Origin: an uncultured Actinomycetota bacterium
GTDB taxonomy: Bacteria > Actinomycetota > Actinomycetes > Propionibacteriales > Nocardioidaceae
Length of the DNA stretch: 64,000 nt
Assembly: GCA_963781515.1 (NCBI GenBank)
Contig: CAWAGL010000008.1
Span: 179,488 to 243,487, forward strand
Direction of reading: 5' to 3'
The stretch's first letter is position 1, and every line of letters starts with the position of its first letter. Below, piece by piece: positions 1 to 64,000 of the stretch. The translations under genes were made by a program, and so were the position numbers. Below the pieces are notes generated by a model that saw only the letters and a program-made list of their open reading frames with translations, searched no databases and was not told where the DNA came from.

Positions 1-71
1 GCGCGCACGACGGAACGCACGTTGCCCGACCCGTAGTCCAGGACGACCACGCCGGGCTTCTTGTCGGCCAC
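1..71 (-). CDS. hisH: imidazole glycerol phosphate synthase amidotransferase subunit HisH (first ~23 codons only; gene runs off the left edge)
   Basis: Reverse translation from GTG at 71..69 gives VADKKPGVVVLDYGSGNVRSVVR, a typical HisH N-terminus (VLDYGxGN). It starts 2 nt after the hisB stop and continues the hisD-C-B-H order. Confidence 0.6.
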   Translation of the reverse strand, partial: MADKKPGVVVLDYGSGNVRSVVR

Positions 72-73
72 GG

Positions 74-694
74 TCAGAGCGTGCCCTTGGTCGACGGCAC
101 GCCGCTCTCGCGCGGGTCGAGCGCGATCGCGTCGCGCAGCGCGCGGGCCACGGCCTTGAACTGGGCCTCCACCACGTGGTGGGGGTCGCGGCCGCCCAGC
201 ACCCGCACGTGCAGGGCGAGGTGGGCGTGGAACGCCAGCGTCTCGAAGACGTGCCGGGTCAACGAGCCCTGGTAGGCGGCGCCGCCCGGCTGGCCGCCAC
301 CACCGATGGCGACGTACTCCTGGCCCTCGGGCTCGCCGCTGTGCACGCAGTAGGGCCGGCCGGACACGTCGACCACGGCCTGCACGAGCGCCTCGTCGAG
401 CGGCACGGTGGCGTCGCCGAAGCGGCGGATGCCCTGCTTGTCGCCGAGCGCCTCGCGCAGCGCCTGGCCCAGCACGATCGCGGTGTCCTCGACGGTGTGG
501 TGGGCGTCGATGTGGGTGTCGCCGTCGCTGTGGACCTCGAGGTCGATCAGCGAGTGCCGCGCGAACGCGGTGAGCATGTGGTCGTAGAACCCGACGCCGG
601 TCGTGATGTCACTGCGCCCGGTGCCGTCGAGGTCGACGGAGACGCGGACCTTCGACTCCTTGGTCGCCCGGTCCAGCCTGGCGGTGCGGCTCAT
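74..694 (-). CDS. hisB: imidazoleglycerol-phosphate dehydratase
   Basis: ORF 74..913 trimmed to the internal ATG at 694 ([26 protein letters not shown]...). It contains GFYDHML and HHTVED motifs. Its ATG overlaps the hisC stop (ATGA). Confidence 0.9.
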
Positions 695-1782
695 GCCTGC
701 TCCTTCATCACGTCGACCAGTGCGTCCTTGAATGCTGTCATCTCCACCGCGGTGCCCACCGAGACCCGCAGCCACCCGTCGGGCCCGGTCTCGCGGATCA
801 GCACGCCCCGGTCGACCAGACCCTGCCAGATCGCATGCCGATCGGCGAAGGTGCCGAAGAGGACGAAGTTGGCGTCGGACTCGGCCACCTGCAGGTCCTG
901 GGCGCGCAGCCACGTCACGGTCTCGTCGCGCTCGGCGCGCAGGTCGGCGACCCGAGCCAGCAGGGCGGGGGCATGCGCCAGGGCGGCGAGCGCGGTCGCC
1001 TGGGTGACGGCCGAGAGGTGGTAGGGCAGCCGCACCACCCGGATCGCGTCACAGATCGCCGGGTCCGCGGCCAGGTAGCCCAGCCGGGCCCCGGCGAGCG
1101 CGAACGCCTTGCTCATGGTGCGTGAGACCACCAGGTTGCGGTGCTCGGGCAGCAGGTCGAGCGCGCTCGGCACACCGGGGCGCCGGAACTCGCCGTACGC
1201 CTCGTCGACCACGACGATGCCCTCACCCGCGGCCTCGCAGAGCTCCGACACCGACGCCGGCGGCAGCGCGGTGCCGGTGGGGTTGTTGGGCGACGGCAGG
1301 AGCACGACGGCGGGCCGGCGCTCCGAGATCAGGTGGCGGGCCGCCGCGATGTCCAGCGAGAAGTCGCTCTCGCGGTGGCCGACCACCCACTCGGTCACGG
1401 CGTCCCGGGCGTACTCCGGATACATCGAGTACGTCGGCGCGAAGCTCAGCGCGCACCGGCCAGGTCCGCCGAAGGCCTGCAGCAGCTGCAGCATGACCTC
1501 GTTGGACCCGTTGGCCGCCCACACCTGCTCGGGGGTCACCGGCGAGGTGGTGTCGCTCGACAGGTACGCCGCCAGCGCGGCCCGCAGCTCACCGAACTCG
1601 CGGTCCGGATAGCGGTTCAGGCCCGTCGCGGCGTCCGCCACGGCGTCGGCGATGTCGGCCACGCACTCGGCAGACGGCGGGTAGGGGTTCTCGTTGACGT
1701 TCAGCTGCACGGGCACGTCGAGCTGGGGCGCGCCGTACGGCTCGATGCCGCGCAGCTCGTCGCGCAGCGGAGGGAACGTCAT
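691..1782 (-). CDS. hisC: histidinol-phosphate aminotransferase
   Basis: ORF 691..1953 trimmed to the ATG at 1782 ([21 protein letters not shown]...NVNENPYPP). It has the class II aminotransferase PLP-lysine context SRTMSKAF. Its ATG overlaps the hisD stop (ATGA). Confidence 0.9.
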
Positions 1783-3095
1783 CGTGACGGCTCCGCGAAC
1801 CGGACCGCCACCGCGGCACCGTGACCGGGCAGGTCCTCGGCCTCGGCCAGGGTGACGACGTGGTCGGCCACCTCGGCCAGCGCGGCGCGTGAGTAGTCGA
1901 CGACGTGCACGGCCTTCAGGAACGAGCGCACCGAGAGCCCGCTCGAGTGGCACGCGCAGCCGGCCGTCGGCAGCACGTGGTTGGACCCCGCGCAGTAGTC
2001 ACCGAGCGAGACGGGCGTGAACGCGCCCACGAAGATCGCGCCGGCGTTGCGCACCCGCGCAGCGAGGGCAGAGGCGTCGGCGGTGTGGATCTCGAGGTGC
2101 TCGGCGGCGTAGGCGTTGACGACGTCGAGGCCCTGCTCCATGTCGTCGACGAGCACGATGCCCGACTGCTGACCGCCGATCGCGATCTGGATGCGCGCGG
2201 TGTGCCGGGTCGCGAAGACCTGCTTGTCGAGCTCGGCCTCGACCTCGTCGGCCAGCCGCTCGGAGTCGGTGACGAGCACGGCTGCGGCCAGCGGGTCGTG
2301 CTCGGCCTGGCTGACCAGGTCGGCGGCGACGTACGACGCCTCGGCGGTGTCGTCGGCCAGGATCGCGATCTCCGTGGGACCGGCCTCGGAGTCGATGCCG
2401 ACCACGCCCTTGAGCAGCCGCTTGGCGGCCACCACGTGGATGCTGCCGGGACCGGTGACCAGGTCGACGCGGCGGCAGTCGCCCGCGCCGTAGGCGAACA
2501 TCGCGATCGCCTGGGCGCCGCCCACGGCGTAGACCTCGTCGACGCCGAGCAGCGCGCACGCCGCCAGGATCGTCGGCTCGGGGAGGCCACCGTTGTGCTT
2601 CTGCGGCGGGCTCGACAGGGCGAGCGAGCCCACGCCCGCGACCTGCGCGGGGACGACGTTCATCAGCACGCTGGACACCAGCGGCGCCAGGCCGCCGGGC
2701 ACGTAGAGGCCGACCCGGTCGACCGGCACCAGGCGGTGGGTGACGGTGGCGCCGTCAGCCACCCGGGTGACGACGTCACGCTCGAGCTCGGCCTCGCACG
2801 TCAGCCGGAGCCGGCGGATCGACTCGTCGAGCGCAGCCCGGACGGCCGGGTCGAGCTCCGCCAGCGCATCGGTGAGCGCCGCCTTCGGGACCCTGATGTC
2901 GTGCTGCGCGATGCCGTCGAAGCGCTCGGTGAACTCCACGATCGCGTCGACCCCACGGGCCCGCACGGCGTCGCACACCGGCTGCACCAGATGGGTCGCG
3001 GCCTCCACGTCGAAGTCGGCCCGCGGCACGGCGGAGCGGTAGTCGACAGGGTCGCGCCGGCTGGCGGCTCCCCGGAGGTCGATGCGGCGGATCAT
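1779..3095 (-). CDS. hisD: histidinol dehydrogenase
   Basis: ORF 1779..3566 trimmed to the ATG at 3095 ([12 protein letters not shown]...). HisD-like blocks are present ([33 protein letters not shown]). The upstream part of the ORF is R/G/P-rich junk. Confidence 0.9.
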
Positions 3096-3196
3096 GAGAC
3101 CGATTCTAGGCGGGTACGACGCACCGGCCGGCGTCGCGGTCCGCCGGTCGGGCGAGGCGGCCGGCGAGGCACCCGGTGCGGGGCTAGTGTCGTGAC

Positions 3197-3871
3197 GTGA
3201 GCGACCCGCAGCCCACCCTGCCGATGTTCCCCCTGAGCACCGTGATCTTCCCGGGTGTGCAGGTGCCCCTGCACGTCTTCGAGGACCGCTACCGGGCCCT
3301 GGTCCACCACCTGCTCCGTGAACCCGAGCCGGAGCGGCGGGTCTTCGGGTCGGTCGCCATCCGCGAGGGCTACGAGGTCGGCGATCACGGCGCCCAGTCG
3401 CTCTACCGGGTCGGCTGCCGGCTCCAGCTCGGCGAGGTCGAGGCGCGTCCCGACGGCAGCTTCGACATCGTCGCCATCGGGCGCGACCGGATCCGCCTCG
3501 ACGAGCTCGAGACCAGCGGTGAGTTCCCCGCCGGCCACGTGAGCGAGCTGCCCGAGCCCGACGCACCCGTCGACAGCGAGATCATCGACCGGGCGCGCGC
3601 CGTCTTCACGGCCTACCGGGCCAGGGTGAGCGAGTTCCGGGGCGACCCGTTTGCGGGTCGGCTCCCCCGCGACCCGCTCTACCTCTCGTGGACCCTCGCC
3701 GCGCTCGCGCCGCTGCCGATGGCGGAGCGACAGAGCCTGCTCGAGGCGGAGGACCCCGCCGAGCGGCTGGTCCTGGTCACCGACCTGCTGCGCGCCGAGC
3801 TGCGGGCGATGAACGCGATCCCGTCGCTGCCCGCGACAGAGGTGGCCCGCAACCGCTGGTCCCCCAACTGA
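3197..3871 (+). CDS. LON N-terminal (substrate-binding) domain protein
   Basis: GTG start. [28 protein letters not shown] is the classic Lon N-domain opening. At 224 aa it has no ATPase or protease part. Confidence 0.75.
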
Positions 3872-3884
3872 TGGCTCGCGCCTG

Positions 3885-4373
3885 ATGGCCCGCAAGCCGG
3901 CTGCGGGCACGCCGGCCACGGTGGCGCTCGCGCGGGCCGGCATCGCGTTCACGGTGCACTCCTACCTGCACGACCCCCGCGCCGAGAGCTTCGGCCTCGA
4001 GGCGGCCACCGCCCTCGGGATCGACCCGGCGCGGGTGTTCAAGACCCTGCTGGTCTCGGCCGACGGCTTCCTGGCCGTCGGCATCGTGCCGGTCTCGGGG
4101 ATGCTCGACCTGAAGGCCGTCGCCCGCTCGCTGGGGGTGGGCCGGGCGACCATGGCCGAGGTCGCCTCCGCCGAGCGAGCGACCGGGTACGTCGCGGGCG
4201 GCATCTCACCGGTCGGCCAGAGGAGGAGCCACCGCACGGTCGTGGACACCTCGGCACTCGACCACGACACCGTCCTCGTGTCGGGCGGCCGGCGGGGGCT
4301 CGACGTCGAGCTGGCTCCGTCCGACCTGGTCGCGATCACGTCGGCGATCGTCGCCCCGATCGGCCGGCCGTAG
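3885..4373 (+). CDS. ybaK: YbaK/EbsC-type Cys-tRNA(Pro) deacylase
   Basis: 162 aa. The text TPATVALARAGIAFTVHSY...VFKTLLV...TGYVAGGISPVGQ matches the YbaK trans-editing family layout. Confidence 0.8.
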   Translation: MARKPAAGTPATVALARAGIAFTVHSYLHDPRAESFGLEAATALGIDPARVFKTLLVSADGFLAVGIVPVSGMLDLKAVARSLGVGRATMAEVASAERATGYVAGGISPVGQRRSHRTVVDTSALDHDTVLVSGGRRGLDVELAPSDLVAITSAIVAPIGRP

Positions 4374-4405
4374 CCGACCGACCGGGGCGCCCTGTGCGTC
4401 TGCGC

Positions 4406-6220
4406 TCAGTCGGTCGTGAGCTTCAGCACGCCGTGCGAGACGCCGTCCTCGACCCAGCCGGAGATGCCGAAGGCCGACAGCGGCTCCACGTTCTCGGCGA
4501 TGCTCGGGTCGTCGCCGGAGAGCGACTTCAACCAGTCGCCGTTCGCGTCGAAGTTGAGGAAGAGCAGCGCCCCGGCCTTGTCGGACTCCTCGACGACCCG
4601 CTGGTAGGCCTCGACGTCGCCGAGGCCGCCGTCCTCGGCCAGCAGGGCGCGGTAGTCGGGGTTGGCGGCGAGCGCGACGTGGTCGCCCTTCGTCTCGCTC
4701 TCCAGCATGGCCGCCTGATCGCCCAGCTGGGGCGCGATCTTGGCGAGTACCTTCTCGATCTCGTCGGCGTCGCCCTTGATCTTGACGCCCACCGGGATGT
4801 CGGCGGGGCCGCCGCCGTTGAAGATCGCCTCGGGGTCGATGTCGCTGCCCACAGCCAGGGCCAGTGACTCACCGGTCAGCGTCTCGACGTCCTCGGGGAA
4901 GGCCAGACCGGTCTGCGCCTCGAGGTCGGCGAGCATCGTGTCGACGTCGACATCCTCGCCGGACATGGCTGAGAACTGGTCCATCGCCGTGGCGAACCAG
5001 CCGTCGGCGAAGCCGACACCCACCGCCAGGAGGGTGTCCTCGGGCAGCGTCTCGACGACGTCGGCGCCGCGGTCGCTGCCGGCGAGGGTGTCGGTCTGCT
5101 TGCCGGCACCGGCGGCGAACTCGACCTCGAGAGCGCCGTCGTCGAAGCGGATGGTGGCCGCAGCGCCCTCGAAGTCCTTGAGCGCCTCGGTGACCTCGGG
5201 CGGGATCGAGGGCGTGCCGGTCGGGCTCTCGGGAGCCGTCTCGGGAGCCGTCGGGTCGAGCAGGCCGAGGTCGTCGATCTCCTGGTCGCTGAAACCCATC
5301 TCCGTGAGCTGCTCGCGGGTGACGCCCTGGTCGGAGCCGCCCCCCGTCGCGAGGTCCGGCGTCGCTCCGGTCAGCGGGGCGAGCTGGTCCTCGAACATGC
5401 CCATCTGCGAGCCGAGGTACCCGCCGGCCGCCGGAGCGGCGTACATGCTCACGATGCCGGAGTCCCCGGCCTCGTCCATCCACCGGTTGTAGGTGTCGTC
5501 GTCGGTCAGCGGCTTGTCCGCGGCCGCCTTGACGACCGTGTCGGCGATGTCCTCGGTCTCGGCGATGATCACCCAGTCGCCGCTGACGACGAAGCCGCCG
5601 AGGCTCTCGCCCTCGCCACTGGCTGCCTCGCCTGCGCAGTCCTGCAGCTTGGTCAGCGCGTCCTCCGCCTTCGAGCCGTCGGTGACCTCGAGGACCCCGA
5701 CGCCCGACGGCTGCTCCGCGCCGGTGTCGACGGCGGCCACGGCCATCCGGTCACCCAGCCACGGCTTGATGTCGGAGTCGTAGTCGACCGACTCGCAGGC
5801 GCCCGACTTCTGGATCTCCTCGAAGAGCCGCTTGCGCAGGTCGTCGTCGGTGTCGAGGTCGACCGCGTCCCGGAACGCCGGGAACTTGCGCAGCGTCTTG
5901 ATGGCCTCGATCTTCTGGCCACCGCTCGGGTCCAGGTTGACCGAGACGAAGCCGACGGTGGAGGCGGGCAGCGCCTCGGCGGCCTCCGCGCCGGAGCTCA
6001 TGAACGACGTCAGCCCGTAGGCCGCACCACCGACGATCGCCAGGCCGCCGAGCACGGCGCCCGCGATGATGGCCTTCTTCTTGCCGCCGCCGGCAGTGGC
6101 CACGGGAGCGTGGCCGACGGGGTCACCGCTGCCGCTGGACAGGTACTCGGGCTGGCCCTGCGACGGCTGACCCTGGGCCGGCTGACCCTGCGGGTCCTGC
6201 GGCGGGAACTGATCTGACAT
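4406..6220 (-). CDS. hypothetical membrane-anchored acidic protein (DUF3352-like)
   Basis: 604-aa ORF with high third-position GC. The N-terminus has a PQ/GQ-rich tract, followed by one TM helix (AIIAGAVLGGLAIVGGAAYGL) and a long D/E-rich domain. The family call is from memory only. Confidence 0.6.
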   Translation of the reverse strand: MSDQFPPQDPQGQPAQGQPSQGQPEYLSSGSGDPVGHAPVATAGGGKKKAIIAGAVLGGLAIVGGAAYGLTSFMSSGAEAAEALPASTVGFVSVNLDPSGGQKIEAIKTLRKFPAFRDAVDLDTDDDLRKRLFEEIQKSGACESVDYDSDIKPWLGDRMAVAAVDTGAEQPSGVGVLEVTDGSKAEDALTKLQDCAGEAASGEGESLGGFVVSGDWVIIAETEDIADTVVKAAADKPLTDDDTYNRWMDEAGDSGIVSMYAAPAAGGYLGSQMGMFEDQLAPLTGATPDLATGGGSDQGVTREQLTEMGFSDQEIDDLGLLDPTAPETAPESPTGTPSIPPEVTEALKDFEGAAATIRFDDGALEVEFAAGAGKQTDTLAGSDRGADVVETLPEDTLLAVGVGFADGWFATAMDQFSAMSGEDVDVDTMLADLEAQTGLAFPEDVETLTGESLALAVGSDIDPEAIFNGGGPADIPVGVKIKGDADEIEKVLAKIAPQLGDQAAMLESETKGDHVALAANPDYRALLAEDGGLGDVEAYQRVVEESDKAGALLFLNFDANGDWLKSLSGDDPSIAENVEPLSAFGISGWVEDGVSHGVLKLTTD

Positions 6221-6304
6221 GGTGACTCCCCCAGACGATGGGACGGCGAGTGCCGTCCCGACGCGAACACGAATGCTGCGGATCCTACCCGCGGGCGGCC
6301 GTCC

Positions 6305-6862
6305 TCAATCGTCGGTGCGTCGACGTGGTGTCAGCGCCAGCAGCACGGCGGAGAACGCCAGCAGCGCCCCTGCGGGGAAGGCGACGAACGCCGCGGAGTC
6401 GAACGCGTAGACGTGTGGATGCAGGCCGGCTCCACCGACGCGCAGGTCACCCTTGATGGCGGTGAGGTCGTCGGCCGAGGCGGCGAGCACGGCCGGGTCG
6501 GGTGGGCCCAGGGCGTGACCGACGTGGAACATCAGCCAGCCGGCCAGCACGGCGCCCACGGCCACCGCGACCAGGGTCGCGACCTCGCCGTCCCTGCTCA
6601 TCAGGGCCGCGCCGGCCCCGAGCAGGACCCCGGCTGCGGCTGCGACGACGACGTACCAGCCGGTGCCGGCGAACTCGCCCGGCAGGCCGTTCTCGTCGAG
6701 CACGAACCTGCCCTGGAAGGCCACGCCGCTCGGTGGGGTCCAGACCCACTCCCACACCACGCCCGCCAGCGCGCCGAGCACTGCTGCGGCGACGAGCACC
6801 AGGAGGGCCTGCAGCATCCACCGGGAGACCCGCGCGCGGCGCCGGGTCAGCTCGCCAGACAT
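6305..6862 (-). CDS. hypothetical polytopic membrane protein (DUF2567-like)
   Basis: 185 aa with about 4 predicted TM helices. Its start overlaps the dnaE stop by 16 nt, so it is likely co-transcribed with dnaE. Confidence 0.6.
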   Translation of the reverse strand: MSGELTRRRARVSRWMLQALLVLVAAAVLGALAGVVWEWVWTPPSGVAFQGRFVLDENGLPGEFAGTGWYVVVAAAAGVLLGAGAALMSRDGEVATLVAVAVGAVLAGWLMFHVGHALGPPDPAVLAASADDLTAIKGDLRVGGAGLHPHVYAFDSAAFVAFPAGALLAFSAVLLALTPRRRTDD

Positions 6863-9800
6863 CCAGGTCCGAGGAGCTGCTTGAGGTCGGCGAACAGCGC
6901 CGGCGACGCGGTGACGCGGAGCCGGTCGTCGAGGCGCATGACGGTCGTCGAGGTGCGGGCCATCAGGCGCAGCTGCACCTCGGTCATCCCGGGGTGGGTG
7001 GCGAGCACCTCGCGGAGCTGGTCGACGGTCGCGGCGGTGCAGCGGGTGGCCGGCAACGAGATGACCACCGGACCGGACGGCCCGTCGGAGAGGTCGGGCT
7101 TGGTGACCTCCTGGCCGCGCAGCTCGGGCTGGTCCTTGTCGCGGGAGAGCTGACCCTTGACGCGGATGATGGCGTCCTCGACGAGGAACGGCGAGGCCAG
7201 CTGGTAGGAGCTCGGGAAGAGCAGCACCTCGATGGCGCCGTCGAGGTCCTCGAGGGTGACGGTGGCCCAGGCGTCGCCGCGCTTGGTGATCTTGCGCTGC
7301 ACCGAGGTGATCAGGCCGCTCACGGTCAGCGTGCTGCCGTGGGCGCGCTCCTCGTCGAGCATGAGCTGACCGATGGTGCAGTCGGTGCCGCTGGACAGCA
7401 CGTGCTCGAGGCCGAGGAGCGGGTGGTCGGAGACGTAGAGGCCGAGCATCTCGCGCTCATGGCCCAGGAGGGTCATCTTGTCCCACTCCTCGATGTCGGG
7501 CACCGGCACCGAGACGCCGAAGCCCAGGGAGTCGGCGCCGTCGGCGCTGGCCATCTCGGCGAAGAGCGAGTCCTGGCCGATGGCCTCGTTCTTCTTGATG
7601 TCGATGTACTGGTCGACGGCCGTCTCGTGGACGGTCACCAGCGCCCGGCGCTTGTGCTTCATGTCGTCGAAGGCGCCGGCCTTGACCAGCGACTCGATGA
7701 CCCGCTTGTTGCAGACCAGGGCGGGGACCTTCTCCATGAAGTCGTTGAAGTCGGTGTAGCGACCCTTCTCCTGACGGGCGCCCACGATGCCTTCGACCAC
7801 GTTGTGGCCGACGTTGCGGATCGCGGTGAGGCCGAAGCGGATGTCGTTGCCGACCGGGGTGAAGTTGGACGCCGACTCGTTGACGTCGGGCGGGAGCACC
7901 TGGATCTTCATCCGCCGGCACTCGTTGAGGTAGATCGCCGACTTGTCCTTGTCGTCCTTGGTCGACGTGAGGAGGGCGGCCATGTATTCAGCCGGGTAGT
8001 TGGCCTTGAGGTAGGCCGTCCAGTAGGACACCAGGCCGTACGCCGCTGAGTGCGCCTTGTTGAAGGCGTAGTCGGAGAACGGCAGCAGGATCTCCCACAG
8101 CTTGCTGATCGCGCCCTTGCTGTAGCCGCGCTCGATCATGCCGGCCGAGAAGCCCTCGAACTGCTTGTCGAGCTCTGCCTTCTTCTTCTTGCCCATCGCG
8201 CGCCGCAGGATGTCGGCCTGGCCCAGCGTGTAGCCCGCGAGCTTCTGCGCGATGGCCATCACCTGCTCCTGGTAGACGATCAGGCCGTAGGTCTCGCCCA
8301 GCACGTCCTGGAGCGGCTCGGCCAGCTCCGGATGGATGGCCTCGACGGGCTCTCGCCCGGTCTTGCGGCGGGCGTACTTGTTGTGGGAGTCGGCACCCAT
8401 CGGGCCGGGTCGGTAGAGCGCTCCCACCGCGGAGATGTCCTCGAAGGTGTCAGGCTTCATCGAGCGCAGCAACGACCGCATCGGGCCACCGTCGAGCTGG
8501 AAGACGCCGAGCGTGTCGCCGCGCTGGAGCAGCTTGTAGGTCGCGTCGTCGGTGAGCTCGAGCTCCTCGATGACGACGGTCTCGCCACGGTTGGCCTCGA
8601 TGTTCTTGATCGCGTCGTCGAGGACCGTGAGGTTGCGCAGCCCCAGGAAGTCCATCTTGATCAACCCGAGCGACTCACAGGTCGGGTAGTCGAACTGGGT
8701 GATCATGGCGCCGTCGGCGGGGCGCTTGAGCATCGGGATGATGTCGAGCAGCGGCTCGCTGGACATGATCACGCCGGCCGCGTGCACGCCCCACTGGCGC
8801 TTGAGGCCCTCGATGCCGATGGCGGTGTCGACCACGCGCTTGACGTCGTTGTCGCCGTCGTAGAGGGCGCGGAACTCGCCGCCCTCGCCGTAGCGCTTGT
8901 GGGCGGGGTCGAAGATGTCCTTGAGCGGGACGTCCTTGCCCATCACCGAGGCCGGCATCGCCTTGGTGACACGGTCGCCCATCGAGAACGGGTAGGCCAG
9001 GATCCGCGAGGAGTCCTTGACCGCCTGCTTGGCCTTGATCGTGCCGTAGGTGACGATCATCGACACCCGGTCGTCGCCGTACTTGTCGGAGACGTAGCGG
9101 ATGACCTCACCGCGCCGACGCTCGTCGAAGTCGATGTCGAAGTCGGGCATCGAGACCCGGTCGGGGTTGAGGAAGCGCTCGAAGAGCAGGCCGTGCACGA
9201 GCGGGTCGAGGTCGGTGATGCGCAGCGCGTAGGCCACGATCGAGCCCGCGCCGGAGCCGCGGCCCGGGCCGACCCGGATGCCCTGCTCCTTGGCCCAGTT
9301 GATGAAGTCGGAGACGACCAGGAAGTAGCCCGGGAAGCCCATCGCGGTGATGACGCCGACCTCGAAGTCGGCGCGCTTGCGGGCCTCGTCGGAGATGCCG
9401 CCCGGGTAGCGGAACCGCAGGCCCTTCTCGACCTCCTTGACCAGCCAGGAGTCCTCGTTCTCGCCCTCCGGGCACGGGAAGCGCGGCATGAACGTGCCGT
9501 TGCCCTCGGTGAAGGAGACGTCGCAGCGCTCGGCGATGAGCAGGGTGTTGTCGCAGGCCTCGCGCAGGTCGTACTTGTCGACCCACAGGGAGCGCATCTC
9601 CTCGGGGCTCTTGATGTAGTAGCCGTTGCCGCTGAACGCGAAGCGCTGGCCGGGGCCGTCACCGGCCGGGATGTCCATGGTCGAGCCGGAGTTGATGCAC
9701 AGCAGGTGCTCCTGGCTCTTCGCGTCCTCCTGCATGACGTAGTGGGAGTCGTTGGTCGCCAGCAGCGGGATCTGGAGGTCCTTCGCCAGCCGCAGCAGCC

Positions 9801-10416
9801 CGTCCCGCACCCGGCTCTCGATGGACAGGCCGTGGTCCATCAGCTCGAGGAAGTAGTTCTCGCGGCCGAGGATGTCCTGGAACTCACCGGCGACCTTGCG
9901 TGCCTCGTCGTACTTGCCGTAGCGCAGGTGCACCTGCACCTCGCCCGACGGGCAGCCGGTCGTGCCGATGATGCCCTTGCCGTGCTTGGCGAGCAGCTCG
10001 CGGTCCATCCGGGGCTGCTTGAAGAAGCCGTCGCGCCAGGCGCTCGTGGTGAGCCGGAACAGGTTGTGCATGCCCTCGGTCGACTCGGAGAGCAACGTCA
10101 TGTGGGTGTAGGCGCCGCGAGCCGAGACGTCGTCGGGACCGCCGTCGTAGAAGTTGACGCCCTTGCGCTCGAAGCGGGAGATGTTGGGGGTGAAGTAGGC
10201 CTCGATGCCGATGATCGGCTTGACCCCCGCCGCCTTGCAGAGCTTGTAGAACTCGTAGGCCCCGAACACGTTGCCGTGGTCGGTCATAGCGATCGCGGGC
10301 ATGCCCAGCTCGGCGGTGCGCTGAGCCAGTTGCTGCAGGCGGGCAGCGCCGTCGAGCATGGAGTACTCGGTGTGCACGTGGAGGTGCACGAAGGAGTCGC
10401 GAGAACCTTCAGCCAT
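6847..10416 (-). CDS. dnaE: DNA polymerase III alpha subunit (replicative DnaE1)
   Basis: 1189 aa. PHP domain opening FVHLHVHTEYSMLDGA; polymerase core blocks (GVFQLDGGPM, FNKAHSAAYG); C-terminal OB region. Confidence 0.95.
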   Translation of the reverse strand: MAEGSRDSFVHLHVHTEYSMLDGAARLQQLAQRTAELGMPAIAMTDHGNVFGAYEFYKLCKAAGVKPIIGIEAYFTPNISRFERKGVNFYDGGPDDVSARGAYTHMTLLSESTEGMHNLFRLTTSAWRDGFFKQPRMDRELLAKHGKGIIGTTGCPSGEVQVHLRYGKYDEARKVAGEFQDILGRENYFLELMDHGLSIESRVRDGLLRLAKDLQIPLLATNDSHYVMQEDAKSQEHLLCINSGSTMDIPAGDGPGQRFAFSGNGYYIKSPEEMRSLWVDKYDLREACDNTLLIAERCDVSFTEGNGTFMPRFPCPEGENEDSWLVKEVEKGLRFRYPGGISDEARKRADFEVGVITAMGFPGYFLVVSDFINWAKEQGIRVGPGRGSGAGSIVAYALRITDLDPLVHGLLFERFLNPDRVSMPDFDIDFDERRRGEVIRYVSDKYGDDRVSMIVTYGTIKAKQAVKDSSRILAYPFSMGDRVTKAMPASVMGKDVPLKDIFDPAHKRYGEGGEFRALYDGDNDVKRVVDTAIGIEGLKRQWGVHAAGVIMSSEPLLDIIPMLKRPADGAMITQFDYPTCESLGLIKMDFLGLRNLTVLDDAIKNIEANRGETVVIEELELTDDATYKLLQRGDTLGVFQLDGGPMRSLLRSMKPDTFEDISAVGALYRPGPMGADSHNKYARRKTGREPVEAIHPELAEPLQDVLGETYGLIVYQEQVMAIAQKLAGYTLGQADILRRAMGKKKKAELDKQFEGFSAGMIERGYSKGAISKLWEILLPFSDYAFNKAHSAAYGLVSYWTAYLKANYPAEYMAALLTSTKDDKDKSAIYLNECRRMKIQVLPPDVNESASNFTPVGNDIRFGLTAIRNVGHNVVEGIVGARQEKGRYTDFNDFMEKVPALVCNKRVIESLVKAGAFDDMKHKRRALVTVHETAVDQYIDIKKNEAIGQDSLFAEMASADGADSLGFGVSVPVPDIEEWDKMTLLGHEREMLGLYVSDHPLLGLEHVLSSGTDCTIGQLMLDEERAHGSTLTVSGLITSVQRKITKRGDAWATVTLEDLDGAIEVLLFPSSYQLASPFLVEDAIIRVKGQLSRDKDQPELRGQEVTKPDLSDGPSGPVVISLPATRCTAATVDQLREVLATHPGMTEVQLRLMARTSTTVMRLDDRLRVTASPALFADLKQLLGPGCLAS

Positions 10417-10740
10417 GGGCGGGGTACTGCTCCCAACACGGGTCGAGACGGACAGGAACCAGGCAGCCCGGCAGGTGCAGCCGGACGTCTGTCTCGGGGA
10501 AGGACGTCAGACTACGGGACCGCACGCGACCACCATCGCAGGGCACACCGACATCTCACCCCGGGCCGGCACCGGCGGCGTCATCCGGGGCGGCTTCCCG
10601 GTGGTCAAGACTTCGCCGTTTGGTCCCAAACCGCAGGAAACCGGCCGCTGGGGTTGCGGTTGTCGACCAATCGTGGGGTGTGGTCGCGGGCCGGGCGCCG
10701 GCGCCGGGCCGGACCTCCGCCGGGGTGACGCGGCGCCGGG

Positions 10741-11286
10741 TCACCCGAGCAGGCGCGTCAGGGCGGCGTACGTCGCGTCGACCTCGCCCTCCGGAGCCGT
10801 CAGCACCGACGCCTCGGGGCGCAGACGGGCCAGCTCGCGGAGCTGCCCGGCATACCGCTCGACGGCGTCGTCGCCCCCGTGCGCCTCGACCACCGTCATC
10901 GACGCGGCGGTCCAGGCGTCCCGTCCGGCCCGCCGGCGCCAGCGGTCGCGCAGCGAGGCGTCCGGGGCGTCGACGAGGACCAGGACCACCCGCGCGCCGA
11001 GGCCCAGCGCGACCTGATCGAAGCGCTCCTGCTCCTGGGCCCGGACGATGAGCTGGGGCAGCACGACGTCGTGACCGCCGGCCAGGTGTGCGGACATCAT
11101 CGCCAGGGCCACCGGACGGATCAGCTCACCGGTCCCGGAGAAGTCCTCCCGCCAGCCCCCGACCATCGTGCGCAGCACGTCGATGTCGCAGTTCAGGGTG
11201 CCCGGGTGGCCGGCCGCCCAACGGGCCGCGAGCGTCGACTTCCCCACGCCCGGCGGGCCGTTGAGGTGGATGAGACGGGCGGTCAC
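10741..11286 (-). CDS. P-loop NTPase / small-molecule kinase-like protein (AAA family ATPase annotation type)
   Basis: Walker A motif LNGPPGVGKSTLA at the N-terminus. At 181 aa it is in the size range of the chloramphenicol-phosphotransferase / zeta-like kinase fold. 4-nt overlap with the upstream GNAT-CM gene. Confidence 0.65.
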   Translation of the reverse strand: MTARLIHLNGPPGVGKSTLAARWAAGHPGTLNCDIDVLRTMVGGWREDFSGTGELIRPVALAMMSAHLAGGHDVVLPQLIVRAQEQERFDQVALGLGARVVLVLVDAPDASLRDRWRRRAGRDAWTAASMTVVEAHGGDDAVERYAGQLRELARLRPEASVLTAPEGEVDATYAALTRLLG

Positions 11287-11987
11287 CGGTCGGTGGCGTC
11301 GAGCGACTCGGTGATGACGACGTCCATGATCCGGGCGATCCGCTCGGCGCCCAGCTCGGGCGCGTTGCCGGCCATCCGCTCGGCGATCTCACGCTCCCGG
11401 ACGGCGTCACGTCCCTCGCGGGTCTTGTGCGGTTGCACGACGCGGGTCAGCGCGACCCGCCGGGAGAGCAGGTCGGCGATCTGGTCGTCCACCTCGTCGA
11501 TCATCCAGCGGTAGAACCCGACCGCGTCGGTGCCCGGCCAGGCCATCTTGATGTCGGGCGAGCGTTCCTCGTTGCCCCAGCCGTCGGTGCGCTCGAGCTC
11601 GACGAGCCCGTGTCGCCGGTAGAAGTCACGCGCGGGGGTGTTGGACTCGAACACCCACAGCGCGAAGCCGTCGTCGAGCCGGGCCTTGACCAGGTCGAGC
11701 AGAGCGGTGCCGACACCACCGCGCTGCGCCGACGGGTCGACGTACAGGGAGTTCAGCCAGTGCGGGGTGAGGTTGACGAAGCCGACGAGCCGGTCACCGG
11801 CGAAGGCCAGCCAGACCTCGCGCAGGTGCAGGCTCCAGTCGCCCACCCAGCCGCGCACGTCGTCGTCGTCGTGCGCCAGCGGCGGCATCAGCGGCTCGGC
11901 GGCCTTGCGCACGAGCAGGTAGAGCTCGGCGACGGCCGGCAGGTCGTCGCGCGTGGCGCGCCGGATCGTCAGGTCGGGATCAGCCAT
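11283..11987 (-). CDS. GNAT N-acetyltransferase fused to an AroQ-type chorismate mutase-like domain
   Basis: The N-terminal ~150 aa is a GNAT fold (RRATRDDLPAVAELY...QRGGVGTALL...ARDFYRRHG). The C-terminal ~80 aa aligns by eye to EcCM-type chorismate mutase helices (IDEVDDQIADLLSRRVALTRVVQPHK...RDAVREREIAERM...VITES). Confidence 0.7.
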   Translation of the reverse strand: MADPDLTIRRATRDDLPAVAELYLLVRKAAEPLMPPLAHDDDDVRGWVGDWSLHLREVWLAFAGDRLVGFVNLTPHWLNSLYVDPSAQRGGVGTALLDLVKARLDDGFALWVFESNTPARDFYRRHGLVELERTDGWGNEERSPDIKMAWPGTDAVGFYRWMIDEVDDQIADLLSRRVALTRVVQPHKTREGRDAVREREIAERMAGNAPELGAERIARIMDVVITESLDATDR

Positions 11988-12005
11988 GCACGTCCTCCGG
12001 TGGCC

Positions 12006-12944
12006 TCAGTCGGAGTTCCGGATGACCTCGAGCGCATGCGCCAGGTCATCGGGATGCGACGACTCGTACTCGACGTACTCCCCGGAGTCGGGGTGCTCGA
12101 AGCCGAGCTTCACCGCGTGCAGCCACTGGCGCTCCAGCCCCACCCGAGCGGCGAGCGTCGGGTCGGCGCCGTAGGTGATGTCACCCACGCACGGGTGCTT
12201 GAGCGCCGCCATGTGCACCCGGATCTGGTGGGTGCGGCCGGTCTCCAGATGCACCTCGAGCAGGCTGGCGTACCGATGCGCCTCCAGCGTCGAGTAGTGG
12301 GTGACGCTGTTGCGGCCGTCGGCCATGACCGCGAACTTGTAGTCGTGGCGCGGGTGCCGCCCGATGGGGGCGTCGACGGTGCCCTCGTGCGGGTCGGGGT
12401 GACCCTGCACGAGCGCGTGGTAGGTCTTGTCGACGGTGCGGTGGCGGAAGGCGTTCTTGAGCACCGAGTAGGCGCGCTCGGACTTGGTGATCACCATGAC
12501 CCCCGACGTGCCCACATCGAGGCGCTGCACGATGCCCTGGCGCTCGGAGGCGCCGCTGGTGGCGATCCGGAAGCCCGCCCCGGCGAGGTGCCCGACGACC
12601 GTCGGACCGGACCAACCCGGCGAAGGGTGTACGGCGACCCCGACGGGCTTGTCGATCACCACGATCGAGTCGTCGTCGTGGATGATCTTGATGCCCTCCA
12701 CGATCTCGGCCCTGATCTCGAGCGGGTCGACCTCGACCGGGATGGCGACGTCGAGCACCGAGCCGGTGTGCACCCGGTCGCTCTTGCCCACGGGCCCGCC
12801 GTCGAGCTGGACGTGGCCCTGGCTGATCAGGTCGGCCGCACGGGTGCGCGAGAACCCGAACATCCTGGCCATCGCGGCGTCGACGCGCTCGCCGGCCAGG
12901 CCCTCGGGCACGAGCACGGTGCGGTGGTCGGCGAAGGTGCTCAC
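12006..12944 (-). CDS. rluD: RluA-family 23S rRNA pseudouridine synthase (RluD-like)
   Basis: S4-like N-terminus ([22 protein letters not shown]) and the catalytic [12 protein letters not shown] motif. GTG start overlaps the lspA stop (GTGA). Confidence 0.9.
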
Positions 12945-13552
12945 GAGGTGGCCCCACCGGGCTGGTCAGCGGGGTCTGCGGGCTCGTTGCGCTCACGCGA
13001 ACCGTTGAGCGCGATGCCCCGGAACGTCTGCAGGATGATCAGCACGGCCGCGACGTTGATGCAGACGTCGGCGACGTTGAAGACCGGCCAGTTGGGCAGC
13101 TGCAGGAAGTCGACGACGTAGCCGCGCATCGGTCCCGGCTCCCGGAAGAGCCGGTCGGTGAGGTTGCCGCCGACACCGGCGAGCAGCAGTCCGAAGGCCA
13201 CCGCCCACAGGCCGTCGCGCACCCGGAGGCTGAACCCCAGCACGAGGAAGACCGCGACGATGGCGAGGCACGAGAGCAGCACGGTGTACTCGGTGCCGGT
13301 CGAGAAGGCCGCACCCGGGTTGAACGTGAGGTGCAGCGTGAGCACGTCACCGACGAGCGCACGGTCGCGGCCACCGTCGAGCGCGCCGACGGCCCAGGTC
13401 TTGGTGCCGAGGTCGACCGCGTAGCCGATCAGCGCGGTGACGGGGAAGAGCCACCACAGGCTGCGCCCCGGTGACGTGGACGCCGCCGGAGCTGACTCGG
13501 CGTGGTCGCTGGTGTTCAGCGACGCTCCTCCCGTTGCTTGCATGGCAGGCAC
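12941..13552 (-). CDS. lspA: lipoprotein signal peptidase II
   Basis: Four TM helices plus the conserved GGNLTDR and FNVADVCI blocks. The start is uncertain (ATG at 13552 or 13543); both overlap the 3' end of the upstream gene. Confidence 0.85.
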
Positions 13553-14325
13553 AGTGTGGCACGGGGGAACGCCATGACCCGCATCTTGCCGATGGGCTCC
13601 CCGCAGGCCTCGCAGACGCCGTAGGTGCCGTCGTCGATGCGCCCAAGGGCCCGGTCGATCTGCGCCAGCATCTCCCGCTCGTTGTTGACGACGGTGAGCT
13701 CGTGGTCGCGTTCGAAGCTGGTCGCGCCCATGTCGGCCTGGTCGTGCCCGGCGCCGTCGCCGGCGTCCCGCATGAGACCTTCGAGCTCGCGCTCCTGCTC
13801 CTCCAGGAGGGTGACCAGGCGGTCGCGGTGCTCGTGCAGATCGACGAGGACCTCCTTGAGCTCGGCCTTCGACCAGGCGCTCTCGCCCTCCTTGACCGCC
13901 AGCGAGCCGGCCGATGCCTTGCGCGGCGCGGCCTTCTTGACCGGCGCCTTCGTGGCGGACGTCTTGCGAGCGGCCGCGTCGCGCTTGGGCACGACGACCT
14001 TGGCAGGTGCGGCCGCCTTCTTGGCAGCCGTCTTGGCCGGCGCGGGCTTCTTCACGGGGACAACCTTCTTTGCGGGCGCGGCCTTCTTGGCCGGCGCAGC
14101 CTTCTTGGTGGGGGCGTGCTTCTTGACCGGTGCGGCCTTCTTGGCCGGTGCGGCCTTCTTGGCCGGTGCGGCCTTCTTGGCCGGTGCGGCCTTCTTGACC
14201 GGTGCGGCCTTCTTGGCGGGTGCGGCCTTCTTGGCGGCGGGGGTGGCAGCCGGCTTCAGGCCGACGATCTTCCTGGCCGCGGCGGCCGCCGTACCCGTCA
14301 ACGACTTGCGCGTACTGCGAGCCAC
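13516..14325 (-). CDS. DksA/TraR C4 zinc-finger protein with lysine/alanine/proline-rich (histone H1-like) N-terminal tail
   Basis: The C-terminus [29 protein letters not shown] is a TraR/DksA zinc finger, preceded by a coiled coil. The N-terminal half is PAKKAA repeats. I prefer GTG at 14325, which sits 5 nt after GAGGGGG, over the ORF-track start at 14370. Confidence 0.75.
   Translation of the reverse strand: MARSTRKSLTGTAAAAARKIVGLKPAATPAAKKAAPAKKAAPVKKAAPAKKAAPAKKAAPAKKAAPVKKHAPTKKAAPAKKAAPAKKVVPVKKPAPAKTAAKKAAAPAKVVVPKRDAAARKTSATKAPVKKAAPRKASAGSLAVKEGESAWSKAELKEVLVDLHEHRDRLVTLLEEQERELEGLMRDAGDGAGHDQADMGATSFERDHELTVVNNEREMLAQIDRALGRIDDGTYGVCEACGEPIGKMRVMAFPRATLCLPCKQREERR
14127..14234. 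repeat. 18-bp tandem repeat, about 6 copies (ccggtgcggccttcttgg), encoding the PAKKAA units
   Basis: Near-identical 18-mers read directly in lines 14101-14221. More degenerate copies extend back to about 14040. Confidence 0.9.
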
Positions 14326-14425
14326 GAGAGCCCCCTCATGAGGAAAAGAAAAAGATGCGGCCGCTGCCACATGCTGGCAGGGAGGATAGCCCTTCCCCCA
14401 AGCGCTGCCCAGCAGCCTCGCCGTA

Positions 14426-14462
14426 CGACGACGGCCGGCCCCGAAGGGACCGGCCGTCGTCG
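14426..14462 (-). terminator. strong GC hairpin downstream of divIVA (possible terminator or RNA stabiliser)
   Basis: Perfect 13-bp stem CGACGACGGCCGG / CCGGCCGTCGTCG around the loop CCCCGAAGGGA, about 20 nt after the divIVA stop. No U-tract follows, so an intrinsic-terminator function is unproven. Confidence 0.45.
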
Positions 14463-14480
14463 AACGGGTGATGCGGGTGC

Positions 14481-15266
14481 TCAGGCCTCGTCGTCGCCGA
14501 GGATCGAGCGGAGCCGCTTGGGCGCGGACACCTCTCCCCCGGGGCCCGCGGGGCCGCCGACACCCGTGGCGGGCGCGTCGCTCTCGGTGTTGCCGTCGAG
14601 AGCGGCGAGCTGCTGGGTGAAGTAGCTCTTGAGGCGGGAGCGGTACTCGCGCTCGAACGAGCGGAGGTTCTCGACCTCGACGTTGAGCTTGTCGCGCTCC
14701 TTCTCGAGGTCACCGAACATCTGCTGGCGACGCTCAGCGGTCTCCGAGTCGAGCATCTGCGAACGCTGGCGGGCGTCGGCCTCGAGGCGGTCGGACTTGC
14801 CCTTCGACTCCGACTCCAGGCGCTCGGCCTTGGTGCGGGCGGAGCCGACGATCTTGTCGGCCTCCTCCTTGGCCTCGTCGATCAGCTCGTCGGCGTTGCG
14901 GGTCGCGATCTCGAGCAGGCGCGCGGCGGCGTTCGACGCCTGCGGCATCGTCTGCACCCGCACGGTCTCGACCGCAGCAGGTGCGGCGGCCGCGGCCGCG
15001 ACGGGCGCAGCGGCCTCCTTCACCGGCTCCGGCTCCTTGGCGGGCTCGGGCGCCTTCTCCTCCGCGCGCGCAGCAGCGGGCGTCGGGGAGCCGGAGACCT
15101 GGGCCGAGGAGAGCTTGTCCCGCAGGTCGCTGTTCTCCTTGGTGAGGCGAGCCAGCTCGGCCTCCACCTCGTCGAGGAACTGGTCGACCTCCCCCATGTC
15201 GTACCCCTCGCGGAGCCGGACGGGAGTAAAGCGCTTCAGGCTCACGTCCTCAGGCGTCAGCGGCAT
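14481..15266 (-). CDS. divIVA: DivIVA/Wag31 polar growth and division protein
   Basis: MPLTPEDVSLKRFTPVRLREGYDMGEVDQFLDEVEAELARL is the canonical DivIVA N-terminus, followed by coiled coils. I chose the ATG at 15266; the ORF track starts 4 codons earlier. Confidence 0.9.
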   Translation of the reverse strand: MPLTPEDVSLKRFTPVRLREGYDMGEVDQFLDEVEAELARLTKENSDLRDKLSSAQVSGSPTPAAARAEEKAPEPAKEPEPVKEAAAPVAAAAAAPAAVETVRVQTMPQASNAAARLLEIATRNADELIDEAKEEADKIVGSARTKAERLESESKGKSDRLEADARQRSQMLDSETAERRQQMFGDLEKERDKLNVEVENLRSFEREYRSRLKSYFTQQLAALDGNTESDAPATGVGGPAGPGGEVSAPKRLRSILGDDEA

Positions 15267-15360
15267 GACCTCACCCATTCGTCTAGTCGGCAGTTCGTCT
15301 GTCGTGGGAACAATAGCGCCACCCGTGCGCAGGTGGTTAGTGACCCATGGGGCTGCTGGG

Positions 15361-15654
15361 TCAACCGAAGAACACCATGACCACGACCTGCAGCAGCAGC
15401 CAGGCCACGATCATGACGACCAGGAAGCTGAGGTCGAGCGCGATGGAGCCGATCCGGAGCGTGGGCAGCCACCGGCGGACCAGCTTGATCGGCGGATCCG
15501 TCAGTGAGTAGACGACCTCGAGGATGACCAGCAGCGGCCCGCCGGGGCGCCAGTTGCGCGCGAAGACCTGCACCCAGTCGATGATGAAGCGCACCCACAG
15601 CAGGGCGATGAAGAACCAGAGGATCCCGTAGAGGATCTGACCGACGAGCAGCAC
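15361..15654 (-). CDS. yggT: YggT family membrane protein
   Basis: 97 aa with two TM segments and a YggT-like text (FIIDWVQVF...LTDPPIKLVRR). It sits at the conserved position between sepF and divIVA. Confidence 0.85.
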   Translation of the reverse strand: MLLVGQILYGILWFFIALLWVRFIIDWVQVFARNWRPGGPLLVILEVVYSLTDPPIKLVRRWLPTLRIGSIALDLSFLVVMIVAWLLLQVVVMVFFG

Positions 15655-15659
15655 CGCGA

Positions 15660-16136
15660 TCAGCTCTGGTTGAAGAAGCCGCCCTCAGCGATGCGCTCCT
15701 TGTCCTCGGCGGCCACCGTGACGTTGGGAGGCGAGAGCAGGAACACCTTGTTGGTGACGCGCTCGATGCTTCCACGGGTGGCGAACACCAGACCGGCAGC
15801 GAAGTCGACCAGACGCTTGGCGTCGGAGTCGTCCATCTCGGAGAGGTTCATGATCACTGGCGTGCCGTCGCGGAAGTTCTCGCCGACGGTGCGGGCTTCG
15901 TTGTAGGTGCTGGGATGCAAGGTCGTGATGCGGCTCAACTCGGCTACCACTCCAGCGGTCGGGACCGAGGCCGGACGACGGCGCTCGGACAGGTCGGAAA
16001 CAGGGGCGGGACGACGGTCGACCTGCTCGTGTGACGAGGTCACGTCATCGTTGGCCTCGCCGGTGTACTCGTCGTACCGACCGGTGTCCTCGAGCAGGCC
16101 GAGGTACTCGCCGATCCTGCGCATCGCGCCGCTCAT
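15660..16136 (-). CDS. sepF: cell division protein SepF
   Basis: ORF 15660..17021 trimmed to the ATG at 16136 ([17 protein letters not shown]...), which is preceded by GGAGGAAAC. The C-terminal SepF core is present ([24 protein letters not shown]). Confidence 0.9.
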
Positions 16137-16195
16137 GACAGTTTCCTCCGGTACGTCGTGGCGCCCGCTGCGGGCACCGTCGTCTGATTGCGACA

Positions 16196-16900
16196 CTACA
16201 AGACGGTGGGCCTCGGACCGAGCACCGCCGAGCCGACACGCACGTGTGTCGCGCCGTGTCTGATGGCCGCCTCGAGGTCGCCGCTCATGCCTGCCGAGAG
16301 CTGGGTCGCGTCGGGGTGCTGGGCGAGCAGCTCGGCCCGGACGCCGGCCAGCCGCGCGAACGCGGTGTCGGGGTCCTCGCCGAGTGGCGCGACCGCCATG
16401 ATCCCCCTCAGCCGCAGGGCCCCGCACTCCCCCACCCGCGCCGCCAACGGAGCCAGCTGCGCCGGGTCGGCGCCGGCGCGCCCGGCGCTGCCGGGCGGGT
16501 CGAGGCTCACCTGGAGGAGTACGTCGACGCGACCGCCCCGATCGTGCGCGCCGCGTTGCAGACCGGTCACCAGCTTGGCCCGGTCGACCGACTCGACCAC
16601 GTCGGCGTAGCCGGCCACGGCCGCGGCCTTGTTGCTCTGCAGCCCACCGATGAAGTGCCAGCGCAGACCGAGGTCGGCACAGTCGTGCGCCTTCTGCTGG
16701 GCCTCCTGGTGGCGGTTCTCGCCGACGTCGGTCACGCCGAGGTCGGCCAGGATGCGCACGTCGCCGGGCGGGAAGTACTTGGTCACCACGACCAGCCCGG
16801 CCGGCTCGTCGGCCCCGGCCGCCTCGCTGGCGGTCTCGATGCGACGGCGTACGGCGGCGAGGCCGGCGGCGATCTCGTCTGCGCGGCTCACGACATCCAC
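16196..16900 (-). CDS. yggS: YggS-family pyridoxal-phosphate homeostasis protein
   Basis: [31 protein letters not shown] carries the PLP-lysine block. An alternative GTG start at 16891 would give a GTGA overlap with the pgeF stop. Confidence 0.85.
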
Positions 16901-17568
16901 ACCAGTCCGGCCAGCCGGCCGGAGGCGGCGCCGTCGCGACGGTAGGAGTGCAGCCCGGCATCCTCGCGGGTGCAGCCGCCGACCTCGACGACCTCGACAC
17001 CGGCGCGGTCGAGCTGGGCACGCACCCCGGCCCCGATGTCGACCGACGGCGTGCCCCAGGTGGTGGTGGCGTGGGACTCCGGGACGACCGCCGTCACCTC
17101 GTCGCGCAGCTGCTCGGGCACCTCGTAGCAGCCGCCGCAGACGTGTGGTCCGAGCCAGCCCACGATGGTGCGTGCGCCGTGCTCGCGCATCACCTCGACG
17201 GTGCGGGTGACGATGTCGAGGACCATCCCGGGCCGGCCCGCGTGCACCACCGCGATGACCCCGGCGTCGGGGTCGGCGAGCACGACGGGCACGCAGTCTG
17301 CGACCCGGATCATCAGGCCCAGCCGCGGCGTCGTGGTCACCAGGGCGTCACCGGTGGGCACCGCGTCGAGGGGCATCGGCTCGTCGACGACGACGACGGT
17401 GTCCCCGTGCACCTGGTCGAGCCGGGCGAACCGCCCGCCCGTCTGGGCCTCCAGCCGCTCCAGGAGCTCGGGGAACCCCGGCCGGAGGCCCTGCAGGTCG
17501 ACGGAGGAATCGGTGAAGGCGACGTCCACGTGGACGTCGCCTTCCCGGGTGTCGCGGAACCAGAACAC
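16888..17568 (-). CDS. pgeF: peptidoglycan editing factor PgeF / YfiH laccase-domain protein
   Basis: [29 protein letters not shown] and CGGCYEV blocks are typical of the YfiH/PgeF family. The gene lies directly downstream of ftsZ. Confidence 0.85.
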
Positions 17569-17572
17569 GTGC

Positions 17573-18784
17573 CTACTTCAGGAAGTCGGGGATGTCGAGG
17601 TCGTCGTCGTCGAACTGCACCGGCCGGGCCTGGCGGACCGGCGCGGCCGGCGTGACGGGTGCGGCCGGCTCGGAGGATCGAGCGGGCGCCTGGGACTGGG
17701 TCGCACCGACCGACGCGGGCTGGCGGACCTCGGGACGCTGGGTCGCGGCTGCCTGGACGGCGGCTCGGGTCTCGGCCTGGGTCTGGGTCTGCTGGGTGGG
17801 GCGACGCAGCCCCGACTCACCCTCGCGGCGCTTGGGCATGCCGCCGTCGAAGCCGGCCGCGATGACGGTCACCCGGACCTCGTCGCCGAGGGCGTCGTCG
17901 ATGGTGGCACCGAAGATGATGTTGGCCTCGGGGTGTGCCGAGTCGGACACCAGGGCGGCCGCCTCGTTGATCTCGAAGAGGCCCAGGTCGGAGCCGCCGG
18001 CGATCGAGAGCAGCACGCCGTGCGCACCGTCGATGCTCGCCTCGAGCAGCGGGCTCGAGACGGCCTGCTCGGCGGCCATCACCGAGCGGTCCTCGCCCCG
18101 GGCCGAGCCGATGCCCATCAGGGCGGAGCCGGCGTTGGCCATGACCGACTTCACGTCGGCGAAGTCGAGGTTGATCAGGCCGGGGGTCGTGATCAGGTCG
18201 GTGATGCCCGAGACACCCTGGAGCAGCACCTGGTCGGCCTGCTTGAAGGCGTCGAGCACCGAGACGCTGCGGTCGCTGATGGAGAGCAGCCGGTCGTTGG
18301 GGATCACGATGAGGGTGTCGACCTCCTCGCGGAGCTGGGAGATGCCCTCCTCGGCGGAGTTGGCGCGGCGGCGTCCCTCGAAGGCGAACGGGCGGGTCAC
18401 GACGCCGATGGTCAGGGCGCCCAGCGAGCGGGCGATGCGGGCCACGATCGGCGCGCCGCCGGTGCCGGTGCCGCCGCCCTCGCCTGCGGTCACGAAGACC
18501 ATGTCGGCGCCCTTCATGACCTCCTCGATCTCGTCGGCGTGGTCCTCGGCGGCCTGGGCACCCACGTCGGGGTTGGCGCCGGCACCGAGTCCGCGGGTGA
18601 GCTCTCGGCCGATGTCGAGCTTGACGTCGGCGTCGCTCATGAGAAGGGCTTGGGCGTCGGTGTTGATGGCGATGAACTCCACGCCCTTGAGACCGACCTC
18701 GATCATCCGGTTGACGGCGTTGACTCCACCACCACCGATGCCCACGACCTTGATGATGGCCAGGTAGTTCTGCGCTGCTGCCAC
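17573..18784 (-). CDS. ftsZ: cell division GTPase FtsZ
   Basis: [17 protein letters not shown] and the tubulin signature [10 protein letters not shown]. The C-terminal [11 protein letters not shown] tail is present. I prefer GTG at 18784 ([13 protein letters not shown]); the ORF track begins at 18826. Confidence 0.93.
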
Positions 18785-19008
18785 GGTTGGTGCGCCTCTT
18801 TCCGTGTTTCGGGTCCGGTGCGTCACCGGACGTGGGGGTGGTTTCGCTTGGTGGGGAAGCGGTGTGCGTCGTCGTGCTGGTGCGGGGCCGGAACTCTAAC
18901 CGTGAACCTGAGGGTTATAGTTATGTCAACCTCGCGTTGGTCATGACAGTAGGGACGGCGCCACCCTGAGCTCGTCAGACACGCCGGGAGCGTCGCGACT
19001 TTGCGGGT

Positions 19009-19776
19009 TTATCTCGCGGTGTCGCTCGTGACGGGCTGGCCCGGGACGCTCACGTCGTAGACCTTGGCCTCCCGTGCCTGGAGGAGCGCCGCGAGCACGC
19101 TGGCCTTCTCGTCGGACTCCTCGGCGCTCCCCCATTCGACCCGGCGCTCGTCTCGGAGCACCAGCGCGATCTTGTCGACCGTCTCGACCTCGACGTGGTC
19201 GACCCGGTCGGCCAGGTCGGGCGGCAGGGAGGAGATGACGCGCGCCGCCTCGCGCAGCGCGTCACGGTTGGCGGTGGGGAGCACCTGCACCCGGGGCAGG
19301 CCCTCGGGAGGGCGCTGGTAGTCGCGGAAGACGACACCGTCGCCGTCCATGCCCCGCCACCGGCCACCCAGGTCGGCGACCGCGACGACCTGGCGCTCGA
19401 CGACGCGGACCTCGACGCCGTCGGGCCAGTGCCGCGTCACGTCGGCGGACTTCACCGCGGCCAGCGCCTCGACCCGCGTCCGCGCGGCGGTGAGGTCGAG
19501 CACGGCCAGCTGCTCGCCCTCGGGCACGGCGGCGGCACGCCTGACCTCGCGCTCGCTGAGGATGTCGGCTCCTGTCACCGAGACCGACTTGACCGCGAGC
19601 ACGGAGGAGAAGAACACCAGCCAGACGGCGGACCCGGCGACCGCGAGCAGCACCACGACGGCCAGCACGTAGCGCCACGTCAGCCACCGGCGCGCCCACT
19701 GGCGTCGCGCGAACCGCCGGCGGGTGCGCTCGCGGCCCTTGTCGCGCGGCGGGGCGGCTCCCCCACGGGCGCTCAT
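19009..19776 (-). CDS. ftsQ: cell division protein FtsQ (POTRA domain)
   Basis: Basic N-terminus, one TM helix, then a POTRA-like region (VKSVSVTGADILSEREV). The ATG overlaps the murC stop. Confidence 0.85.
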   Translation of the reverse strand: MSARGGAAPPRDKGRERTRRRFARRQWARRWLTWRYVLAVVVLLAVAGSAVWLVFFSSVLAVKSVSVTGADILSEREVRRAAAVPEGEQLAVLDLTAARTRVEALAAVKSADVTRHWPDGVEVRVVERQVVAVADLGGRWRGMDGDGVVFRDYQRPPEGLPRVQVLPTANRDALREAARVISSLPPDLADRVDHVEVETVDKIALVLRDERRVEWGSAEESDEKASVLAALLQAREAKVYDVSVPGQPVTSDTAR

Positions 19777-21128
19777 CGGTCTGCCAGCAGCTCGAGCACG
19801 CGGGGGCCGATCGAGGTGACCGTGCCGGCACCCAGGGTGATCACCAGGTCGCCGTCGGCGGCGCGGCGTACGAGCTCGGCCGGCACGTCGTCGAAGTCGG
19901 GGACGAACCGCACGCGGCCCGCGGGCAGCGGCACCGCGTCGGCCACCAGCGCGCCGGTGACCTCCGGGTCGGCCTCGTCGCGCGCGAGGTAGACATCGAG
20001 CACCACGACCTCGTCGGCCGCACCGAGGGCCCCGCCCATCGCGGCGCCGAAGATCCGGGTGCGCGAGACGAGGTGCGGCTGGAAGGCGGCGATGACCCGT
20101 CCCGAGCCGACCACCGACCTGGCCGCCTGCAGGTCGCCGGCGATCTCGGTCGGGTGGTGGGCGTAGCTGTCGTAGACGCGGACCCCGCCGGCCGTGCCCT
20201 TGAGCTCCATCCGGCGCGCCGTCCCGGTGTACGACGCGAGGCCGGCGCGCAGGTCAGCCCCGTCGAACCCCAGGGCAGTGCCGAGGGCGAGGGCCCCGAG
20301 GGCGTTCATGACGTTGTGCTCGCCGGGCACCAGGAGCTCGACCCCGAGGTCGGCGGGCCCGAGGTCGGCGTCGTCGGCGTGGCCGTAGGTGAGCACCCGG
20401 CGACCCGCGGCACGGGCGGCAGCGGCGAGGTCGCGGGTGGCCTCGGAGTCGGCCCAGGTCACGAGCAGGCCGTCGGTGTCGATGCGGCCGACGAACTCGG
20501 TGAAGGCCGCACGGTAGGCCTCCTCGGTGCCCCACTGGTCGAGATGGTCGGCCTCGATGTTGGTGACGATCGCGGCGTGGGGCGAGTAGACGAGGAAGGC
20601 GCCGTCGCTCTCGTCGGCCTCGGCGACGAAGAGCTCGTCGGTGCCGGCGTCGGCGTTCAGGCCGGTCGAGGACAGCACCCCGCCGATGGCGTAGGCGGGG
20701 TCGGCCCCGGCACGCAGGAGCGCGGCGGTGAGCAGGCTGGAGGCCGAGGTCTTGCCGTGCGTGCCGGCGACGGCGAGCACGCGCTGGCCGGCCATCACGG
20801 CCGCCAGGCCGGCGGACCGGGGCAGCACCCGCAGCCCGCGCCGTTGCGCCTCGAGCACCTCGGGGTTGTCGTCGCGGGCGGCGGTGGTGACCACCACGGT
20901 GTCGGCGTCGCCGAGGTGCTCGGCCGCGTAGCCGAGATGCACCGTCACGCCCAGCTCACGCAGCGACGGCAGGAACGGGGTGTCCTGGTTGTCGCTGCCG
21001 GTGACCGGCAGCCCGCGCCTGGCCATGATGCGCGCGATGGCCGAGAGCCCGGCGCCACCGATGCCGATGAAGTGGATGCGGCCCAGCTGGTCGGCCGGCA
21101 GCAGCTCGTCGGGCACGGGCACCCTCAT
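19773..21128 (-). CDS. murC: UDP-N-acetylmuramate--L-alanine ligase
   Basis: ORF trimmed to the ATG at 21128 (MRVPVPDELLPADQLGRIHFIGIGGAGLSAIA). Contains the Mur ligase P-loop VAGTHGKTS. ATGA overlap with the murG stop. Confidence 0.93.
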   Translation of the reverse strand: MRVPVPDELLPADQLGRIHFIGIGGAGLSAIARIMARRGLPVTGSDNQDTPFLPSLRELGVTVHLGYAAEHLGDADTVVVTTAARDDNPEVLEAQRRGLRVLPRSAGLAAVMAGQRVLAVAGTHGKTSASSLLTAALLRAGADPAYAIGGVLSSTGLNADAGTDELFVAEADESDGAFLVYSPHAAIVTNIEADHLDQWGTEEAYRAAFTEFVGRIDTDGLLVTWADSEATRDLAAAARAAGRRVLTYGHADDADLGPADLGVELLVPGEHNVMNALGALALGTALGFDGADLRAGLASYTGTARRMELKGTAGGVRVYDSYAHHPTEIAGDLQAARSVVGSGRVIAAFQPHLVSRTRIFGAAMGGALGAADEVVVLDVYLARDEADPEVTGALVADAVPLPAGRVRFVPDFDDVPAELVRRAADGDLVITLGAGTVTSIGPRVLELLADR

Positions 21129-22198
21129 CGGGCGCCCGCCTCGAGGATGATCCGCGCCAGCAGCTCGTCGGCGTCGAGCGGGATGACGTGCGCCGCGGCA
21201 GCACCCATGGCGTCCAGACGGGCGCGGTCGGCGAGCAGCCCCGGCAGGGTCGACTCGACCCACTCGGGGGTGAGTGCGCCGTCGGAGACCAGCAGTCCGC
21301 CGCCCGCGTCGACCACGGGCCGGGCGTTGAGCGCCTGCTCGCCGTTGCCGATGGGCAGCGGCACGTAGACCGCGGGCAGTCCGACGCCCGACACCTCGGT
21401 GACGGTGTTGCTGCCGGCCCGGCACAGCACGACGTCGGCTGCTGCGTAGGCGAGGTCCATCCGGTCGACGTACTGCTCGATGACGTAGGTGCCGGCGCCC
21501 GCGGGCGGGTCGATCGAGTGCTTGGGACCCACGACGTGCAGCACCTGGATGCCGGCGGCGACGAGCGCCGCCGCGGCCTGCGAGACGGCGCCGTTGATGC
21601 GCGCCGCACCCTGCGACCCGCCCGTGACGAGCAGCGTGGGCAGGTCCGCGGACAGGCCGAAGTGGGCGAGCGCCTCGTCGCGCAGCGCCGCGCGGTCGAG
21701 GGTCGAGATCATCCGGCGGATCGGCAGCCCGATGTAGGTCGCGTGCGGCAGCGCGGTGTCGGGGAAGCTGGTCGCGACGTGCGGGGTGAGGCGAGCGCCG
21801 AGCTTGTTGGCGATGCCTGCGATCGCGTTGCCCTCGTGCACGACGAGCGGCAGGCCGCGCGATCGGGCGGCCAGGTAGGCCGGCACCGAGACGTAGCCAC
21901 CGAAGCCGACGACCACGTCGGGACGCACCCGGTCGACGACCTCGACGGCAGCCCGTCGGGCCGCACGGAGCCGCCCCGGCACCCGGAGCAGGTCGGCCCC
22001 CGGTCGACGGGGCAGCGGCACCCGTGGGACGAACTCGAGCGGCAGCCCGGCCTCCGGGACCAGCCGGGCCTCGAGGCCCTCGCGGGTGCCCAGGCAGGTG
22101 ATCACGGTCTCGGGGGCCAGCCGGCGCAGGGCGTCTGCGGTGGCGAGCAGGGGTGAGGTGTGTCCGGCGGAGCCACCGCCGGCGAGGAGGACGTGCAT
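21125..22198 (-). CDS. murG: lipid II synthase MurG (UDP-GlcNAc transferase)
   Basis: MHVLLAGGGSAGHTSPLLA and the GGSQGA block. Conserved position in the dcw cluster. Confidence 0.93.
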   Translation of the reverse strand: MHVLLAGGGSAGHTSPLLATADALRRLAPETVITCLGTREGLEARLVPEAGLPLEFVPRVPLPRRPGADLLRVPGRLRAARRAAVEVVDRVRPDVVVGFGGYVSVPAYLAARSRGLPLVVHEGNAIAGIANKLGARLTPHVATSFPDTALPHATYIGLPIRRMISTLDRAALRDEALAHFGLSADLPTLLVTGGSQGAARINGAVSQAAAALVAAGIQVLHVVGPKHSIDPPAGAGTYVIEQYVDRMDLAYAAADVVLCRAGSNTVTEVSGVGLPAVYVPLPIGNGEQALNARPVVDAGGGLLVSDGALTPEWVESTLPGLLADRARLDAMGAAAAHVIPLDADELLARIILEAGAR

Positions 22199-22203
22199 CG
22201 CGC

Positions 22204-23463
22204 TCAGCCTAGGCGACGGCCACCGGCAGCGAGCCCGGCGGACCGGTTGCGCTTGCGGGCTGCCAGTGCCGCTGCGGCCTCGGGCTCACGACGGGCGAAC
22301 CCCACGAGCAGGCCGAGCGCCACCAGCGACGGCAGCAGCGCGGACCCGCCGTACGACACGAGCGGCAACGGGATGCCGATGACGGGCAGCAGGGCGAGCA
22401 CCATGCCGACGTTGATGATCATCTGGCCGAGCAGCCACACGATGATGCCGAAGCTCATGTAGCGGGTGAACGGGTCGGTGGTGTGCAGGGCGACCCGCAG
22501 CGCGGCATAGGCGATGGTGAGGAAGAGGCCGACCACGAGCAGGGTCCCGACCAGGCCGAGCTCCTCGCCGAGCACCGCGAAGATGAAGTCGGTGTGGGCC
22601 TCGGGCAGGTCGCCCCACTTCTGGGTGCTGGCGCCGATGCCCTGGCCGAACCAGCCGCCCGTCGACAGCGCGTAGAGGCCGTGGGCGGGCTGCCAGCCGG
22701 TGCCGTGGAAGTCGGTGAACGGGTCGACGAACGAGGTCAGCCGCTCGCGGCGCTCGGTGTTGGTGGTCGCCAGGAACAGCGCGACGACGCCGATGATCGA
22801 CGTCGCGAACACGAAGAGCCGCGCGGGTGCGCCGACCACCCACAGCATGGCGAGCAGGATCGCGAACAGGACGAGCGCGGTGCCGAGGTCGTGACCGGCG
22901 ACGACGAGACCGGTCGCCAGCATCATGCCGGGGACCACCGGGATCATGATCTCGTGCACGCGCTCGAGGCGGCGCTCCTTGCGGGCGTAGATGTTGGCCG
23001 CCCAGAGCACCAGGCCGAGCTTGGCGATCTCGGAGGGCTGGATGGCGAGCGGGCCGACGGCGAGCCAGTTCTGGTTGCCGTTGCGCTCCTCGCCCAGGAA
23101 CGTGGTGAGGAGCAGCAGGGTGAGCGAGACGAGGTAGCCGGGCCAGGCCAGCCGACGGATCCACTGGTGGGGCAGCCGCGACGCGACCCAGGCGGCCGGC
23201 AGCCCGAGGAGCACCCACACGAGCTGGCGCTTGACCACGGTGTAGGAGTCGCCGGTGCCGCGGTAGGACGACACGCTCGACGCGCTCAGCACCATGATCA
23301 GGCCGATGGTCAGCAGCAGCGCCGACGCGCCGAGCAGCAGGTAGTAGGAGGTGAGCGGCCGGTCGAGGGCGTGCCGCATCGTGGCGAGCCACGACGAGAC
23401 CGACCGCCGACCCTGCCAGGAGCCGGGGGTGACCTTGACCCGGTGGGGGCTCGTGGTGGCCAT
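22204..23463 (-). CDS. ftsW: SEDS-family peptidoglycan polymerase / lipid II flippase FtsW
   Basis: 419 aa polytopic protein with SEDS blocks (EIAKLGLVLW, PEAHTDFIFAVLGEELG, GIPLPLVSYGGSA). Confidence 0.9.
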   Translation of the reverse strand: MATTSPHRVKVTPGSWQGRRSVSSWLATMRHALDRPLTSYYLLLGASALLLTIGLIMVLSASSVSSYRGTGDSYTVVKRQLVWVLLGLPAAWVASRLPHQWIRRLAWPGYLVSLTLLLLTTFLGEERNGNQNWLAVGPLAIQPSEIAKLGLVLWAANIYARKERRLERVHEIMIPVVPGMMLATGLVVAGHDLGTALVLFAILLAMLWVVGAPARLFVFATSIIGVVALFLATTNTERRERLTSFVDPFTDFHGTGWQPAHGLYALSTGGWFGQGIGASTQKWGDLPEAHTDFIFAVLGEELGLVGTLLVVGLFLTIAYAALRVALHTTDPFTRYMSFGIIVWLLGQMIINVGMVLALLPVIGIPLPLVSYGGSALLPSLVALGLLVGFARREPEAAAALAARKRNRSAGLAAGGRRLG

Positions 23464-23490
23464 CGGTCCCCTCCTCGTGTCTTGCGGTCG

Positions 23491-24963
23491 TCAGTCGCCC
23501 TGGGCTGCGGCTCGCGCGCGCACCGCTGCGGCGAAGGCGTCGCCGCGTGCGCCGTAGCTCGCGAACATGTCCATCGATGCGCATCCCGGCGCCAGCAGCA
23601 CGGTGTCGCCCGGTCGGGCCAGGCCGGCTGCAGCCCCCACGACGCGCTCCATGGGGTCACCAGTGTCCCCGTCGGCGATCACGACGACCGGCACATCGGG
23701 CGCGTGTCGCGAAAGCGCGTCCGCGATGACGTGGCGGTCCCGACCGAGGAGCACGACGCCGCGCAACCGCTCGCGCACGGTCTGCACCAGGTCGTCGAAG
23801 CGCGCGCCCTTGGCCAGCCCACCCGCGACCCACACCACGTGGTCGTAGGCCTGCAGCGACGACTGCGCGGCGGCCGGGTTGGTGGCCTTGGAGTCGTCGA
23901 CCCAGTCGACCTCGTCGAGGGTGGTCACGTGCGCGATGCGGTGACCGTCGGGCCGGAAGGCCCGCAGCCCGTCGCGGACCGCGACCTGCGAGACGCCGTG
24001 CGCCCGGGCCAGGGCGGCCGCGGCCAGCGCATTGGCGACCAGGTGCGGGGGCGGTGACGCTCCCCCGTTCAGGTCGGCGATGGTGCACAGCTCGGCCGCA
24101 CTGGTCTCGCGCTGCTCGATGAACGCCCGGTCGACGAGGATGTCCTCGACGATCCCGACCATGCCGACGCTCGGCATGCCCAAGGTGAACCCGATGGCGC
24201 GGGCGCCCTCGACGACCTCGGCCTCCTCGACCAGCCGCCGGGTCTCGGGGTCGGCGACGTTGTAGACGGCCGCCCGCTGCACCTGGTCGTAGATGCGGCC
24301 CTTGTCGGCGGCGTACTGCTCCATGCCGTGGGGGCCGGAGTACCAGTCCAGGTGGTCCTCGGCGATGTTGAGCACCGCGGCCGACTCGGCGCTCATGGAG
24401 TCGGCGTAGTGCAGCTGGAAGCTGGAGAGCTCGACGGCGAGCACGTCGTAGGGCTCGGGGTCCATGACCGCCTCGACGATCGGCAGGCCGACGTTGCCGA
24501 CCGCGATCGAGCGGAGTCCCGCGGCACGCAGGATCGAGTCGAGCATCTGCACGGTGGTGGTCTTGCCGTTGGTGCCGGTGACGGCGAGCCACGGGGTCGC
24601 GTGGTGGGGGTCGCGCAGCCGCCAGGCGAGCTCGACCTCGCCCCAGATCGGGATGCCGCGGGCCCGGGCCTGCGCGAGGAGCGGCGCGTCCGGTCGCCAG
24701 CCCGGCGAGGTGACGACCAGGTCGACGTCGTCGGGCAGGGTCGCCGTGGCACCCTCCCCGAGGCGGATGGTCGCACCGAGCACCTCGAGCAGCTCGGCCT
24801 TCTCGGCCATCGTGTCGCTGGTCTGCTCGTCGAGGGCGACGACGCCGGCACCGAGGTGGTTGAGGTTGTCGGCGGCAGCGAAGCCGGACACACCGAAGCC
24901 CGCGACGACGGCTCGCACGCCTTGCCAGGAGTCGTGGCGGCCTCGGTCCAACGGGGAGCTCAT
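23491..24963 (-). CDS. murD: UDP-N-acetylmuramoylalanine--D-glutamate ligase
   Basis: ORF trimmed to the ATG at 24963 ([27 protein letters not shown]). Contains the P-loop [14 protein letters not shown] overlap with the mraY stop. Confidence 0.93.
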
Positions 24964-26048
24964 CCGGTGCCGGCCACCCATTCGGCGTAGAAGATCCCCA
25001 GGCCGACGGCGACGCAGAGACCGGTGATGATCCAGAACCGGATCACGATCGTGATCTCGGCCCAGCCGAGCATCTCGAAGTGGTGCTGCAACGGGGCGAT
25101 CCGGAAGATCCGCTTCCCGGTCCCCGTGATGCGCCTGGTGGCCTTGAACCAGCTCACCTGCAGCATCACCGACAACGTGATCGCCACGAACAGGCCGCCC
25201 AGGATGATCAGCAGCAGCTCGGTGCGGGTGAGGATCGCGAGCCCGGCGAGCGCACCGCCCAGGGAGAGCGACCCGGTGTCGCCCATGAAGATCTGTGCGG
25301 GCGAGGCGTTCCACCACAAGAAGCCGAAGCAGGCGCCCATGATCGACGCGGAGACCACCGCGAGATCGAGGGGATCTCGCACCTCGTAGCAGGACGGGCC
25401 CTGGCTCACGGCGCACGACTGGTTGTTCTGCCAGATGTTCACCAGCATGTAGGCGCCGAAGACCATCACGCAGGCGCCGGTGGCGAGGCCGTCGAGGCCG
25501 TCGGTGAGGTTCACCGCGTTGCTGGTGCCGGTGACGATCACCCAGATCAGCAGCACGACCAGGATCGTCGGCAGCTTCCAGGCCTCGAAGTCACGGATCC
25601 AGCTGATGTGGAGAGCGGCCGGGGTCTTGCCGCGCTCGTCGGCGAGGGCCGGGGAGAGGGCCAGGATGCCGAACGCGACGGCGATGACGGTCTGGCCGAT
25701 CATCTTGGCCTTGCTCCGCAGGCCCAGGCTGCGCTGCTTGACGATCTTGATGAAGTCGTCGAGGAAGCCGACCAGGCCGAGGCCGACGAAGAGGAACAGG
25801 AGCAGGATCGCCGAGACCGAGGGCGTCGACCCGGTGATCAGCTTGGCCAGGAAGTAGGCCAGCACCGACGACAAGATGATGACGATGCCACCCATCGTGG
25901 GCGTGCCGCGCTTGGTGTGGTGGCTGGTCGGGCCGTCGTCGCGGATCTCCTGGCCGTAGCCGTGGTTGGACAGCACCGTGATCGCGAAGCGGGTGCCGAG
26001 CAGTGAGAAGACGAGGGCGAGCCCACCGCCGAACAGGATGGCTCTCAT
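24960..26048 (-). CDS. mraY: phospho-N-acetylmuramoyl-pentapeptide transferase
   Basis: 362 aa polytopic protein with [13 protein letters not shown] and MGDTGSL motifs. Confidence 0.95.
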
Positions 26049-27439
26049 CGGCTGTCCCCTTCGGTTCGGTGGGCGATCAGTGCATCGGCGACGTGCTCGA
26101 GGGCTGCGCCTCGCGACGCCTTGACGAGTACGACGTCAGGGGCCGACACATTCTGCATCACCCAGAGCAGTGCCTCGTCCCGGCTCGCCGTGACGATCGC
26201 CTCACCGGTCCACCCGGTCACGTCGCGCGCGCCTGCGGCGATCGCCTCGGCCTCGGTGCCCACCGTGACCACGACGTCGATCCCGGCGCGGGCAGCGACC
26301 CTGCCGATGTCGGTGTGCGCCCCGGCCGACTCCCGGCCCAGCTCGAGCATCGCGCCGAGCACGGCGACGCTCCGACCGTCACGGGCGGCGCCGATGCGCG
26401 CGACCGTGTGGATCGCGGCGGTCATCGACGCCGGGTTGGCGTTGTAGGCGTCGTTGACGACGACCAGGCCGTCGGGGCGCTCATGGAGCTCCATCCGCCA
26501 GCGGCTCGCCGGCACGCTCCCGGTCAGGGCGTGCGCGATCACGTCGACGCCGACCCCCACAGCGAGCGCCATCGCCGCGGCGGCGGCCGCGTTGGCGACC
26601 TGGTGCCGGCCGGCCTGGCCCAGGCGCACCGGTCGCCACCGGTCGGCGTACCCGATCTCGAAGGTGGGTCGCTCGAGTTCGTCGAGGGCCAGGCCGCGCC
26701 ACGAGACGTCGCCGTCGGAGCCGAACGTGAGGAGGCGCGCGGAGGTGCGCTCCCCCATCACCGCGGTCAGGGCGTCGTCGGCGTTGACCACGGCGGTGCC
26801 CTCGGGCCGCAACGCCTCGACGATCTCGCCCTTCGCCTGGGCGATGGCGGCCTGGCTGCCGAACTCGCCGACATGGGCGGTGCCGACGTTGATGACGGCG
26901 GCCACGTCCGGCGGCGCGATCTCGCACAGGTAGGCGATGTGCCCGATGCCGCGGGCGCCCATCTCCACCACGAGGTACGACGTCTCCGTCGTGGCCCGCA
27001 GGACCGTGAGCGGCACGCCGATCTCGTTGTTGAAGTTGCCGGCCGTGGCCACGGTCGGGCCCACGGCGGTGAGCACCTGGGCGAGGTAGTCCTTGGTGCC
27101 GGTCTTGCCCTGCGACCCGGTCAGCGCCAGCACCGTCAGGTCGGGCAGCGCGCCGAGGACGTGCCTGGCGAGGAGGCCGAGCGCGGCGACGGGGTCGGCC
27201 ACGATCACCGCCGGCACCCCGGTGTCGCGGCTGCCGAGCACCGCGGCGGCGCCGTCGTCGACGGCCCCCTCGGCATACGCGTGACCGTCGGCGTGCTCCC
27301 CCGCGATCGCCACGAAGAGCCCGCCCTGGACCACCTCGCGGCTGTCGACGAAGGCCGCTCCGGTGACCATGACGCCGTCGTCGCGCACGGCCCGCCCCCG
27401 CACGACCGCGGCGACCTCGGCGAGGCTCATCGCGATCAC
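26045..27439 (-). CDS. murF: UDP-MurNAc-tripeptide--D-Ala-D-Ala ligase
   Basis: Mur ligase P-loop LTGSQGKTGTKD. 4-nt overlaps with both mraY and murE. Confidence 0.92.
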   Translation of the reverse strand: MIAMSLAEVAAVVRGRAVRDDGVMVTGAAFVDSREVVQGGLFVAIAGEHADGHAYAEGAVDDGAAAVLGSRDTGVPAVIVADPVAALGLLARHVLGALPDLTVLALTGSQGKTGTKDYLAQVLTAVGPTVATAGNFNNEIGVPLTVLRATTETSYLVVEMGARGIGHIAYLCEIAPPDVAAVINVGTAHVGEFGSQAAIAQAKGEIVEALRPEGTAVVNADDALTAVMGERTSARLLTFGSDGDVSWRGLALDELERPTFEIGYADRWRPVRLGQAGRHQVANAAAAAAMALAVGVGVDVIAHALTGSVPASRWRMELHERPDGLVVVNDAYNANPASMTAAIHTVARIGAARDGRSVAVLGAMLELGRESAGAHTDIGRVAARAGIDVVVTVGTEAEAIAAGARDVTGWTGEAIVTASRDEALLWVMQNVSAPDVVLVKASRGAALEHVADALIAHRTEGDSR

Positions 27440-28974
27440 CGGCGCACCTCACGGATGGCCGCGGCCGCCACCTCGCGGTCGTCGAACGGCTGGACCACGC
27501 CGTCGATCTCCTGGCCGGCCTCGTGTCCCTTGCCCGCCACGAGCACGATGTCACCGGGTCGCGCCCGTCGGACGGCCTCGTTGATCGCCGCGCGCCGGTC
27601 GCCGATCTCGACCACCTCGCCCGGGCCCGCGGCTCCGGCGACCATCGCGGCCCGGATCGCTGCGGGGTCCTCGGTGCGGGGGTTGTCGTCGGTGACGATG
27701 ACGACGTCGGCCAGGCGGGCCGCGATCTCGGCCATGATCGGCCGCTTGCCCGGGTCGCGGTCGCCGCCGGCACCGAGCACCACGATCACCTGCCCGTCGG
27801 TCAGCGGGCGCAGCGTGTCGATGGCGGCCGCGACGGCGTCGGGCTTGTGGGCGTAGTCGACGAACACCACGAAGTCCTGGCCGGCGTCGACGCGCTCGAG
27901 CCGGCCGGGCACCCCGCCCCCGGCGGAGATGCCGGCAGCGACGCGAGCCGGCTCGAAGCCGAGCTCGGCACACGACGCGACGGCGGCAAGCGCGTTGGAG
28001 ACGTTGAAGAGGCCGGGCAGGCCGACCCCCGCGTCGACGACGAGGCCGCCGGGGCCGAGGACGGTGAACGTCGAGCCGGTCGCCGTGGACGTGACGTCGA
28101 CGGCCCGCCAGTCGGCGTCGGCGCCGGTGACCGAGAAGGTGCGCATCGGGATCGTCGCCTCCGCCAGGAGCCGTCGCCCGTAGGCGTCGTCGACGTTGGT
28201 GAGCCCCAGCCGCGCCCGCTGCGGGGTGAACAGCGACGCCTTGGCCGCGAAGTAGTCGTCGACGTCGGCGTGGAAGTCGAGGTGGTCGCGACCCAGGTTG
28301 AGGAACGTCGCCACGTCGAACACGACCCCGTCGACCCGGCCCATCACCAGCGCATGGCTCGAGACCTCCATCGCACAGGCGGTCACGCCTCGCTCACGCA
28401 TCAGCGCGAAGAGACCGTGGAGGTCGGGCGCCTCGGGGGTGGTGAGGGTGGTCTTGACGTCGGCGCCGAGGATGCGGGTGCCGACCGTGCCGATGACCGA
28501 GGCCGCGACACCGGCCAGCTGGAGGCCGTTCTCCGCGAGCCGGGTGGTCGTGGTCTTGCCCTGGGTGCCGGTGACCGCCAGCATCCGCAGCCCGGTCGCC
28601 GGATCGCCGTACACACGCGCGGCGAGCGGGCCGAGCACCTCCCGCGGCGTGGGTACGACGACCGCCGGGGTGCCCGCGGGGAGCCGGCCGACGCCGGTGG
28701 GATCGGTCAGGACGGCCACCGCGCCGGCAGCCAGGGCCGCCCCGGTGAAGTCGGCGCCGTGCGCCCGGGCGCCCGGCAGGGCGGCGTACAGGTCGCCGGG
28801 CACGATGCGCTGCGAGCTGAGGGTGACCCCGGTGATCTCGACGGACACGTCGCCCAGGACGTCGACGGGCGTGCGCGCGCCCAGCCAGGTCGCCAGGTCG
28901 GCGAGCACGTGCGGGGTCGGGCGATGTGGTCGGGTCTGCCCTGCTGCCACCGGGATCGGCTCGTCGCTCACCAC
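27436..28974 (-). CDS. murE: UDP-MurNAc-L-Ala-D-Glu--2,6-diaminopimelate ligase
   Basis: P-loop VTGTQGKTTT and the C-terminal DDNPR motif typical of the meso-DAP-adding MurE. Confidence 0.92.
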   Translation of the reverse strand: MVSDEPIPVAAGQTRPHRPTPHVLADLATWLGARTPVDVLGDVSVEITGVTLSSQRIVPGDLYAALPGARAHGADFTGAALAAGAVAVLTDPTGVGRLPAGTPAVVVPTPREVLGPLAARVYGDPATGLRMLAVTGTQGKTTTTRLAENGLQLAGVAASVIGTVGTRILGADVKTTLTTPEAPDLHGLFALMRERGVTACAMEVSSHALVMGRVDGVVFDVATFLNLGRDHLDFHADVDDYFAAKASLFTPQRARLGLTNVDDAYGRRLLAEATIPMRTFSVTGADADWRAVDVTSTATGSTFTVLGPGGLVVDAGVGLPGLFNVSNALAAVASCAELGFEPARVAAGISAGGGVPGRLERVDAGQDFVVFVDYAHKPDAVAAAIDTLRPLTDGQVIVVLGAGGDRDPGKRPIMAEIAARLADVVIVTDDNPRTEDPAAIRAAMVAGAAGPGEVVEIGDRRAAINEAVRRARPGDIVLVAGKGHEAGQEIDGVVQPFDDREVAAAAIREVRR

Positions 28975-29002
28975 GCCCGGAGACTATCGCCGGGGTCGTG
29001 GC

Positions 29003-30820
29003 TCACCACTCGACGGGCAGCCGCGACGGCCGGGTGCCGGTGGGCGGGACCTGGTAGCGGCCCAGGGCGTAGCCCATGATCCGGGAGAACGCCGGGCCGC
29101 CGATCGAGCCGCCGCCGCCGTCGACCGTCGGGCCGTGCACGACGACGTAGATCGTGAAGCGCGGGTCGTCGGCGGGGGCGAACCCCGCGAAGGACACGGA
29201 GTTGGAGCCGTCGTAGCAGCCGCACTCGTCGCTGACGCGCTGAGCGGTGCCGGTCTTGCCGGCGACGCGGTAGCCCGCGACCTGGGCCCGGGGGGCGACG
29301 CCGACCTCGTCGTCGACCACCCGCTCCATCATCAGCATCGTCTGGTGGGCGGCCTTCTGGCTGACCACACGGGTCTCGGTGGCGGTGTCGGTGCCGACGT
29401 CGATGCCGTCGTCGGTGACCGCGTGGCCCCGGATCAGACTCGGCTCGACGCGCACGCCGCCGTTGGCGATGGTGTTGATGGCCGACGTCATCTGCACGGC
29501 GTTGACCGACAACGACTGGCCGAACGCGACCCGGTCCTTGGTCTGCGAGGTCATCGCGTCACCCGGGGTCAGGATGCCGCGGGTCTCACCGCGCACGCCG
29601 AGGTCGGTCTTGGCGCCCAGCCCGAACTTCCTCAGGTAGGCAGTCAGCTCGGGCGGCGTGAACTTGTCGGCGGCGAGCACGGTGCCGATGTTGGACGACT
29701 TGGCGATCACACCGGCGAGCGTCAGGCGGATGTCACCGTGGTCGAACCAGTCACCGATCGAGCGGTCCTGCCGGTCGAGCGACGGCGGCACCTTGATCTT
29801 GGTGCGCGGCGTCACCTTGCCGGCGTCGATCAACGAGGCCATGGTGAGCACCTTCTCGACCGAGCCGGGCTCGTAGGGCTCGCTCAGTGCGCGGGAGCCG
29901 AGGTCGGCCTCGGGAGAGTCGAGCGGGTGGTTCGGGTCGTACGTCGGCCCGTCGGCCAGCGCGAGGATCTCGCTGGTGCGGGAGTCCATGACCACCGCGG
30001 CGCCCGACTCGGCGCCGTACTTGTCGAGCGTCTCGTTCAGGACGGTCTGGGTGAAGTAGTTGAGGTCGCGGTCGATCGTGGTGCGCAGTGGGGCGCCGTC
30101 GACGGGCTTGATGGTGGAGTTCTCGCCGAGCGGCACGCGGTAGCCACGGCCCTCGGTGTAGATCGCCTGGCCGTCGGTCCCGCGCAGCTGCTTGTCGAAG
30201 GTCCGCTCGAACCCACCCAGCGGCTCGTCGGTGCCCATGAAGCCGAGCACGTTGGCGGCCACCTCGCCGGCCGGGTAGTCGCGGACCGGGTCCTCGAGGG
30301 TGGTGATCCCTCGGAAGCCGAGACTGTCGATCTGGTCCACGACGTCGGAGGCCTGGGTGGACGGGACCCGGCGAGCGATGTACTGGAACCTGCCGCCGAC
30401 GGCGCCCTCACCGCCCTGGTAGCGCAGCTTCTCCAAGGTCTCGAAGTAGTCGACCCCCAGCTCGGTCGAGAGGATCCTGGCCAGCTCGTTGGCGTCGTCC
30501 CGGGTCATCTGCGGGTCCGCGATGACCATCTTGCCGGCCACCGAGTCGGCGAGCGGCACGTCGTTGCGGTCGAGGATCTCGCCCCGCTCGGCCGGCAGGA
30601 CGATGTCGACCACGCCCTCCTCGGCGGCCATGGCGGCATACGCGTTCGGGTCGATGCCCTGCAGCTGGACCAGTCGCACGCCGAACACCGAGAGCACCAT
30701 CGCGATGACCACGAAGCCCACGCGCAGCCGGACCTTGGGCGCCCCCCGACCGACCGGCCGGCCGGCGAGGCGGCCGCGGGTCTGCCGGGTGCTGCTGGGC
30801 CTGGGGCGGTTCGACGGCAA
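29003..30820 (-). CDS. ftsI: division-specific class B penicillin-binding protein (FtsI/PbpB)
   Basis: N-terminal TM helix, PBP dimerisation region, and transpeptidase motifs SVEK (SxxK), SSN and KTGT. The apparent TTG start at 30820 lies 6 nt after GGAG. Confidence 0.9.
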   Translation of the reverse strand: MPSNRPRPSSTRQTRGRLAGRPVGRGAPKVRLRVGFVVIAMVLSVFGVRLVQLQGIDPNAYAAMAAEEGVVDIVLPAERGEILDRNDVPLADSVAGKMVIADPQMTRDDANELARILSTELGVDYFETLEKLRYQGGEGAVGGRFQYIARRVPSTQASDVVDQIDSLGFRGITTLEDPVRDYPAGEVAANVLGFMGTDEPLGGFERTFDKQLRGTDGQAIYTEGRGYRVPLGENSTIKPVDGAPLRTTIDRDLNYFTQTVLNETLDKYGAESGAAVVMDSRTSEILALADGPTYDPNHPLDSPEADLGSRALSEPYEPGSVEKVLTMASLIDAGKVTPRTKIKVPPSLDRQDRSIGDWFDHGDIRLTLAGVIAKSSNIGTVLAADKFTPPELTAYLRKFGLGAKTDLGVRGETRGILTPGDAMTSQTKDRVAFGQSLSVNAVQMTSAINTIANGGVRVEPSLIRGHAVTDDGIDVGTDTATETRVVSQKAAHQTMLMMERVVDDEVGVAPRAQVAGYRVAGKTGTAQRVSDECGCYDGSNSVSFAGFAPADDPRFTIYVVVHGPTVDGGGGSIGGPAFSRIMGYALGRYQVPPTGTRPSRLPVEW

Positions 30821-30937
30821 GGCGTGCTCCGGGTGATCTCGGGAACGGCGTTCGGGACGGGCGGGCGAGCTCCTCCATGTCTACCGGTCGAAGCGGGTCG
30901 ACCGGCCGAGGCTGGGCTCGTCGGAGAACGTGTCGCG

Positions 30938-31510
30938 TCAGCGGTTGGGCTTGTTCTTCCGGCTCTGCGCGCGGTCGGCCTTCTTGGCTGCCTTCCGCTG
31001 GGCCTTGGCCTCGGCCCGGGCGCTGGGCTGCGCCATCACCTCCACCGTGTTCACCGGCGCGACCAGCGACGCGGGCTTGGGGGCCGGACGACGTGTCAGC
31101 TGGAGTGCGTCCTCGGGGGTCGCGGGTGTCGGCGTGCCTGTGACCGTGCCGTCGAGGGACAAGAAGGCCGGCACGGCCGGGACCACCATGCCCATCCTCT
31201 GGGCCTCGGTGGCGATCCGCTGCGGACTGCGCAGCTCGTCGAGCTCGCGACGCAGGGTCTGCTGGCGCGCGGCCATGACCGACGCCCTCTCCTCGAGGCT
31301 GCTCGCCGCGAACGACGCCTGCTGCATGGACGTGTTGAACATCAGCAGGCCGATCACGCCGCCGAGCAGCATCAGGCTGACCAGGGTCACGAACGGGATG
31401 CGTGGCGCACGCACCCGAGCGCGGGGTACGACGCTGAGGCGGGCGCGCTCGACGGCGGCCTCGCCGATGTGGGCGACGCGGGAGCGGAGCTGGACGGCCG
31501 GGCTGCTCAT
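30938..31510 (-). CDS. ftsL: FtsL-like septum formation protein
   Basis: ORF 30938..31786 trimmed to the ATG at 31510 (MSSPAVQLRS...). It has a single TM helix (FVTLVSLMLLGGVIGLLMF) followed by a coiled coil, and sits between rsmH and ftsI. Confidence 0.75.
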   Translation of the reverse strand: MSSPAVQLRSRVAHIGEAAVERARLSVVPRARVRAPRIPFVTLVSLMLLGGVIGLLMFNTSMQQASFAASSLEERASVMAARQQTLRRELDELRSPQRIATEAQRMGMVVPAVPAFLSLDGTVTGTPTPATPEDALQLTRRPAPKPASLVAPVNTVEVMAQPSARAEAKAQRKAAKKADRAQSRKNKPNR

Positions 31511-31511
31511 G

Positions 31512-32522
31512 TCAGGCGACTCCTCGTGACGGCTTCTTGCTGGGTGAGATGCGGGGGCGGGTGCGTTCGACCGCGCGCAGCCGGACCGAGGCGGCACGCG
31601 GGTTCTGCTCGATCTCGTGCTCGTTGGCGACCTCGGCGCCCCGGGTGACCAGGCGCAGCGACGGCTCGGACCCCTCGGGGACGAACGGCAGGTCCTCGGG
31701 CACGTCGAGACGGGTGGCCTCGGTGAAGGCCCGCTTGACCAGCCGGTCCTCGAGCGAGTGGTAGGACTCCACGACGACGCGACCACCGACCCCGATCGCG
31801 TCGATCGCGGCGGGGATGGCCCGCCGGAGCCCGGTCAGCTCGTCGTTGACCTCCATGCGCAGGGCCTGGAAGGTGCGCTTGGCCGGGTGACCGCCGGTGC
31901 GGCGTGCCGGCGCCGGGATCTCGTCGTACAGGAGCTCGACGAGGCGGGCCGACCTGGTGAACGGCTCCCGCTCCCGCTCACGCACGACGGCCCGGGCGAT
32001 CTTGCGGGCGAAGCGCTCCTCGCCGTACTCGCGGAGGATCCTGACGAGCTCGGCGGCCGGGTAGGTGTTGAGCACCTCTGCGGCGGTCTGGCCGGTCGAG
32101 TCGTCCATGCGCATGTCGAGCGGGGCGTCCTCGGCGTAGGCGAAGCCGCGCTCACGGACGTCGAGCTGCATCGAGGAGACACCGAGGTCGAAGAGCACGC
32201 CGTCGACCGATGACAGACCGAGGTCCGCGAGCACGTCGGGGATCTCGTCGTAGACCGCGTGGACGCCGGTGAAGCGGTCGCCGTACGGCGCGAGGCGCTC
32301 GCCGGCCATCACCAGGGCGTGCTGGTCGCGGTCGATGCCGATGACCCGCGCCAGGCTGCAGCGCTCGAGCACCGCCTCGCTGTGGCCGCCGAGGCCGAGG
32401 GTGCAGTCGACCAGCACGCTGTCGGCGTGGTCGAGGGCGGGGGCCAGGAGTGCGACCACCCGGTCCAGCAGCACCGGGACGTGTGAGGGCCGGCTGCGAG
32501 GCCCTGGCCCGTCCTGCGACAT
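31512..32522 (-). CDS. rsmH: 16S rRNA (cytosine1402-N4)-methyltransferase
   Basis: [19 protein letters not shown] and [10 protein letters not shown] motifs. Confidence 0.95.
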
Positions 32523-32528
32523 CGACGA

Positions 32529-32690
32529 CTACCGGCCCAGCGTGGTGAGCAGGAGCAGTCCGACGGCGAGGCCCCCGGATGCGAGTGCGGAGAAGGCCAT
32601 CAGCGCGATCACGGCCCGGGCCTGGTCGCGGACGCGCGGTGGACGCCGGTCCGTCGTACCCGCCCCTGCAACGTGAAGTGCGTTGCTCAT
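32529..32690 (-). CDS. candidate 53-aa small membrane protein / upstream ORF ending 6 nt before the rsmH ATG
   Basis: Hand translation: MSNALHVAGAGTTDRRPPRVRDQARAVIALMAFSALASGGLAVGLLLLTTLGR*. It is below the 60-aa cutoff of the ORF track. There is one clear TM helix, and GC3 is high in the 3' half. There is no strong SD and no homology check was possible. Confidence 0.35.
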   Translation of the reverse strand: MSNALHVAGAGTTDRRPPRVRDQARAVIALMAFSALASGGLAVGLLLLTTLGR

Positions 32691-32860
32691 GATCTCGACC
32701 CCAACTGTTTCGGTGCTGCTGACTTCCTGCCGTGGTGCATGTGACGCCGCTTGGCCAGGTCCCTGCCCGCTCCCTCGATGGGAAGTGCCGTCTGGTGCCG
32801 GGGAAGTGACCCCAGATGGCTCGGGAGAACGGGCACGAGACCTCGCCCTGCGGTGTCTGT

Positions 32861-32884
32861 TCTGTTGTCGTGTCTGTTGTCGTG
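32861..32884. repeat. 12-bp tandem repeat (tctgttgtcgtg x2, plus a partial copy upstream) in a locally GC-poor patch just downstream of the mraZ stop
   Basis: Read directly in lines 32821-32881. Confidence 0.8.
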
Positions 32885-32891
32885 CTGACCC

Positions 32892-33320
32892 CTAGATGCC
32901 GGGGAAGACCTCGTCGGACAGGTCCGAGAACTTCTGCTCCTGCTCCTCGGAGTACGCCGTCCAGGCCGTCGGGTCCCAGATCTCGATGCGGTTCATCGAG
33001 CCGATGACCACCACGTCCTTGCGGAGCGAGGCGTACTCCCGCAGGACCGACGGGATGGAGATCCGGCCCTGCTTGTCCGGCACCTCGTTGGAGGCGGCGG
33101 CGAACAACATGCGCGAGTAGTCACGAGCGCCCTTGACGGTGAGCGGCGCCGCGGCCAGGCGTTCGTAGAGCTTCTGGAAGTCGTCCATGGACCAGACCGT
33201 CAAGCAGCGTTCCTGCCCTCTGGTCACCACGAGTCCCTCCGCCAGTTGCTCCCTGAACTTCGCCGGGAGGAACAGCCGACCCTTCTCGTCGAGCTTCGGG
33301 GTGTAGGTGCCGAAGAACAT
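32892..33320 (-). CDS. mraZ: transcriptional regulator MraZ
   Basis: MFFGTYTPKLDEKGRLFLPAKFREQL plus a second SpoVT/AbrB-like half (DKQGRISIPSVLREY). First gene of the dcw cluster. Confidence 0.95.
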   Translation of the reverse strand: MFFGTYTPKLDEKGRLFLPAKFREQLAEGLVVTRGQERCLTVWSMDDFQKLYERLAAAPLTVKGARDYSRMLFAAASNEVPDKQGRISIPSVLREYASLRKDVVVIGSMNRIEIWDPTAWTAYSEEQEQKFSDLSDEVFPGI

Positions 33321-33360
33321 CCGGACCCTCCCCGCTGCCGACGGGAGAAATCGACCTTTC

Positions 33361-33402
33361 CTCCACTTCGCACCACTCTACTCCACATCACTCCACCGTC
33401 AA
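33361..33402 (-). promoter_or_regulatory. putative Pmra promoter (TTGACG-16nt-TAGAGT) overlapped by four 10-bp-phased GTGGAG/GTGGTG boxes (candidate MraZ operator)
   Basis: The plus strand shows C(T/A)CCAC starting exactly at 33361, 33371, 33381 and 33391. On the sense strand, TTGACG lies at 33402..33397 and TAGAGT at 33380..33375. The nearest box is 40 nt upstream of the mraZ ATG. Confidence 0.5.
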
Positions 33403-33540
33403 CCATCTTTCGGGTGTTTTGCCCCCGGATCCGGGCGCGTTCCCACGTCGACCGGGGCCGACCGCCTCCGCCCCGGTCCGGGCGCCCGGACGCTCGCTGA
33501 GCGTGGATTCGGCGCTCCCGCCGCCCGTCGTACCGTCCGG

Positions 33541-33590
33541 GTGGAGCGCTGGTGGAGGAGATCCCCCGCCGGTGGAGGAAAGTGGTGGAG
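33541..33590 (+). repeat. second cluster of GTGGAG hexamers, in the opposite orientation to the mraZ-proximal boxes
   Basis: GTGGAG occurs at 33541, 33552, 33572 and 33585, and GTGGTG at 33582, all on the plus strand. Confidence 0.6.
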
Positions 33591-33599
33591 ATGCCGGGG

Positions 33600-33658
33600 T
33601 AGTCCAGTCGCAACGTGTCGGGGCCGGGGCACCGGGGCGACAGGTTGCGACTGGACTA
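33600..33658. repeat. 59-nt palindromic element, copy A (TAGTCCAGTCG...CGACTGGACTA)
   Basis: Outer 15-bp perfect inverted repeat TAGTCCAGTCGCAAC / GTTGCGACTGGACTA and inner TGTCG / CGACA. It has the same length and termini as the copy at 52119-52177. Confidence 0.85.
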
Positions 33659-33660
33659 TC

Positions 33661-33687
33661 CGAACGGGGCGAACGGGGCGAGCGGGT
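33661..33687. repeat. 9-bp tandem repeat x3 (cgaacgggg cgaacgggg cgagcgggt) abutting palindrome copy A
   Basis: Read directly in line 33661. Confidence 0.8.
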
Positions 33688-33752
33688 ATCTTGCCCGCAC
33701 GCCCTAGGGTGTTTGTGAAGCAGATCTCATCGTGTGCAGGGAAGGGTTTCGC

Positions 33753-34760
33753 GTGACTGAGGCGACTGGCCGGCCGGCTGGAGACGGGGCCGATCTCGAC
33801 ACCTTGAGCCGGGTCACCGGCCGGGTGCGGCACAACATCGAGAAGGTCATCGAGGGCAAGCCCGACGTGGTGACGGCTGCGCTGGTGGTGATGCTCGCCG
33901 AAGGGCACCTCCTGATCGAGGACGTGCCCGGGGTCGGCAAGACCATGCTGAGCAAGGCGCTGGCGCGCAGCATCGACTGCACCGTGCGCCGCATCCAGTT
34001 CACTCCCGACCTGCTGCCCTCCGACGTCACCGGGGTCTCGGTGTTCAACCAGGACACCCGGGAGTTCGAGTTCCGCCCGGGCGGCGTGTTCGCCAACATC
34101 GTGGTCGGCGACGAGATCAACCGGGCCTCCCCCAAGACCCAGTCGGCGCTCCTCGAGTGCATGGAGGAACGCCAGGTCACCGTCGACAACGCGACCTACT
34201 ACCTCGAGGCGCCGTTCATGGTGATCGCGACCCAGAACCCCATCGAGATGGAGGGCACCTATGCCCTCCCCGAGGCCCAGCGCGACCGCTTCATGGCCCG
34301 GGTGTCGGTCGGCTACCCGGTCGAGGCCGCCGAGATAGCGATGCTGAACTCCCACACGCGGAGCAACCCGCTCGACGACCTCGAGCCGGTCACCGACGCC
34401 AGCGAGATCCGCAAGCTGGTCCAGATCGTCGGCCAGGTGCACGTCTCCGAGGCGGTCCAGCGGTACGCCGTCAACCTCACCACCGCCACCCGGCACAGCA
34501 CCGAGCTGATGCTGGGCGCCTCCCCGCGCGCGACCCTGCACCTGGTGCGGGCGTCGAAGGCCGCGGCCGCGATGGCAGGTCGTGACTACGTGCTGCCCGA
34601 CGACCTGCATGCCCTGGCCGGGCCGGTGCTGGCCCACCGGCTGCTGCCCAACGTCGAGGCGGCCATGAGCGGTCGCAGCAGCACCACGATCCTCGACGGC
34701 ATCGTCGACAGCGTTCCGGTCCCCACCGGCACCCCGGTCTCCGCGGCCGGTCGTGCGTGA
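33753..34760 (+). CDS. MoxR-family AAA+ ATPase
   Basis: Walker A EDVPGVGKT and Walker B/sensor region VGDEINRASPKTQSALLECMEE. I prefer GTG at 33753, which is preceded by GGGAAGGG; the ORF track starts at 33732. Confidence 0.9.
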   Translation: MTEATGRPAGDGADLDTLSRVTGRVRHNIEKVIEGKPDVVTAALVVMLAEGHLLIEDVPGVGKTMLSKALARSIDCTVRRIQFTPDLLPSDVTGVSVFNQDTREFEFRPGGVFANIVVGDEINRASPKTQSALLECMEERQVTVDNATYYLEAPFMVIATQNPIEMEGTYALPEAQRDRFMARVSVGYPVEAAEIAMLNSHTRSNPLDDLEPVTDASEIRKLVQIVGQVHVSEAVQRYAVNLTTATRHSTELMLGASPRATLHLVRASKAAAAMAGRDYVLPDDLHALAGPVLAHRLLPNVEAAMSGRSSTTILDGIVDSVPVPTGTPVSAAGRA

Positions 34761-36048
34761 GGCGCTCGCAGGCCTGACCGTCCGCGGGCGGGCGTTCCTC
34801 GCCGCCGGCGTCACGGCCATCGTCTGCGCCCTGGTGCTCGACCAGCCGACGCTGGCCCGGGTCGGCGTCCTGGCCGCAGCACTGCCGCTGGTGACGGCGT
34901 CCTTCATCGCCCGCTCGCGCTACCGCCTGGCACTGGTCCGCACCGTGACGCCGCAGCTGGTCGCCGCCGGACAGCCGGCACGGGTGCAGCTCACCCTGAC
35001 CAACGAGGGCCGCACGCCGACCGGGGTGCTGCTCCTCGAGGACCAGGTGCCCTACGTGCTCGGCACCCGGCCGCGGTTCGTGCTCGAGGGCATCGGGCAC
35101 GGCTGGCGGCGGCACGTGACCTACCAGATCCGCTCCGACACACGCGGCCACTTCGACATCGGCCCGATGACGGTGCGGGTCAGCGACCCGTTCGGCCTCG
35201 TCGAGCTCGGGCGCTCCTTCCACAGCAGCGCGCCGCTCACCGTCACCCCCCGCACCGTGCCGCTCCCCCAGATCCCCGTGGGCGGCGCCTGGACCGGGTC
35301 CGGTGACAACCGGCCGCGCGCGTTCGCCATCGGCAGCGCGGAGGACGTCACGGTGCGCGAGTACCGCCGCGGTGACGACCTCCGTCGCGTGCACTGGCGC
35401 AGCTCGGCGCGTGTGGGTGAGCTGATGGTGCGTCGCGAGGAGCAGCCCTGGCAGTCGCGGGCGACGCTCTTCCTCGACAACCGGCTCATCTCCCACCGCG
35501 GGCAGGGCATCGCCTCGTCGCTCGAGACCGCCGTCTCGGCCGCTGCCTCGATCGCCGTGCACCTGACGCACCGCGGCTTCAGCGTCCGGCTCGTGACCGC
35601 GCAGGGCGAGGACCGCAGCACGGCGTGGCACTTCCGCGACGCCGACGTCAACACCGCTCCGCTGCTCGAGGCCCTCGCCGTCGTGCAGCACGAGCACCAG
35701 CCCAGGCTCGACACCGGCTGGTTGACCGAGTCGGGACGTGGGGGCCTCGTCGTCGCCGTGCTCGGTGCCGTGTCGCCGACCGACCAGCCCTTCCTCTCCC
35801 GCCTGCTGCACCACAGCAACGCCTCCATGGCGCTCGCCCTGGATGTGGACGCGTGGGCCCCGCACCTCTCGCGCAGCACCACCGGCAGCACCACCGGCAG
35901 CGCCGCGCCTGCGCTGGTGGCGCAGGGCTGGCGCGCGGTGTCGCTCGGCCCGCGCGAACGGCTCGATGCGGCCTGGCAGGAGCTGGGCCGCTCCGGACGA
36001 CGCGGCCGCACCGCGGGCTCGACGACACCCGAGGCGGCGATCCGATGA
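34753..36048 (+). CDS. DUF58 domain protein (MoxR-associated, vWA-like)
   Basis: Two N-terminal TM helices and the DUF58 signature region VREYRRGDDLRRVHWRSSAR. 8-nt overlap with the moxR stop. Confidence 0.85.
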   Translation: MREALAGLTVRGRAFLAAGVTAIVCALVLDQPTLARVGVLAAALPLVTASFIARSRYRLALVRTVTPQLVAAGQPARVQLTLTNEGRTPTGVLLLEDQVPYVLGTRPRFVLEGIGHGWRRHVTYQIRSDTRGHFDIGPMTVRVSDPFGLVELGRSFHSSAPLTVTPRTVPLPQIPVGGAWTGSGDNRPRAFAIGSAEDVTVREYRRGDDLRRVHWRSSARVGELMVRREEQPWQSRATLFLDNRLISHRGQGIASSLETAVSAAASIAVHLTHRGFSVRLVTAQGEDRSTAWHFRDADVNTAPLLEALAVVQHEHQPRLDTGWLTESGRGGLVVAVLGAVSPTDQPFLSRLLHHSNASMALALDVDAWAPHLSRSTTGSTTGSAAPALVAQGWRAVSLGPRERLDAAWQELGRSGRRGRTAGSTTPEAAIR

Positions 36049-38414
36049 CACGCTCCCGCAGCGGGCTCGCCCGGGGCGCCGCCCTGTCGACTGCCTGCGC
36101 GCTGACCGTCCTGGTCACCGTGGTGTCGTGGCGCGGCCTGACCGAGGACGCCGCCCGGTTCCTCGTGCCCCTGTTCTTCATCGGCCTGGTCAACGCCGGC
36201 GTCGGCACCGTCACCCGCTGGCTGCGCTGGCCGGTGCTCGCGGTGTTCACCGTGCAGGCCGTGGTGGCCGCGCTCCTCGTGCTCGAGGTCGTCGCGGGGT
36301 CGCTGCTGCCCGGGCCGGACACCCTCGCCGCGTTCGGTGCCGCCGTACGCGACGCGATGGACTCCTCGACGCGCTACGCCGCCCCGGTGCCGGCCAGGGT
36401 CGCGCCGGTGACGCCGCTGCTGCTCATGGGCGGGGTCGCCGGCATGCTGCTCGTCGACCTGGTGGCGGTGTCCTGGCAGCGCGTCGCACTGGCGGGGCTG
36501 CCGCTGCTGGCGCTCTACAGCCTGCCGGCCAGCCTGCCTGTGGGCGGCGTCTCGTGGTGGCTCTTCGCGCTGATGGCGGGTGGCTTCCTGCTGATGTTGT
36601 TCCTGCAGCACGACGAGCACCTCTCCCGCTGGGGACGCGGGCTCAACCAGCGCGAGGAGGATGCCGACCCGACCGCGTTCGGGGTGCGCACCGGTGCCGT
36701 CCGCGGCACCGCGTTCGCCATGGGTGGCATCGCGACCGCCCTCGCGCTCGTCGTACCCATGGCGCTCCCGTCGGTGGGCCTCGACCTCTTCGACGGACCG
36801 GGCATCGGCTCGGGCGGCGACGTCACCATCACGAGCCCGATGGTCGACCTCCGGCGGGACCTCGTACGCGACCAGGACGTGCCGCTCATGCAGGTGAGCA
36901 CGTCGGGGCCGCGACCCGACTACGTCCGCATCTCCGTGCTGACCAAGTTCAACGGGAACCAGTGGACCCCCGGCAACCGCGACATCCCGCCGACCCAGGT
37001 GGCGCGGGGCACGATGCCGCCTCTGCAGGGCGTCTCGGATCTCGTCCGCCGCAAGGAGTGGCCGTACTCGTTCGTCGCGACCGACAACTTCGCCTCGACC
37101 TGGCTGCCGACGGTCTCCTCGGTCACCTCGATCGACACCCCGGGTGACTGGCGCTTCGACCGCAAGACGATGGACTTCATCGCGAGCAGCGAGGACCTCA
37201 GCACCGCGGGCCAGCGGTGGCAGATGACCGGCGTCGACCTGACCTACGACGAGACCCGGCTCGATGACGCACCGCCCGGCAACACCGGGGTCTCGCTGGA
37301 GTTCCTGGAGATCCCGAGCAACCTTCCGCCGATCGTGCGCGACCTCGCCGCGCAGGTGACCGCCAACGAGCCCACCGAGTTCCGCAAGGCGCGGGCCCTG
37401 CAGAACTGGTTCCGCTCGGAGTTCACCTACAGCCTCGACAACGTCGACGCCGTCGACAACAGGGGTCTCGAGGTCTTCCTCAGCGAGGGCGGTCGAGTGG
37501 GCTACTGCGAGCAGTTCGCCGCGTCGATGGCGCTGATGGCGAGATCGTTGGGCATCCCGGCCCGGGTCGCGGTCGGCTTCCTGCAGCCGGCCTCCGTGGG
37601 TGCCGACCGCTGGCAGTTCTCCTCGCACGACCTGCACGCCTGGCCGGAGCTGTACTTCGCCGGGTCCGGCTGGGTGCGCTTCGAACCGACGCCGGCCGAC
37701 CGGGCCCCCAACGCCCCCGGCTACACCGAGGGCAACCTGCCCGCGGCCCAGCCGACCGTGGCCCCCAGCAGCGGCGCCACCAACGACGAGGCGGTGCCCG
37801 ACCGCACCACCGAGGACCCCAGCGCCGTGACCGGCGACGAGTCGGGCGGCGCCGGCGGGGTCATCCCGTGGCGGCTCGTCGTCGGGATCCTGGCCGGGCT
37901 GGCCCTGGTGGTCGGGCTCCTGCTCGTGCCGCGACTGGTACGCCGGCGCCGAGGTCGGGCGCGCTGGCACGCCGGCGACATCGAGTCGGCCTGGCAGGAG
38001 CTGCGCGACAGCGTGGTCGACCTGGGTCATTCCTGGCCGGCCGGCCGATCACCTCGTGCGGCCGGGTTGGCCGTCGCCGCCCTCTTCGGTGCAGCGGACG
38101 GCGCCGACCAGCAGCGCCCTGCGCGGGGGCCGGAGCTGGCGCCCGACGCCCTCGCGGCGCTCGACCGCCTCGTCGTACGCATCGAGCGCTCGCGCTATGC
38201 CCGTCCGGGCTCCACGCCCTCCCACGACCCGGCCGAGGTGCGCGCCGATGTCGAGGAGTGCGTCGCTGCCCTCGCCCTGGGGGTCGCGCCGAGGGCCCGG
38301 CAGCGGGCCCGGTGGTGGCCGACGTCGGTGCTGAGTCGGGACCGGGTGGTCGCCGTCGAGGTGGCCGAGGCGCAGGTCGCCACCGTTGGAGGAACGCCCG
38401 ACCACGTGGGGTGA
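36045..38414 (+). CDS. polytopic transglutaminase-like protein (TgpA / DUF3488-type)
   Basis: ORF trimmed to the ATG at 36045, giving an ATGA overlap with DUF58. There are multiple N-terminal TM helices. The transglutaminase core reads GYCEQFAASMALMARSLGIPARVAVGF...HAWPELYF...GWVRFEPT. Confidence 0.88.
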   Translation: MTRSRSGLARGAALSTACALTVLVTVVSWRGLTEDAARFLVPLFFIGLVNAGVGTVTRWLRWPVLAVFTVQAVVAALLVLEVVAGSLLPGPDTLAAFGAAVRDAMDSSTRYAAPVPARVAPVTPLLLMGGVAGMLLVDLVAVSWQRVALAGLPLLALYSLPASLPVGGVSWWLFALMAGGFLLMLFLQHDEHLSRWGRGLNQREEDADPTAFGVRTGAVRGTAFAMGGIATALALVVPMALPSVGLDLFDGPGIGSGGDVTITSPMVDLRRDLVRDQDVPLMQVSTSGPRPDYVRISVLTKFNGNQWTPGNRDIPPTQVARGTMPPLQGVSDLVRRKEWPYSFVATDNFASTWLPTVSSVTSIDTPGDWRFDRKTMDFIASSEDLSTAGQRWQMTGVDLTYDETRLDDAPPGNTGVSLEFLEIPSNLPPIVRDLAAQVTANEPTEFRKARALQNWFRSEFTYSLDNVDAVDNRGLEVFLSEGGRVGYCEQFAASMALMARSLGIPARVAVGFLQPASVGADRWQFSSHDLHAWPELYFAGSGWVRFEPTPADRAPNAPGYTEGNLPAAQPTVAPSSGATNDEAVPDRTTEDPSAVTGDESGGAGGVIPWRLVVGILAGLALVVGLLLVPRLVRRRRGRARWHAGDIESAWQELRDSVVDLGHSWPAGRSPRAAGLAVAALFGAADGADQQRPARGPELAPDALAALDRLVVRIERSRYARPGSTPSHDPAEVRADVEECVAALALGVAPRARQRARWWPTSVLSRDRVVAVEVAEAQVATVGGTPDHVG

Positions 38415-38445
38415 GTGGCTCCGGGGCCGGTCGACGCAGGTGGTC

Positions 38446-38868
38446 TCAGAAGCCGGTTTCGCGCCGGCGTCGCCAGCGCTCCTCGATCCGCTCCATGAAG
38501 GAGCCGCCGGACGACGCGGCCCGGGTCTTGTGCCGGCGGCCGCCGTCGACCACTCCGAAGCCGCCGTGCGAGGTCTCGCGCGGCGCGGCCTGCTCGTTGC
38601 CGCGGCCCTGCCACGAGGTCAGTGCGACGGCTGCGGCTGCCAACATGACCAGGAAGCCGATGATGCCGACCCAGGCCCGCTCGGTGATGGCACCGGTCAT
38701 CAGGACGGCGACGCCGACCAGGAACACGCCAGCGGCGAGGACGGCACGACGGCGGGAGCGACGGGCGAAGGCGGTGCCGCGCAGGGTGTGCGCGAACTTG
38801 GGGTCCTCCTCGACAAGGGCACGTTCCATCTGCTCCAGAAGACGCAGTTCCTCTTCGGAGAGCGGCAC
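38446..38868 (-). CDS. DUF3040 family membrane protein
   Basis: GTG at 38868, 4 nt after AGGAGGAA. VPLSEEELRLLEQMERALVEEDPKFA is the typical DUF3040 opening, followed by two TM helices. Confidence 0.8.
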   Translation of the reverse strand: MPLSEEELRLLEQMERALVEEDPKFAHTLRGTAFARRSRRRAVLAAGVFLVGVAVLMTGAITERAWVGIIGFLVMLAAAAVALTSWQGRGNEQAAPRETSHGGFGVVDGGRRHKTRAASSGGSFMERIEERWRRRRETGF

Positions 38869-38995
38869 GGTTCCTCCTGACCCAGGTCGATGCGCGGCGG
38901 CCCGCGTTGCAGCAAGTCTAGGCAGGGCCTCCCCAAGACGGTAGGCGGCTCGGGAAATTCGCTGTCGAATCTTGGCCACCGGTCGTCTGGGCGGG

Positions 38996-40168
38996 TCAGC
39001 CGAGCAGGCTCGCCGGGCGTACGGCGGCGGATCCGAACCGTCGGGTGGCCCGGTCGACCGCCCGGTCGGCGTCGGCCCAACCGTGCTCGTTCTCGCCGAG
39101 GACGAGCTGGCGGTGCACCTGCTCGCGCGGCATCAGCCCCTCGACCCGCACCCCCACCAGCCGCAGCCGGGCACGCTGCAACCCCAAGGCGTCGTACAGC
39201 CGGGTCGCGGTGCGGTAGATCTCCTGGGTCACGTCGGTGGCCTCGGGCAGGGTGCGCGAGCGGGTGATGGTGGTGAAGTCGGCGAACCTGATCTTGATCG
39301 TGACGGTGCGGCCGGCCACGCCGGCCACCCGCATGCGGTGGGCGACCCGGGCCGAGAGCCGCAGCAGCTCGCGACCGATCACCTCGCGGTCGTCGGTGTC
39401 TCGGGAGAAGGTCTCGTCGGCGCCCATCGACCGGTCGGGCTCGCCCGGACCCCGTCGTGGCGTGATCACCCGCTGGTCGACACCCCAGGCGAGGTCGTGC
39501 AGGTGGCTGCCCAGGTGGTCGCCGACCGCGCGGCGCAGCGTGCGGACCGGGGTGTGGGCGACGTCGCCGACGGTGCGCAGGCCGAGACGGTGCAACATGG
39601 CCTGGGTCTTCTCCCCCACGCCCCACAGCTCACCCACGTCGAGGGGATGCAGGAACGACGTCACGGCGTGCGGCGCGACCACGACCACCCCGTCGGGCTT
39701 GGCCCGACGGCTGGCCAGCTTGGCCACCGACACCGATGCGGCCACCCCCACCGAGCAGGTGATGGCCTGCTCGTCGTAGATGGTCGCGCGCAGCCGCTCG
39801 GCGATCTCGAGCGGCGAGCCCAGCCGCCGGGTCGCACCGGAGACGTCGAGGAACGCCTCGTCGAGCGAGAGCACCTCGACCAGGGGGGTGATCCGCCGGA
39901 AGTTCTCCATGATCGCCGCCGAGACCTGCCCGAAGGTCTCGAAGTCGGGCGCGATCACCACCGCCTGCGGGCAGAGCCGGCGGGCCCGCGTCATCGGCAG
40001 CGCCGAGCGGACGGCGTACTGGCGGGCGAGGTAATTGGCCGAGAGCACCACGCCCCGGCTGCCGCCGCCGACGATGACCGGCACGTCCTGCAGGTCGGGG
40101 CGGTCGCGGGTGGCGACCGACGCATAGAACGCGTCCATGTCGACGTGCAGGATCGGCGTCCCGGTCAT
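38996..40168 (-). CDS. dinB: DNA polymerase IV (Y-family, catalytically intact)
   Basis: ILHVDMDAFYASV and SLDEAFLDV acidic catalytic motifs are present, as are little-finger and HhH regions. It lies 27 nt downstream of the methyltransferase gene. Confidence 0.9.
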   Translation of the reverse strand: MTGTPILHVDMDAFYASVATRDRPDLQDVPVIVGGGSRGVVLSANYLARQYAVRSALPMTRARRLCPQAVVIAPDFETFGQVSAAIMENFRRITPLVEVLSLDEAFLDVSGATRRLGSPLEIAERLRATIYDEQAITCSVGVAASVSVAKLASRRAKPDGVVVVAPHAVTSFLHPLDVGELWGVGEKTQAMLHRLGLRTVGDVAHTPVRTLRRAVGDHLGSHLHDLAWGVDQRVITPRRGPGEPDRSMGADETFSRDTDDREVIGRELLRLSARVAHRMRVAGVAGRTVTIKIRFADFTTITRSRTLPEATDVTQEIYRTATRLYDALGLQRARLRLVGVRVEGLMPREQVHRQLVLGENEHGWADADRAVDRATRRFGSAAVRPASLLG

Positions 40169-40195
40169 GGCCGCCGCCCGGGGGCGGGGCGGGCG

Positions 40196-40909
40196 TCAGC
40201 GGTGGGACAGCAGGTGGAGCTGGGTCGCGAGGGGGAGGTACTCGGGGCGGGTGGAGGTGGCCCGCTCGAGCTCGACCAGCGCCGCAGTGGCACCGGGCTC
40301 GAGGTCGAGCAGGGAGCCGGGGACGAGATCGGCGAAGATGCGCACGCCGTGCACCGAGTCGACCGCGAAGCCCGCACCGGCCAGCAGGTCGGCGGCCTCG
40401 TCGTGGGTGAAGCGGCTGCCCGACCGGCCGCCAGCGACCGGGGTCGAGCCGTCGAGCAGGGCGAGGGCCTGCTGGAAGTGACCGGCCATCGCCCGGGCCA
40501 GCACGGCTGCGTGCCGCTGGGCGACCAGCAGGCTGAGCACCCCGCCGGGCCGGAGCACCTCGTGGATCGTGGCCAGGGCTGCTGCCGGGTCGTCGACGAC
40601 CTCGAGCAGGCCGTGACAGAGCACCACGTCGGCCTCCTCCACCACGTCGAGGAGTCCGTCGACGTCGCCCTGGAGACCGGTGACCCGGTCGAGGACGTCG
40701 CTCTCGGCGGCGCGACGCGCCAGCGCGGCCAGCGCGTCGGGGCTCGGGTCGACCACGGTGACGGTGTGGCCGAGCTGGGCGAGCCGGACCGCGAACCCGC
40801 CGGTGCCGCCACCGATGTCGACGATGCGCGCGCTCTCGTCGAGTGCAGCTTGGAGGGCATCCCACACGACAGCAGTGCGGGCGGTGCCTCGGCGGGCGCT
40901 TTCGGACAT
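40196..40909 (-). CDS. class I SAM-dependent methyltransferase
   Basis: Motif I IVDIGGGTGGFA and the post-I acidic residue VVDPS. 237 aa. It sits between dnaE2 and dinB with gaps of 22 and 27 nt. Confidence 0.8.
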   Translation of the reverse strand: MSESARRGTARTAVVWDALQAALDESARIVDIGGGTGGFAVRLAQLGHTVTVVDPSPDALAALARRAAESDVLDRVTGLQGDVDGLLDVVEEADVVLCHGLLEVVDDPAAALATIHEVLRPGGVLSLLVAQRHAAVLARAMAGHFQQALALLDGSTPVAGGRSGSRFTHDEAADLLAGAGFAVDSVHGVRIFADLVPGSLLDLEPGATAALVELERATSTRPEYLPLATQLHLLSHR

Positions 40910-40931
40910 GGCGGAAACACTAGTGGCTCCA

Positions 40932-43900
40932 TCACCCCGGGCTCCCCGGTGACCGGTGCCACAGCTTGCGGGCGACGTCGCGGGGGTTGTCGCCCGCGGG
41001 CATGATGTCGGAGTACGGCGACATCTGGAAGCCGCTGGAGTGGACCAGCACCCGCCGCTGCTCGGGGGCCGCCGGATCGCCGAAGCCGACCGGCACGGTG
41101 CGCATCGCCTCCCGGACCTCGGCCAGCCCGTCTGCCGAGGTCGGTGCCTGCTGCCAGCGGGCCATCAGGTCCGGCAGCGACCACGCGCCGGTGGCCCGCA
41201 GCGAGACCCCTCGTCGTCCGGTACGGCGCAGCTCGCCGCGGACCAGGAGCAGCCACGACCCGAACACGGTGGCGGCGTACGGACCCTGTGCGTCCTCGAA
41301 GAACGTCGCGTCGACCGGCCCCGTGGCGTCGTCGAGGGTCAGGAAGACGACGCGTCGGCCGGTGCGGATCGGCGGGGTCTGGGTGGCCACCTTCACCCCG
41401 GCGACCAGCAGCTCGGCCCTGCTGCGGCGCGCGAGCAGGTCGCGGCTGCGGGTCACCCCGAGGGCGTCGAGGAAGTCGGCGTAGCCGTCGATGACGTGCC
41501 TGCTGACGTCGAGCCCGAGGATCTCCAACTCGGCCTTCATGCGCTCCTCGCCGGTCAGCTCGGGCAGCCCGGTGACCTCGCCCTCGGCGGGCTCGTCGCC
41601 CAGGGCGAGGGTGAGCTGCACCGAGTCGACGGCACGCGGGGCGGCGGTGGCGCGGGACTGGGCCGCGGCCTGTCCCCACACGCCCTCCCGGGGTGCTGCG
41701 TCGGTGGTGCCGGCGCTGCGGGTGACCGGGTCGCTGCTGTTGCGGGCCGCGGCGTCGGTGGCCCGCTTGGTGGCCGGCAGCGGACGGCGTCCGGCGGCGA
41801 GCCCGCGACCACGACCGGCCCGGGCCGCCCGGTCGAGGGCTCGGGCATGACGGTCGAGCTCAGCCACCTGGAGGAGCAGGTCGCGGCGGGTCAGCCGGCC
41901 CCGGCGTCGTACGTCGGACTCCCCCGCGGCACCGATGCGGTAGATCGAGTCGAAGCCGCCGGTCAGCACCAGCCGCTCCACGACCGGCCGGGACACGGCC
42001 GCCCGGTGCCAGAAGTCGGTGAGCGAGTGGTAGGGCCGGCCCGCGACGATCCGGGCGACCTCGCCCGCATTGATGCCCTTCACCTCGGCGAGGGCGAGGC
42101 GGATGCCGTACGGCGCTCGCTCGGCCTCGCCCTCGGAGGCCAGCCGCTCGACGGCGTACTCCTTGGCGCTGGCGTTGACGTCGAGGGGCAGCACCTCGAT
42201 GCCGAAGTGGCGAGCGTCGTCGAGGATGAGGCGCTTGGGGTACATGCCCGGGTCGTGGGTGAGCACCCCGGAGAGGAAGTGCGCGGGCCAGTGCGCCTTG
42301 AGCCAGGCGGACTGGTAGGTCGGGAGGGCGAACGCCGCCGCGTGGGCCTTGCAGAAGCCGAACGACGCGAAGGCCTCGAGCACCTTCCAGATCTGCTCGG
42401 TGACCGCCGCGGAGTAGCCCCGGCCCAGGGACCGCGGCATGAACCAGGCCCGCGTCTGCGCCATCCCCTCGACGTCGCCCAGGGCCCGGCGCTTCTCGTC
42501 GGCCTCGGCATAGCCGACCCCGGCGAACTGGGCGATCATCTCGATGACCTGCTCATGGAAGACGACCACCCCGTGGGTGGGCGCCAGGATCGGGATCAGG
42601 TCGTCGTGCAGGTAGGAGGAGGCCCGCCAACCCTGCTTGACCTCCAGGTAGGGAGTGATCATGTCGCTCTTGACCGGCCCCGGCCGGAACAGCGAGATGT
42701 CGGTGATGATGTCGTCGAAGGAGCCGATGCCGGACTTGCCGACCAGCTCGCGCTGGCCGGGAGACTCGATCTGGAAGACGCCCAGGGTCTTGGCGGCGCT
42801 GATCATGTCGAAGGTCGTGCTGTCGTCGAACGGCACCTGCGCCTCGTCGTCGAGGTCGACGTCGACACCATCGACCCGAGCGATCTCGGCCACCGCGTGC
42901 GCCATCGCCGACTGCATGCGGATGCCGAGCACGTCGAGCTTGAGCAGGCCGAGGTCCTCGACGTCGTCCTTGTCGAACTGGCTCATCGGGAAGCCCGCAT
43001 AGCTCGCCTCGACCGGCGTGCGGTCGAGCAGGGTCGCGTCGGAGAGCAGCACGCCGCAGGGGTGCACGGCGATGTGGCGCGGCAGCCCGTCGAGCCGCTC
43101 CACCAGCCGGAACATCAGGTCGAGCCGCTCCTCCCCGAGACCGCTGGCCCGCAGCTCGGGCAGCTCGCGCAGCGCCACCCGGGCGTCACGGGCCCGGATG
43201 TGCGGGAACGCCTTGGCGATCGCGTCGATCTCGCCCGGCGGCATGCCCAGCGCGGCACCGACGTCGCGGACGGCGTGCCGGACACGGTAGGTGTCCATCA
43301 TCGAGACGCACACGCACCGCTCGCCGCCGTAGCGGTCGAGGATCGCCTCGTAGACCTCCAGCCGGCGGGCCGACTCGACGTCGACGTCGATGTCGGGCAA
43401 CGACTGGCGCAGCGGCGAGAGGAACCGCTCCATCAGCAGGTTGTGGCGGATCGGGTCGACACCGGAGACACCGAGCAGGTAGTTGACCAGGCTGCCCGCG
43501 CCCGACCCCCGGGCCGCGCTGCGCACCCCCATCTGCTTGATCAGGTCGGTGACGTCGCCGACGGTGAGGAAGTACGACGCGTAGCCGAGCTCGCGGATGA
43601 TCTCGAGCTCGTCGTCGAGCCGCTTCCAGATGCGCTGGCGGGGCGCGGATCCGTAGCGCCAGCCGATGCCGCCCTCGCAGCGGGCGCGCAGCAGCGCGTC
43701 GGCCTCGGAGACACCGGGGGTGGAGACGACCAGGCGGTCGGTGGCCTGCGAGACGCCCCCTTCTGATGCGACGGCTGATGGGACGGCTGACTTCGACAGC
43801 TCGAGCTCCGGGAAGTGCACCTCACCGATGCCCAGGTCGCCGCGCGGGTCCAGCGCGCAGCGGTCGCCGATCGTGCGGGTGGCGGCCAGCAGCGACCGGG

Positions 43901-44816
43901 CGTCGCGCGGGCCGAGGCCGGCGAGCCGGCAGATCTCGTCGGCCACCTCGTGCATCTGCTTGCCGGACTTGAGGAAGCCCTCGGCATTGCCCCGGAAGTC
44001 AGCAGGGCCGAGGTGACGGAACTGGCCGGAGCCCAACGGGACCAGCCGCCGGGCCGCGTCGAGGACGTCGATGGTCGGGGCGTCGAGCCGGTCGGCGTAG
44101 CGCACCGCGTTGGTCAGCACGGCACTCACCCCGGCGGCGCGGGCCAGGCCGGCCATCCGGGCGGCGTGCGGAGTGGTGCCGGGACCCCAGGTCGCCCGAC
44201 TGCCGGCGGCCAGCCGGTGGGAGACCAGCTCGACCACGAGATTCTCCGGGGGCAGCACGCCGCGCCACACGTCGAGGATCGCCCGGGCCTCGTCGTCGCG
44301 GTGCCGGGTCACCGCAGCCCCCAGCTCGGAGGCCGGCCCGAGCAAGACGAGCACGCCACCCCCCACCAGGTGCGGCGCCAGCAGGTCGAGGTCGGCCACC
44401 GGTCGCCCCCGCTCACCGGTGAGGTGGGCGGCCGAGACCAGCCGGCAGATCGCCGCCCAGCCGGCCCGACCCTGGGCCAGCAGGGTGACCCGGGGCAGGG
44501 ACTCCTCGTCGCGGAACGCTCCGCCGCGCGCGGGAGTGCGGCGCGACGACTGCACCCGGCCATCGTGGGCCCCACCATCGTGGACCCGGCCCGAGGTCGG
44601 CAGCACCGCGAGGTCGACCCCCAGGACCGGGCGGATGCCTGCCCGGCTGCACGCCTTGGCGAACTTCACCGCGCCGTAGGTGCCGTCGCGGTCGGTCAGC
44701 GCCAGGGTGTCCATCTCCTGCTCGGCGGCCCGCTCGACCAGCGTGTGCGGGTGCGAGGCGCCGTACTGCAGGGAGTAGCCGGAGGCCACGTGGAGATGGA
44801 CGAACGGGTCGGACAT
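40932..44816 (-). CDS. dnaE2: error-prone DNA polymerase III alpha paralogue (DnaE2 type)
   Basis: PHP opening FVHLHVASGYSLQYGAS and Pol IIIa core blocks (GVFQIESPGQRE, FCKAHAAAFA). This is a second dnaE copy in the window, with a perfect LexA box about 50 nt upstream. The DnaE2 subfamily call rests on context plus memory of actinobacterial DnaE2 N-termini. Confidence 0.85.
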   Translation of the reverse strand: MSDPFVHLHVASGYSLQYGASHPHTLVERAAEQEMDTLALTDRDGTYGAVKFAKACSRAGIRPVLGVDLAVLPTSGRVHDGGAHDGRVQSSRRTPARGGAFRDEESLPRVTLLAQGRAGWAAICRLVSAAHLTGERGRPVADLDLLAPHLVGGGVLVLLGPASELGAAVTRHRDDEARAILDVWRGVLPPENLVVELVSHRLAAGSRATWGPGTTPHAARMAGLARAAGVSAVLTNAVRYADRLDAPTIDVLDAARRLVPLGSGQFRHLGPADFRGNAEGFLKSGKQMHEVADEICRLAGLGPRDARSLLAATRTIGDRCALDPRGDLGIGEVHFPELELSKSAVPSAVASEGGVSQATDRLVVSTPGVSEADALLRARCEGGIGWRYGSAPRQRIWKRLDDELEIIRELGYASYFLTVGDVTDLIKQMGVRSAARGSGAGSLVNYLLGVSGVDPIRHNLLMERFLSPLRQSLPDIDVDVESARRLEVYEAILDRYGGERCVCVSMMDTYRVRHAVRDVGAALGMPPGEIDAIAKAFPHIRARDARVALRELPELRASGLGEERLDLMFRLVERLDGLPRHIAVHPCGVLLSDATLLDRTPVEASYAGFPMSQFDKDDVEDLGLLKLDVLGIRMQSAMAHAVAEIARVDGVDVDLDDEAQVPFDDSTTFDMISAAKTLGVFQIESPGQRELVGKSGIGSFDDIITDISLFRPGPVKSDMITPYLEVKQGWRASSYLHDDLIPILAPTHGVVVFHEQVIEMIAQFAGVGYAEADEKRRALGDVEGMAQTRAWFMPRSLGRGYSAAVTEQIWKVLEAFASFGFCKAHAAAFALPTYQSAWLKAHWPAHFLSGVLTHDPGMYPKRLILDDARHFGIEVLPLDVNASAKEYAVERLASEGEAERAPYGIRLALAEVKGINAGEVARIVAGRPYHSLTDFWHRAAVSRPVVERLVLTGGFDSIYRIGAAGESDVRRRGRLTRRDLLLQVAELDRHARALDRAARAGRGRGLAAGRRPLPATKRATDAAARNSSDPVTRSAGTTDAAPREGVWGQAAAQSRATAAPRAVDSVQLTLALGDEPAEGEVTGLPELTGEERMKAELEILGLDVSRHVIDGYADFLDALGVTRSRDLLARRSRAELLVAGVKVATQTPPIRTGRRVVFLTLDDATGPVDATFFEDAQGPYAATVFGSWLLLVRGELRRTGRRGVSLRATGAWSLPDLMARWQQAPTSADGLAEVREAMRTVPVGFGDPAAPEQRRVLVHSSGFQMSPYSDIMPAGDNPRDVARKLWHRSPGSPG

Positions 44817-44864
44817 GAGCCTGCCTTCGCGGACCGTGTCGACCCCAGCACCGTGATGGAGTGA

Positions 44865-44880
44865 TCGAACAGGTGTTCGA
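44865..44880. promoter_or_regulatory. LexA (SOS) box TCGAAC-aggt-GTTCGA upstream of dnaE2
   Basis: Perfect match to the actinobacterial consensus TCGAAC-N4-GTTCGA. The palindrome extends to GTGATCGAACAGGTGTTCGATCAC (44861-44884). Confidence 0.85.
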
Positions 44881-44890
44881 TCACGCCATC

Positions 44891-44921
44891 ACTCTAACCC
44901 CCACGACGGGGAGGTCGTCAA
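44891..44921 (-). promoter_or_regulatory. putative dnaE2 promoter (TTGACG - 19 nt - TAGAGT)
   Basis: On the sense strand, TTGACG lies at 44921..44916 and TAGAGT at 44896..44891. The LexA box starts about 10 nt downstream of the -10 element. The spacer is longer than optimal. Confidence 0.4.
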
Positions 44922-44926
44922 GCCGG

Positions 44927-46135
44927 TCATCCCCAGATCGCGGCCGCCCACTCGGGGTGGTCGACGAACGGGTTCCGGTTGTGCTGGTAGGTGTCGAAGA
45001 TGACGTCGTTGCGACGCATCTCGAAGCCGCTCGGCGGATCCTGCTGGCTCCACCGGAGCAGCACCGAGAGCCGGCCGATGTGCGGCGCGGACCCGTTGCC
45101 GGTCAGGTCGTTGACCTCGAGGTCGGCGAACCCGTCACCACCCTCGTAGCGCACCGACATGTAGAAGATCATCCGGGCGACGTCGCCCTTGACCGCGTCG
45201 CGCGGCTCCCAGGAGTCGCCGTCGGCGTAGTTGCCGGGCGCCTCGGCGTTCTCGGTGCCGCCCTCGTCGAAGTCGAGGTTGCCCCGGGCGGAGTTGACGG
45301 TGACGTCGGTGGGACGCAGGTGGTGGATGTCGGTGCCCGGGCCGGTCGCCGTGCCGAAGTCGCCGTGCGACTTGGCCCAGACGTGCTCGCGGTTCCACTG
45401 GTCGGGGCCGCCGCCGTTGTTCGACTTCGGCACGCTGTCACCGGTGTAGAGCTCGATGACGTTGCCGGGGTCGGCGGGGTCCTGGTCGGTGTCCTTCAGT
45501 GCGTTCCAGACGCCGTCGTAGGACAGCCGGGTCACGCCGGCGGAGATGATCGAGTGGAGTGCGGACTCCAGCTGGGGACCGGACTTGCCGAGGGCCGCGG
45601 CGTAGTAGTCGTCGTGCTCGCCGGGGTCGCCCGGGTCGGCGCCCGAGGCGAAGGCGAAGGCGCTGGCACCGGTCAGGCCCGGCCGGGAGAAGTACGCCGA
45701 GAGGGCGCCGGTGACGTCGACCTGACGGCCCAGCAGGGCGGGGTTGGACCTCAGCCCCCAGGCGGACCGGAAGGCGCTGGGGATCTGCACGTAGAGCATC
45801 TGCGCGGGGTCGGTGACCCCGGCGCTGTCGGCCAGCGCCAGCGCGTAGTCGTTGGGGAACCCGCTGCGGACCACGGTGGTCGAGGCGGTCGGCTGACCCA
45901 CGACGTAGCCGCGGACCGTCGCGACCGAGCCGTCCTGGGTGGCCCGCGCCTGGGCGACGCTCAGCGGCGTCGCTGCCGTGACCGCCGTGGCCGCTGGGGC
46001 CGACTGCGACGCCGGCACGGCCTGCGCCGACTGCGTCAGGGGTACGACGGCCGCGAGGGCCGCGAGCATCGTGATGAGAAGGGTGGCGATCGCAGGCGCG
46101 GTGCGCGCGCGGTGCGTCCCGAGAGGTTGGTGCAC
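44927..46135 (-). CDS. secreted endonuclease I family nuclease (EndA/NucM-like) with an N-terminal OB-like domain
   Basis: GTG at 46135, 6 nt after GGAG. Signal peptide ...LLITMLAALAAVVPLTQSAQA. Catalytic-region blocks REHVWAKSHGDFG and DIHHLRPTDVTVNSARGN. Confidence 0.8.
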   Translation of the reverse strand: MHQPLGTHRARTAPAIATLLITMLAALAAVVPLTQSAQAVPASQSAPAATAVTAATPLSVAQARATQDGSVATVRGYVVGQPTASTTVVRSGFPNDYALALADSAGVTDPAQMLYVQIPSAFRSAWGLRSNPALLGRQVDVTGALSAYFSRPGLTGASAFAFASGADPGDPGEHDDYYAAALGKSGPQLESALHSIISAGVTRLSYDGVWNALKDTDQDPADPGNVIELYTGDSVPKSNNGGGPDQWNREHVWAKSHGDFGTATGPGTDIHHLRPTDVTVNSARGNLDFDEGGTENAEAPGNYADGDSWEPRDAVKGDVARMIFYMSVRYEGGDGFADLEVNDLTGNGSAPHIGRLSVLLRWSQQDPPSGFEMRRNDVIFDTYQHNRNPFVDHPEWAAAIWG

Positions 46136-46208
46136 GGAGGACTCCGTCCGGGTGTGGCCGGGGCTCCCCGATGAAGCCCCTGACCGGCCCGTCGAGACTA
46201 GCGCCCGG

Positions 46209-46664
46209 TCAGGCGACCCCGGCACGTCCGCCGGTGACGACCAGCCGCTTCTCGAGCGGCGCGTGCGGCACCAGCCCGAGCGCCGACTCGATGATGCCGA
46301 GGAACCGGTCGGCGTCACGGACCAGGTCGTCGGCCTCGCGCTCGGTGACCGCGCGGGTCGAGCCGGCCTCGGCCGCCGCACGCTTGCTGGCGCCGGCGGC
46401 GAAGAACGTCGCCCACTCGGCCAGCTCGGGGGCCACGTCGGCCAGCAGCACCCAGGCGTTCTTCTGCCGGCGTCGGCCGGGCGACGGATGGGCGCGGGCC
46501 GCCAGCAGCGCAGCGGTGGCCCGCAGGGCGGCCACGTGGGCGCAGGCATAGCGAGACGGCACGTCGGCCGCGGTGATCGCCTCCTGCAGCGACTCGGCGG
46601 CGCGGGCGAGGTAGGAGTGGGTGGTGGCGGGGAGCAGGTAGGGGTTCACGTCGTGCACCGGCAT
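46209..46664 (-). CDS. HEPN-domain protein (SAV_6107-like family)
   Basis: ORF 46209..46952 trimmed to the ATG at 46664 (MPVHDVNPYLLPATTHSYLARAAESL...). All-helical text with an R-x4-H motif (SRYACAH). The ATG shares one base with the upstream stop (TGATG). The family name is from memory. Confidence 0.7.
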   Translation of the reverse strand: MPVHDVNPYLLPATTHSYLARAAESLQEAITAADVPSRYACAHVAALRATAALLAARAHPSPGRRRQKNAWVLLADVAPELAEWATFFAAGASKRAAAEAGSTRAVTEREADDLVRDADRFLGIIESALGLVPHAPLEKRLVVTGGRAGVA

Positions 46665-47041
46665 CAGTCGACACAGCCGACGAGGGACCAGCGGCCGTCG
46701 GACCAGTCGAAGGAGAGGTCGAAGACGCCGCCGCCGTCGGCGCAGGCCCCGCCCCGGCCGGCATGCACGCGCCACAGCTCGCGCTCGACGAGCAGGTCGT
46801 GGGCGCCCCGGTCGACGACCGTGCCCCCGGCCTCGGCCCCGGGCTCGTCGTCGGTGCCGACCACGGCTCGCACCCCGGCCGACTGCCACCAGGGCGCGGT
46901 CTCCACCCAGTGCGCCACCACGGAGCGGACCTTCCACAGCCGGCCGCGCCACAAGAACTGCTCGGGGCCCTCCTCGTCGGTGTCGGGCTCTCCACCGATG
47001 CGTCCCCTGCGGACCTCAACGGGGTCGTCGTACCGCCTCAT
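46664..47041 (-). CDS. DUF6504-like small protein
   Basis: 125 aa (MRRYDDPVEVRRGRI...FLWRGRLWKVRSVVAHWVETAPWW...). AGGAGA lies 6-7 nt before the ATG, and a LexA box lies about 80 nt upstream. The family name is from memory. Confidence 0.7.
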   Translation of the reverse strand: MRRYDDPVEVRRGRIGGEPDTDEEGPEQFLWRGRLWKVRSVVAHWVETAPWWQSAGVRAVVGTDDEPGAEAGGTVVDRGAHDLLVERELWRVHAGRGGACADGGGVFDLSFDWSDGRWSLVGCVD

Positions 47042-47073
47042 CTGGCTCTCCTGTCAGCGTGGTCGACCCCGGC

Positions 47074-47118
47074 CAACCTCGGTGACGATGGGGGTCGAGG
47101 TCACCGCCACCGAGGTTG
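47074..47118 (-). other. 5' UTR hairpin between the LexA box and the SD of the DUF6504 gene
   Basis: Perfect 11-bp inverted repeat CAACCTCGGTG (47074-47084) / CACCGAGGTTG (47108-47118) with a 23-nt loop. Confidence 0.6.
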
Positions 47119-47120
47119 CA

Positions 47121-47136
47121 TCGAACAGTTGTTCGA
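47121..47136. promoter_or_regulatory. LexA (SOS) box TCGAAC-agtt-GTTCGA upstream of DUF6504-HEPN
   Basis: Perfect match to TCGAAC-N4-GTTCGA. Confidence 0.85.
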
Positions 47137-47145
47137 ACAACGCCA

Positions 47146-47176
47146 AAGGTACACCGGCCCACCGACAGTGCGTCAA
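47146..47176 (-). promoter_or_regulatory. RecA-NDp (PafBC-type) promoter-like motif cTGTCGGTG-8nt-TACCTT, with TTGACG just upstream
   Basis: The sense strand reads ATTGACGCACTGTCGGTGGGCCGGTGTACCTTTGG. This matches the published tTGTCRgtg-8nt-TAnnnT pattern position by position. Confidence 0.5.
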
Positions 47177-47195
47177 TGGTCTGGCGGCGAGCGCT

Positions 47196-47696
47196 TCAGA
47201 ACGAGCGGAAGTACCGGTTGGTGTCCTTGTGCCAGAGCAGGAGGACCAGCACCAGGCACAGCGCGATCGCGGCGTAGGAGAGCACCGCGAACAACACCGG
47301 CAGACCCAGTCGCACGACCACGGTCGCGGCGAGGATGCCGAACACCGCGGTGGCCGCCAGCGACAGCCGGGCCCACTCGTGACCCTCGACGAAGAAGGCG
47401 GTGAGCACCAGCACCAGCAGCGCGAAGACGGCGAAGAAGACGACGGCGAGGGGCACGAACGACGGTGCGATGGGACTGTCCTTGACCGCCTGCACCCCGC
47501 CCTCGGCGAGCAGCTTGCGGGCGGCGACGTTGCCCTCGGCCCAGGTGGCGATGACCTCGTCCTGGCGCACCCAGACCATCAGGGCGGCGAGCCCGGTGAC
47601 GACGACCAGCGCGAACAGCACCCGGACGGCGTTGATCACCGACTTCGGCCGCGCGGACGCAGTCGCGCCGGTCGGCTGGTTGGGCACGGTGGTCAT
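47196..47696 (-). CDS. hypothetical membrane protein (4 TM helices)
   Basis: ORF trimmed to the ATG at 47696 (MTTVPNQPTGATASARPKS...). There are four hydrophobic helices and no recognisable motif. Confidence 0.6.
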   Translation of the reverse strand: MTTVPNQPTGATASARPKSVINAVRVLFALVVVTGLAALMVWVRQDEVIATWAEGNVAARKLLAEGGVQAVKDSPIAPSFVPLAVVFFAVFALLVLVLTAFFVEGHEWARLSLAATAVFGILAATVVVRLGLPVLFAVLSYAAIALCLVLVLLLWHKDTNRYFRSF

Positions 47697-47776
47697 GCAT
47701 TCCCCCGAATGATCGACATGGTGGAGCAGGCAGCGGTGCCCGGCAGCTCGGCGGGACCAGTGACTAGGGTCGCACC

Positions 47777-48250
47777 ATGGCAAGTGAACACCCCTCCATC
47801 ACCTCTTTCCGGGCCGAGCACGCACGTCGCGGCGGAGCCGGCGACGTGGTCATTCTCCCTGACAGCGTCCACACCGCCGCACTCGCGGCCCAGGCACTCG
47901 GCTGCGAGGTCGGCGCCATCGCCAACAGCCTGCTCTTCGACGCGGGCGGCGCCCCGGTCCTGATCCTCACCTCCGGGGCCCACCGCGTCGACACCCACAA
48001 GGTCGCGCAGATCATCGGCACCCCTCCGCTCAAGCGCGCGAGCCCCGACTTCGTGCGCACCCACACCGGTCAGGTCATCGGCGGGGTCTCCCCCATCGCC
48101 CACCCCACGGCGGTGCCGACCTGGATCGACTCCTGGCTGCGCCGGTACGACGTCGTCTGGGCCGCCGCCGGCCATCCGGCCGCGGTCTTCTCGACCACGT
48201 TCACCGAGCTCGTCTCGATGACCGGCGCCACCGAGATCGACGTCGAGTGA
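47777..48250 (+). CDS. YbaK / aminoacyl-tRNA-synthetase-associated (trans-editing) domain protein
   Basis: 157 aa. SVHTAALAAQALGCEVGAIANSLLF...HTGQVIGGVSPIAH resembles the YbaK/ProX fold text. Confidence 0.7.
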   Translation: MASEHPSITSFRAEHARRGGAGDVVILPDSVHTAALAAQALGCEVGAIANSLLFDAGGAPVLILTSGAHRVDTHKVAQIIGTPPLKRASPDFVRTHTGQVIGGVSPIAHPTAVPTWIDSWLRRYDVVWAAAGHPAAVFSTTFTELVSMTGATEIDVE

Positions 48251-48645
48251 GGGACCGGCCCGTGGAGATCTGGCTGAACCCCGCATGCGGCAAGTGCCGC
48301 ACCGCCGTGGCCGCGCTCGACGAGGCCGGGGTCGCGCACACCGTGCGGCGCTACCTCGACGACGTACCCACCGTCGACGAGCTCGCCTCGGTCGTGGCCC
48401 GCCTGGGCGTCGAGCCCTGGCACATCGCCCGCGACAAGGAGGCTCGCGAGGCCGGCATCGACCTGCCGCGCGAGCCGGACCACCGGGACGCCTGGTTGGC
48501 GGCGCTGGTCGCGCACCCCCGCGCCATCCAGCGGCCGATCGTCACGGCCGCCGACGGCACGACGGTGGTCGCCCGCGACGCCGAGACGCTCACCCGGGTC
48601 ATTTCTCACGCGCAGGGGCAACCCGGGGACCCGGCCACGGCGTAG
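48247..48645 (+). CDS. ArsC/Spx-family thioredoxin-fold protein
   Basis: N-terminal IWLNPACGKCR (CxxC) and the C-terminal LVAHPRAIQRPIV block. GTGA overlap with the upstream stop. Confidence 0.75.
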   Translation: MRDRPVEIWLNPACGKCRTAVAALDEAGVAHTVRRYLDDVPTVDELASVVARLGVEPWHIARDKEAREAGIDLPREPDHRDAWLAALVAHPRAIQRPIVTAADGTTVVARDAETLTRVISHAQGQPGDPATA

Positions 48646-48685
48646 GTGGGGTGACACCCACCGGTCGACAAGGAGCACATCCTCG

Positions 48686-49180
48686 ATGCGTCGAGAGCAA
48701 CGCGAAGCGGACTTCACCGAGTTCTACCTCGCCCGTCGCACGACCCTGCGCCGGACGGCGTACCTCATCGTGCGCGACTGGCACACCGCCGAGGACCTCG
48801 TCCAGCAGGCGATGGTCAAGGTGTACGCCGCCTGGCCGCGGGTGCGAAGGCACTCGGCCGAGGCGTTCGCGCGCAAGGTCGTCGTCAACGAGTGCCTCAG
48901 CCAGCTCCGCCGACGGCGCGACGTGCCCGTCGAGCACCTGCCCGACCGAGCCGTCACGAGCGACGACGCGTCGCCCCTCGATGTCGGTGCCGCGCTCGAC
49001 CTGCTCGCGCCACGGCAGCGGGCGATCATCGCGCTGAGGTTCGTCGACGACCTCTCGGTGGCCGACGTCGCCCAGGCCCTGGCCATCACCGAGGGCACCG
49101 TCAAGAGCCAGACCGCCAAGGCGCTGGCCACCCTGCGTACCCACCTGCCCTCACTCGTCCTGATCGAGGAGTCCCGATGA
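48686..49180 (+). CDS. ECF (SigE-type) RNA polymerase sigma factor
   Basis: Region 2 text FYLARRTTLRRTAYLIVRDWHTAEDLVQQAMVKVY and region 4 text LRFVDDLSVADVAQALAITEGTVKSQ. Confidence 0.88.
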   Translation: MRREQREADFTEFYLARRTTLRRTAYLIVRDWHTAEDLVQQAMVKVYAAWPRVRRHSAEAFARKVVVNECLSQLRRRRDVPVEHLPDRAVTSDDASPLDVGAALDLLAPRQRAIIALRFVDDLSVADVAQALAITEGTVKSQTAKALATLRTHLPSLVLIEESR

Positions 49181-50106
49181 CCGAGCACGACCTCACCACC
49201 CTCGTCCGCGACCACGTGGCGTCCGACGAGCCGCCCTTCCGCCACACCGACGCCGACGTCCTCACCCACGGACGCCGCGTCGTCCGTCGCCGCCGCGGAC
49301 TGGCCGGCCTGGCCGGTCTGGCCGCACTGACGCTGGCCGCGGTCGCGCTCCCCACGCCGGGGTCCGACGCGCCCGACCACGAGCGCGTCGTGGACCCGGC
49401 GATCAGCCGGTCCCTCGACGCCTACGACGCGGCGCAGATGCCACACATCATCGACGCACACGCCCGGACGATCCTCAGCACGTCGGTGCCCGATCTCGGG
49501 CCGGCCAGGTTCGTGGCGTCCGACGCGCAGGGGCAGAAGCTGCCCGCGCGCTTCTGGAGCCGGGCCAGCGCCCTCTTCACCGGCTACGGCACCGACTCCG
49601 AGCACCGGATCTCGATCGACCTCAGCCACTCCCGCAGCGCGGCCGAGGGCGACCCCGAGACCTACTGCGGCGACGGCCTCGCAGCCGGCGACTACTTCGA
49701 GTGCACGGTCGACCGCACCGTCGACGGCGACGTCGTCGTCACCACCTTGGCTGCGATGCGGCCGATGGGCGGCGCCCCCGGGCGGCAGGCCTGGCTCGAC
49801 GACTTCCAGGCCGTGACCGCCGACGAGATCTCCGGGACCGACCCCGACCGCCTGTGGTTCTCGCACACCGTCAAGGTCATCAAGTCCGAGACGTTCGTGA
49901 CCTACACCAGCGAGGTCGTCCGGGCGCCCGACCTCACGACGGCTCGCGAGCGACTCGTCGTACCCGCAGGCGACCTCGCCCGTGTCGGCCTCGACCCGGC
50001 ACTCGTCATGCCCGTGCCACCACGCGGCGACAACGGCTGCCCGACGTGGACGATGCCGACCGCGGAGATGGGCGAGATCAGCTGCACCGACGATGAGGGT
50101 GAGTGA
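49177..50106 (+). CDS. membrane-anchored protein co-transcribed with the ECF sigma (candidate anti-sigma / sensor)
   Basis: ATG at 49177 overlaps the sigma stop (ATGA). About 40 cytoplasmic residues are followed by a TM helix (LAGLAGLAALTLAAVAL) and a ~250-aa extracytoplasmic domain with 4 Cys. No HxxxCxxC zinc motif is present. Confidence 0.65.
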   Translation: MTEHDLTTLVRDHVASDEPPFRHTDADVLTHGRRVVRRRRGLAGLAGLAALTLAAVALPTPGSDAPDHERVVDPAISRSLDAYDAAQMPHIIDAHARTILSTSVPDLGPARFVASDAQGQKLPARFWSRASALFTGYGTDSEHRISIDLSHSRSAAEGDPETYCGDGLAAGDYFECTVDRTVDGDVVVTTLAAMRPMGGAPGRQAWLDDFQAVTADEISGTDPDRLWFSHTVKVIKSETFVTYTSEVVRAPDLTTARERLVVPAGDLARVGLDPALVMPVPPRGDNGCPTWTMPTAEMGEISCTDDEGE

Positions 50107-50141
50107 CTCGTCGACCGATGCGGTCCACCTAGTCTTCGCCC

Positions 50142-51458
50142 ATGCGCATCGTGGTGATCGGCGGCGGCTTCGGCGGACTGGCGTCGGCGGCCCGGCTGGC
50201 CAAGATCGGCCACCAGGTCACCCTGGTCGAGCAGGCACCCACGCTCGGTGGTGCGTTGGGCACCCGCACGCAGGACGGCTTCTCCTGGGACGCCGGACCC
50301 ACCACGACGCTGCTGCCCGCCGTGGTCCGCGACCTGTTCCGCAAGACCGGCCGCCCGCTGGAGCGTGAGCTCGAGCTGGAGCCGGTCGACCCGGTCCGCG
50401 AGCACCGCTTCGCCGACGGCACCACGCTGGCGCTGCCGGGTGGCTCCCGGGCCGCCCAGACCGCGGCGTTCGACGGTCTCGGGGCCGGCCTCGGCAAGGA
50501 GTGGACGGCGTACGTCGACCGGCTCGGCGACGACTGGGAGGTGCTGCGGCGGGACTACCTCGAACGTCCTTGGGACCCCGCCATGGCCCCGAAGGAGCTC
50601 GGGGTGCTGCTGTCCAGCCGCGACGTGCTGCACAAGCGACTCCGGCGGTCGTTCACCGACGAGCGGCTGCGCCTGGTGGCCGGACACCCGCTGCTCACCG
50701 ACGGTCACGACCTGCGCAACGTGCCGGCCTGGGCCGGCGTCGTCACCTACCTCGAGCAGCGGTTCGGCGCCTGGCGGGTGCCGGGCGGGATGGCGGCGCT
50801 GGGCGTCGCCCTGGGTGGCCGCCTCCGGACCCGCGGGGTGGAGGTCCTGGTCTCGACCCGGGCCCTGGACCTCGTGCTTCGCGAGGGCCGGTGCGTCGCG
50901 GTGAGCACGACCGCCGGCCCGCTCGACGCCGACGCAGTGGTCTGCGCGATCGACCCGCGGCGGCTGCCCGCGCTGGCGCCGTACGTGCGAGCCACGATGC
51001 CCGCCATCCCGCCGGTCATCGCGCACGTCGGCCTCGACGACCAGGCGCCCGACCTGCCGGGCGAGGTGGTGCTGCACGGCAACGACCCGGTCAAGGAGCC
51101 GGTGCTGGTGGTGCGACCCGGCGGCACCGCTCCGGACGGCAGGCAGGCCTGGACCGTGCTCGGGCGGGGCCGCCTGGCGGAGGACGTGCTGGTCGCGCTC
51201 GCCCGCCGCGGTCTCGACGTCCGCCAGCGTCTGGTCACGCGCCTGGACCTGAGCCCGCGTGACCTCGTCGACGACTGGGGCGGCTCGCCGCTGGGCGTCC
51301 TGTGGCAGGGCAGGTCGACGGTCACCAGACGGCTGGGCCCGGCCACGCCGATCGCGGGCGTGTACGCCGCAGGGGCCCATGCCACTCCGGGCTCGGGGCT
51401 GCCGTACGTCGGACTCTCGGCTGCGCTGGTCGCGCAGGCGGTCGGCCCCGCACGCTGA
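50142..51458 (+). CDS. FAD/NAD(P)-dependent oxidoreductase, phytoene desaturase (CrtI)-like
   Basis: N-terminal Rossmann motif MRIVVIGGGFGGLASAARLA...LVEQ...GG and a C-terminal GAHATPGSGLPYV block. Confidence 0.8.
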   Translation: MRIVVIGGGFGGLASAARLAKIGHQVTLVEQAPTLGGALGTRTQDGFSWDAGPTTTLLPAVVRDLFRKTGRPLERELELEPVDPVREHRFADGTTLALPGGSRAAQTAAFDGLGAGLGKEWTAYVDRLGDDWEVLRRDYLERPWDPAMAPKELGVLLSSRDVLHKRLRRSFTDERLRLVAGHPLLTDGHDLRNVPAWAGVVTYLEQRFGAWRVPGGMAALGVALGGRLRTRGVEVLVSTRALDLVLREGRCVAVSTTAGPLDADAVVCAIDPRRLPALAPYVRATMPAIPPVIAHVGLDDQAPDLPGEVVLHGNDPVKEPVLVVRPGGTAPDGRQAWTVLGRGRLAEDVLVALARRGLDVRQRLVTRLDLSPRDLVDDWGGSPLGVLWQGRSTVTRRLGPATPIAGVYAAGAHATPGSGLPYVGLSAALVAQAVGPAR

Positions 51459-51490
51459 GCAACGCCTGGCCACGCCGGGCCACGCCGGGC

Positions 51491-52087
51491 TCAGAGCAGC
51501 TCGAACGTCACCGTGACTCCGGCGCCGATCCGGGTCTCGCCCGGCTCGATCCTCGCCGTCTCCATGGCGGCGGCCCGACCGGGTTCGGTCGGCCGCCCTA
51601 CCCCGCCCTCCACCACGTGCTGGACGGCGCCCAGCGTGACGTCGCTGAGGGCCGCGAGGTGCTCGGCGCGCTCCCGGGCGTCGGCGTACGCCGCCTCGCG
51701 CGCCTGGCCCTGGGCCGCCACCGGGTCGGACACCTCGAGCGAGACGCCGTCGAGCTGGAGGGCGTCACCGACCTGCTCGGCGAGCTCGGTCAGCATCGCC
51801 CCGGCGGCGACGAGGTCGGGGCAGCCGATCGCGAGCCCGTGCCGGGCCTCGAAGCCCCGCGCCTCGCCCTGGTCGTCGTGCCAGGTCCAGACGTTGATGC
51901 CCTGCGAGGCGATGTGCCGCGCCTCGGTGTGCGTCCGGGCGACCTCGCCGATCCGAGCCACCGAGGCGGTCACGGCGGCGAAGGCCTCGGCGACGCCGGC
52001 AGCTCGCTGGACGGCCGCTACCCGGACCACCGCGGAGTCGGGGACGACCCGGGCCGAGCCCTGGCCGGTGACGGTGACGGTGCGCAT
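51491..52087 (-). CDS. SIMPL (DUF541) domain protein
   Basis: ORF 51491..52162 trimmed to the ATG at 52087 (MRTVTVTGQGSARVVPDSAVV...), a typical SIMPL opening. The longer ORF would read through the palindromic element. Confidence 0.7.
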   Translation of the reverse strand: MRTVTVTGQGSARVVPDSAVVRVAAVQRAAGVAEAFAAVTASVARIGEVARTHTEARHIASQGINVWTWHDDQGEARGFEARHGLAIGCPDLVAAGAMLTELAEQVGDALQLDGVSLEVSDPVAAQGQAREAAYADARERAEHLAALSDVTLGAVQHVVEGGVGRPTEPGRAAAMETARIEPGETRIGAGVTVTFELL

Positions 52088-52118
52088 GGTGCCGACGTTA
52101 GCGCGGCGTACGACCGGG

Positions 52119-52177
52119 TAGTCCAGTCGGAACTTGTCGTCCGGGGTGCCCGAGACCGACAAGAGGCGACTGGACTA
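52119..52177. repeat. 59-nt palindromic element, copy B
   Basis: TAGTCCAGTCG...CGACTGGACTA termini are identical to copy A, and the inner stem is CTTGTCG / CGACAAG. It lies 22 nt after the metF stop and 31 nt before the SIMPL ATG. Confidence 0.85.
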
Positions 52178-52199
52178 TCGGGGCGGGCGGCGGGGCGCG

Positions 52200-53090
52200 T
52201 CAGACGGGGAGGCGGAGGGCGGCGAAGATCTCGCGCGTGGCCTTCGACCGGTTGAGCGTGTAGAAGTGCAGGCCGGGGGCGCCGGCCTCGAGGAGTGCGT
52301 CGCAGAGCTCGGTGGCGATGGCGATGCCCTCGGTGCGCAGCGCGGCGGGGTCGTCGGCGAGCGGCATGATGCGCGCGAGGGTCTCGGCGGGCATCTCGCG
52401 ACCGGACATGTGCACCATGCGCTTCATGGAGGCGAGGTTCAAGATCGGCATCACGCCGGGGATGATCGGGAAGTCCACGCCCAGCGCCTCGGCCCGCTCG
52501 ACCAGGCCCACGTAGTCGCTGGCCCGCAGCACCATCTCCGTCACCGCGAACTCCGCGCCGGCGTCGTACTTCGCTTTCAGCGCCAACGCATCGGCGTCGA
52601 GGCTCTCGGCGTCGCGGTGGCCCTCCGGGAAGGCGGCGACGCCGACCGACAGGTCGGCGGTCTCCTTGATGAACGCGACCAGGTCGGAGGCGTAGGTGAG
52701 GCCGCCCTCGGTCGGCGCCCACGGGGTGCCCGGCCCCTCGGGCGGGTCGCCGCGCAGCGCCAGCACGTTGCGTACGCCGGCCCGCTCGAGCTCGGCGAGG
52801 ATCCCGGCGATCTCGCCGGTGGTGTGGCCGACGCAGGTCAGGTGGGCCATGGGGAGCATCGAGGTCTCGCGGGCGATGCGCCCGGTGATGGCCACGGTGC
52901 GCTCGCGGGTGCCTCCGCCGGCGCCGTACGTCACGGAGACGAAGGTCGGGCCGAGCGGCTCCAGCTCACTGATCGAGCGCCACAGCACCTGCTCGCCGTC
53001 GTCGTCCTTGGGCGGGAAGAACTCGAACGAGAAGGACCGCCCGCCCTCACGGACGAGGTCGCCGATGCTGCGGGACCGGTTGTTGCTCAT
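52200..53090 (-). CDS. metF: methylenetetrahydrofolate reductase
   Basis: 296 aa. FSFEFFPPK, VTYGAGG and HFYTLN blocks are typical of MetF. Confidence 0.92.
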   Translation of the reverse strand: MSNNRSRSIGDLVREGGRSFSFEFFPPKDDDGEQVLWRSISELEPLGPTFVSVTYGAGGGTRERTVAITGRIARETSMLPMAHLTCVGHTTGEIAGILAELERAGVRNVLALRGDPPEGPGTPWAPTEGGLTYASDLVAFIKETADLSVGVAAFPEGHRDAESLDADALALKAKYDAGAEFAVTEMVLRASDYVGLVERAEALGVDFPIIPGVMPILNLASMKRMVHMSGREMPAETLARIMPLADDPAALRTEGIAIATELCDALLEAGAPGLHFYTLNRSKATREIFAALRLPV

Positions 53091-53153
53091 GACGCAATCC
53101 TAGGCAGGGGGCGGCCCCCGACCGCGCATCGTCCACTGGCTAGTCTCAGCCGG

Positions 53154-54233
53154 GTGAGTGCCCCGCCCCCCGCTTCCGGCTGGGACGCCGACGGCTTCCG
53201 ATCCGCTGTGCAGGCGGCCCTGGACGCGTTCCTCGATGACCAGACCGAGCGGCTGGCGCCCCTCGGAGCCGACGCCGCACGCCTCCTGGCCGAGGCCCGT
53301 GCGAGCGTGAGCGGCGGCAAGAGGTTCCGGGCTGCGTTCTGCTACTGGGGCTACCGCGCCGTGCGCGAGCCGGTCGACGAGGCGGCACTCGTCCGCGCCT
53401 GCGGAGCCCTCGAGCTGCTGCACGCGAGCGCGCTCGTGCACGACGACTACATGGACGCGAGCGACACCCGGCGGGGACGACCGGCCACGCACCGCACCTT
53501 CGAGACCGAACACCGCGCGGCAGGGTGGCGTGGCAACCCCGAGCAGTACGGCGCCTCGGCGGCGATCCTGCTCGGCGACCTCCTCCTCGCCTGGTCCGAC
53601 GAGATGCTGCGTCGCTGCGGGCTCCCCGGTGACGACGTGACGCGCGCACTGCACCTGTTCGACCTGTGCCGCACCGAGGTGATCGCCGGCCAGTTCCTCG
53701 ACGTGTCGGTGCAGGCACGCGGGCGGGCCGACGTGGACACGGCGATGACGGTGCTGCGGTTCAAGTCGGCGAAGTACTCCATCCAGCGGCCGCTGCACAT
53801 CGGTGCCGCGCTGGCCGGGGCGGACGCCACGACGATGGACGTGCTGGGCGGGTTCGGGCTGCCGCTCGGGGAGGCCTTCCAGCTGCGCGACGACCTGCTC
53901 GGGGTCTTCGGCGACCCGGAGGTCACCGGCAAGCCCGCCGGGGACGACCTGGTCGAGGGCAAGCGCACCGTGCTCGTCGCGCTGGCTCTCGACGCAGCGG
54001 ATCGCGACGACGCCGCGCTGCTCGACGCGTCGCTCGGCACCGCCCTCTCCACCAGCGACGTCGACACGCTGCGCGGGGTGATCGACGCGTCGGGGGCGCA
54101 CGCCCAGGTGGAGGAGGTCATCGGGGCGCTCGCCGACCGGGCCCTGACCACGCTCGACGGTGCCCGGATCGACGAGGCGGCCCGCGGTGTGCTCCGGCAG
54201 CTGGCCGCGGCCGCCACCCAGCGCGTCGTCTGA
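53154..54233 (+). CDS. idsA: polyprenyl (geranylgeranyl) diphosphate synthase
   Basis: ORF trimmed to GTG at 53154. First aspartate-rich motif LVHDDYMD, and a second in FQLRDDLLGVFGD. Confidence 0.88.
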   Translation: MSAPPPASGWDADGFRSAVQAALDAFLDDQTERLAPLGADAARLLAEARASVSGGKRFRAAFCYWGYRAVREPVDEAALVRACGALELLHASALVHDDYMDASDTRRGRPATHRTFETEHRAAGWRGNPEQYGASAAILLGDLLLAWSDEMLRRCGLPGDDVTRALHLFDLCRTEVIAGQFLDVSVQARGRADVDTAMTVLRFKSAKYSIQRPLHIGAALAGADATTMDVLGGFGLPLGEAFQLRDDLLGVFGDPEVTGKPAGDDLVEGKRTVLVALALDAADRDDAALLDASLGTALSTSDVDTLRGVIDASGAHAQVEEVIGALADRALTTLDGARIDEAARGVLRQLAAAATQRVV

Positions 54234-54294
54234 GCCGACCAGAGCTCGGACGGGGCTCGGACGGGACTCGATGCTCCGGCGCGTCCAGCAGGTC

Positions 54295-54729
54295 CTAGTC
54301 GAGGCTGGTGACGCCCGGCAGCTCGGGGCCCTCGCCACGCAGCAGCACCGAGAACGGTCCGCCCCGCTCGGCGTTGACCCGGGTGCCGAGCACGCTCAGC
54401 GCGACGCTGAAGGCCCGCTCGTCGGCGCGGGCGAAGGGGCCCCAGCCCTCCCAGAGGACCACGACGCCCTCCGCCTCGCCACCGTCCACGTCGGAGAGCA
54501 GGTCGGCGAGGGCGTCGAAGTTCTGCCCGTAGTAGTCGGGGAACCCGAGCGCCGTCCCGATGCCCGCGAGGAACTCCTGCTTCGACTCGGTGCCGACGCC
54601 GTCGAGGTGGACGAACCGCCAGCCCGCGTGCTCGACGCTGTGCCGCACGTCGGCGGCGGGGAAGGCGCCGTGCCAGGTGTAGATGCCGGCGGGCGCGTGC
54701 CCGGCCAGCAGCGCCGCCAGTCCACTCAT
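54295..54729 (-). CDS. barstar-family ribonuclease inhibitor
   Basis: 144 aa. ESKQEFLAGIGTALGFPDYYGQNFDALADLLSD is the barstar core text. 4-nt overlap with the upstream RNase gene. Confidence 0.8.
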   Translation of the reverse strand: MSGLAALLAGHAPAGIYTWHGAFPAADVRHSVEHAGWRFVHLDGVGTESKQEFLAGIGTALGFPDYYGQNFDALADLLSDVDGGEAEGVVVLWEGWGPFARADERAFSVALSVLGTRVNAERGGPFSVLLRGEGPELPGVTSLD

Positions 54730-55127
54730 CGGACGATCCTCTCGAAGCTGCTGTAGTGGTCCTCGGTCCAGTAGAGCTCGGCCTGCTCCCCCGCCACGAT
54801 GCGCCGGGCGCCGCGGTCCTCGGAGCCGGGCGTGGGCACGGTGTACTCCCGGTAGTAGCCGTCGGTCCGGTCGGGCAGCAGGCCCTCGAAGTTGCCGAAC
54901 GTGGAGCCGTCCCTGCCCGGGTACGGGAACGGCCCGCCCGCGTCGATCAGCTCGACGGTGGTCGCCGCCTCGGGCGGCAGCGCCGAGAGCTCGACGAACG
55001 GCAACCTGCTCGTGAAGTCGTTGCCGGAGCTCGTCGGCTCGGGGTCGGTGTCACCGCGGGCCCACCAGATCAGCCCGAGCACCAGGACCGCGATCACGAG
55101 TCCGAGCAGCGCCCGCTTCTTGCTCAT
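54726..55127 (-). CDS. secreted guanyl-specific ribonuclease (RNase Sa / barnase-N1/T1 family)
   Basis: Signal/anchor MSKKRALLGLVIAVLVLGLIWW. Catalytic region YYREYTVPTPGSEDRGARRIV...YWTEDHYSSFERI. Confidence 0.82.
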   Translation of the reverse strand: MSKKRALLGLVIAVLVLGLIWWARGDTDPEPTSSGNDFTSRLPFVELSALPPEAATTVELIDAGGPFPYPGRDGSTFGNFEGLLPDRTDGYYREYTVPTPGSEDRGARRIVAGEQAELYWTEDHYSSFERIVR

Positions 55128-55165
55128 GCCCAGCGACCCTAGCGGTGCCGGGAGCGGCCAGCCGG

Positions 55166-55564
55166 TCAGAACGCCATCGACTGGGCCCGGCGCTTGACCT
55201 CGGAGCCGCGGTTCTCACGCAGCGCGTCGATCGGCCGGCCGGGCAGCTCGAGGTCGGTGAACAGCCAGGCGATGCTCTCGCGGTCGTCGTACCCGCCGTC
55301 GTGCAGCACCGTGAGCAGACCGGGCAGGCCCTTGACGACCAGGCCGTCCTGCACGAAGTCGGCGGGCACCTGCTGGCCGGCGCCCGCGGAGGGTACGGCG
55401 GCAGCGAGCTCGTGGTCGCGGATCATCGTGCGGACCCGGCTGACCGAGACGCCCAGGCGGCGGCCGGTCTCGGCCCAGTCGATCCACTCGGGCACCAGCA
55501 CGGACAGGTCGGGCTCGTCACTCATGGGGACAACTGTGCCACTGCCGGGCGCGTCATCAGACAT
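55166..55564 (-). CDS. Rv2175c-family DNA-binding protein
   Basis: LSVLVPEWIDWAETGRRLGVSVSRVRTMIRDHEL (wHTH) and a C-terminal RPIDALRENRGSEV block. The ATG overlaps the npdG stop by 8 nt; an alternative ATG lies at 55525. Confidence 0.75.
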   Translation of the reverse strand: MSDDAPGSGTVVPMSDEPDLSVLVPEWIDWAETGRRLGVSVSRVRTMIRDHELAAAVPSAGAGQQVPADFVQDGLVVKGLPGLLTVLHDGGYDDRESIAWLFTDLELPGRPIDALRENRGSEVKRRAQSMAF

Positions 55565-56234
55565 CCGAGACCTTCACGCCGGCGTGAGCCTGGTAACGGC
55601 GGTTGATGCTGATCAGGTTGGCGGTCAGCGCCTCGACCTGGTGGGCGTTGCGCAACCGGCCGGCGAAGACCCCCCGGATGCCCGGGATCGCGTCGGCCAG
55701 GGCCTGCACCAGGTCGGTCGCCCCACGGTCGTCACCGAGCACCAGCACGTCGGTGTCGACGCTGGTCACCTCGGGGTCGTCCAGCAGCGCCGCGCTGACG
55801 TGGTGGAACGCCGCCACGACGGTCGCACCCGGCAGCACCCCCTGGGCCTGCTGCGCCGCCGAGCCCTCCTCGACGGGAAGCGCGAAGGCGCCCTGCTTGT
55901 CGAAGCCGAGCGGGTTGACGCAGTCGACGACCACCTTGCCGGCCAGCAGCGGCGCGAGCTCGTCCAGCAGGTCGCGGTGCCCGTCCCACGGCACGGCCAC
56001 GACGACGACGTCACCCTGCTCGGCGGCCGTCGCGTTGTCGGCGCCACGCACCGTGCCCCCGGTCGCGGCAGCGAGCTCGGCGGCCGTCTCGGCTGCCCGC
56101 TCGGCGCTCCGGCTGCCGATCACGACCGGGATGCCGGCGGCGGCCCAGCGGCGCGCGAGGCCTCGCCCTTGGGGTCCGGTCCCACCGAGCACGGCGACGG
56201 TGCGACCGCTGAGGTCCACGGGCGTTGAGGTCAT
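55557..56234 (-). CDS. npdG: NADPH-dependent F420 reductase (NpdG-like)
   Basis: ORF trimmed to the ATG at 56234 (MTSTPVDLSGRTVAVLGGTGPQGRGLA). Rossmann fold, 225 aa. Confidence 0.8.
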   Translation of the reverse strand: MTSTPVDLSGRTVAVLGGTGPQGRGLARRWAAAGIPVVIGSRSAERAAETAAELAAATGGTVRGADNATAAEQGDVVVVAVPWDGHRDLLDELAPLLAGKVVVDCVNPLGFDKQGAFALPVEEGSAAQQAQGVLPGATVVAAFHHVSAALLDDPEVTSVDTDVLVLGDDRGATDLVQALADAIPGIRGVFAGRLRNAHQVEALTANLISINRRYQAHAGVKVSDV

Positions 56235-56355
56235 GCCACCAGCGTGGCAGTACGCCGGTGGGCGGGGTCCGCCGACCCGCCGAACCCCGGCAAACGCCGC
56301 AGCGTCCGGCGAGGCGTGGGTAGCGTCGAGTGCTTTCCGGACGACGAGGAGACGC

Positions 56356-57090
56356 ATGCCCTCCCGCACGCTCATCACCCTGGCCCTCTCGCTCGGCCTG
56401 GCCGCCGGGCTCGGCCTCACCTCGCCCGCCCCGGCGCTGGCCGACCACACCGTCCTGCCGCCGGGCCGCGACGTACGCACCTACACGGTCAGGTCCGGCG
56501 ACACCGCCACCGGTCTGGCCACCCGCTTCCACGCCTGGACCGCCGAGCTGATCGAGCTCAACCACCTCGGCCGCGACGCCCGGCTCCGGGTCGGGCAGCA
56601 GATCGCGATCCCGGTGGTGCGCAGCGCGACCGGCAGGACGTCGGACCGCACGAAGGACAGACGGCGCGCCCGCGCGAACCCGTCGAGGGCCAAGGTGCGC
56701 TCGGTGATCGTGCGCATCTCACGCCGGAACGGTGTCGACCCGCAGCTGAGCCTGGCCGTCTCCTGGCAGGAGGCGGGCTGGCAGATGGACCGTACGTCGA
56801 GTGCCGGCGCGATCGGCGCGATGCAGGTGCTGCGGGGCACCGCCGCCTGGATGGAGATGTACGCCGACCGGCCGTTGCGTCCGCGCCGGCTGCGCGACAA
56901 CGTGGAGGCCGGGGTGCTGCTGCTCAAGGTGCTCCGGCGGCTCACCGACACCCGGCGACACCAGGTCGCGGCGTACTACCAGGGCCTCGGGGCGGTCCGC
57001 CGGCACGGCCTGTACGACGACACCAGGGCCTACGTCGCCAACGTGCTGGCCATCAAGCGCCGCCTCGAGCGCGGCCAACCGCCGGCCTGA
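56356..57090 (+). CDS. secreted LysM-domain lytic transglycosylase (SLT domain)
   Basis: ORF trimmed to the ATG at 56356. Signal peptide ...SPAPALA; LysM text YTVRSGDTATGLATRF...LNHL; SLT text AVSWQEAGW...AIGAMQV...AAYYQG. Confidence 0.82.
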   Translation: MPSRTLITLALSLGLAAGLGLTSPAPALADHTVLPPGRDVRTYTVRSGDTATGLATRFHAWTAELIELNHLGRDARLRVGQQIAIPVVRSATGRTSDRTKDRRRARANPSRAKVRSVIVRISRRNGVDPQLSLAVSWQEAGWQMDRTSSAGAIGAMQVLRGTAAWMEMYADRPLRPRRLRDNVEAGVLLLKVLRRLTDTRRHQVAAYYQGLGAVRRHGLYDDTRAYVANVLAIKRRLERGQPPA

Positions 57091-57198
57091 GCGGCGATGA
57101 ACGCCACGCCGCAGGCAGACGCGTCGGACCATGAGCGGCCCGGATCCGTACGATTGAGCTCCCGGATCCTTCCCCATCCGGCAGACGGAGGTCCAGCC

Positions 57199-59223
57199 GT
57201 GGAGCCAGACGAGCGCGCGCGCAGCGTCCGCGCCTCATCAGGCGACCCCTTGGTGGGTCGTCTGCTGGACCGCCGGTATCGCATCGGGCCGCGCATCGCC
57301 CGCGGCGGCATGGCCAGTGTCTACGAGGCCACCGACATCCGGCTCGAGCGGGTCGTGGCCGTCAAGGTCATGCACCCCGGGCTGGGTGACGACGAGGAGT
57401 TCGCCGCCCGCTTCGTGCGTGAGGCGCGCGCGGCCGCCAAGCTCTCGCACCCGAACGTCGTCGGCGTCTTCGACCAGGGCGAGGAGGACGGCGTCGTCTT
57501 CCTGGCGATGGAGCTCGTCCCCGGTCACACCCTGCGCGACGTGATCCGCAAGGAGTCGCCGATGTCGCCGTCGCGGGCGCTCGCGCTGATGGAGCCCGTC
57601 CTCTCGGCCCTCGCAGCCGCCCACCGGGCCGGGCTCATCCACCGCGACATCAAGCCCGAGAACGTGCTCATCGCCGACGACGGGCGGGTCAAGGTGGCCG
57701 ACTTCGGGCTGGCCAAGGCGGTCAGCACCGACACCCAGCACACCGCCACCGGCGGCGTGCTCATCGGCACCGTGTCCTACCTCGCGCCCGAGCTGGTCGT
57801 CGACGGCCGCTCCGACGCCCGCGCCGACGTCTACGCCGCCGGTGTGGTCATGTACGAGCTGCTCACCGGCCACAAGCCGCACGAGGGCGAGTCGCCGATC
57901 CAGGTGGCCTACAAGCACGTGCACGAGGACGTCCCGCCGCCGTCGGCGCTGGTCCCCGGCCTCCCGGCGTACGTCGATGCGCTGGTCGCGCGGGCCACGG
58001 CCCGTGATCGCGGCCAGCGGCCCGCCGACGCCGCCGTGCTCCTGCACCAGCTGCACCGGGTCAGCCAGGCGCTCGGCGCCGGCGTGCCCGAGGACCCCGA
58101 GCTGGTCGTCGACCTGATGCCGGTGCGCACCGAGCCGGTCGACCTGCCCGACCTCGACGACGGGCCCCACTGGCTCGACACCAGCGACCTCGCGGAGGTG
58201 CGCCACGAGCCCGTCGAGCACCGCACCACGGCCGTCCCGGTGCTGCCGGCGGCGATGGTGCCCGCTCCGCGCCGTGGCATCGACCGGCTGCCCGTGCCGC
58301 ACGCCGACTCCCGGCCGCCGACCGGGCCGCCCCGGCGCTCGCGGCGCGGCCCGGCCACGGTCGTCCTGGCCGTGCTGCTGGTCGCCGCCCTGGCCGGCGG
58401 TGCCTGGTGGTTCGGGTCGGCCCGCTACACCACCACCCCCGGCGTGCTCGGTGTCGAGCAGGCGGCCGCCGAGGCCGAGCTGGGCAAGGCCGGCCTCGAG
58501 CCGGCACTCGGCGACCCGGCGTACTCCGAGAGCGTCGCGGCCGGTCTCGTGCTCGCCACCGATCCCGAGCCCGGTGACCGCGTGCTCGACGGTGGCACCG
58601 TCACGCTGGTGCTGTCGGCCGGACCCGAGCGCTACGAGGTCCCGGAGGTGACGGGCCAGACCCTCGACCAGGCGCAGGATGCGCTGCTCGGGACCAACCT
58701 GGCCTTCGGCAAGGCGATCGAGAAGTTCAGCGAGACCGTGCCCGAGGGTGTCGTGATCGTCAGCGACCCGGTCGCGGGCACCTCGCTCAAGCCCGACGCG
58801 GCGGTCAACCTCGTCGTCAGCCGGGGCCGCAAGCCGCTGAACATCAAGGACTTCACCGGCAAGAGCGCCGACCGCGCCGAGCAGGTGATGGAGAAGCGCG
58901 GCCTGGTCGTCGACCGCGACCGGGAGGAGTACAGCGACACCGTGCCCGCCGGGCTCGTCGTCAGCCAGAGCCCCACGAGCGGCACGCTCTTCCGGGGCGA
59001 GACCGTCACCGTCGTCGTGTCGAAGGGGCCGGAGCTGGTCGAGGTCCCGCGGGTGGTGGCGATGGGCGTCGAGGCGGCCACCGACCGGCTCGAGGCGCTC
59101 GGCTTCGAGGTCGACGTCGAGAACTCCGACAACTACATCGGCATCGGCTTCGTCTTCAGCTCCGACCCCGACGCCGGCGAGCGGGTGCCCAAGGGCTCCA
59201 CGATCACCCTGTACCTCATCTGA
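57199..59223 (+). CDS. transmembrane Ser/Thr protein kinase with four PASTA domains (PknB/PknL-like)
   Basis: Kinase motifs VAVKVM, HRDIKPENVL, DFGLA and SYLAPE. One TM helix (VVLAVLLVAALAGGAWWF) and four PASTA-like repeats. GTG at 57199 lies 7 nt after GGAGG; the ORF-track ATG at 57097 is an alternative. Confidence 0.9.
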   Translation: MEPDERARSVRASSGDPLVGRLLDRRYRIGPRIARGGMASVYEATDIRLERVVAVKVMHPGLGDDEEFAARFVREARAAAKLSHPNVVGVFDQGEEDGVVFLAMELVPGHTLRDVIRKESPMSPSRALALMEPVLSALAAAHRAGLIHRDIKPENVLIADDGRVKVADFGLAKAVSTDTQHTATGGVLIGTVSYLAPELVVDGRSDARADVYAAGVVMYELLTGHKPHEGESPIQVAYKHVHEDVPPPSALVPGLPAYVDALVARATARDRGQRPADAAVLLHQLHRVSQALGAGVPEDPELVVDLMPVRTEPVDLPDLDDGPHWLDTSDLAEVRHEPVEHRTTAVPVLPAAMVPAPRRGIDRLPVPHADSRPPTGPPRRSRRGPATVVLAVLLVAALAGGAWWFGSARYTTTPGVLGVEQAAAEAELGKAGLEPALGDPAYSESVAAGLVLATDPEPGDRVLDGGTVTLVLSAGPERYEVPEVTGQTLDQAQDALLGTNLAFGKAIEKFSETVPEGVVIVSDPVAGTSLKPDAAVNLVVSRGRKPLNIKDFTGKSADRAEQVMEKRGLVVDRDREEYSDTVPAGLVVSQSPTSGTLFRGETVTVVVSKGPELVEVPRVVAMGVEAATDRLEALGFEVDVENSDNYIGIGFVFSSDPDAGERVPKGSTITLYLI

Positions 59224-59276
59224 GGACGCGGTCCAGCGTTTCGTCGGGACGCGTCCCCGTACGTAGGGTTCCCGGC

Positions 59277-60191
59277 ATGAGCAGCACGCCCGCCGGGCAC
59301 GACGGGTCACGCCGGACGACGGTGCTGGCGATGCTGGCGCTCCTGGCGACCACCGCCTGCTGGGGCTCGACGTTCTTCTTGATCAAGGACCTGCTCGACC
59401 GGGTGCCGACGCTCGACTTCCTGGCCGTCCGGTTCGCGATCGCCTCGGTGGTGCTGCTGGTCATCTTCCCGAAGGCGCTGGGCCGGTTGTCCGCGGAGTC
59501 GCGGAGGCACGCGCTGGTGCTCGGCGGGTTGTACGGCGTCGCCCAGATCCTCCAGACCGCCGGGCTCGCGCACACCGCCGCCAGTGTCAGCGGCTTCATC
59601 ACCGGCATGTACGTCGTGTTCACACCCCTGCTGGCCGCCGTACTGCTGCGCAGCAGGATCACCCCGATGACCTGGTTGGCCGTGGCGCTGGCCACCGCAG
59701 GTCTCGGGGTGCTGACGCTGCAGGGCTTCTCGGTGGGGTACGGCGAGGCGATCACGCTGCTGGCCGCCCTGCTGTACGCGCTGCACATCGTGGGTCTGGG
59801 GGCGTGGTCGCGGCCGGGCGAGGCGGTCGGCATGTCGATCGTGCAGATCATGGTGATCACGGTGGTCTGCTTCATCGCCACCGTCCCCGACGGCATCGTC
59901 CTGCCCAGCACCGGCCGCGACTGGCTGTCGGTGATCTACATGGCGGTGTTCGCCGGCGCGCTGGCCCTGGTGGCCCAGACGTGGGCGCAGGCGCACCTGC
60001 CGCCGACCAGGACCGCCATCATCATGAGCATGGAGCCGGTCTTCGCCGCGTTCTTCGCTGTGCTCCTCGGCAGCGAGTCGCTCACCGGACGGCTGCTGAT
60101 CGGCGGGATGATGGTGTTCGGCGCGATGCTGGTCATCGAGCTCGTGCCGAGGCGCAGGATCGAGGGCGAGGTCGCCCACATCGCGGTGTGA
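59277..60191 (+). CDS. DMT-superfamily (EamA) transporter
   Basis: 304 aa with about 10 TM helices in two EamA-like halves. Confidence 0.82.
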   Translation: MSSTPAGHDGSRRTTVLAMLALLATTACWGSTFFLIKDLLDRVPTLDFLAVRFAIASVVLLVIFPKALGRLSAESRRHALVLGGLYGVAQILQTAGLAHTAASVSGFITGMYVVFTPLLAAVLLRSRITPMTWLAVALATAGLGVLTLQGFSVGYGEAITLLAALLYALHIVGLGAWSRPGEAVGMSIVQIMVITVVCFIATVPDGIVLPSTGRDWLSVIYMAVFAGALALVAQTWAQAHLPPTRTAIIMSMEPVFAAFFAVLLGSESLTGRLLIGGMMVFGAMLVIELVPRRRIEGEVAHIAV

Positions 60192-60278
60192 ACGCCATCG
60201 AGCCGTCGGACGGGTTGGGCAAACGCGGCGCCGCCTGCCTAGTGTGTCGAGCGTCCTGAACGCCTGGAGGAACTGCCG

Positions 60279-61157
60279 ATGACGACCTGCGCCACCTGTG
60301 GCAGCGAGCTGGGTGTCGGCCGCTTCTGCGCGAACTGCGGAGCGGCGGTGCCCGACAACTCCGCCGAGACGACCGCGCACGACTGGCGTGCCGACACGAT
60401 GGTGAGCCCCAGCCAGGCCGGCTCGGCGTCCTGGCCGCCGCCGGCCCCGGCCCCGGGTCCTGGGCCCGGCCCGGGTCGGACGCCTCGCGAGGTCCCGCGC
60501 TGGCTGCCGTGGCTGCTCGGCTGGCTGTTGCTCGCCGTCATCGCGGCGATGATCGGCTGGACCTACGGCAGCCACGGACCCACGGACGGACCCACCGACG
60601 GCCCGAACGACAGGGCAGCCGGCTCGACCGGCAGCACCGGTGCCGGATCACCGGAGTCACCCGCGCCCGCCGAGCTCCCCGCCGACGCCGCCGACATCAC
60701 CGCGGCGGCCACCGCCACCGCCCCGGACACGGCACCGCCCAACCAGGACATCAACGGCAACGCGGTGAGCTACGTGGCTGCACACATGCTCGACGGCGAC
60801 CCGGCCACCGCGTGGCGGATGTCGGGCGACGGCACCGGCGTCGTACTCACGTTCACCCTGCCCGAGGCGACCCGGCTGGTGTCGGTGGGCCTGATCAACG
60901 GCTACGCCAAGATCGACGGCCCGGTGAACTGGTACCCCCGCAACCGCCGCATCGACTCGGTCACCTGGGGATTCGACGACGGCAGCACGCTGCGCCAGGA
61001 CCTCCTCGACAACCCGGCCATGCAGACGATCGGCCTCGAGGGCGTGGTCACGTCGTCGGTGACGCTCACCCTGACCGCCGTCTCCGCGCCCGGGAGCGAC
61101 CAGGGGCGCGACTTCACCCCGGTCAGCGACGTCCGACTCATCGGCTCGGCTGCCTGA
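60279..61157 (+). CDS. zinc-ribbon membrane protein with an extracytoplasmic discoidin/F5-8-type-C-like glycan-binding domain
   Basis: N-terminal CATCGSELGVGRFCANCG, a P-rich linker and a TM helix (WLPWLLGWLLLAVIAAMIGW). C-terminal domain text AHMLDGDPATAWRMSG...VGLINGY. Confidence 0.7.
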   Translation: MTTCATCGSELGVGRFCANCGAAVPDNSAETTAHDWRADTMVSPSQAGSASWPPPAPAPGPGPGPGRTPREVPRWLPWLLGWLLLAVIAAMIGWTYGSHGPTDGPTDGPNDRAAGSTGSTGAGSPESPAPAELPADAADITAAATATAPDTAPPNQDINGNAVSYVAAHMLDGDPATAWRMSGDGTGVVLTFTLPEATRLVSVGLINGYAKIDGPVNWYPRNRRIDSVTWGFDDGSTLRQDLLDNPAMQTIGLEGVVTSSVTLTLTAVSAPGSDQGRDFTPVSDVRLIGSAA

Positions 61158-61159
61158 TC

Positions 61160-61225
61160 CCCCGTCGAGTCGCGCCCGTGTCCCCGTCGAGTCGCGCCCG
61201 TGTCCCCGTCGAGTCGCGCCCGTGT
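61160..61225. repeat. 22-bp tandem repeat x3 (ccccgtcgagtcgcgcccgtgt), array 1
   Basis: Three identical units read directly, starting 3 nt after the stop of the 60279..61157 gene. Confidence 0.9.
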
Positions 61226-61244
61226 CCAGTACGCGGGAGCGCCA

Positions 61245-61327
61245 GGCGCAACTCGCCGAGGACGGAGGCGCAACTCGCCGAGGACGGAGGCGCGACTCGC
61301 CGGGACGGAGGCGCGACTCAACGAGGG
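61245..61327. repeat. 22-bp tandem repeat, about 3.8 copies (ggcgc[a/g]actcgccgaggacgga), array 2, inverted relative to array 1
   Basis: The core GGCGCRACTC is the reverse complement of GAGTYGCGCC in array 1. The last partial unit overlaps the ltaE stop codon. Confidence 0.9.
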
Positions 61328-62319
61328 GTGAGGCGGGCCAGGATCGCGGCGGCACGTTCGGCATCGGCCCGGGTGACATCGAGGTGCGTCACGATGCGTA
61401 CGGCGCGCGGTCCGACCGCGGAGACCCGGACTCCCTCGTCGGCGGCAGCGGCCACGAAGGCCGCCGCGTCGTCGCGGGCGACCACCACGATGTTGGTGTC
61501 GACCCCGTTCGGGTCCACGCCACAGGCCTCGGCCAGCAGCCGGGCGTGCTCGTGGTCGTCGGCCAGCCGGTCGATGTGGTGGTCGAGGGCGTACAGCCCG
61601 GCGGCGGCGAGGATGCCGGTCTGCCGCATGCCACCGCCCATCCGCTTGCGCCAGATGCGTGACTCGGCGATCGCCTCGCGACTCCCGACCACCAGCGAGC
61701 CCACGGGAGCCCCGAGTCCCTTCGACAGGCAGACGGTCAGCACCTTGGCGCACGCGCCGTACTCCTGGAACGGGGTGCCCGTGGCGACGTGGGCGTTCCA
61801 GATCCGGGCGCCGTCGATGTGCAGCCAGGCGTCGTGCCGGTCGACGAGCCGGACGAGCGGCGCGATGTCGGCGGGTCGCAGCACCGTGCCGCCGGCGAAG
61901 TTGTGGGTGTTCTCGATCGAGACCATCTTGGTCTGCACGAAGAAGGGCCCCATGTCGGGAGCCCACATCGCCTCGATGGCGTCCACGTCGATGCCGCCGC
62001 GAGGATGGGTCCAGGTGCGCATCGTGACGCCGCTGTAGGCGCCGTGCGCGCCCAGCTCGGCGCGGGCGATGTGCGCCGACGACTCGCACAGCACCTCGGT
62101 GCCCGGGCCCACGCCCAGCCGCACCGCGAGCACGTTGGCCATCGACCCGGTGGGCGTGAACAGGGCGGCCTCGTGGCCGAACATGCCCGCCACGCGCTCC
62201 TCGAGCTCGCGCGCGGTGGGGTCCTCGCCGTACACGTCGTCCCCGACCGGTGCAGCCGCCATCGCGGCGCGCATCGCATCGGTGGGTCGGGTGAGCGTGT
62301 CGGAGCGGAGGTCGATCAC
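61318..62319 (-). CDS. ltaE: low-specificity L-threonine aldolase
   Basis: IDLRSDTLTRPT, VGDDVYGEDPT and the PLP-lysine context LSKGLGAPVGS. GTG start 9 nt after GGAGGTAGG. Confidence 0.9.
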   Translation of the reverse strand: MIDLRSDTLTRPTDAMRAAMAAAPVGDDVYGEDPTARELEERVAGMFGHEAALFTPTGSMANVLAVRLGVGPGTEVLCESSAHIARAELGAHGAYSGVTMRTWTHPRGGIDVDAIEAMWAPDMGPFFVQTKMVSIENTHNFAGGTVLRPADIAPLVRLVDRHDAWLHIDGARIWNAHVATGTPFQEYGACAKVLTVCLSKGLGAPVGSLVVGSREAIAESRIWRKRMGGGMRQTGILAAAGLYALDHHIDRLADDHEHARLLAEACGVDPNGVDTNIVVVARDDAAAFVAAAADEGVRVSAVGPRAVRIVTHLDVTRADAERAAAILARLTPR

Positions 62320-62386
62320 GCAGCGAAACCTACCTCCGCGGCCGCGGCCCCACCCACGCAGCCCGCTCGCAGGCTCGCGGTCAGCT

Positions 62387-62420
62387 GGCCTCAGGCCTCA
62401 GGCCTCAGGCCTCAGGCCTT
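62387..62420. repeat. 7-bp tandem repeat, about 4.7 copies (ggcctca), spanning the aroG stop codon
   Basis: Read directly. On the sense strand this is (TGAGGCC)n, placing TGA in all three frames. The AGGCCT units are self-complementary. Confidence 0.85.
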
Positions 62421-63797
62421 CCGCAGCATCTCGGCCACGAGGAACGAGAGCTCGAGCGACTGGACCCGGTTGAGCCGCGGGTCGCACGCCGACTCGTACC
62501 GATCGGACAGGCCCGCCTCGTCCAGCTCCTCGCCACCGCCGACGCACTCGGTGACGTCGTCACCGGTGAGCTCGACGTGCACGCCGCCGGGCCAGGTGCC
62601 GACCGCGCGGTGCACGTCGAAGAAGCCCTGCACCTCTTCGATGACGTCGTCGAAGCGGCGGGTCTTGTAGCCCGACGAAGCCTCGAACGTGTTGCCGTGC
62701 ATCGGGTCGCAGACCCACGCGACGTTGAGCCCGGCCGCGCTGACCTTCTCGACAAGTGTCGGCAGCCCGTCGCGGATCCGGCCGGCCCCGAAGCGGGTGA
62801 TGAACGTCAGCCGGCCGGCCTCGTTGTCGGGGTTGAGCTTGCCGGCGAGCGCGATGGCGTCGTCGGGCGACGTGGTGGGGCCGAGCTTCACGCCGATCGG
62901 GTTCTTGATGTGGCTCAGCAGCTCGACGTGCGCTCCGTCGAGCTGGCGGGTGCGCTCGCCGATCCAGAGGAAGTGCGCGGAGACGTCGTACGGCGTCTGG
63001 GTGCGGCTGTCGATGCGGGTCATGGAGTGCTCGTACTCCAGCACCAGCGCCTCGTGGCTGGAGTGGAAGTCGACCCGGTGGAACTCGTCGGGGTCGGCCC
63101 CGATGGCCTGCATGAACGTCAGGGCCCGGTCGATCTCGGCGGCGACCCTCTCGTAGCGCTGACCAGCCATCGAGTCCCGGACGAAGTCGGTGTTCCAGGT
63201 GTGCACCTGGCGCAGGTCGGCGTAGCCGCCGGTGACGAACGCGCGCACCAGGTTGAGGGTGGCGGCCGAGGAGTTGTAGACGTCGACGAGCCGCTGCGGG
63301 TCGGGGATGCGCGACTCGGGGGTGAAGTCGAAGCCGTTGACGGCGTCGCCACGGTAGGCCGGCAGGGTGAGGCCGTCGCGGGTCTCGTCGTTGGACGAGC
63401 GCGGCTTGGCGTACTGACCCGCGAGCCGGCCCAGCTTGACCACCGGCACGGACGCGGCGTACGTCAGCACGACCGCCATCTGCAGCAGCACCCGCAGCTT
63501 GTTGCGCACGTTGTCGGCGGTGACACCGTCGAACGTCTCGGCGCAGTCGCCGCCCTGGAGCAGGAACGACTCGCCCCGCGACACCGCCGCGATCTTCGCC
63601 TTCAGCTCGTCACACTCACCGGCGAACACCAGTGGCGGCACCCTGCGCAGGCGGGCGACGGCCGCGTCGACGGCGTCGCGATCGGGGTAGGACGGCTGCT
63701 GCTTCGCGCCCATGGCGTGCAGGTGCTCGAGGGAGGGGACGGTGCTCACGACATCCAGCGTACGGCGACCGGCCGGGGCCGACCGATTCGTGGCCAC
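62412..63797 (-). CDS. aroG: class II 3-deoxy-7-phosphoheptulonate (DAHP) synthase
   Basis: FLLQGGDCAETF, YAKPRSS, RGDAVNG and CDPMHGN blocks are typical of the class II (AroA-II) enzyme. The start is uncertain: GTG at 63797, GTG at 63749 (VSTVPSLEHL...), or ATG at 63713. Confidence 0.9.
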   Translation of the reverse strand: MATNRSAPAGRRTLDVVSTVPSLEHLHAMGAKQQPSYPDRDAVDAAVARLRRVPPLVFAGECDELKAKIAAVSRGESFLLQGGDCAETFDGVTADNVRNKLRVLLQMAVVLTYAASVPVVKLGRLAGQYAKPRSSNDETRDGLTLPAYRGDAVNGFDFTPESRIPDPQRLVDVYNSSAATLNLVRAFVTGGYADLRQVHTWNTDFVRDSMAGQRYERVAAEIDRALTFMQAIGADPDEFHRVDFHSSHEALVLEYEHSMTRIDSRTQTPYDVSAHFLWIGERTRQLDGAHVELLSHIKNPIGVKLGPTTSPDDAIALAGKLNPDNEAGRLTFITRFGAGRIRDGLPTLVEKVSAAGLNVAWVCDPMHGNTFEASSGYKTRRFDDVIEEVQGFFDVHRAVGTWPGGVHVELTGDDVTECVGGGEELDEAGLSDRYESACDPRLNRVQSLELSFLVAEMLRKA

Positions 63798-63821
63798 TGG
63801 GCGAGCGGGCGAGCCGACTGC

Positions 63822-64000
63822 TCAGCGGTCGTCGGCGTCCTCCAGGTGCTCGATGTCGCGGAAGCCGGTCTTCTTGGCCCGGATGCCGCGGTTGGTGAGC
63901 CAGGTGAGCGCCCAGAGCACGATGCCGACCGCCAGCAGTCCACCGGCGATCTCGTACTGCTGCTGCTGGTCGTCACTGCGTGCCCACGGCCCGGCCAGGA
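63822..64000 (-). CDS. 3' end of a membrane protein gene running off the right edge (hypothetical)
   Basis: Hand translation of the reverse strand: ...WARSDDQQQQYEIAGGLLAVGIVLWALTWLTNRGIRAKKTGFRDIEHLEDADDR*, with stop at 63824..63822. High GC3 and one TM helix. It is too short to appear in the ORF track. Confidence 0.35.
   Translation of the reverse strand, partial: LAGPWARSDDQQQQYEIAGGLLAVGIVLWALTWLTNRGIRAKKTGFRDIEHLEDADDR

Follow-up and report, generated by a model that had tools for sequence, protein, structure and literature searches.

The segment from position 47176 to 46209 of the window (by which we mean the whole 64,000 nucleotide stretch of DNA analysed) is read leftwards and contains a promoter region, a leader and two small genes. 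ORF1 (46664..47041, minus strand; 125 aa) and ORF2 (46209..46664, minus strand; 151 aa) are coupled as a sequence-only reading of this region had described, sharing one base within a TGATG. All five features that this reading picked out are present where it had placed them, and their conservation among relatives argues that they are functional rather than products of chance. Its guesses at the two protein families are also borne out, with Pfam profile searches assigning ORF1 to DUF6504 (PF20114, E = 1.4e-17) and ORF2 to HEPN_SAV_6107 (PF18726, E = 6.6e-35; 120 bits with a cut-off of 27.2).

The genes downstream are transcribed in the same direction. A gene for a secreted protein with Endonuclease_1 and DUF6359 domains (44927..46135, minus strand; Pfam) is a lineage-specific insertion between the HEPN gene and the gene for a DnaE2B-type C-family polymerase of 1294 aa (40932..44816, minus strand; Pfam and NCBIfam), in front of which there is a second perfect LexA box (44865..44880). 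These are followed by a class I SAM-dependent methyltransferase gene (40196..40909, minus strand; Pfam), the conserved partner gene of HEPN, then by a Y-family polymerase gene (PolY/DinB-like; 38996..40168, minus strand) whose product has IMS, IMS_HHH and IMS_C domains and a RecA-NT-like C-terminus, and by an ORF assigned to DUF3040 by synteny and position only (38446..38979, minus strand), with which the conserved block ends. A separate DnaE1 is encoded at 6847-10506, and neither imuA nor imuB is present among the ORFs scanned in the 64-kb window.

The downstream polymerases and ORF1 correspond to a DnaE2B-PolY-ImuBC-RecA system of Actinobacteria, with representatives in Tessaracoccus lapidicaptus and Nocardioides euryhalodurans (NAR 2026, PMC12926913). 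ORF1 shares 67% identity (E = 1e-49) with the N. euryhalodurans ImuB-C protein QBR94233, the N-terminal 416 aa of the window DnaE2B are 66% identical to DnaE2B QBR90836 (PMC12926913), and the window PolY is 77% identical to PolY-core QBR90838 as far as the C-terminal ...DRAVDRATRRFGSAAVRPA. The window therefore encodes orthologs of three subunits of this system, 66-77% identical, in the order imuB-C ... dnaE2B ... polY. From its domain set and identity PolY appears to be catalytically intact, and its C-terminal tail, read by eye, is a putative RecA-NT motif.

Judged by orthology, ORF1 is a standalone ImuB-C beta-barrel subunit. PF20114 matches all six actinobacterial ImuB-C proteins of PMC12926913, four of them above the curated cut-off, and does not detect the DnaE2X-type ImuB-C proteins. 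The AF2 model of ORF1 is all-beta with six strands; a fold search with DUF6504 gave no match, consistent with the published description of a 'novel fold', and there are no sequence relatives of either ORF1 or ORF2 among solved structures. A profile-profile comparison of the DUF6504 alignment, a shallow profile, with the non-actinobacterial ImuB-C ACZ39476 aligned the W...WW motif correctly and was not significant, so that the link between DUF6504 and the ImuB C-terminal domain rests on the published analysis together with direct orthology. AlphaFold modelling of the system from Nocardioides and of related ones gives a tetramer of ImuB-C, DnaE2B, PolY and RecA (PMC12926913), and a published model of the Mycobacterium tuberculosis mutasome has the homologous C-terminal domain of ImuB in contact with the DnaE2 PHP domain; the ORF1 product would be expected to join DnaE2B, PolY and RecA as in these models. 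The sequence-only reading had regarded the two ORFs as a self-contained DUF6504-HEPN module of unknown function, which does not hold with dnaE2B and polY downstream in the window and ORF1 being ImuB-C, and its statement that neither family has an assigned function is outdated now that DUF6504 can be equated with the standalone ImuB-C of the DnaE2B-PolY-ImuBC-RecA system (PMC12926913). Its alternative suggestion, an accessory of neighbouring translesion machinery, stands in the part that concerns ORF1, the ImuB-C ortholog.

Three elements make up the promoter region. A -35-like TTGACG (47171..47176, minus strand; read directly) lies 3 nt upstream of a RecA-NDp/PafBC-type promoter (47146..47167, minus strand) with a -26 TGTCGG, N10 and a -10 TACCTT, and a perfect LexA operator, TCGAAC-N4-GTTCGA (47121..47136), overlies the predicted transcription start; on the minus strand it reads TCGAAC-aact-GTTCGA, 79 nt from the ORF1 ATG at 47041. 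The sequence TGTCGGTG-ggccggtg-TACCTT (47167..47146) is the sole exact match in the window, and the TGTCGG-N10-TACCTT element fits the published PafBC motif tGTCgg(N10)tA(N3)T (PMC8635444) in having a GTC-containing -26 and the correct spacing to a TAnnnT -10. Perfect LexA boxes occur only twice in 64 kb, and there are eight matches with up to two mismatches compared to 2.6 expected, a number reached in none of 100 shuffles. A LexA-like sequence with two mismatches at 46707-46722 encodes the conserved FDLSFD motif and is not an operator.

Both control elements are conserved at orthologous loci. Our main comparison set consists of 80 related Nocardioidaceae loci, of which 65 give a DUF6504-HEPN spacing and 55 a HEPN-dnaE2B spacing. 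An upstream LexA box with at most one mismatch is present in 79 of the 80, about 65 have a GTC[GC]G element 29-31 nt before the LexA box, and TTGAC is found at the same position in most (consensus cTTGACg). The PafBC-type spacing is kept in 89 of 117 metagenomic leaders, LexA boxes are also present in the distant lineages L086, L087, L088 and L091, and the TTGAC / TGTCGG-N10-TAnnnT / TCGAAC-N4-GTTCGA layout recurs in more distant Actinomycetota. This strict positional conservation of both motifs, together with the mycobacterial precedent, supports the earlier proposal of a LexA box and a PafBC-type promoter acting jointly upstream of the pair, and the regulation of the operon is inferred from these two lines. 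Single-stranded DNA would activate PafBC, which on the -26 TGTCGG would let the housekeeping sigma factor recognise TACCTT as its -10, and LexA bound to TCGAAC-N4-GTTCGA over the predicted start would block transcription until its RecA-stimulated self-cleavage. With activation and block on one hybrid promoter, induction of the operon would therefore need both signals, as shown by experiment for the mycobacterial mutasome genes imuA'/imuB and dnaE2, which combine a LexA box with a PafBC motif and need both pathways (bioRxiv 10.1101/2021.08.05.455301). Outside the mycobacteria PafBC use is putative, one study of S. venezuelae having seen no evident conservation of the mycobacterial motif in that species (PMC9380542). 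Ten actinobacterial PafB/PafC pairs are given in PMC6789036. Genes for PafBC and RecA are absent from the 64-kb window itself. The listed accessions A1SK18/A1SK19 we take to be the PafB/PafC pair of Nocardioides sp. JS614.

Taken with the genes downstream, we read 47176-46209, with a probability of about 0.8, as the beginning of a DNA damage-inducible translesion synthesis (mutasome) operon in a Nocardioides-like actinobacterium, made up of its control region and its first two cistrons.

The leader of this operon is about 98 nt long and is predicted to fold into a conserved hairpin (47074..47118, minus strand). The perfect 11-bp hairpin reported earlier in the 5' UTR is present and becomes a 17-bp stem once G-U pairs are counted, with arms at 47118-47102 and 47090-47074 and the loop ACCTCGACCCC between them. 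All 12 stem pairs tested covary and 92.3% of cells are paired, compared to 71.6% in shuffles, and the 11-nt loop (ACCUCGACCCC, 47101-47091) is invariant. A covariance model of the leader gives one sense-strand match per locus, and in Rfam the leader matches no family, the sole hits being miRNAs that resemble the LexA palindrome by chance. The hairpin in the 5' UTR is thus a new covarying RNA element, plentiful in soil metagenomes and without an Rfam entry, which adds a structured leader to the operon. Downstream of the hairpin lies GGGGTCGA (47063..47070, minus strand), the complement of the loop and a candidate pseudoknot partner, followed by the AGGAGA Shine-Dalgarno sequence of ORF1 (47047..47052, minus strand; read directly). 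The invariant loop (CCUCGACCCC) may thus pair with the GGGGUCGA stretch upstream of the ribosome-binding site. In 36 of 65 leaders an exact copy of GGGGTCGA is present no more than 100 nt downstream, with a background of 0.016 per 100 nt, and the longest complement averages 7.75 nt as against 5.33 nt in shuffles. The structure is observed, and we regard the leader as a candidate post-transcriptional control element.

Gene order across the relatives provides an evolutionary context for the window. The order DUF6504-HEPN-dnaE2B-MTase-polY is present in about 55 of the 80 Nocardioidaceae loci and also in a distant lineage, and presence of the genes in the 80 loci is nested, dnaE2B never occurring without DUF6504, nor DUF6504 without HEPN. 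The TGATG overlap of the window is seen in only three of 65 relatives, the general rule being a gap of no more than 17 nt between DUF6504 and HEPN (64 of 65; the exception is L080). Of the 55 loci with a HEPN-dnaE2B spacing, 44 have the HEPN stop codon no more than 24 nt from the dnaE2B start, and 22 have an 8-nt overlap of the two. This embedding of the HEPN gene in the mutasome operon, often with an 8-nt overlap with dnaE2B, is a new observation. The methyltransferase gene follows HEPN or dnaE2B at nearly all loci, Streptomyces included, in L081, L089 and L091 there is a DUF3040 gene after PolY or the methyltransferase, and an endonuclease gene follows HEPN at only a few of the 80 loci (L006, L007, L032, L035, L052 and L076, with a weak match in L046).

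HEPN is the most persistent gene at the promoter, occurring without DUF6504 and dnaE2B at 14 of the 80 Nocardioidaceae loci. The Streptomyces locus has HEPN-MTase-DUF3040 at the same chromosomal position with no polymerase genes, another lineage (L091) has HEPN directly before polY with no DUF6504, and in Nonomuraea DUF6504 abuts dnaE2B with no HEPN. A plausible scenario is that HEPN is the ancestral damage-inducible gene of the locus, with which, together with the methyltransferase gene, imuB-C, dnaE2B and polY became interleaved in the Nocardioidaceae and other orders; in the window an endonuclease I gene has been inserted after HEPN, and dnaE2B has its own LexA-box promoter. The Tessaracoccus ImuB-C, DnaE2B and PolY proteins have consecutive accession numbers, suggesting that no other genes lie between them, and one-gene accession gaps among the published Kineococcus and Janibacter proteins would correspond to HEPN and the methyltransferase.

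ORF2 is all-helical as the sequence-only reading had proposed (AF2 pLDDT 90.9) and carries R38-YACA-H43. The model is a four-helix HEPN fold, whose top Foldseek matches are the HEPN structures 2hsb, 1wol and 4nqf, with E-values of only 0.03-0.2 and TM-scores of 0.54-0.74. Among 60 diverse homologues R38 and H43 are each at least 90% conserved; G101 is invariant, and R38, Y39, H43, R48 and R95 almost so. Catalytic HEPN RNases have an Rx4-6H motif where helix 3 ends, its arginine being followed by a polar residue, and the table of HEPN families in the same study has 'No' for its conservation in the SAV_6107 family (PMC3710099). The R38-Y-x-x-A-H43 of ORF2 instead starts helix 2 (H35-57 in the model) and has tyrosine rather than a polar residue after the arginine, and the end of helix 3 reads R95-AAAEA-G101 with no histidine. 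ORF2 is therefore without the canonical HEPN catalytic motif, and may have an unconventional catalytic site in view of its near-invariant R38, H43 and R95. Apparent fusions, a HEPN-PHP protein (P0247) and a 546-aa protein (P0272), were considered as Rosetta-stone evidence and set aside, both coming from frameshift-ridden long-read assemblies.

Three other explanations of the HEPN gene need to be weighed. The sequence-only reading preferred a toxin-antitoxin or defence module in which HEPN is a damage-triggered RNase toxin acting through R38-x4-H43, with DUF6504 as antitoxin or partner. The HEPN fold, the conservation of R38 and H43, the tight packing of the two genes and one HEPN homologue on a phage-like contig are in keeping with this, but the genes occur independently, HEPN without DUF6504 at the 14 Nocardioidaceae loci, in Streptomyces and in L091, and DUF6504 without HEPN beside dnaE2B in Nonomuraea and in the dimers of Arthrobacter, Cryobacterium and Pseudarthrobacter. 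The locus is syntenic across orders and its proteins are 45-80% identical, unlike fast-evolving mobile toxin-antitoxin genes, and the HEPN gene is a highly conserved chromosomal gene that is neither patchy nor mobile. A PADLOC defence search gave no match for it and neither the ORF1 nor the ORF2 protein was matched in plasmid and phage collections; plasmid matches to DnaE2B are Streptomyces dnaE2-type genes with no DUF6504 or HEPN nearby. With the conserved R-x4-H on helix 2 rather than at the canonical catalytic position, the toxin or defence interpretation is unsupported, and we regard it as highly improbable; ORF2 is itself unlikely to be a toxin.

A second possibility is promoter sharing only, in which HEPN and the methyltransferase gene are an older, independent damage-response pair and the translesion genes (imuB-C, dnaE2B and polY) were inserted just for its LexA/PafBC promoter, HEPN having neither a physical nor a functional link to the mutasome. 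The persistence of HEPN in Streptomyces without an adjacent polymerase gene means that the association could reflect the promoter alone, and the 14 loci lacking DUF6504 and dnaE2B, the apparently uninterrupted Tessaracoccus genes and the good complexes obtained in published models without HEPN all fit. However, an interleaved order kept across several orders and the 8-nt HEPN/dnaE2B overlaps both exceed what this would need, and in L091 HEPN directly precedes polY in the manner of the small-subunit genes umuD and yqjX; we consider promoter sharing somewhat unlikely as a full account. Unlikely too is that HEPN is a non-canonical RNase or RNA-binding protein that works in the damage response through H43 (helix 2) and R95 (where helix 3 ends), a site for which AF0298 and AbiV offer an analogy; it might act on the conserved leader in its own operon and so exert feedback. 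The near-invariant residues point this way, as does AF_0298 (2hsb) as best structural match, for which an alternative histidine-based active site has been proposed (PMC3710099), and the covarying leader hairpin accompanies the HEPN gene with or without DUF6504. Against this, no leader was found upstream of HEPN in S. noursei (L089) or L091, and residue conservation could equally mean a protein-binding surface. Most likely, ORF2 serves the damage response as a small, non-toxic factor, either accessory or regulatory, and it may work with the translesion polymerases, whose genes HEPN abuts or overlaps. The DnaE2B mutasome paper makes no mention of HEPN or methyltransferase genes and so contains no evidence that HEPN joins the complex (PMC12926913). 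A distinctly speculative proposal, to which we give little credence, is that HEPN_SAV_6107 is a fifth component or regulator of the mutasome, maybe RNA-directed and binding or cutting its own pseudoknot-forming leader; if so, a HEPN/RNA feedback loop would add a further gate on error-prone synthesis to those set by LexA and PafBC at the promoter.

Error-prone polymerases of the DnaE2 type are behind damage-induced mutation, including that leading to drug resistance in mycobacteria. The operon of the window resembles the mycobacterial ImuA'-ImuB-DnaE2 mutasome in combining a C-family error-prone polymerase, predicted from its motifs to be damage-inducible, with accessory factors, and ImuB-C is the counterpart of the beta-barrel at the ImuB C-terminus. 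It differs in lacking ImuA' and a full-length inactive ImuB, in having an apparently intact Y-family partner, and in that its polymerase is of the DnaE2B rather than the DnaE2A group. A DnaE2B mutasome operon would follow, on the evidence of its motifs, the same dual LexA/PafBC logic for which expression was measured in the unrelated ImuA'-ImuB cassette. The role of DnaE2 in Streptomyces has been called a mystery (PMC3273824). In most other Actinomycetota, DnaE2B systems are so far known from modelling predictions alone. Relative to the four subunits of the published DnaE2B system, most genomes have HEPN_SAV_6107 and methyltransferase genes in between, a conserved interleaving that has so far been overlooked, and the window operon is further split by the endonuclease I gene and has a LexA box for dnaE2B alone.

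ORF2 shares with the HEPN RNases (HEPN-MNT/HepT toxins, RNase LS, Cas13 and Csm6 among others) a four-helix up-down bundle and membership of the Pfam HEPN clan, but its family lacks the conserved helix-3 Rx4-6H and has no nucleotidyltransferase partner, and unlike HEPN toxin and defence genes it is a syntenic core gene of a DNA damage regulon. In the umuD and yolD layouts a small accessory gene precedes an SOS-controlled Y-family polymerase gene. The arrangements of umuD-umuC and of yqjX-yqjW/yolD-uvrX, in which a LexA box precedes a small gene and, directly downstream on the same transcript, an error-prone polymerase gene, have their counterpart in HEPN-polY of L091 and in HEPN-dnaE2B of most Nocardioidaceae. 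The likeness is positional only, UmuD and YolD having beta folds whereas HEPN is helical and of unrelated fold.

Reading the minus strand of positions 46100-47400 confirms the motif, hairpin, ribosome-binding and ORF coordinates of the sequence-only reading. Upstream to downstream on that strand are a -35-like TTGACG (47176..47171), a PafBC-type promoter TGTCGGTG-ggccggtg-TACCTT (47167..47146), a LexA box TCGAAC-aact-GTTCGA (47136..47121), a long hairpin in the leader (47118..47074), the Shine-Dalgarno sequence AGGAGA (47052..47047), and ORF1 (125 aa, 47041..46664) and ORF2 (151 aa, 46664..46209), which overlap by one base inside TGATG. As that reading expected, Pfam profiles match ORF1 to PF20114 DUF6504 (E = 1.4e-17) and ORF2 to PF18726, the SAV_6107-type HEPN family (HEPN_SAV_6107; E = 6.6e-35); NCBIfam has a model for neither family. 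The G+C content of the window is 72% and the best matches are to Nocardioides.

The pair had been taken for a self-contained module in which DUF6504 lacked an assigned function, but the unit is a mutasome operon and an assignment of DUF6504, as ImuB-C, has been published (PMC12926913). That 2026 survey of bacterial DNA polymerases recognises three DnaE2 groups (A, B and X) and describes 'DnaE2B-[ImuB-C]' and 'DnaE2B-PolY-[ImuB-C]-RecA' systems, restricted to Actinobacteria, in which ImuB-C, a separate protein, is homologous to the ImuB C-terminal beta-barrel; when the M. tuberculosis mutasome is modelled with AlphaFold, this ImuB barrel touches the PHP domain of DnaE2 (PMC12926913). Compared with the Nocardioides euryhalodurans components in its supplementary table, ORF1 is 67% identical to ImuB-C QBR94233 (E = 1e-49), a 1294-aa C-family polymerase (44816..40932, minus strand; Pfam and NCBIfam) is 66% identical to DnaE2B QBR90836 over 416 aa, and a complete Y-family polymerase (40168..38996, minus strand; domain profiles) is 77% identical to PolY QBR90838, C-terminal tail included. 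PF20114 matches all six actinobacterial ImuB-C proteins in the table, four of them above the Pfam threshold. The AF2 model of ORF1 (pLDDT 75.6) is all-beta with six strands and has no fold relative in the PDB, as is likewise stated for ImuB-C (PMC12926913). Judged from these identities, profile matches and the model, DUF6504 is the ImuB-C subunit, and a complete DnaE2B-PolY-ImuB-C cassette is encoded in the window; the earlier suggestion of an accessory to the translesion machinery holds for ORF1.

Other minus-strand genes of the block are a class I SAM methyltransferase (MTase) identified with Pfam (40909..40196), a DUF3040 ORF assigned by synteny alone (38979..38446) and, between HEPN and dnaE2B, a secreted Endonuclease_1/DUF6359 gene bearing a signal peptide (46135..44927; Pfam). 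The endonuclease gene (44927-46135) starts 73 nt past the HEPN stop, within the damage-inducible operon, and if co-transcribed would place a secreted DNase under SOS/PafBC control. The block is flanked by a methylenetetrahydrofolate reductase, a YbaK-like gene and MoxR/DUF58/TgpA genes, beyond which the genes look, by position and size, like mraZ and the dcw cluster.

Comparison of 80 Nocardioidaceae loci gives DUF6504-HEPN-dnaE2B-MTase-polY as the commonest order (about 55 of 80), with nested presence: no dnaE2B without DUF6504, and no DUF6504 without HEPN. DUF6504 is undetectable at 14 loci, most of which have HEPN-MTase, with or without polY. The DUF6504-HEPN gap is at most 17 nt in 64 of 65 loci, the exception being L080, and the TGATG overlap occurs in only three of the 65. 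The HEPN stop lies no more than 24 nt from the dnaE2B start in 44 of 55 loci, and an 8-nt overlap of the two, GTGTCGCCTGA, is found in 22 of 55. Only a few of the 80 relatives carry the endonuclease gene at the same position, and in the window HEPN terminates ...GTCGCCTGA, which from its sequence is a relic of the dnaE2B overlap; the endonuclease insertion, by splitting dnaE2B from HEPN, explains the separate LexA promoter of dnaE2B in the window. Beyond the family, a 46%-identical lineage (L081-L083) has the identical five-gene order, Nonomuraea has DUF6504 adjoining dnaE2B with a LexA-like box in front and HEPN absent, Streptomyces noursei has HEPN-MTase-DUF3040 at the syntenic site with no polymerase gene, and another distant locus (L091) has HEPN-polY-DUF3040. 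In some lineages HEPN or DUF6504 occurs without the other. By gene order within and beyond Nocardioidaceae, DUF6504 is linked with dnaE2B, and HEPN with the MTase and/or polY at this chromosomal site. Accession gaps in the survey table (e.g. Janibacter APH01277/79/81, Kineococcus ABS04677/79/81) suggest that in those orders, too, a single gene separates imuB-C from dnaE2B and another separates dnaE2B from polY; HEPN is mentioned nowhere in that paper (PMC12926913). Two overlooked conserved parts, HEPN and the MTase, and one unannotated RNA element are hereby added to a newly described polymerase system, in a locus that would hardly surprise those who study DNA-damage responses of mycobacteria. 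In Nonomuraea gerenzanensis NZ_LT559118.1 (L084:6741-6998), an 11.85 Mb record listed as 'plasmid' in PLSDB and nearly without annotation, a DUF6504 gene preceded by GAGAACATATGTTCGA stops exactly where dnaE2B begins.

Perfect LexA boxes number just two in the window (47121-47136 and, by motif scan, 44865-44880 before the DnaE2-type gene), and there is a single exact match to RecA-NDp, the PafBC-type damage promoter (47167..47146). This site agrees with the PafBC consensus tGTCgg(N10)tA(N3)T, of which, in the published structure, PafB reads the GTC triplet at -26 and TAnnnT is the SigA -10 (PMC8635444). Alignment of the 60 nt 5' of the LexA box from the 80 loci yields cTTGACg-N3-4-TGTCGG-N10-TAccnT-N8-9-TCGAAC-N4-GTTCGA, with a GTC[GC]G element 29-31 nt from the LexA box in about 65 of 80, and the layout is unchanged whether DUF6504 or HEPN comes first. 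The LexA box is kept in distant lineages and a PafBC-like element in most, S. noursei carrying TGTCAGTG-N8-CACGAT without a LexA box. The proposed dual LexA and PafBC-type control is well backed by conservation over the 80 loci. Since the -10 lies 9 nt 5' of the operator, LexA would occupy the transcription start, a blocking position read from motif placement. Experiments in mycobacteria have shown that expression of imuA'/imuB and dnaE2 requires both SOS and PafBC (bioRxiv 10.1101/2021.08.05.455301), and from this precedent equal logic appears to recur here; the dual motifs are alike, whereas the cassette is non-homologous and its regulation is read from motifs.

A -35-like TTGAC (47171-47176, minus strand; conserved at this place among L001-L080) lies 3-4 nt 5' of the PafBC -26 element and 19 nt from the -10; mycobacterial PafBC promoters reportedly lack any -35 consensus. 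The window itself contains no pafBC genes. Two actinobacterial PafB/PafC accessions in the list of PMC6789036 are, we presume, those of Nocardioides sp. JS614. Replicative DnaE1 (6847-10506, minus strand), which is apart from the cassette, has a one-mismatch RecA-NDp-like motif, TGTCGGTG-N8-GATGGT (10532-10553, minus strand), 26 nt ahead of its ORF start, and no LexA box at this upstream site. A two-mismatch 'LexA box' within ORF1 (46707-46722), recurring as TCGACCTCTCCTTCGA in most relatives, was rejected as coding constraint, as it encodes the conserved FDLSFD of DUF6504.

The HEPN_SAV_6107 family (4233 matches, 956 clusters at 50% identity) is restricted to Actinomycetota as far as names tell. 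The AF2 model of ORF2 is confident (pLDDT 90.9), and its closest structures are the HEPN proteins 2hsb, 1wol, 4nqf, 7bxo and 3o10, with TM-scores up to 0.74 and weak E-values. Among 60 diverse members A46, W71 and G101 are invariant, and R38, Y39, H43, R48, R95, D112, D113 and R116 are among those at least 90% conserved. The R-x4-H cited for a damage-triggered toxin is real and conserved, as R38/H43, but does not occupy the HEPN catalytic position: R38-Y...H43 begins helix 2 (H35-57), whereas the catalytic motif is defined as closing helix 3 and having a polar residue next to its arginine on the C-terminal side (PMC3710099). Where helix 3 ends, ORF2 has K-R95-AAAEA-G101 and no histidine. The original HEPN classification entered SAV_6107 as not conserving Rx4-6H, and proposed an alternative active site for AF0298 (PMC3710099). 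AF0298 is the best structural match of the ORF2 model, and by analogy an alternative site, e.g. H43 with R95, may exist in this family. The toxin proposal itself is contradicted by how the two genes co-occur and are distributed, by where the motif lies and by scans for defence families. The family has zero matches among 50,697 phage records. A homologue about 50% identical (P0260) is encoded at L092:8001-8486, on a 35-kb contig of phage-like look with many small unannotated ORFs and an RNase H gene. Apparent fusions, a HEPN-PHP protein (P0247, in L090) and a 546-aa HEPN protein (P0272), were rejected as frameshifted metagenome assemblies.

The leader hairpin is the most unexpected part of the locus. 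Covariation computed on 64 leaders, with shuffled and slid-register controls, finds compensatory changes in all 12 stem pairs, standard pairs in 92.3% of cells (71.6% shuffled), 151 double-change cells (34 shuffled) and a score of 0.614 (at most 0.18 in slid registers). The loop, GACCUCGACCCCC, is nearly invariant. G-U pairs point to a sense-strand RNA, as do covariance-model scores that differ between strands (41-60 bits sense, at most 27.5 antisense). At each locus the model detects a single copy; Rfam 15 has no family matching the leader. The loop complement GGGGTCGA is present unaltered no more than 100 nt downstream in 36 of 65 leaders (background 0.016 per 100 nt); the perfect complement is at least 7 nt long for 54 of 62 intact loops, and only 5 nt, the chance level, for all three mutated loops. 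L081-L083 give a weak match with the same loop and a complementary GGGGGUCG at the ribosome-binding site. The leader loop probably forms a pseudoknot with its 3' complement close to the ribosome-binding site. A metagenome scan for a LexA box with the loop returned at least 120 stretches; among the matches listed, about 110 could be assessed for the genes that follow, which are DUF6504 and/or HEPN in 104, and a strong fold is obtained for 113 of the 120. We read the leader as a putative cis-acting RNA specific to the DUF6504/HEPN operon, with translational control, mRNA stability and a protein-binding site as candidate roles. Where HEPN and dnaE2B are split by an insertion, the secondary LexA promoters before dnaE2B in L004, L007, L013 and L020 are followed by GGGGTCGAG, that in L035 by GGGTCGAG and that in the window by GGGGTCGA (44841-44848), in each case with the hairpin absent, so that the short motif may act independently of the hairpin.
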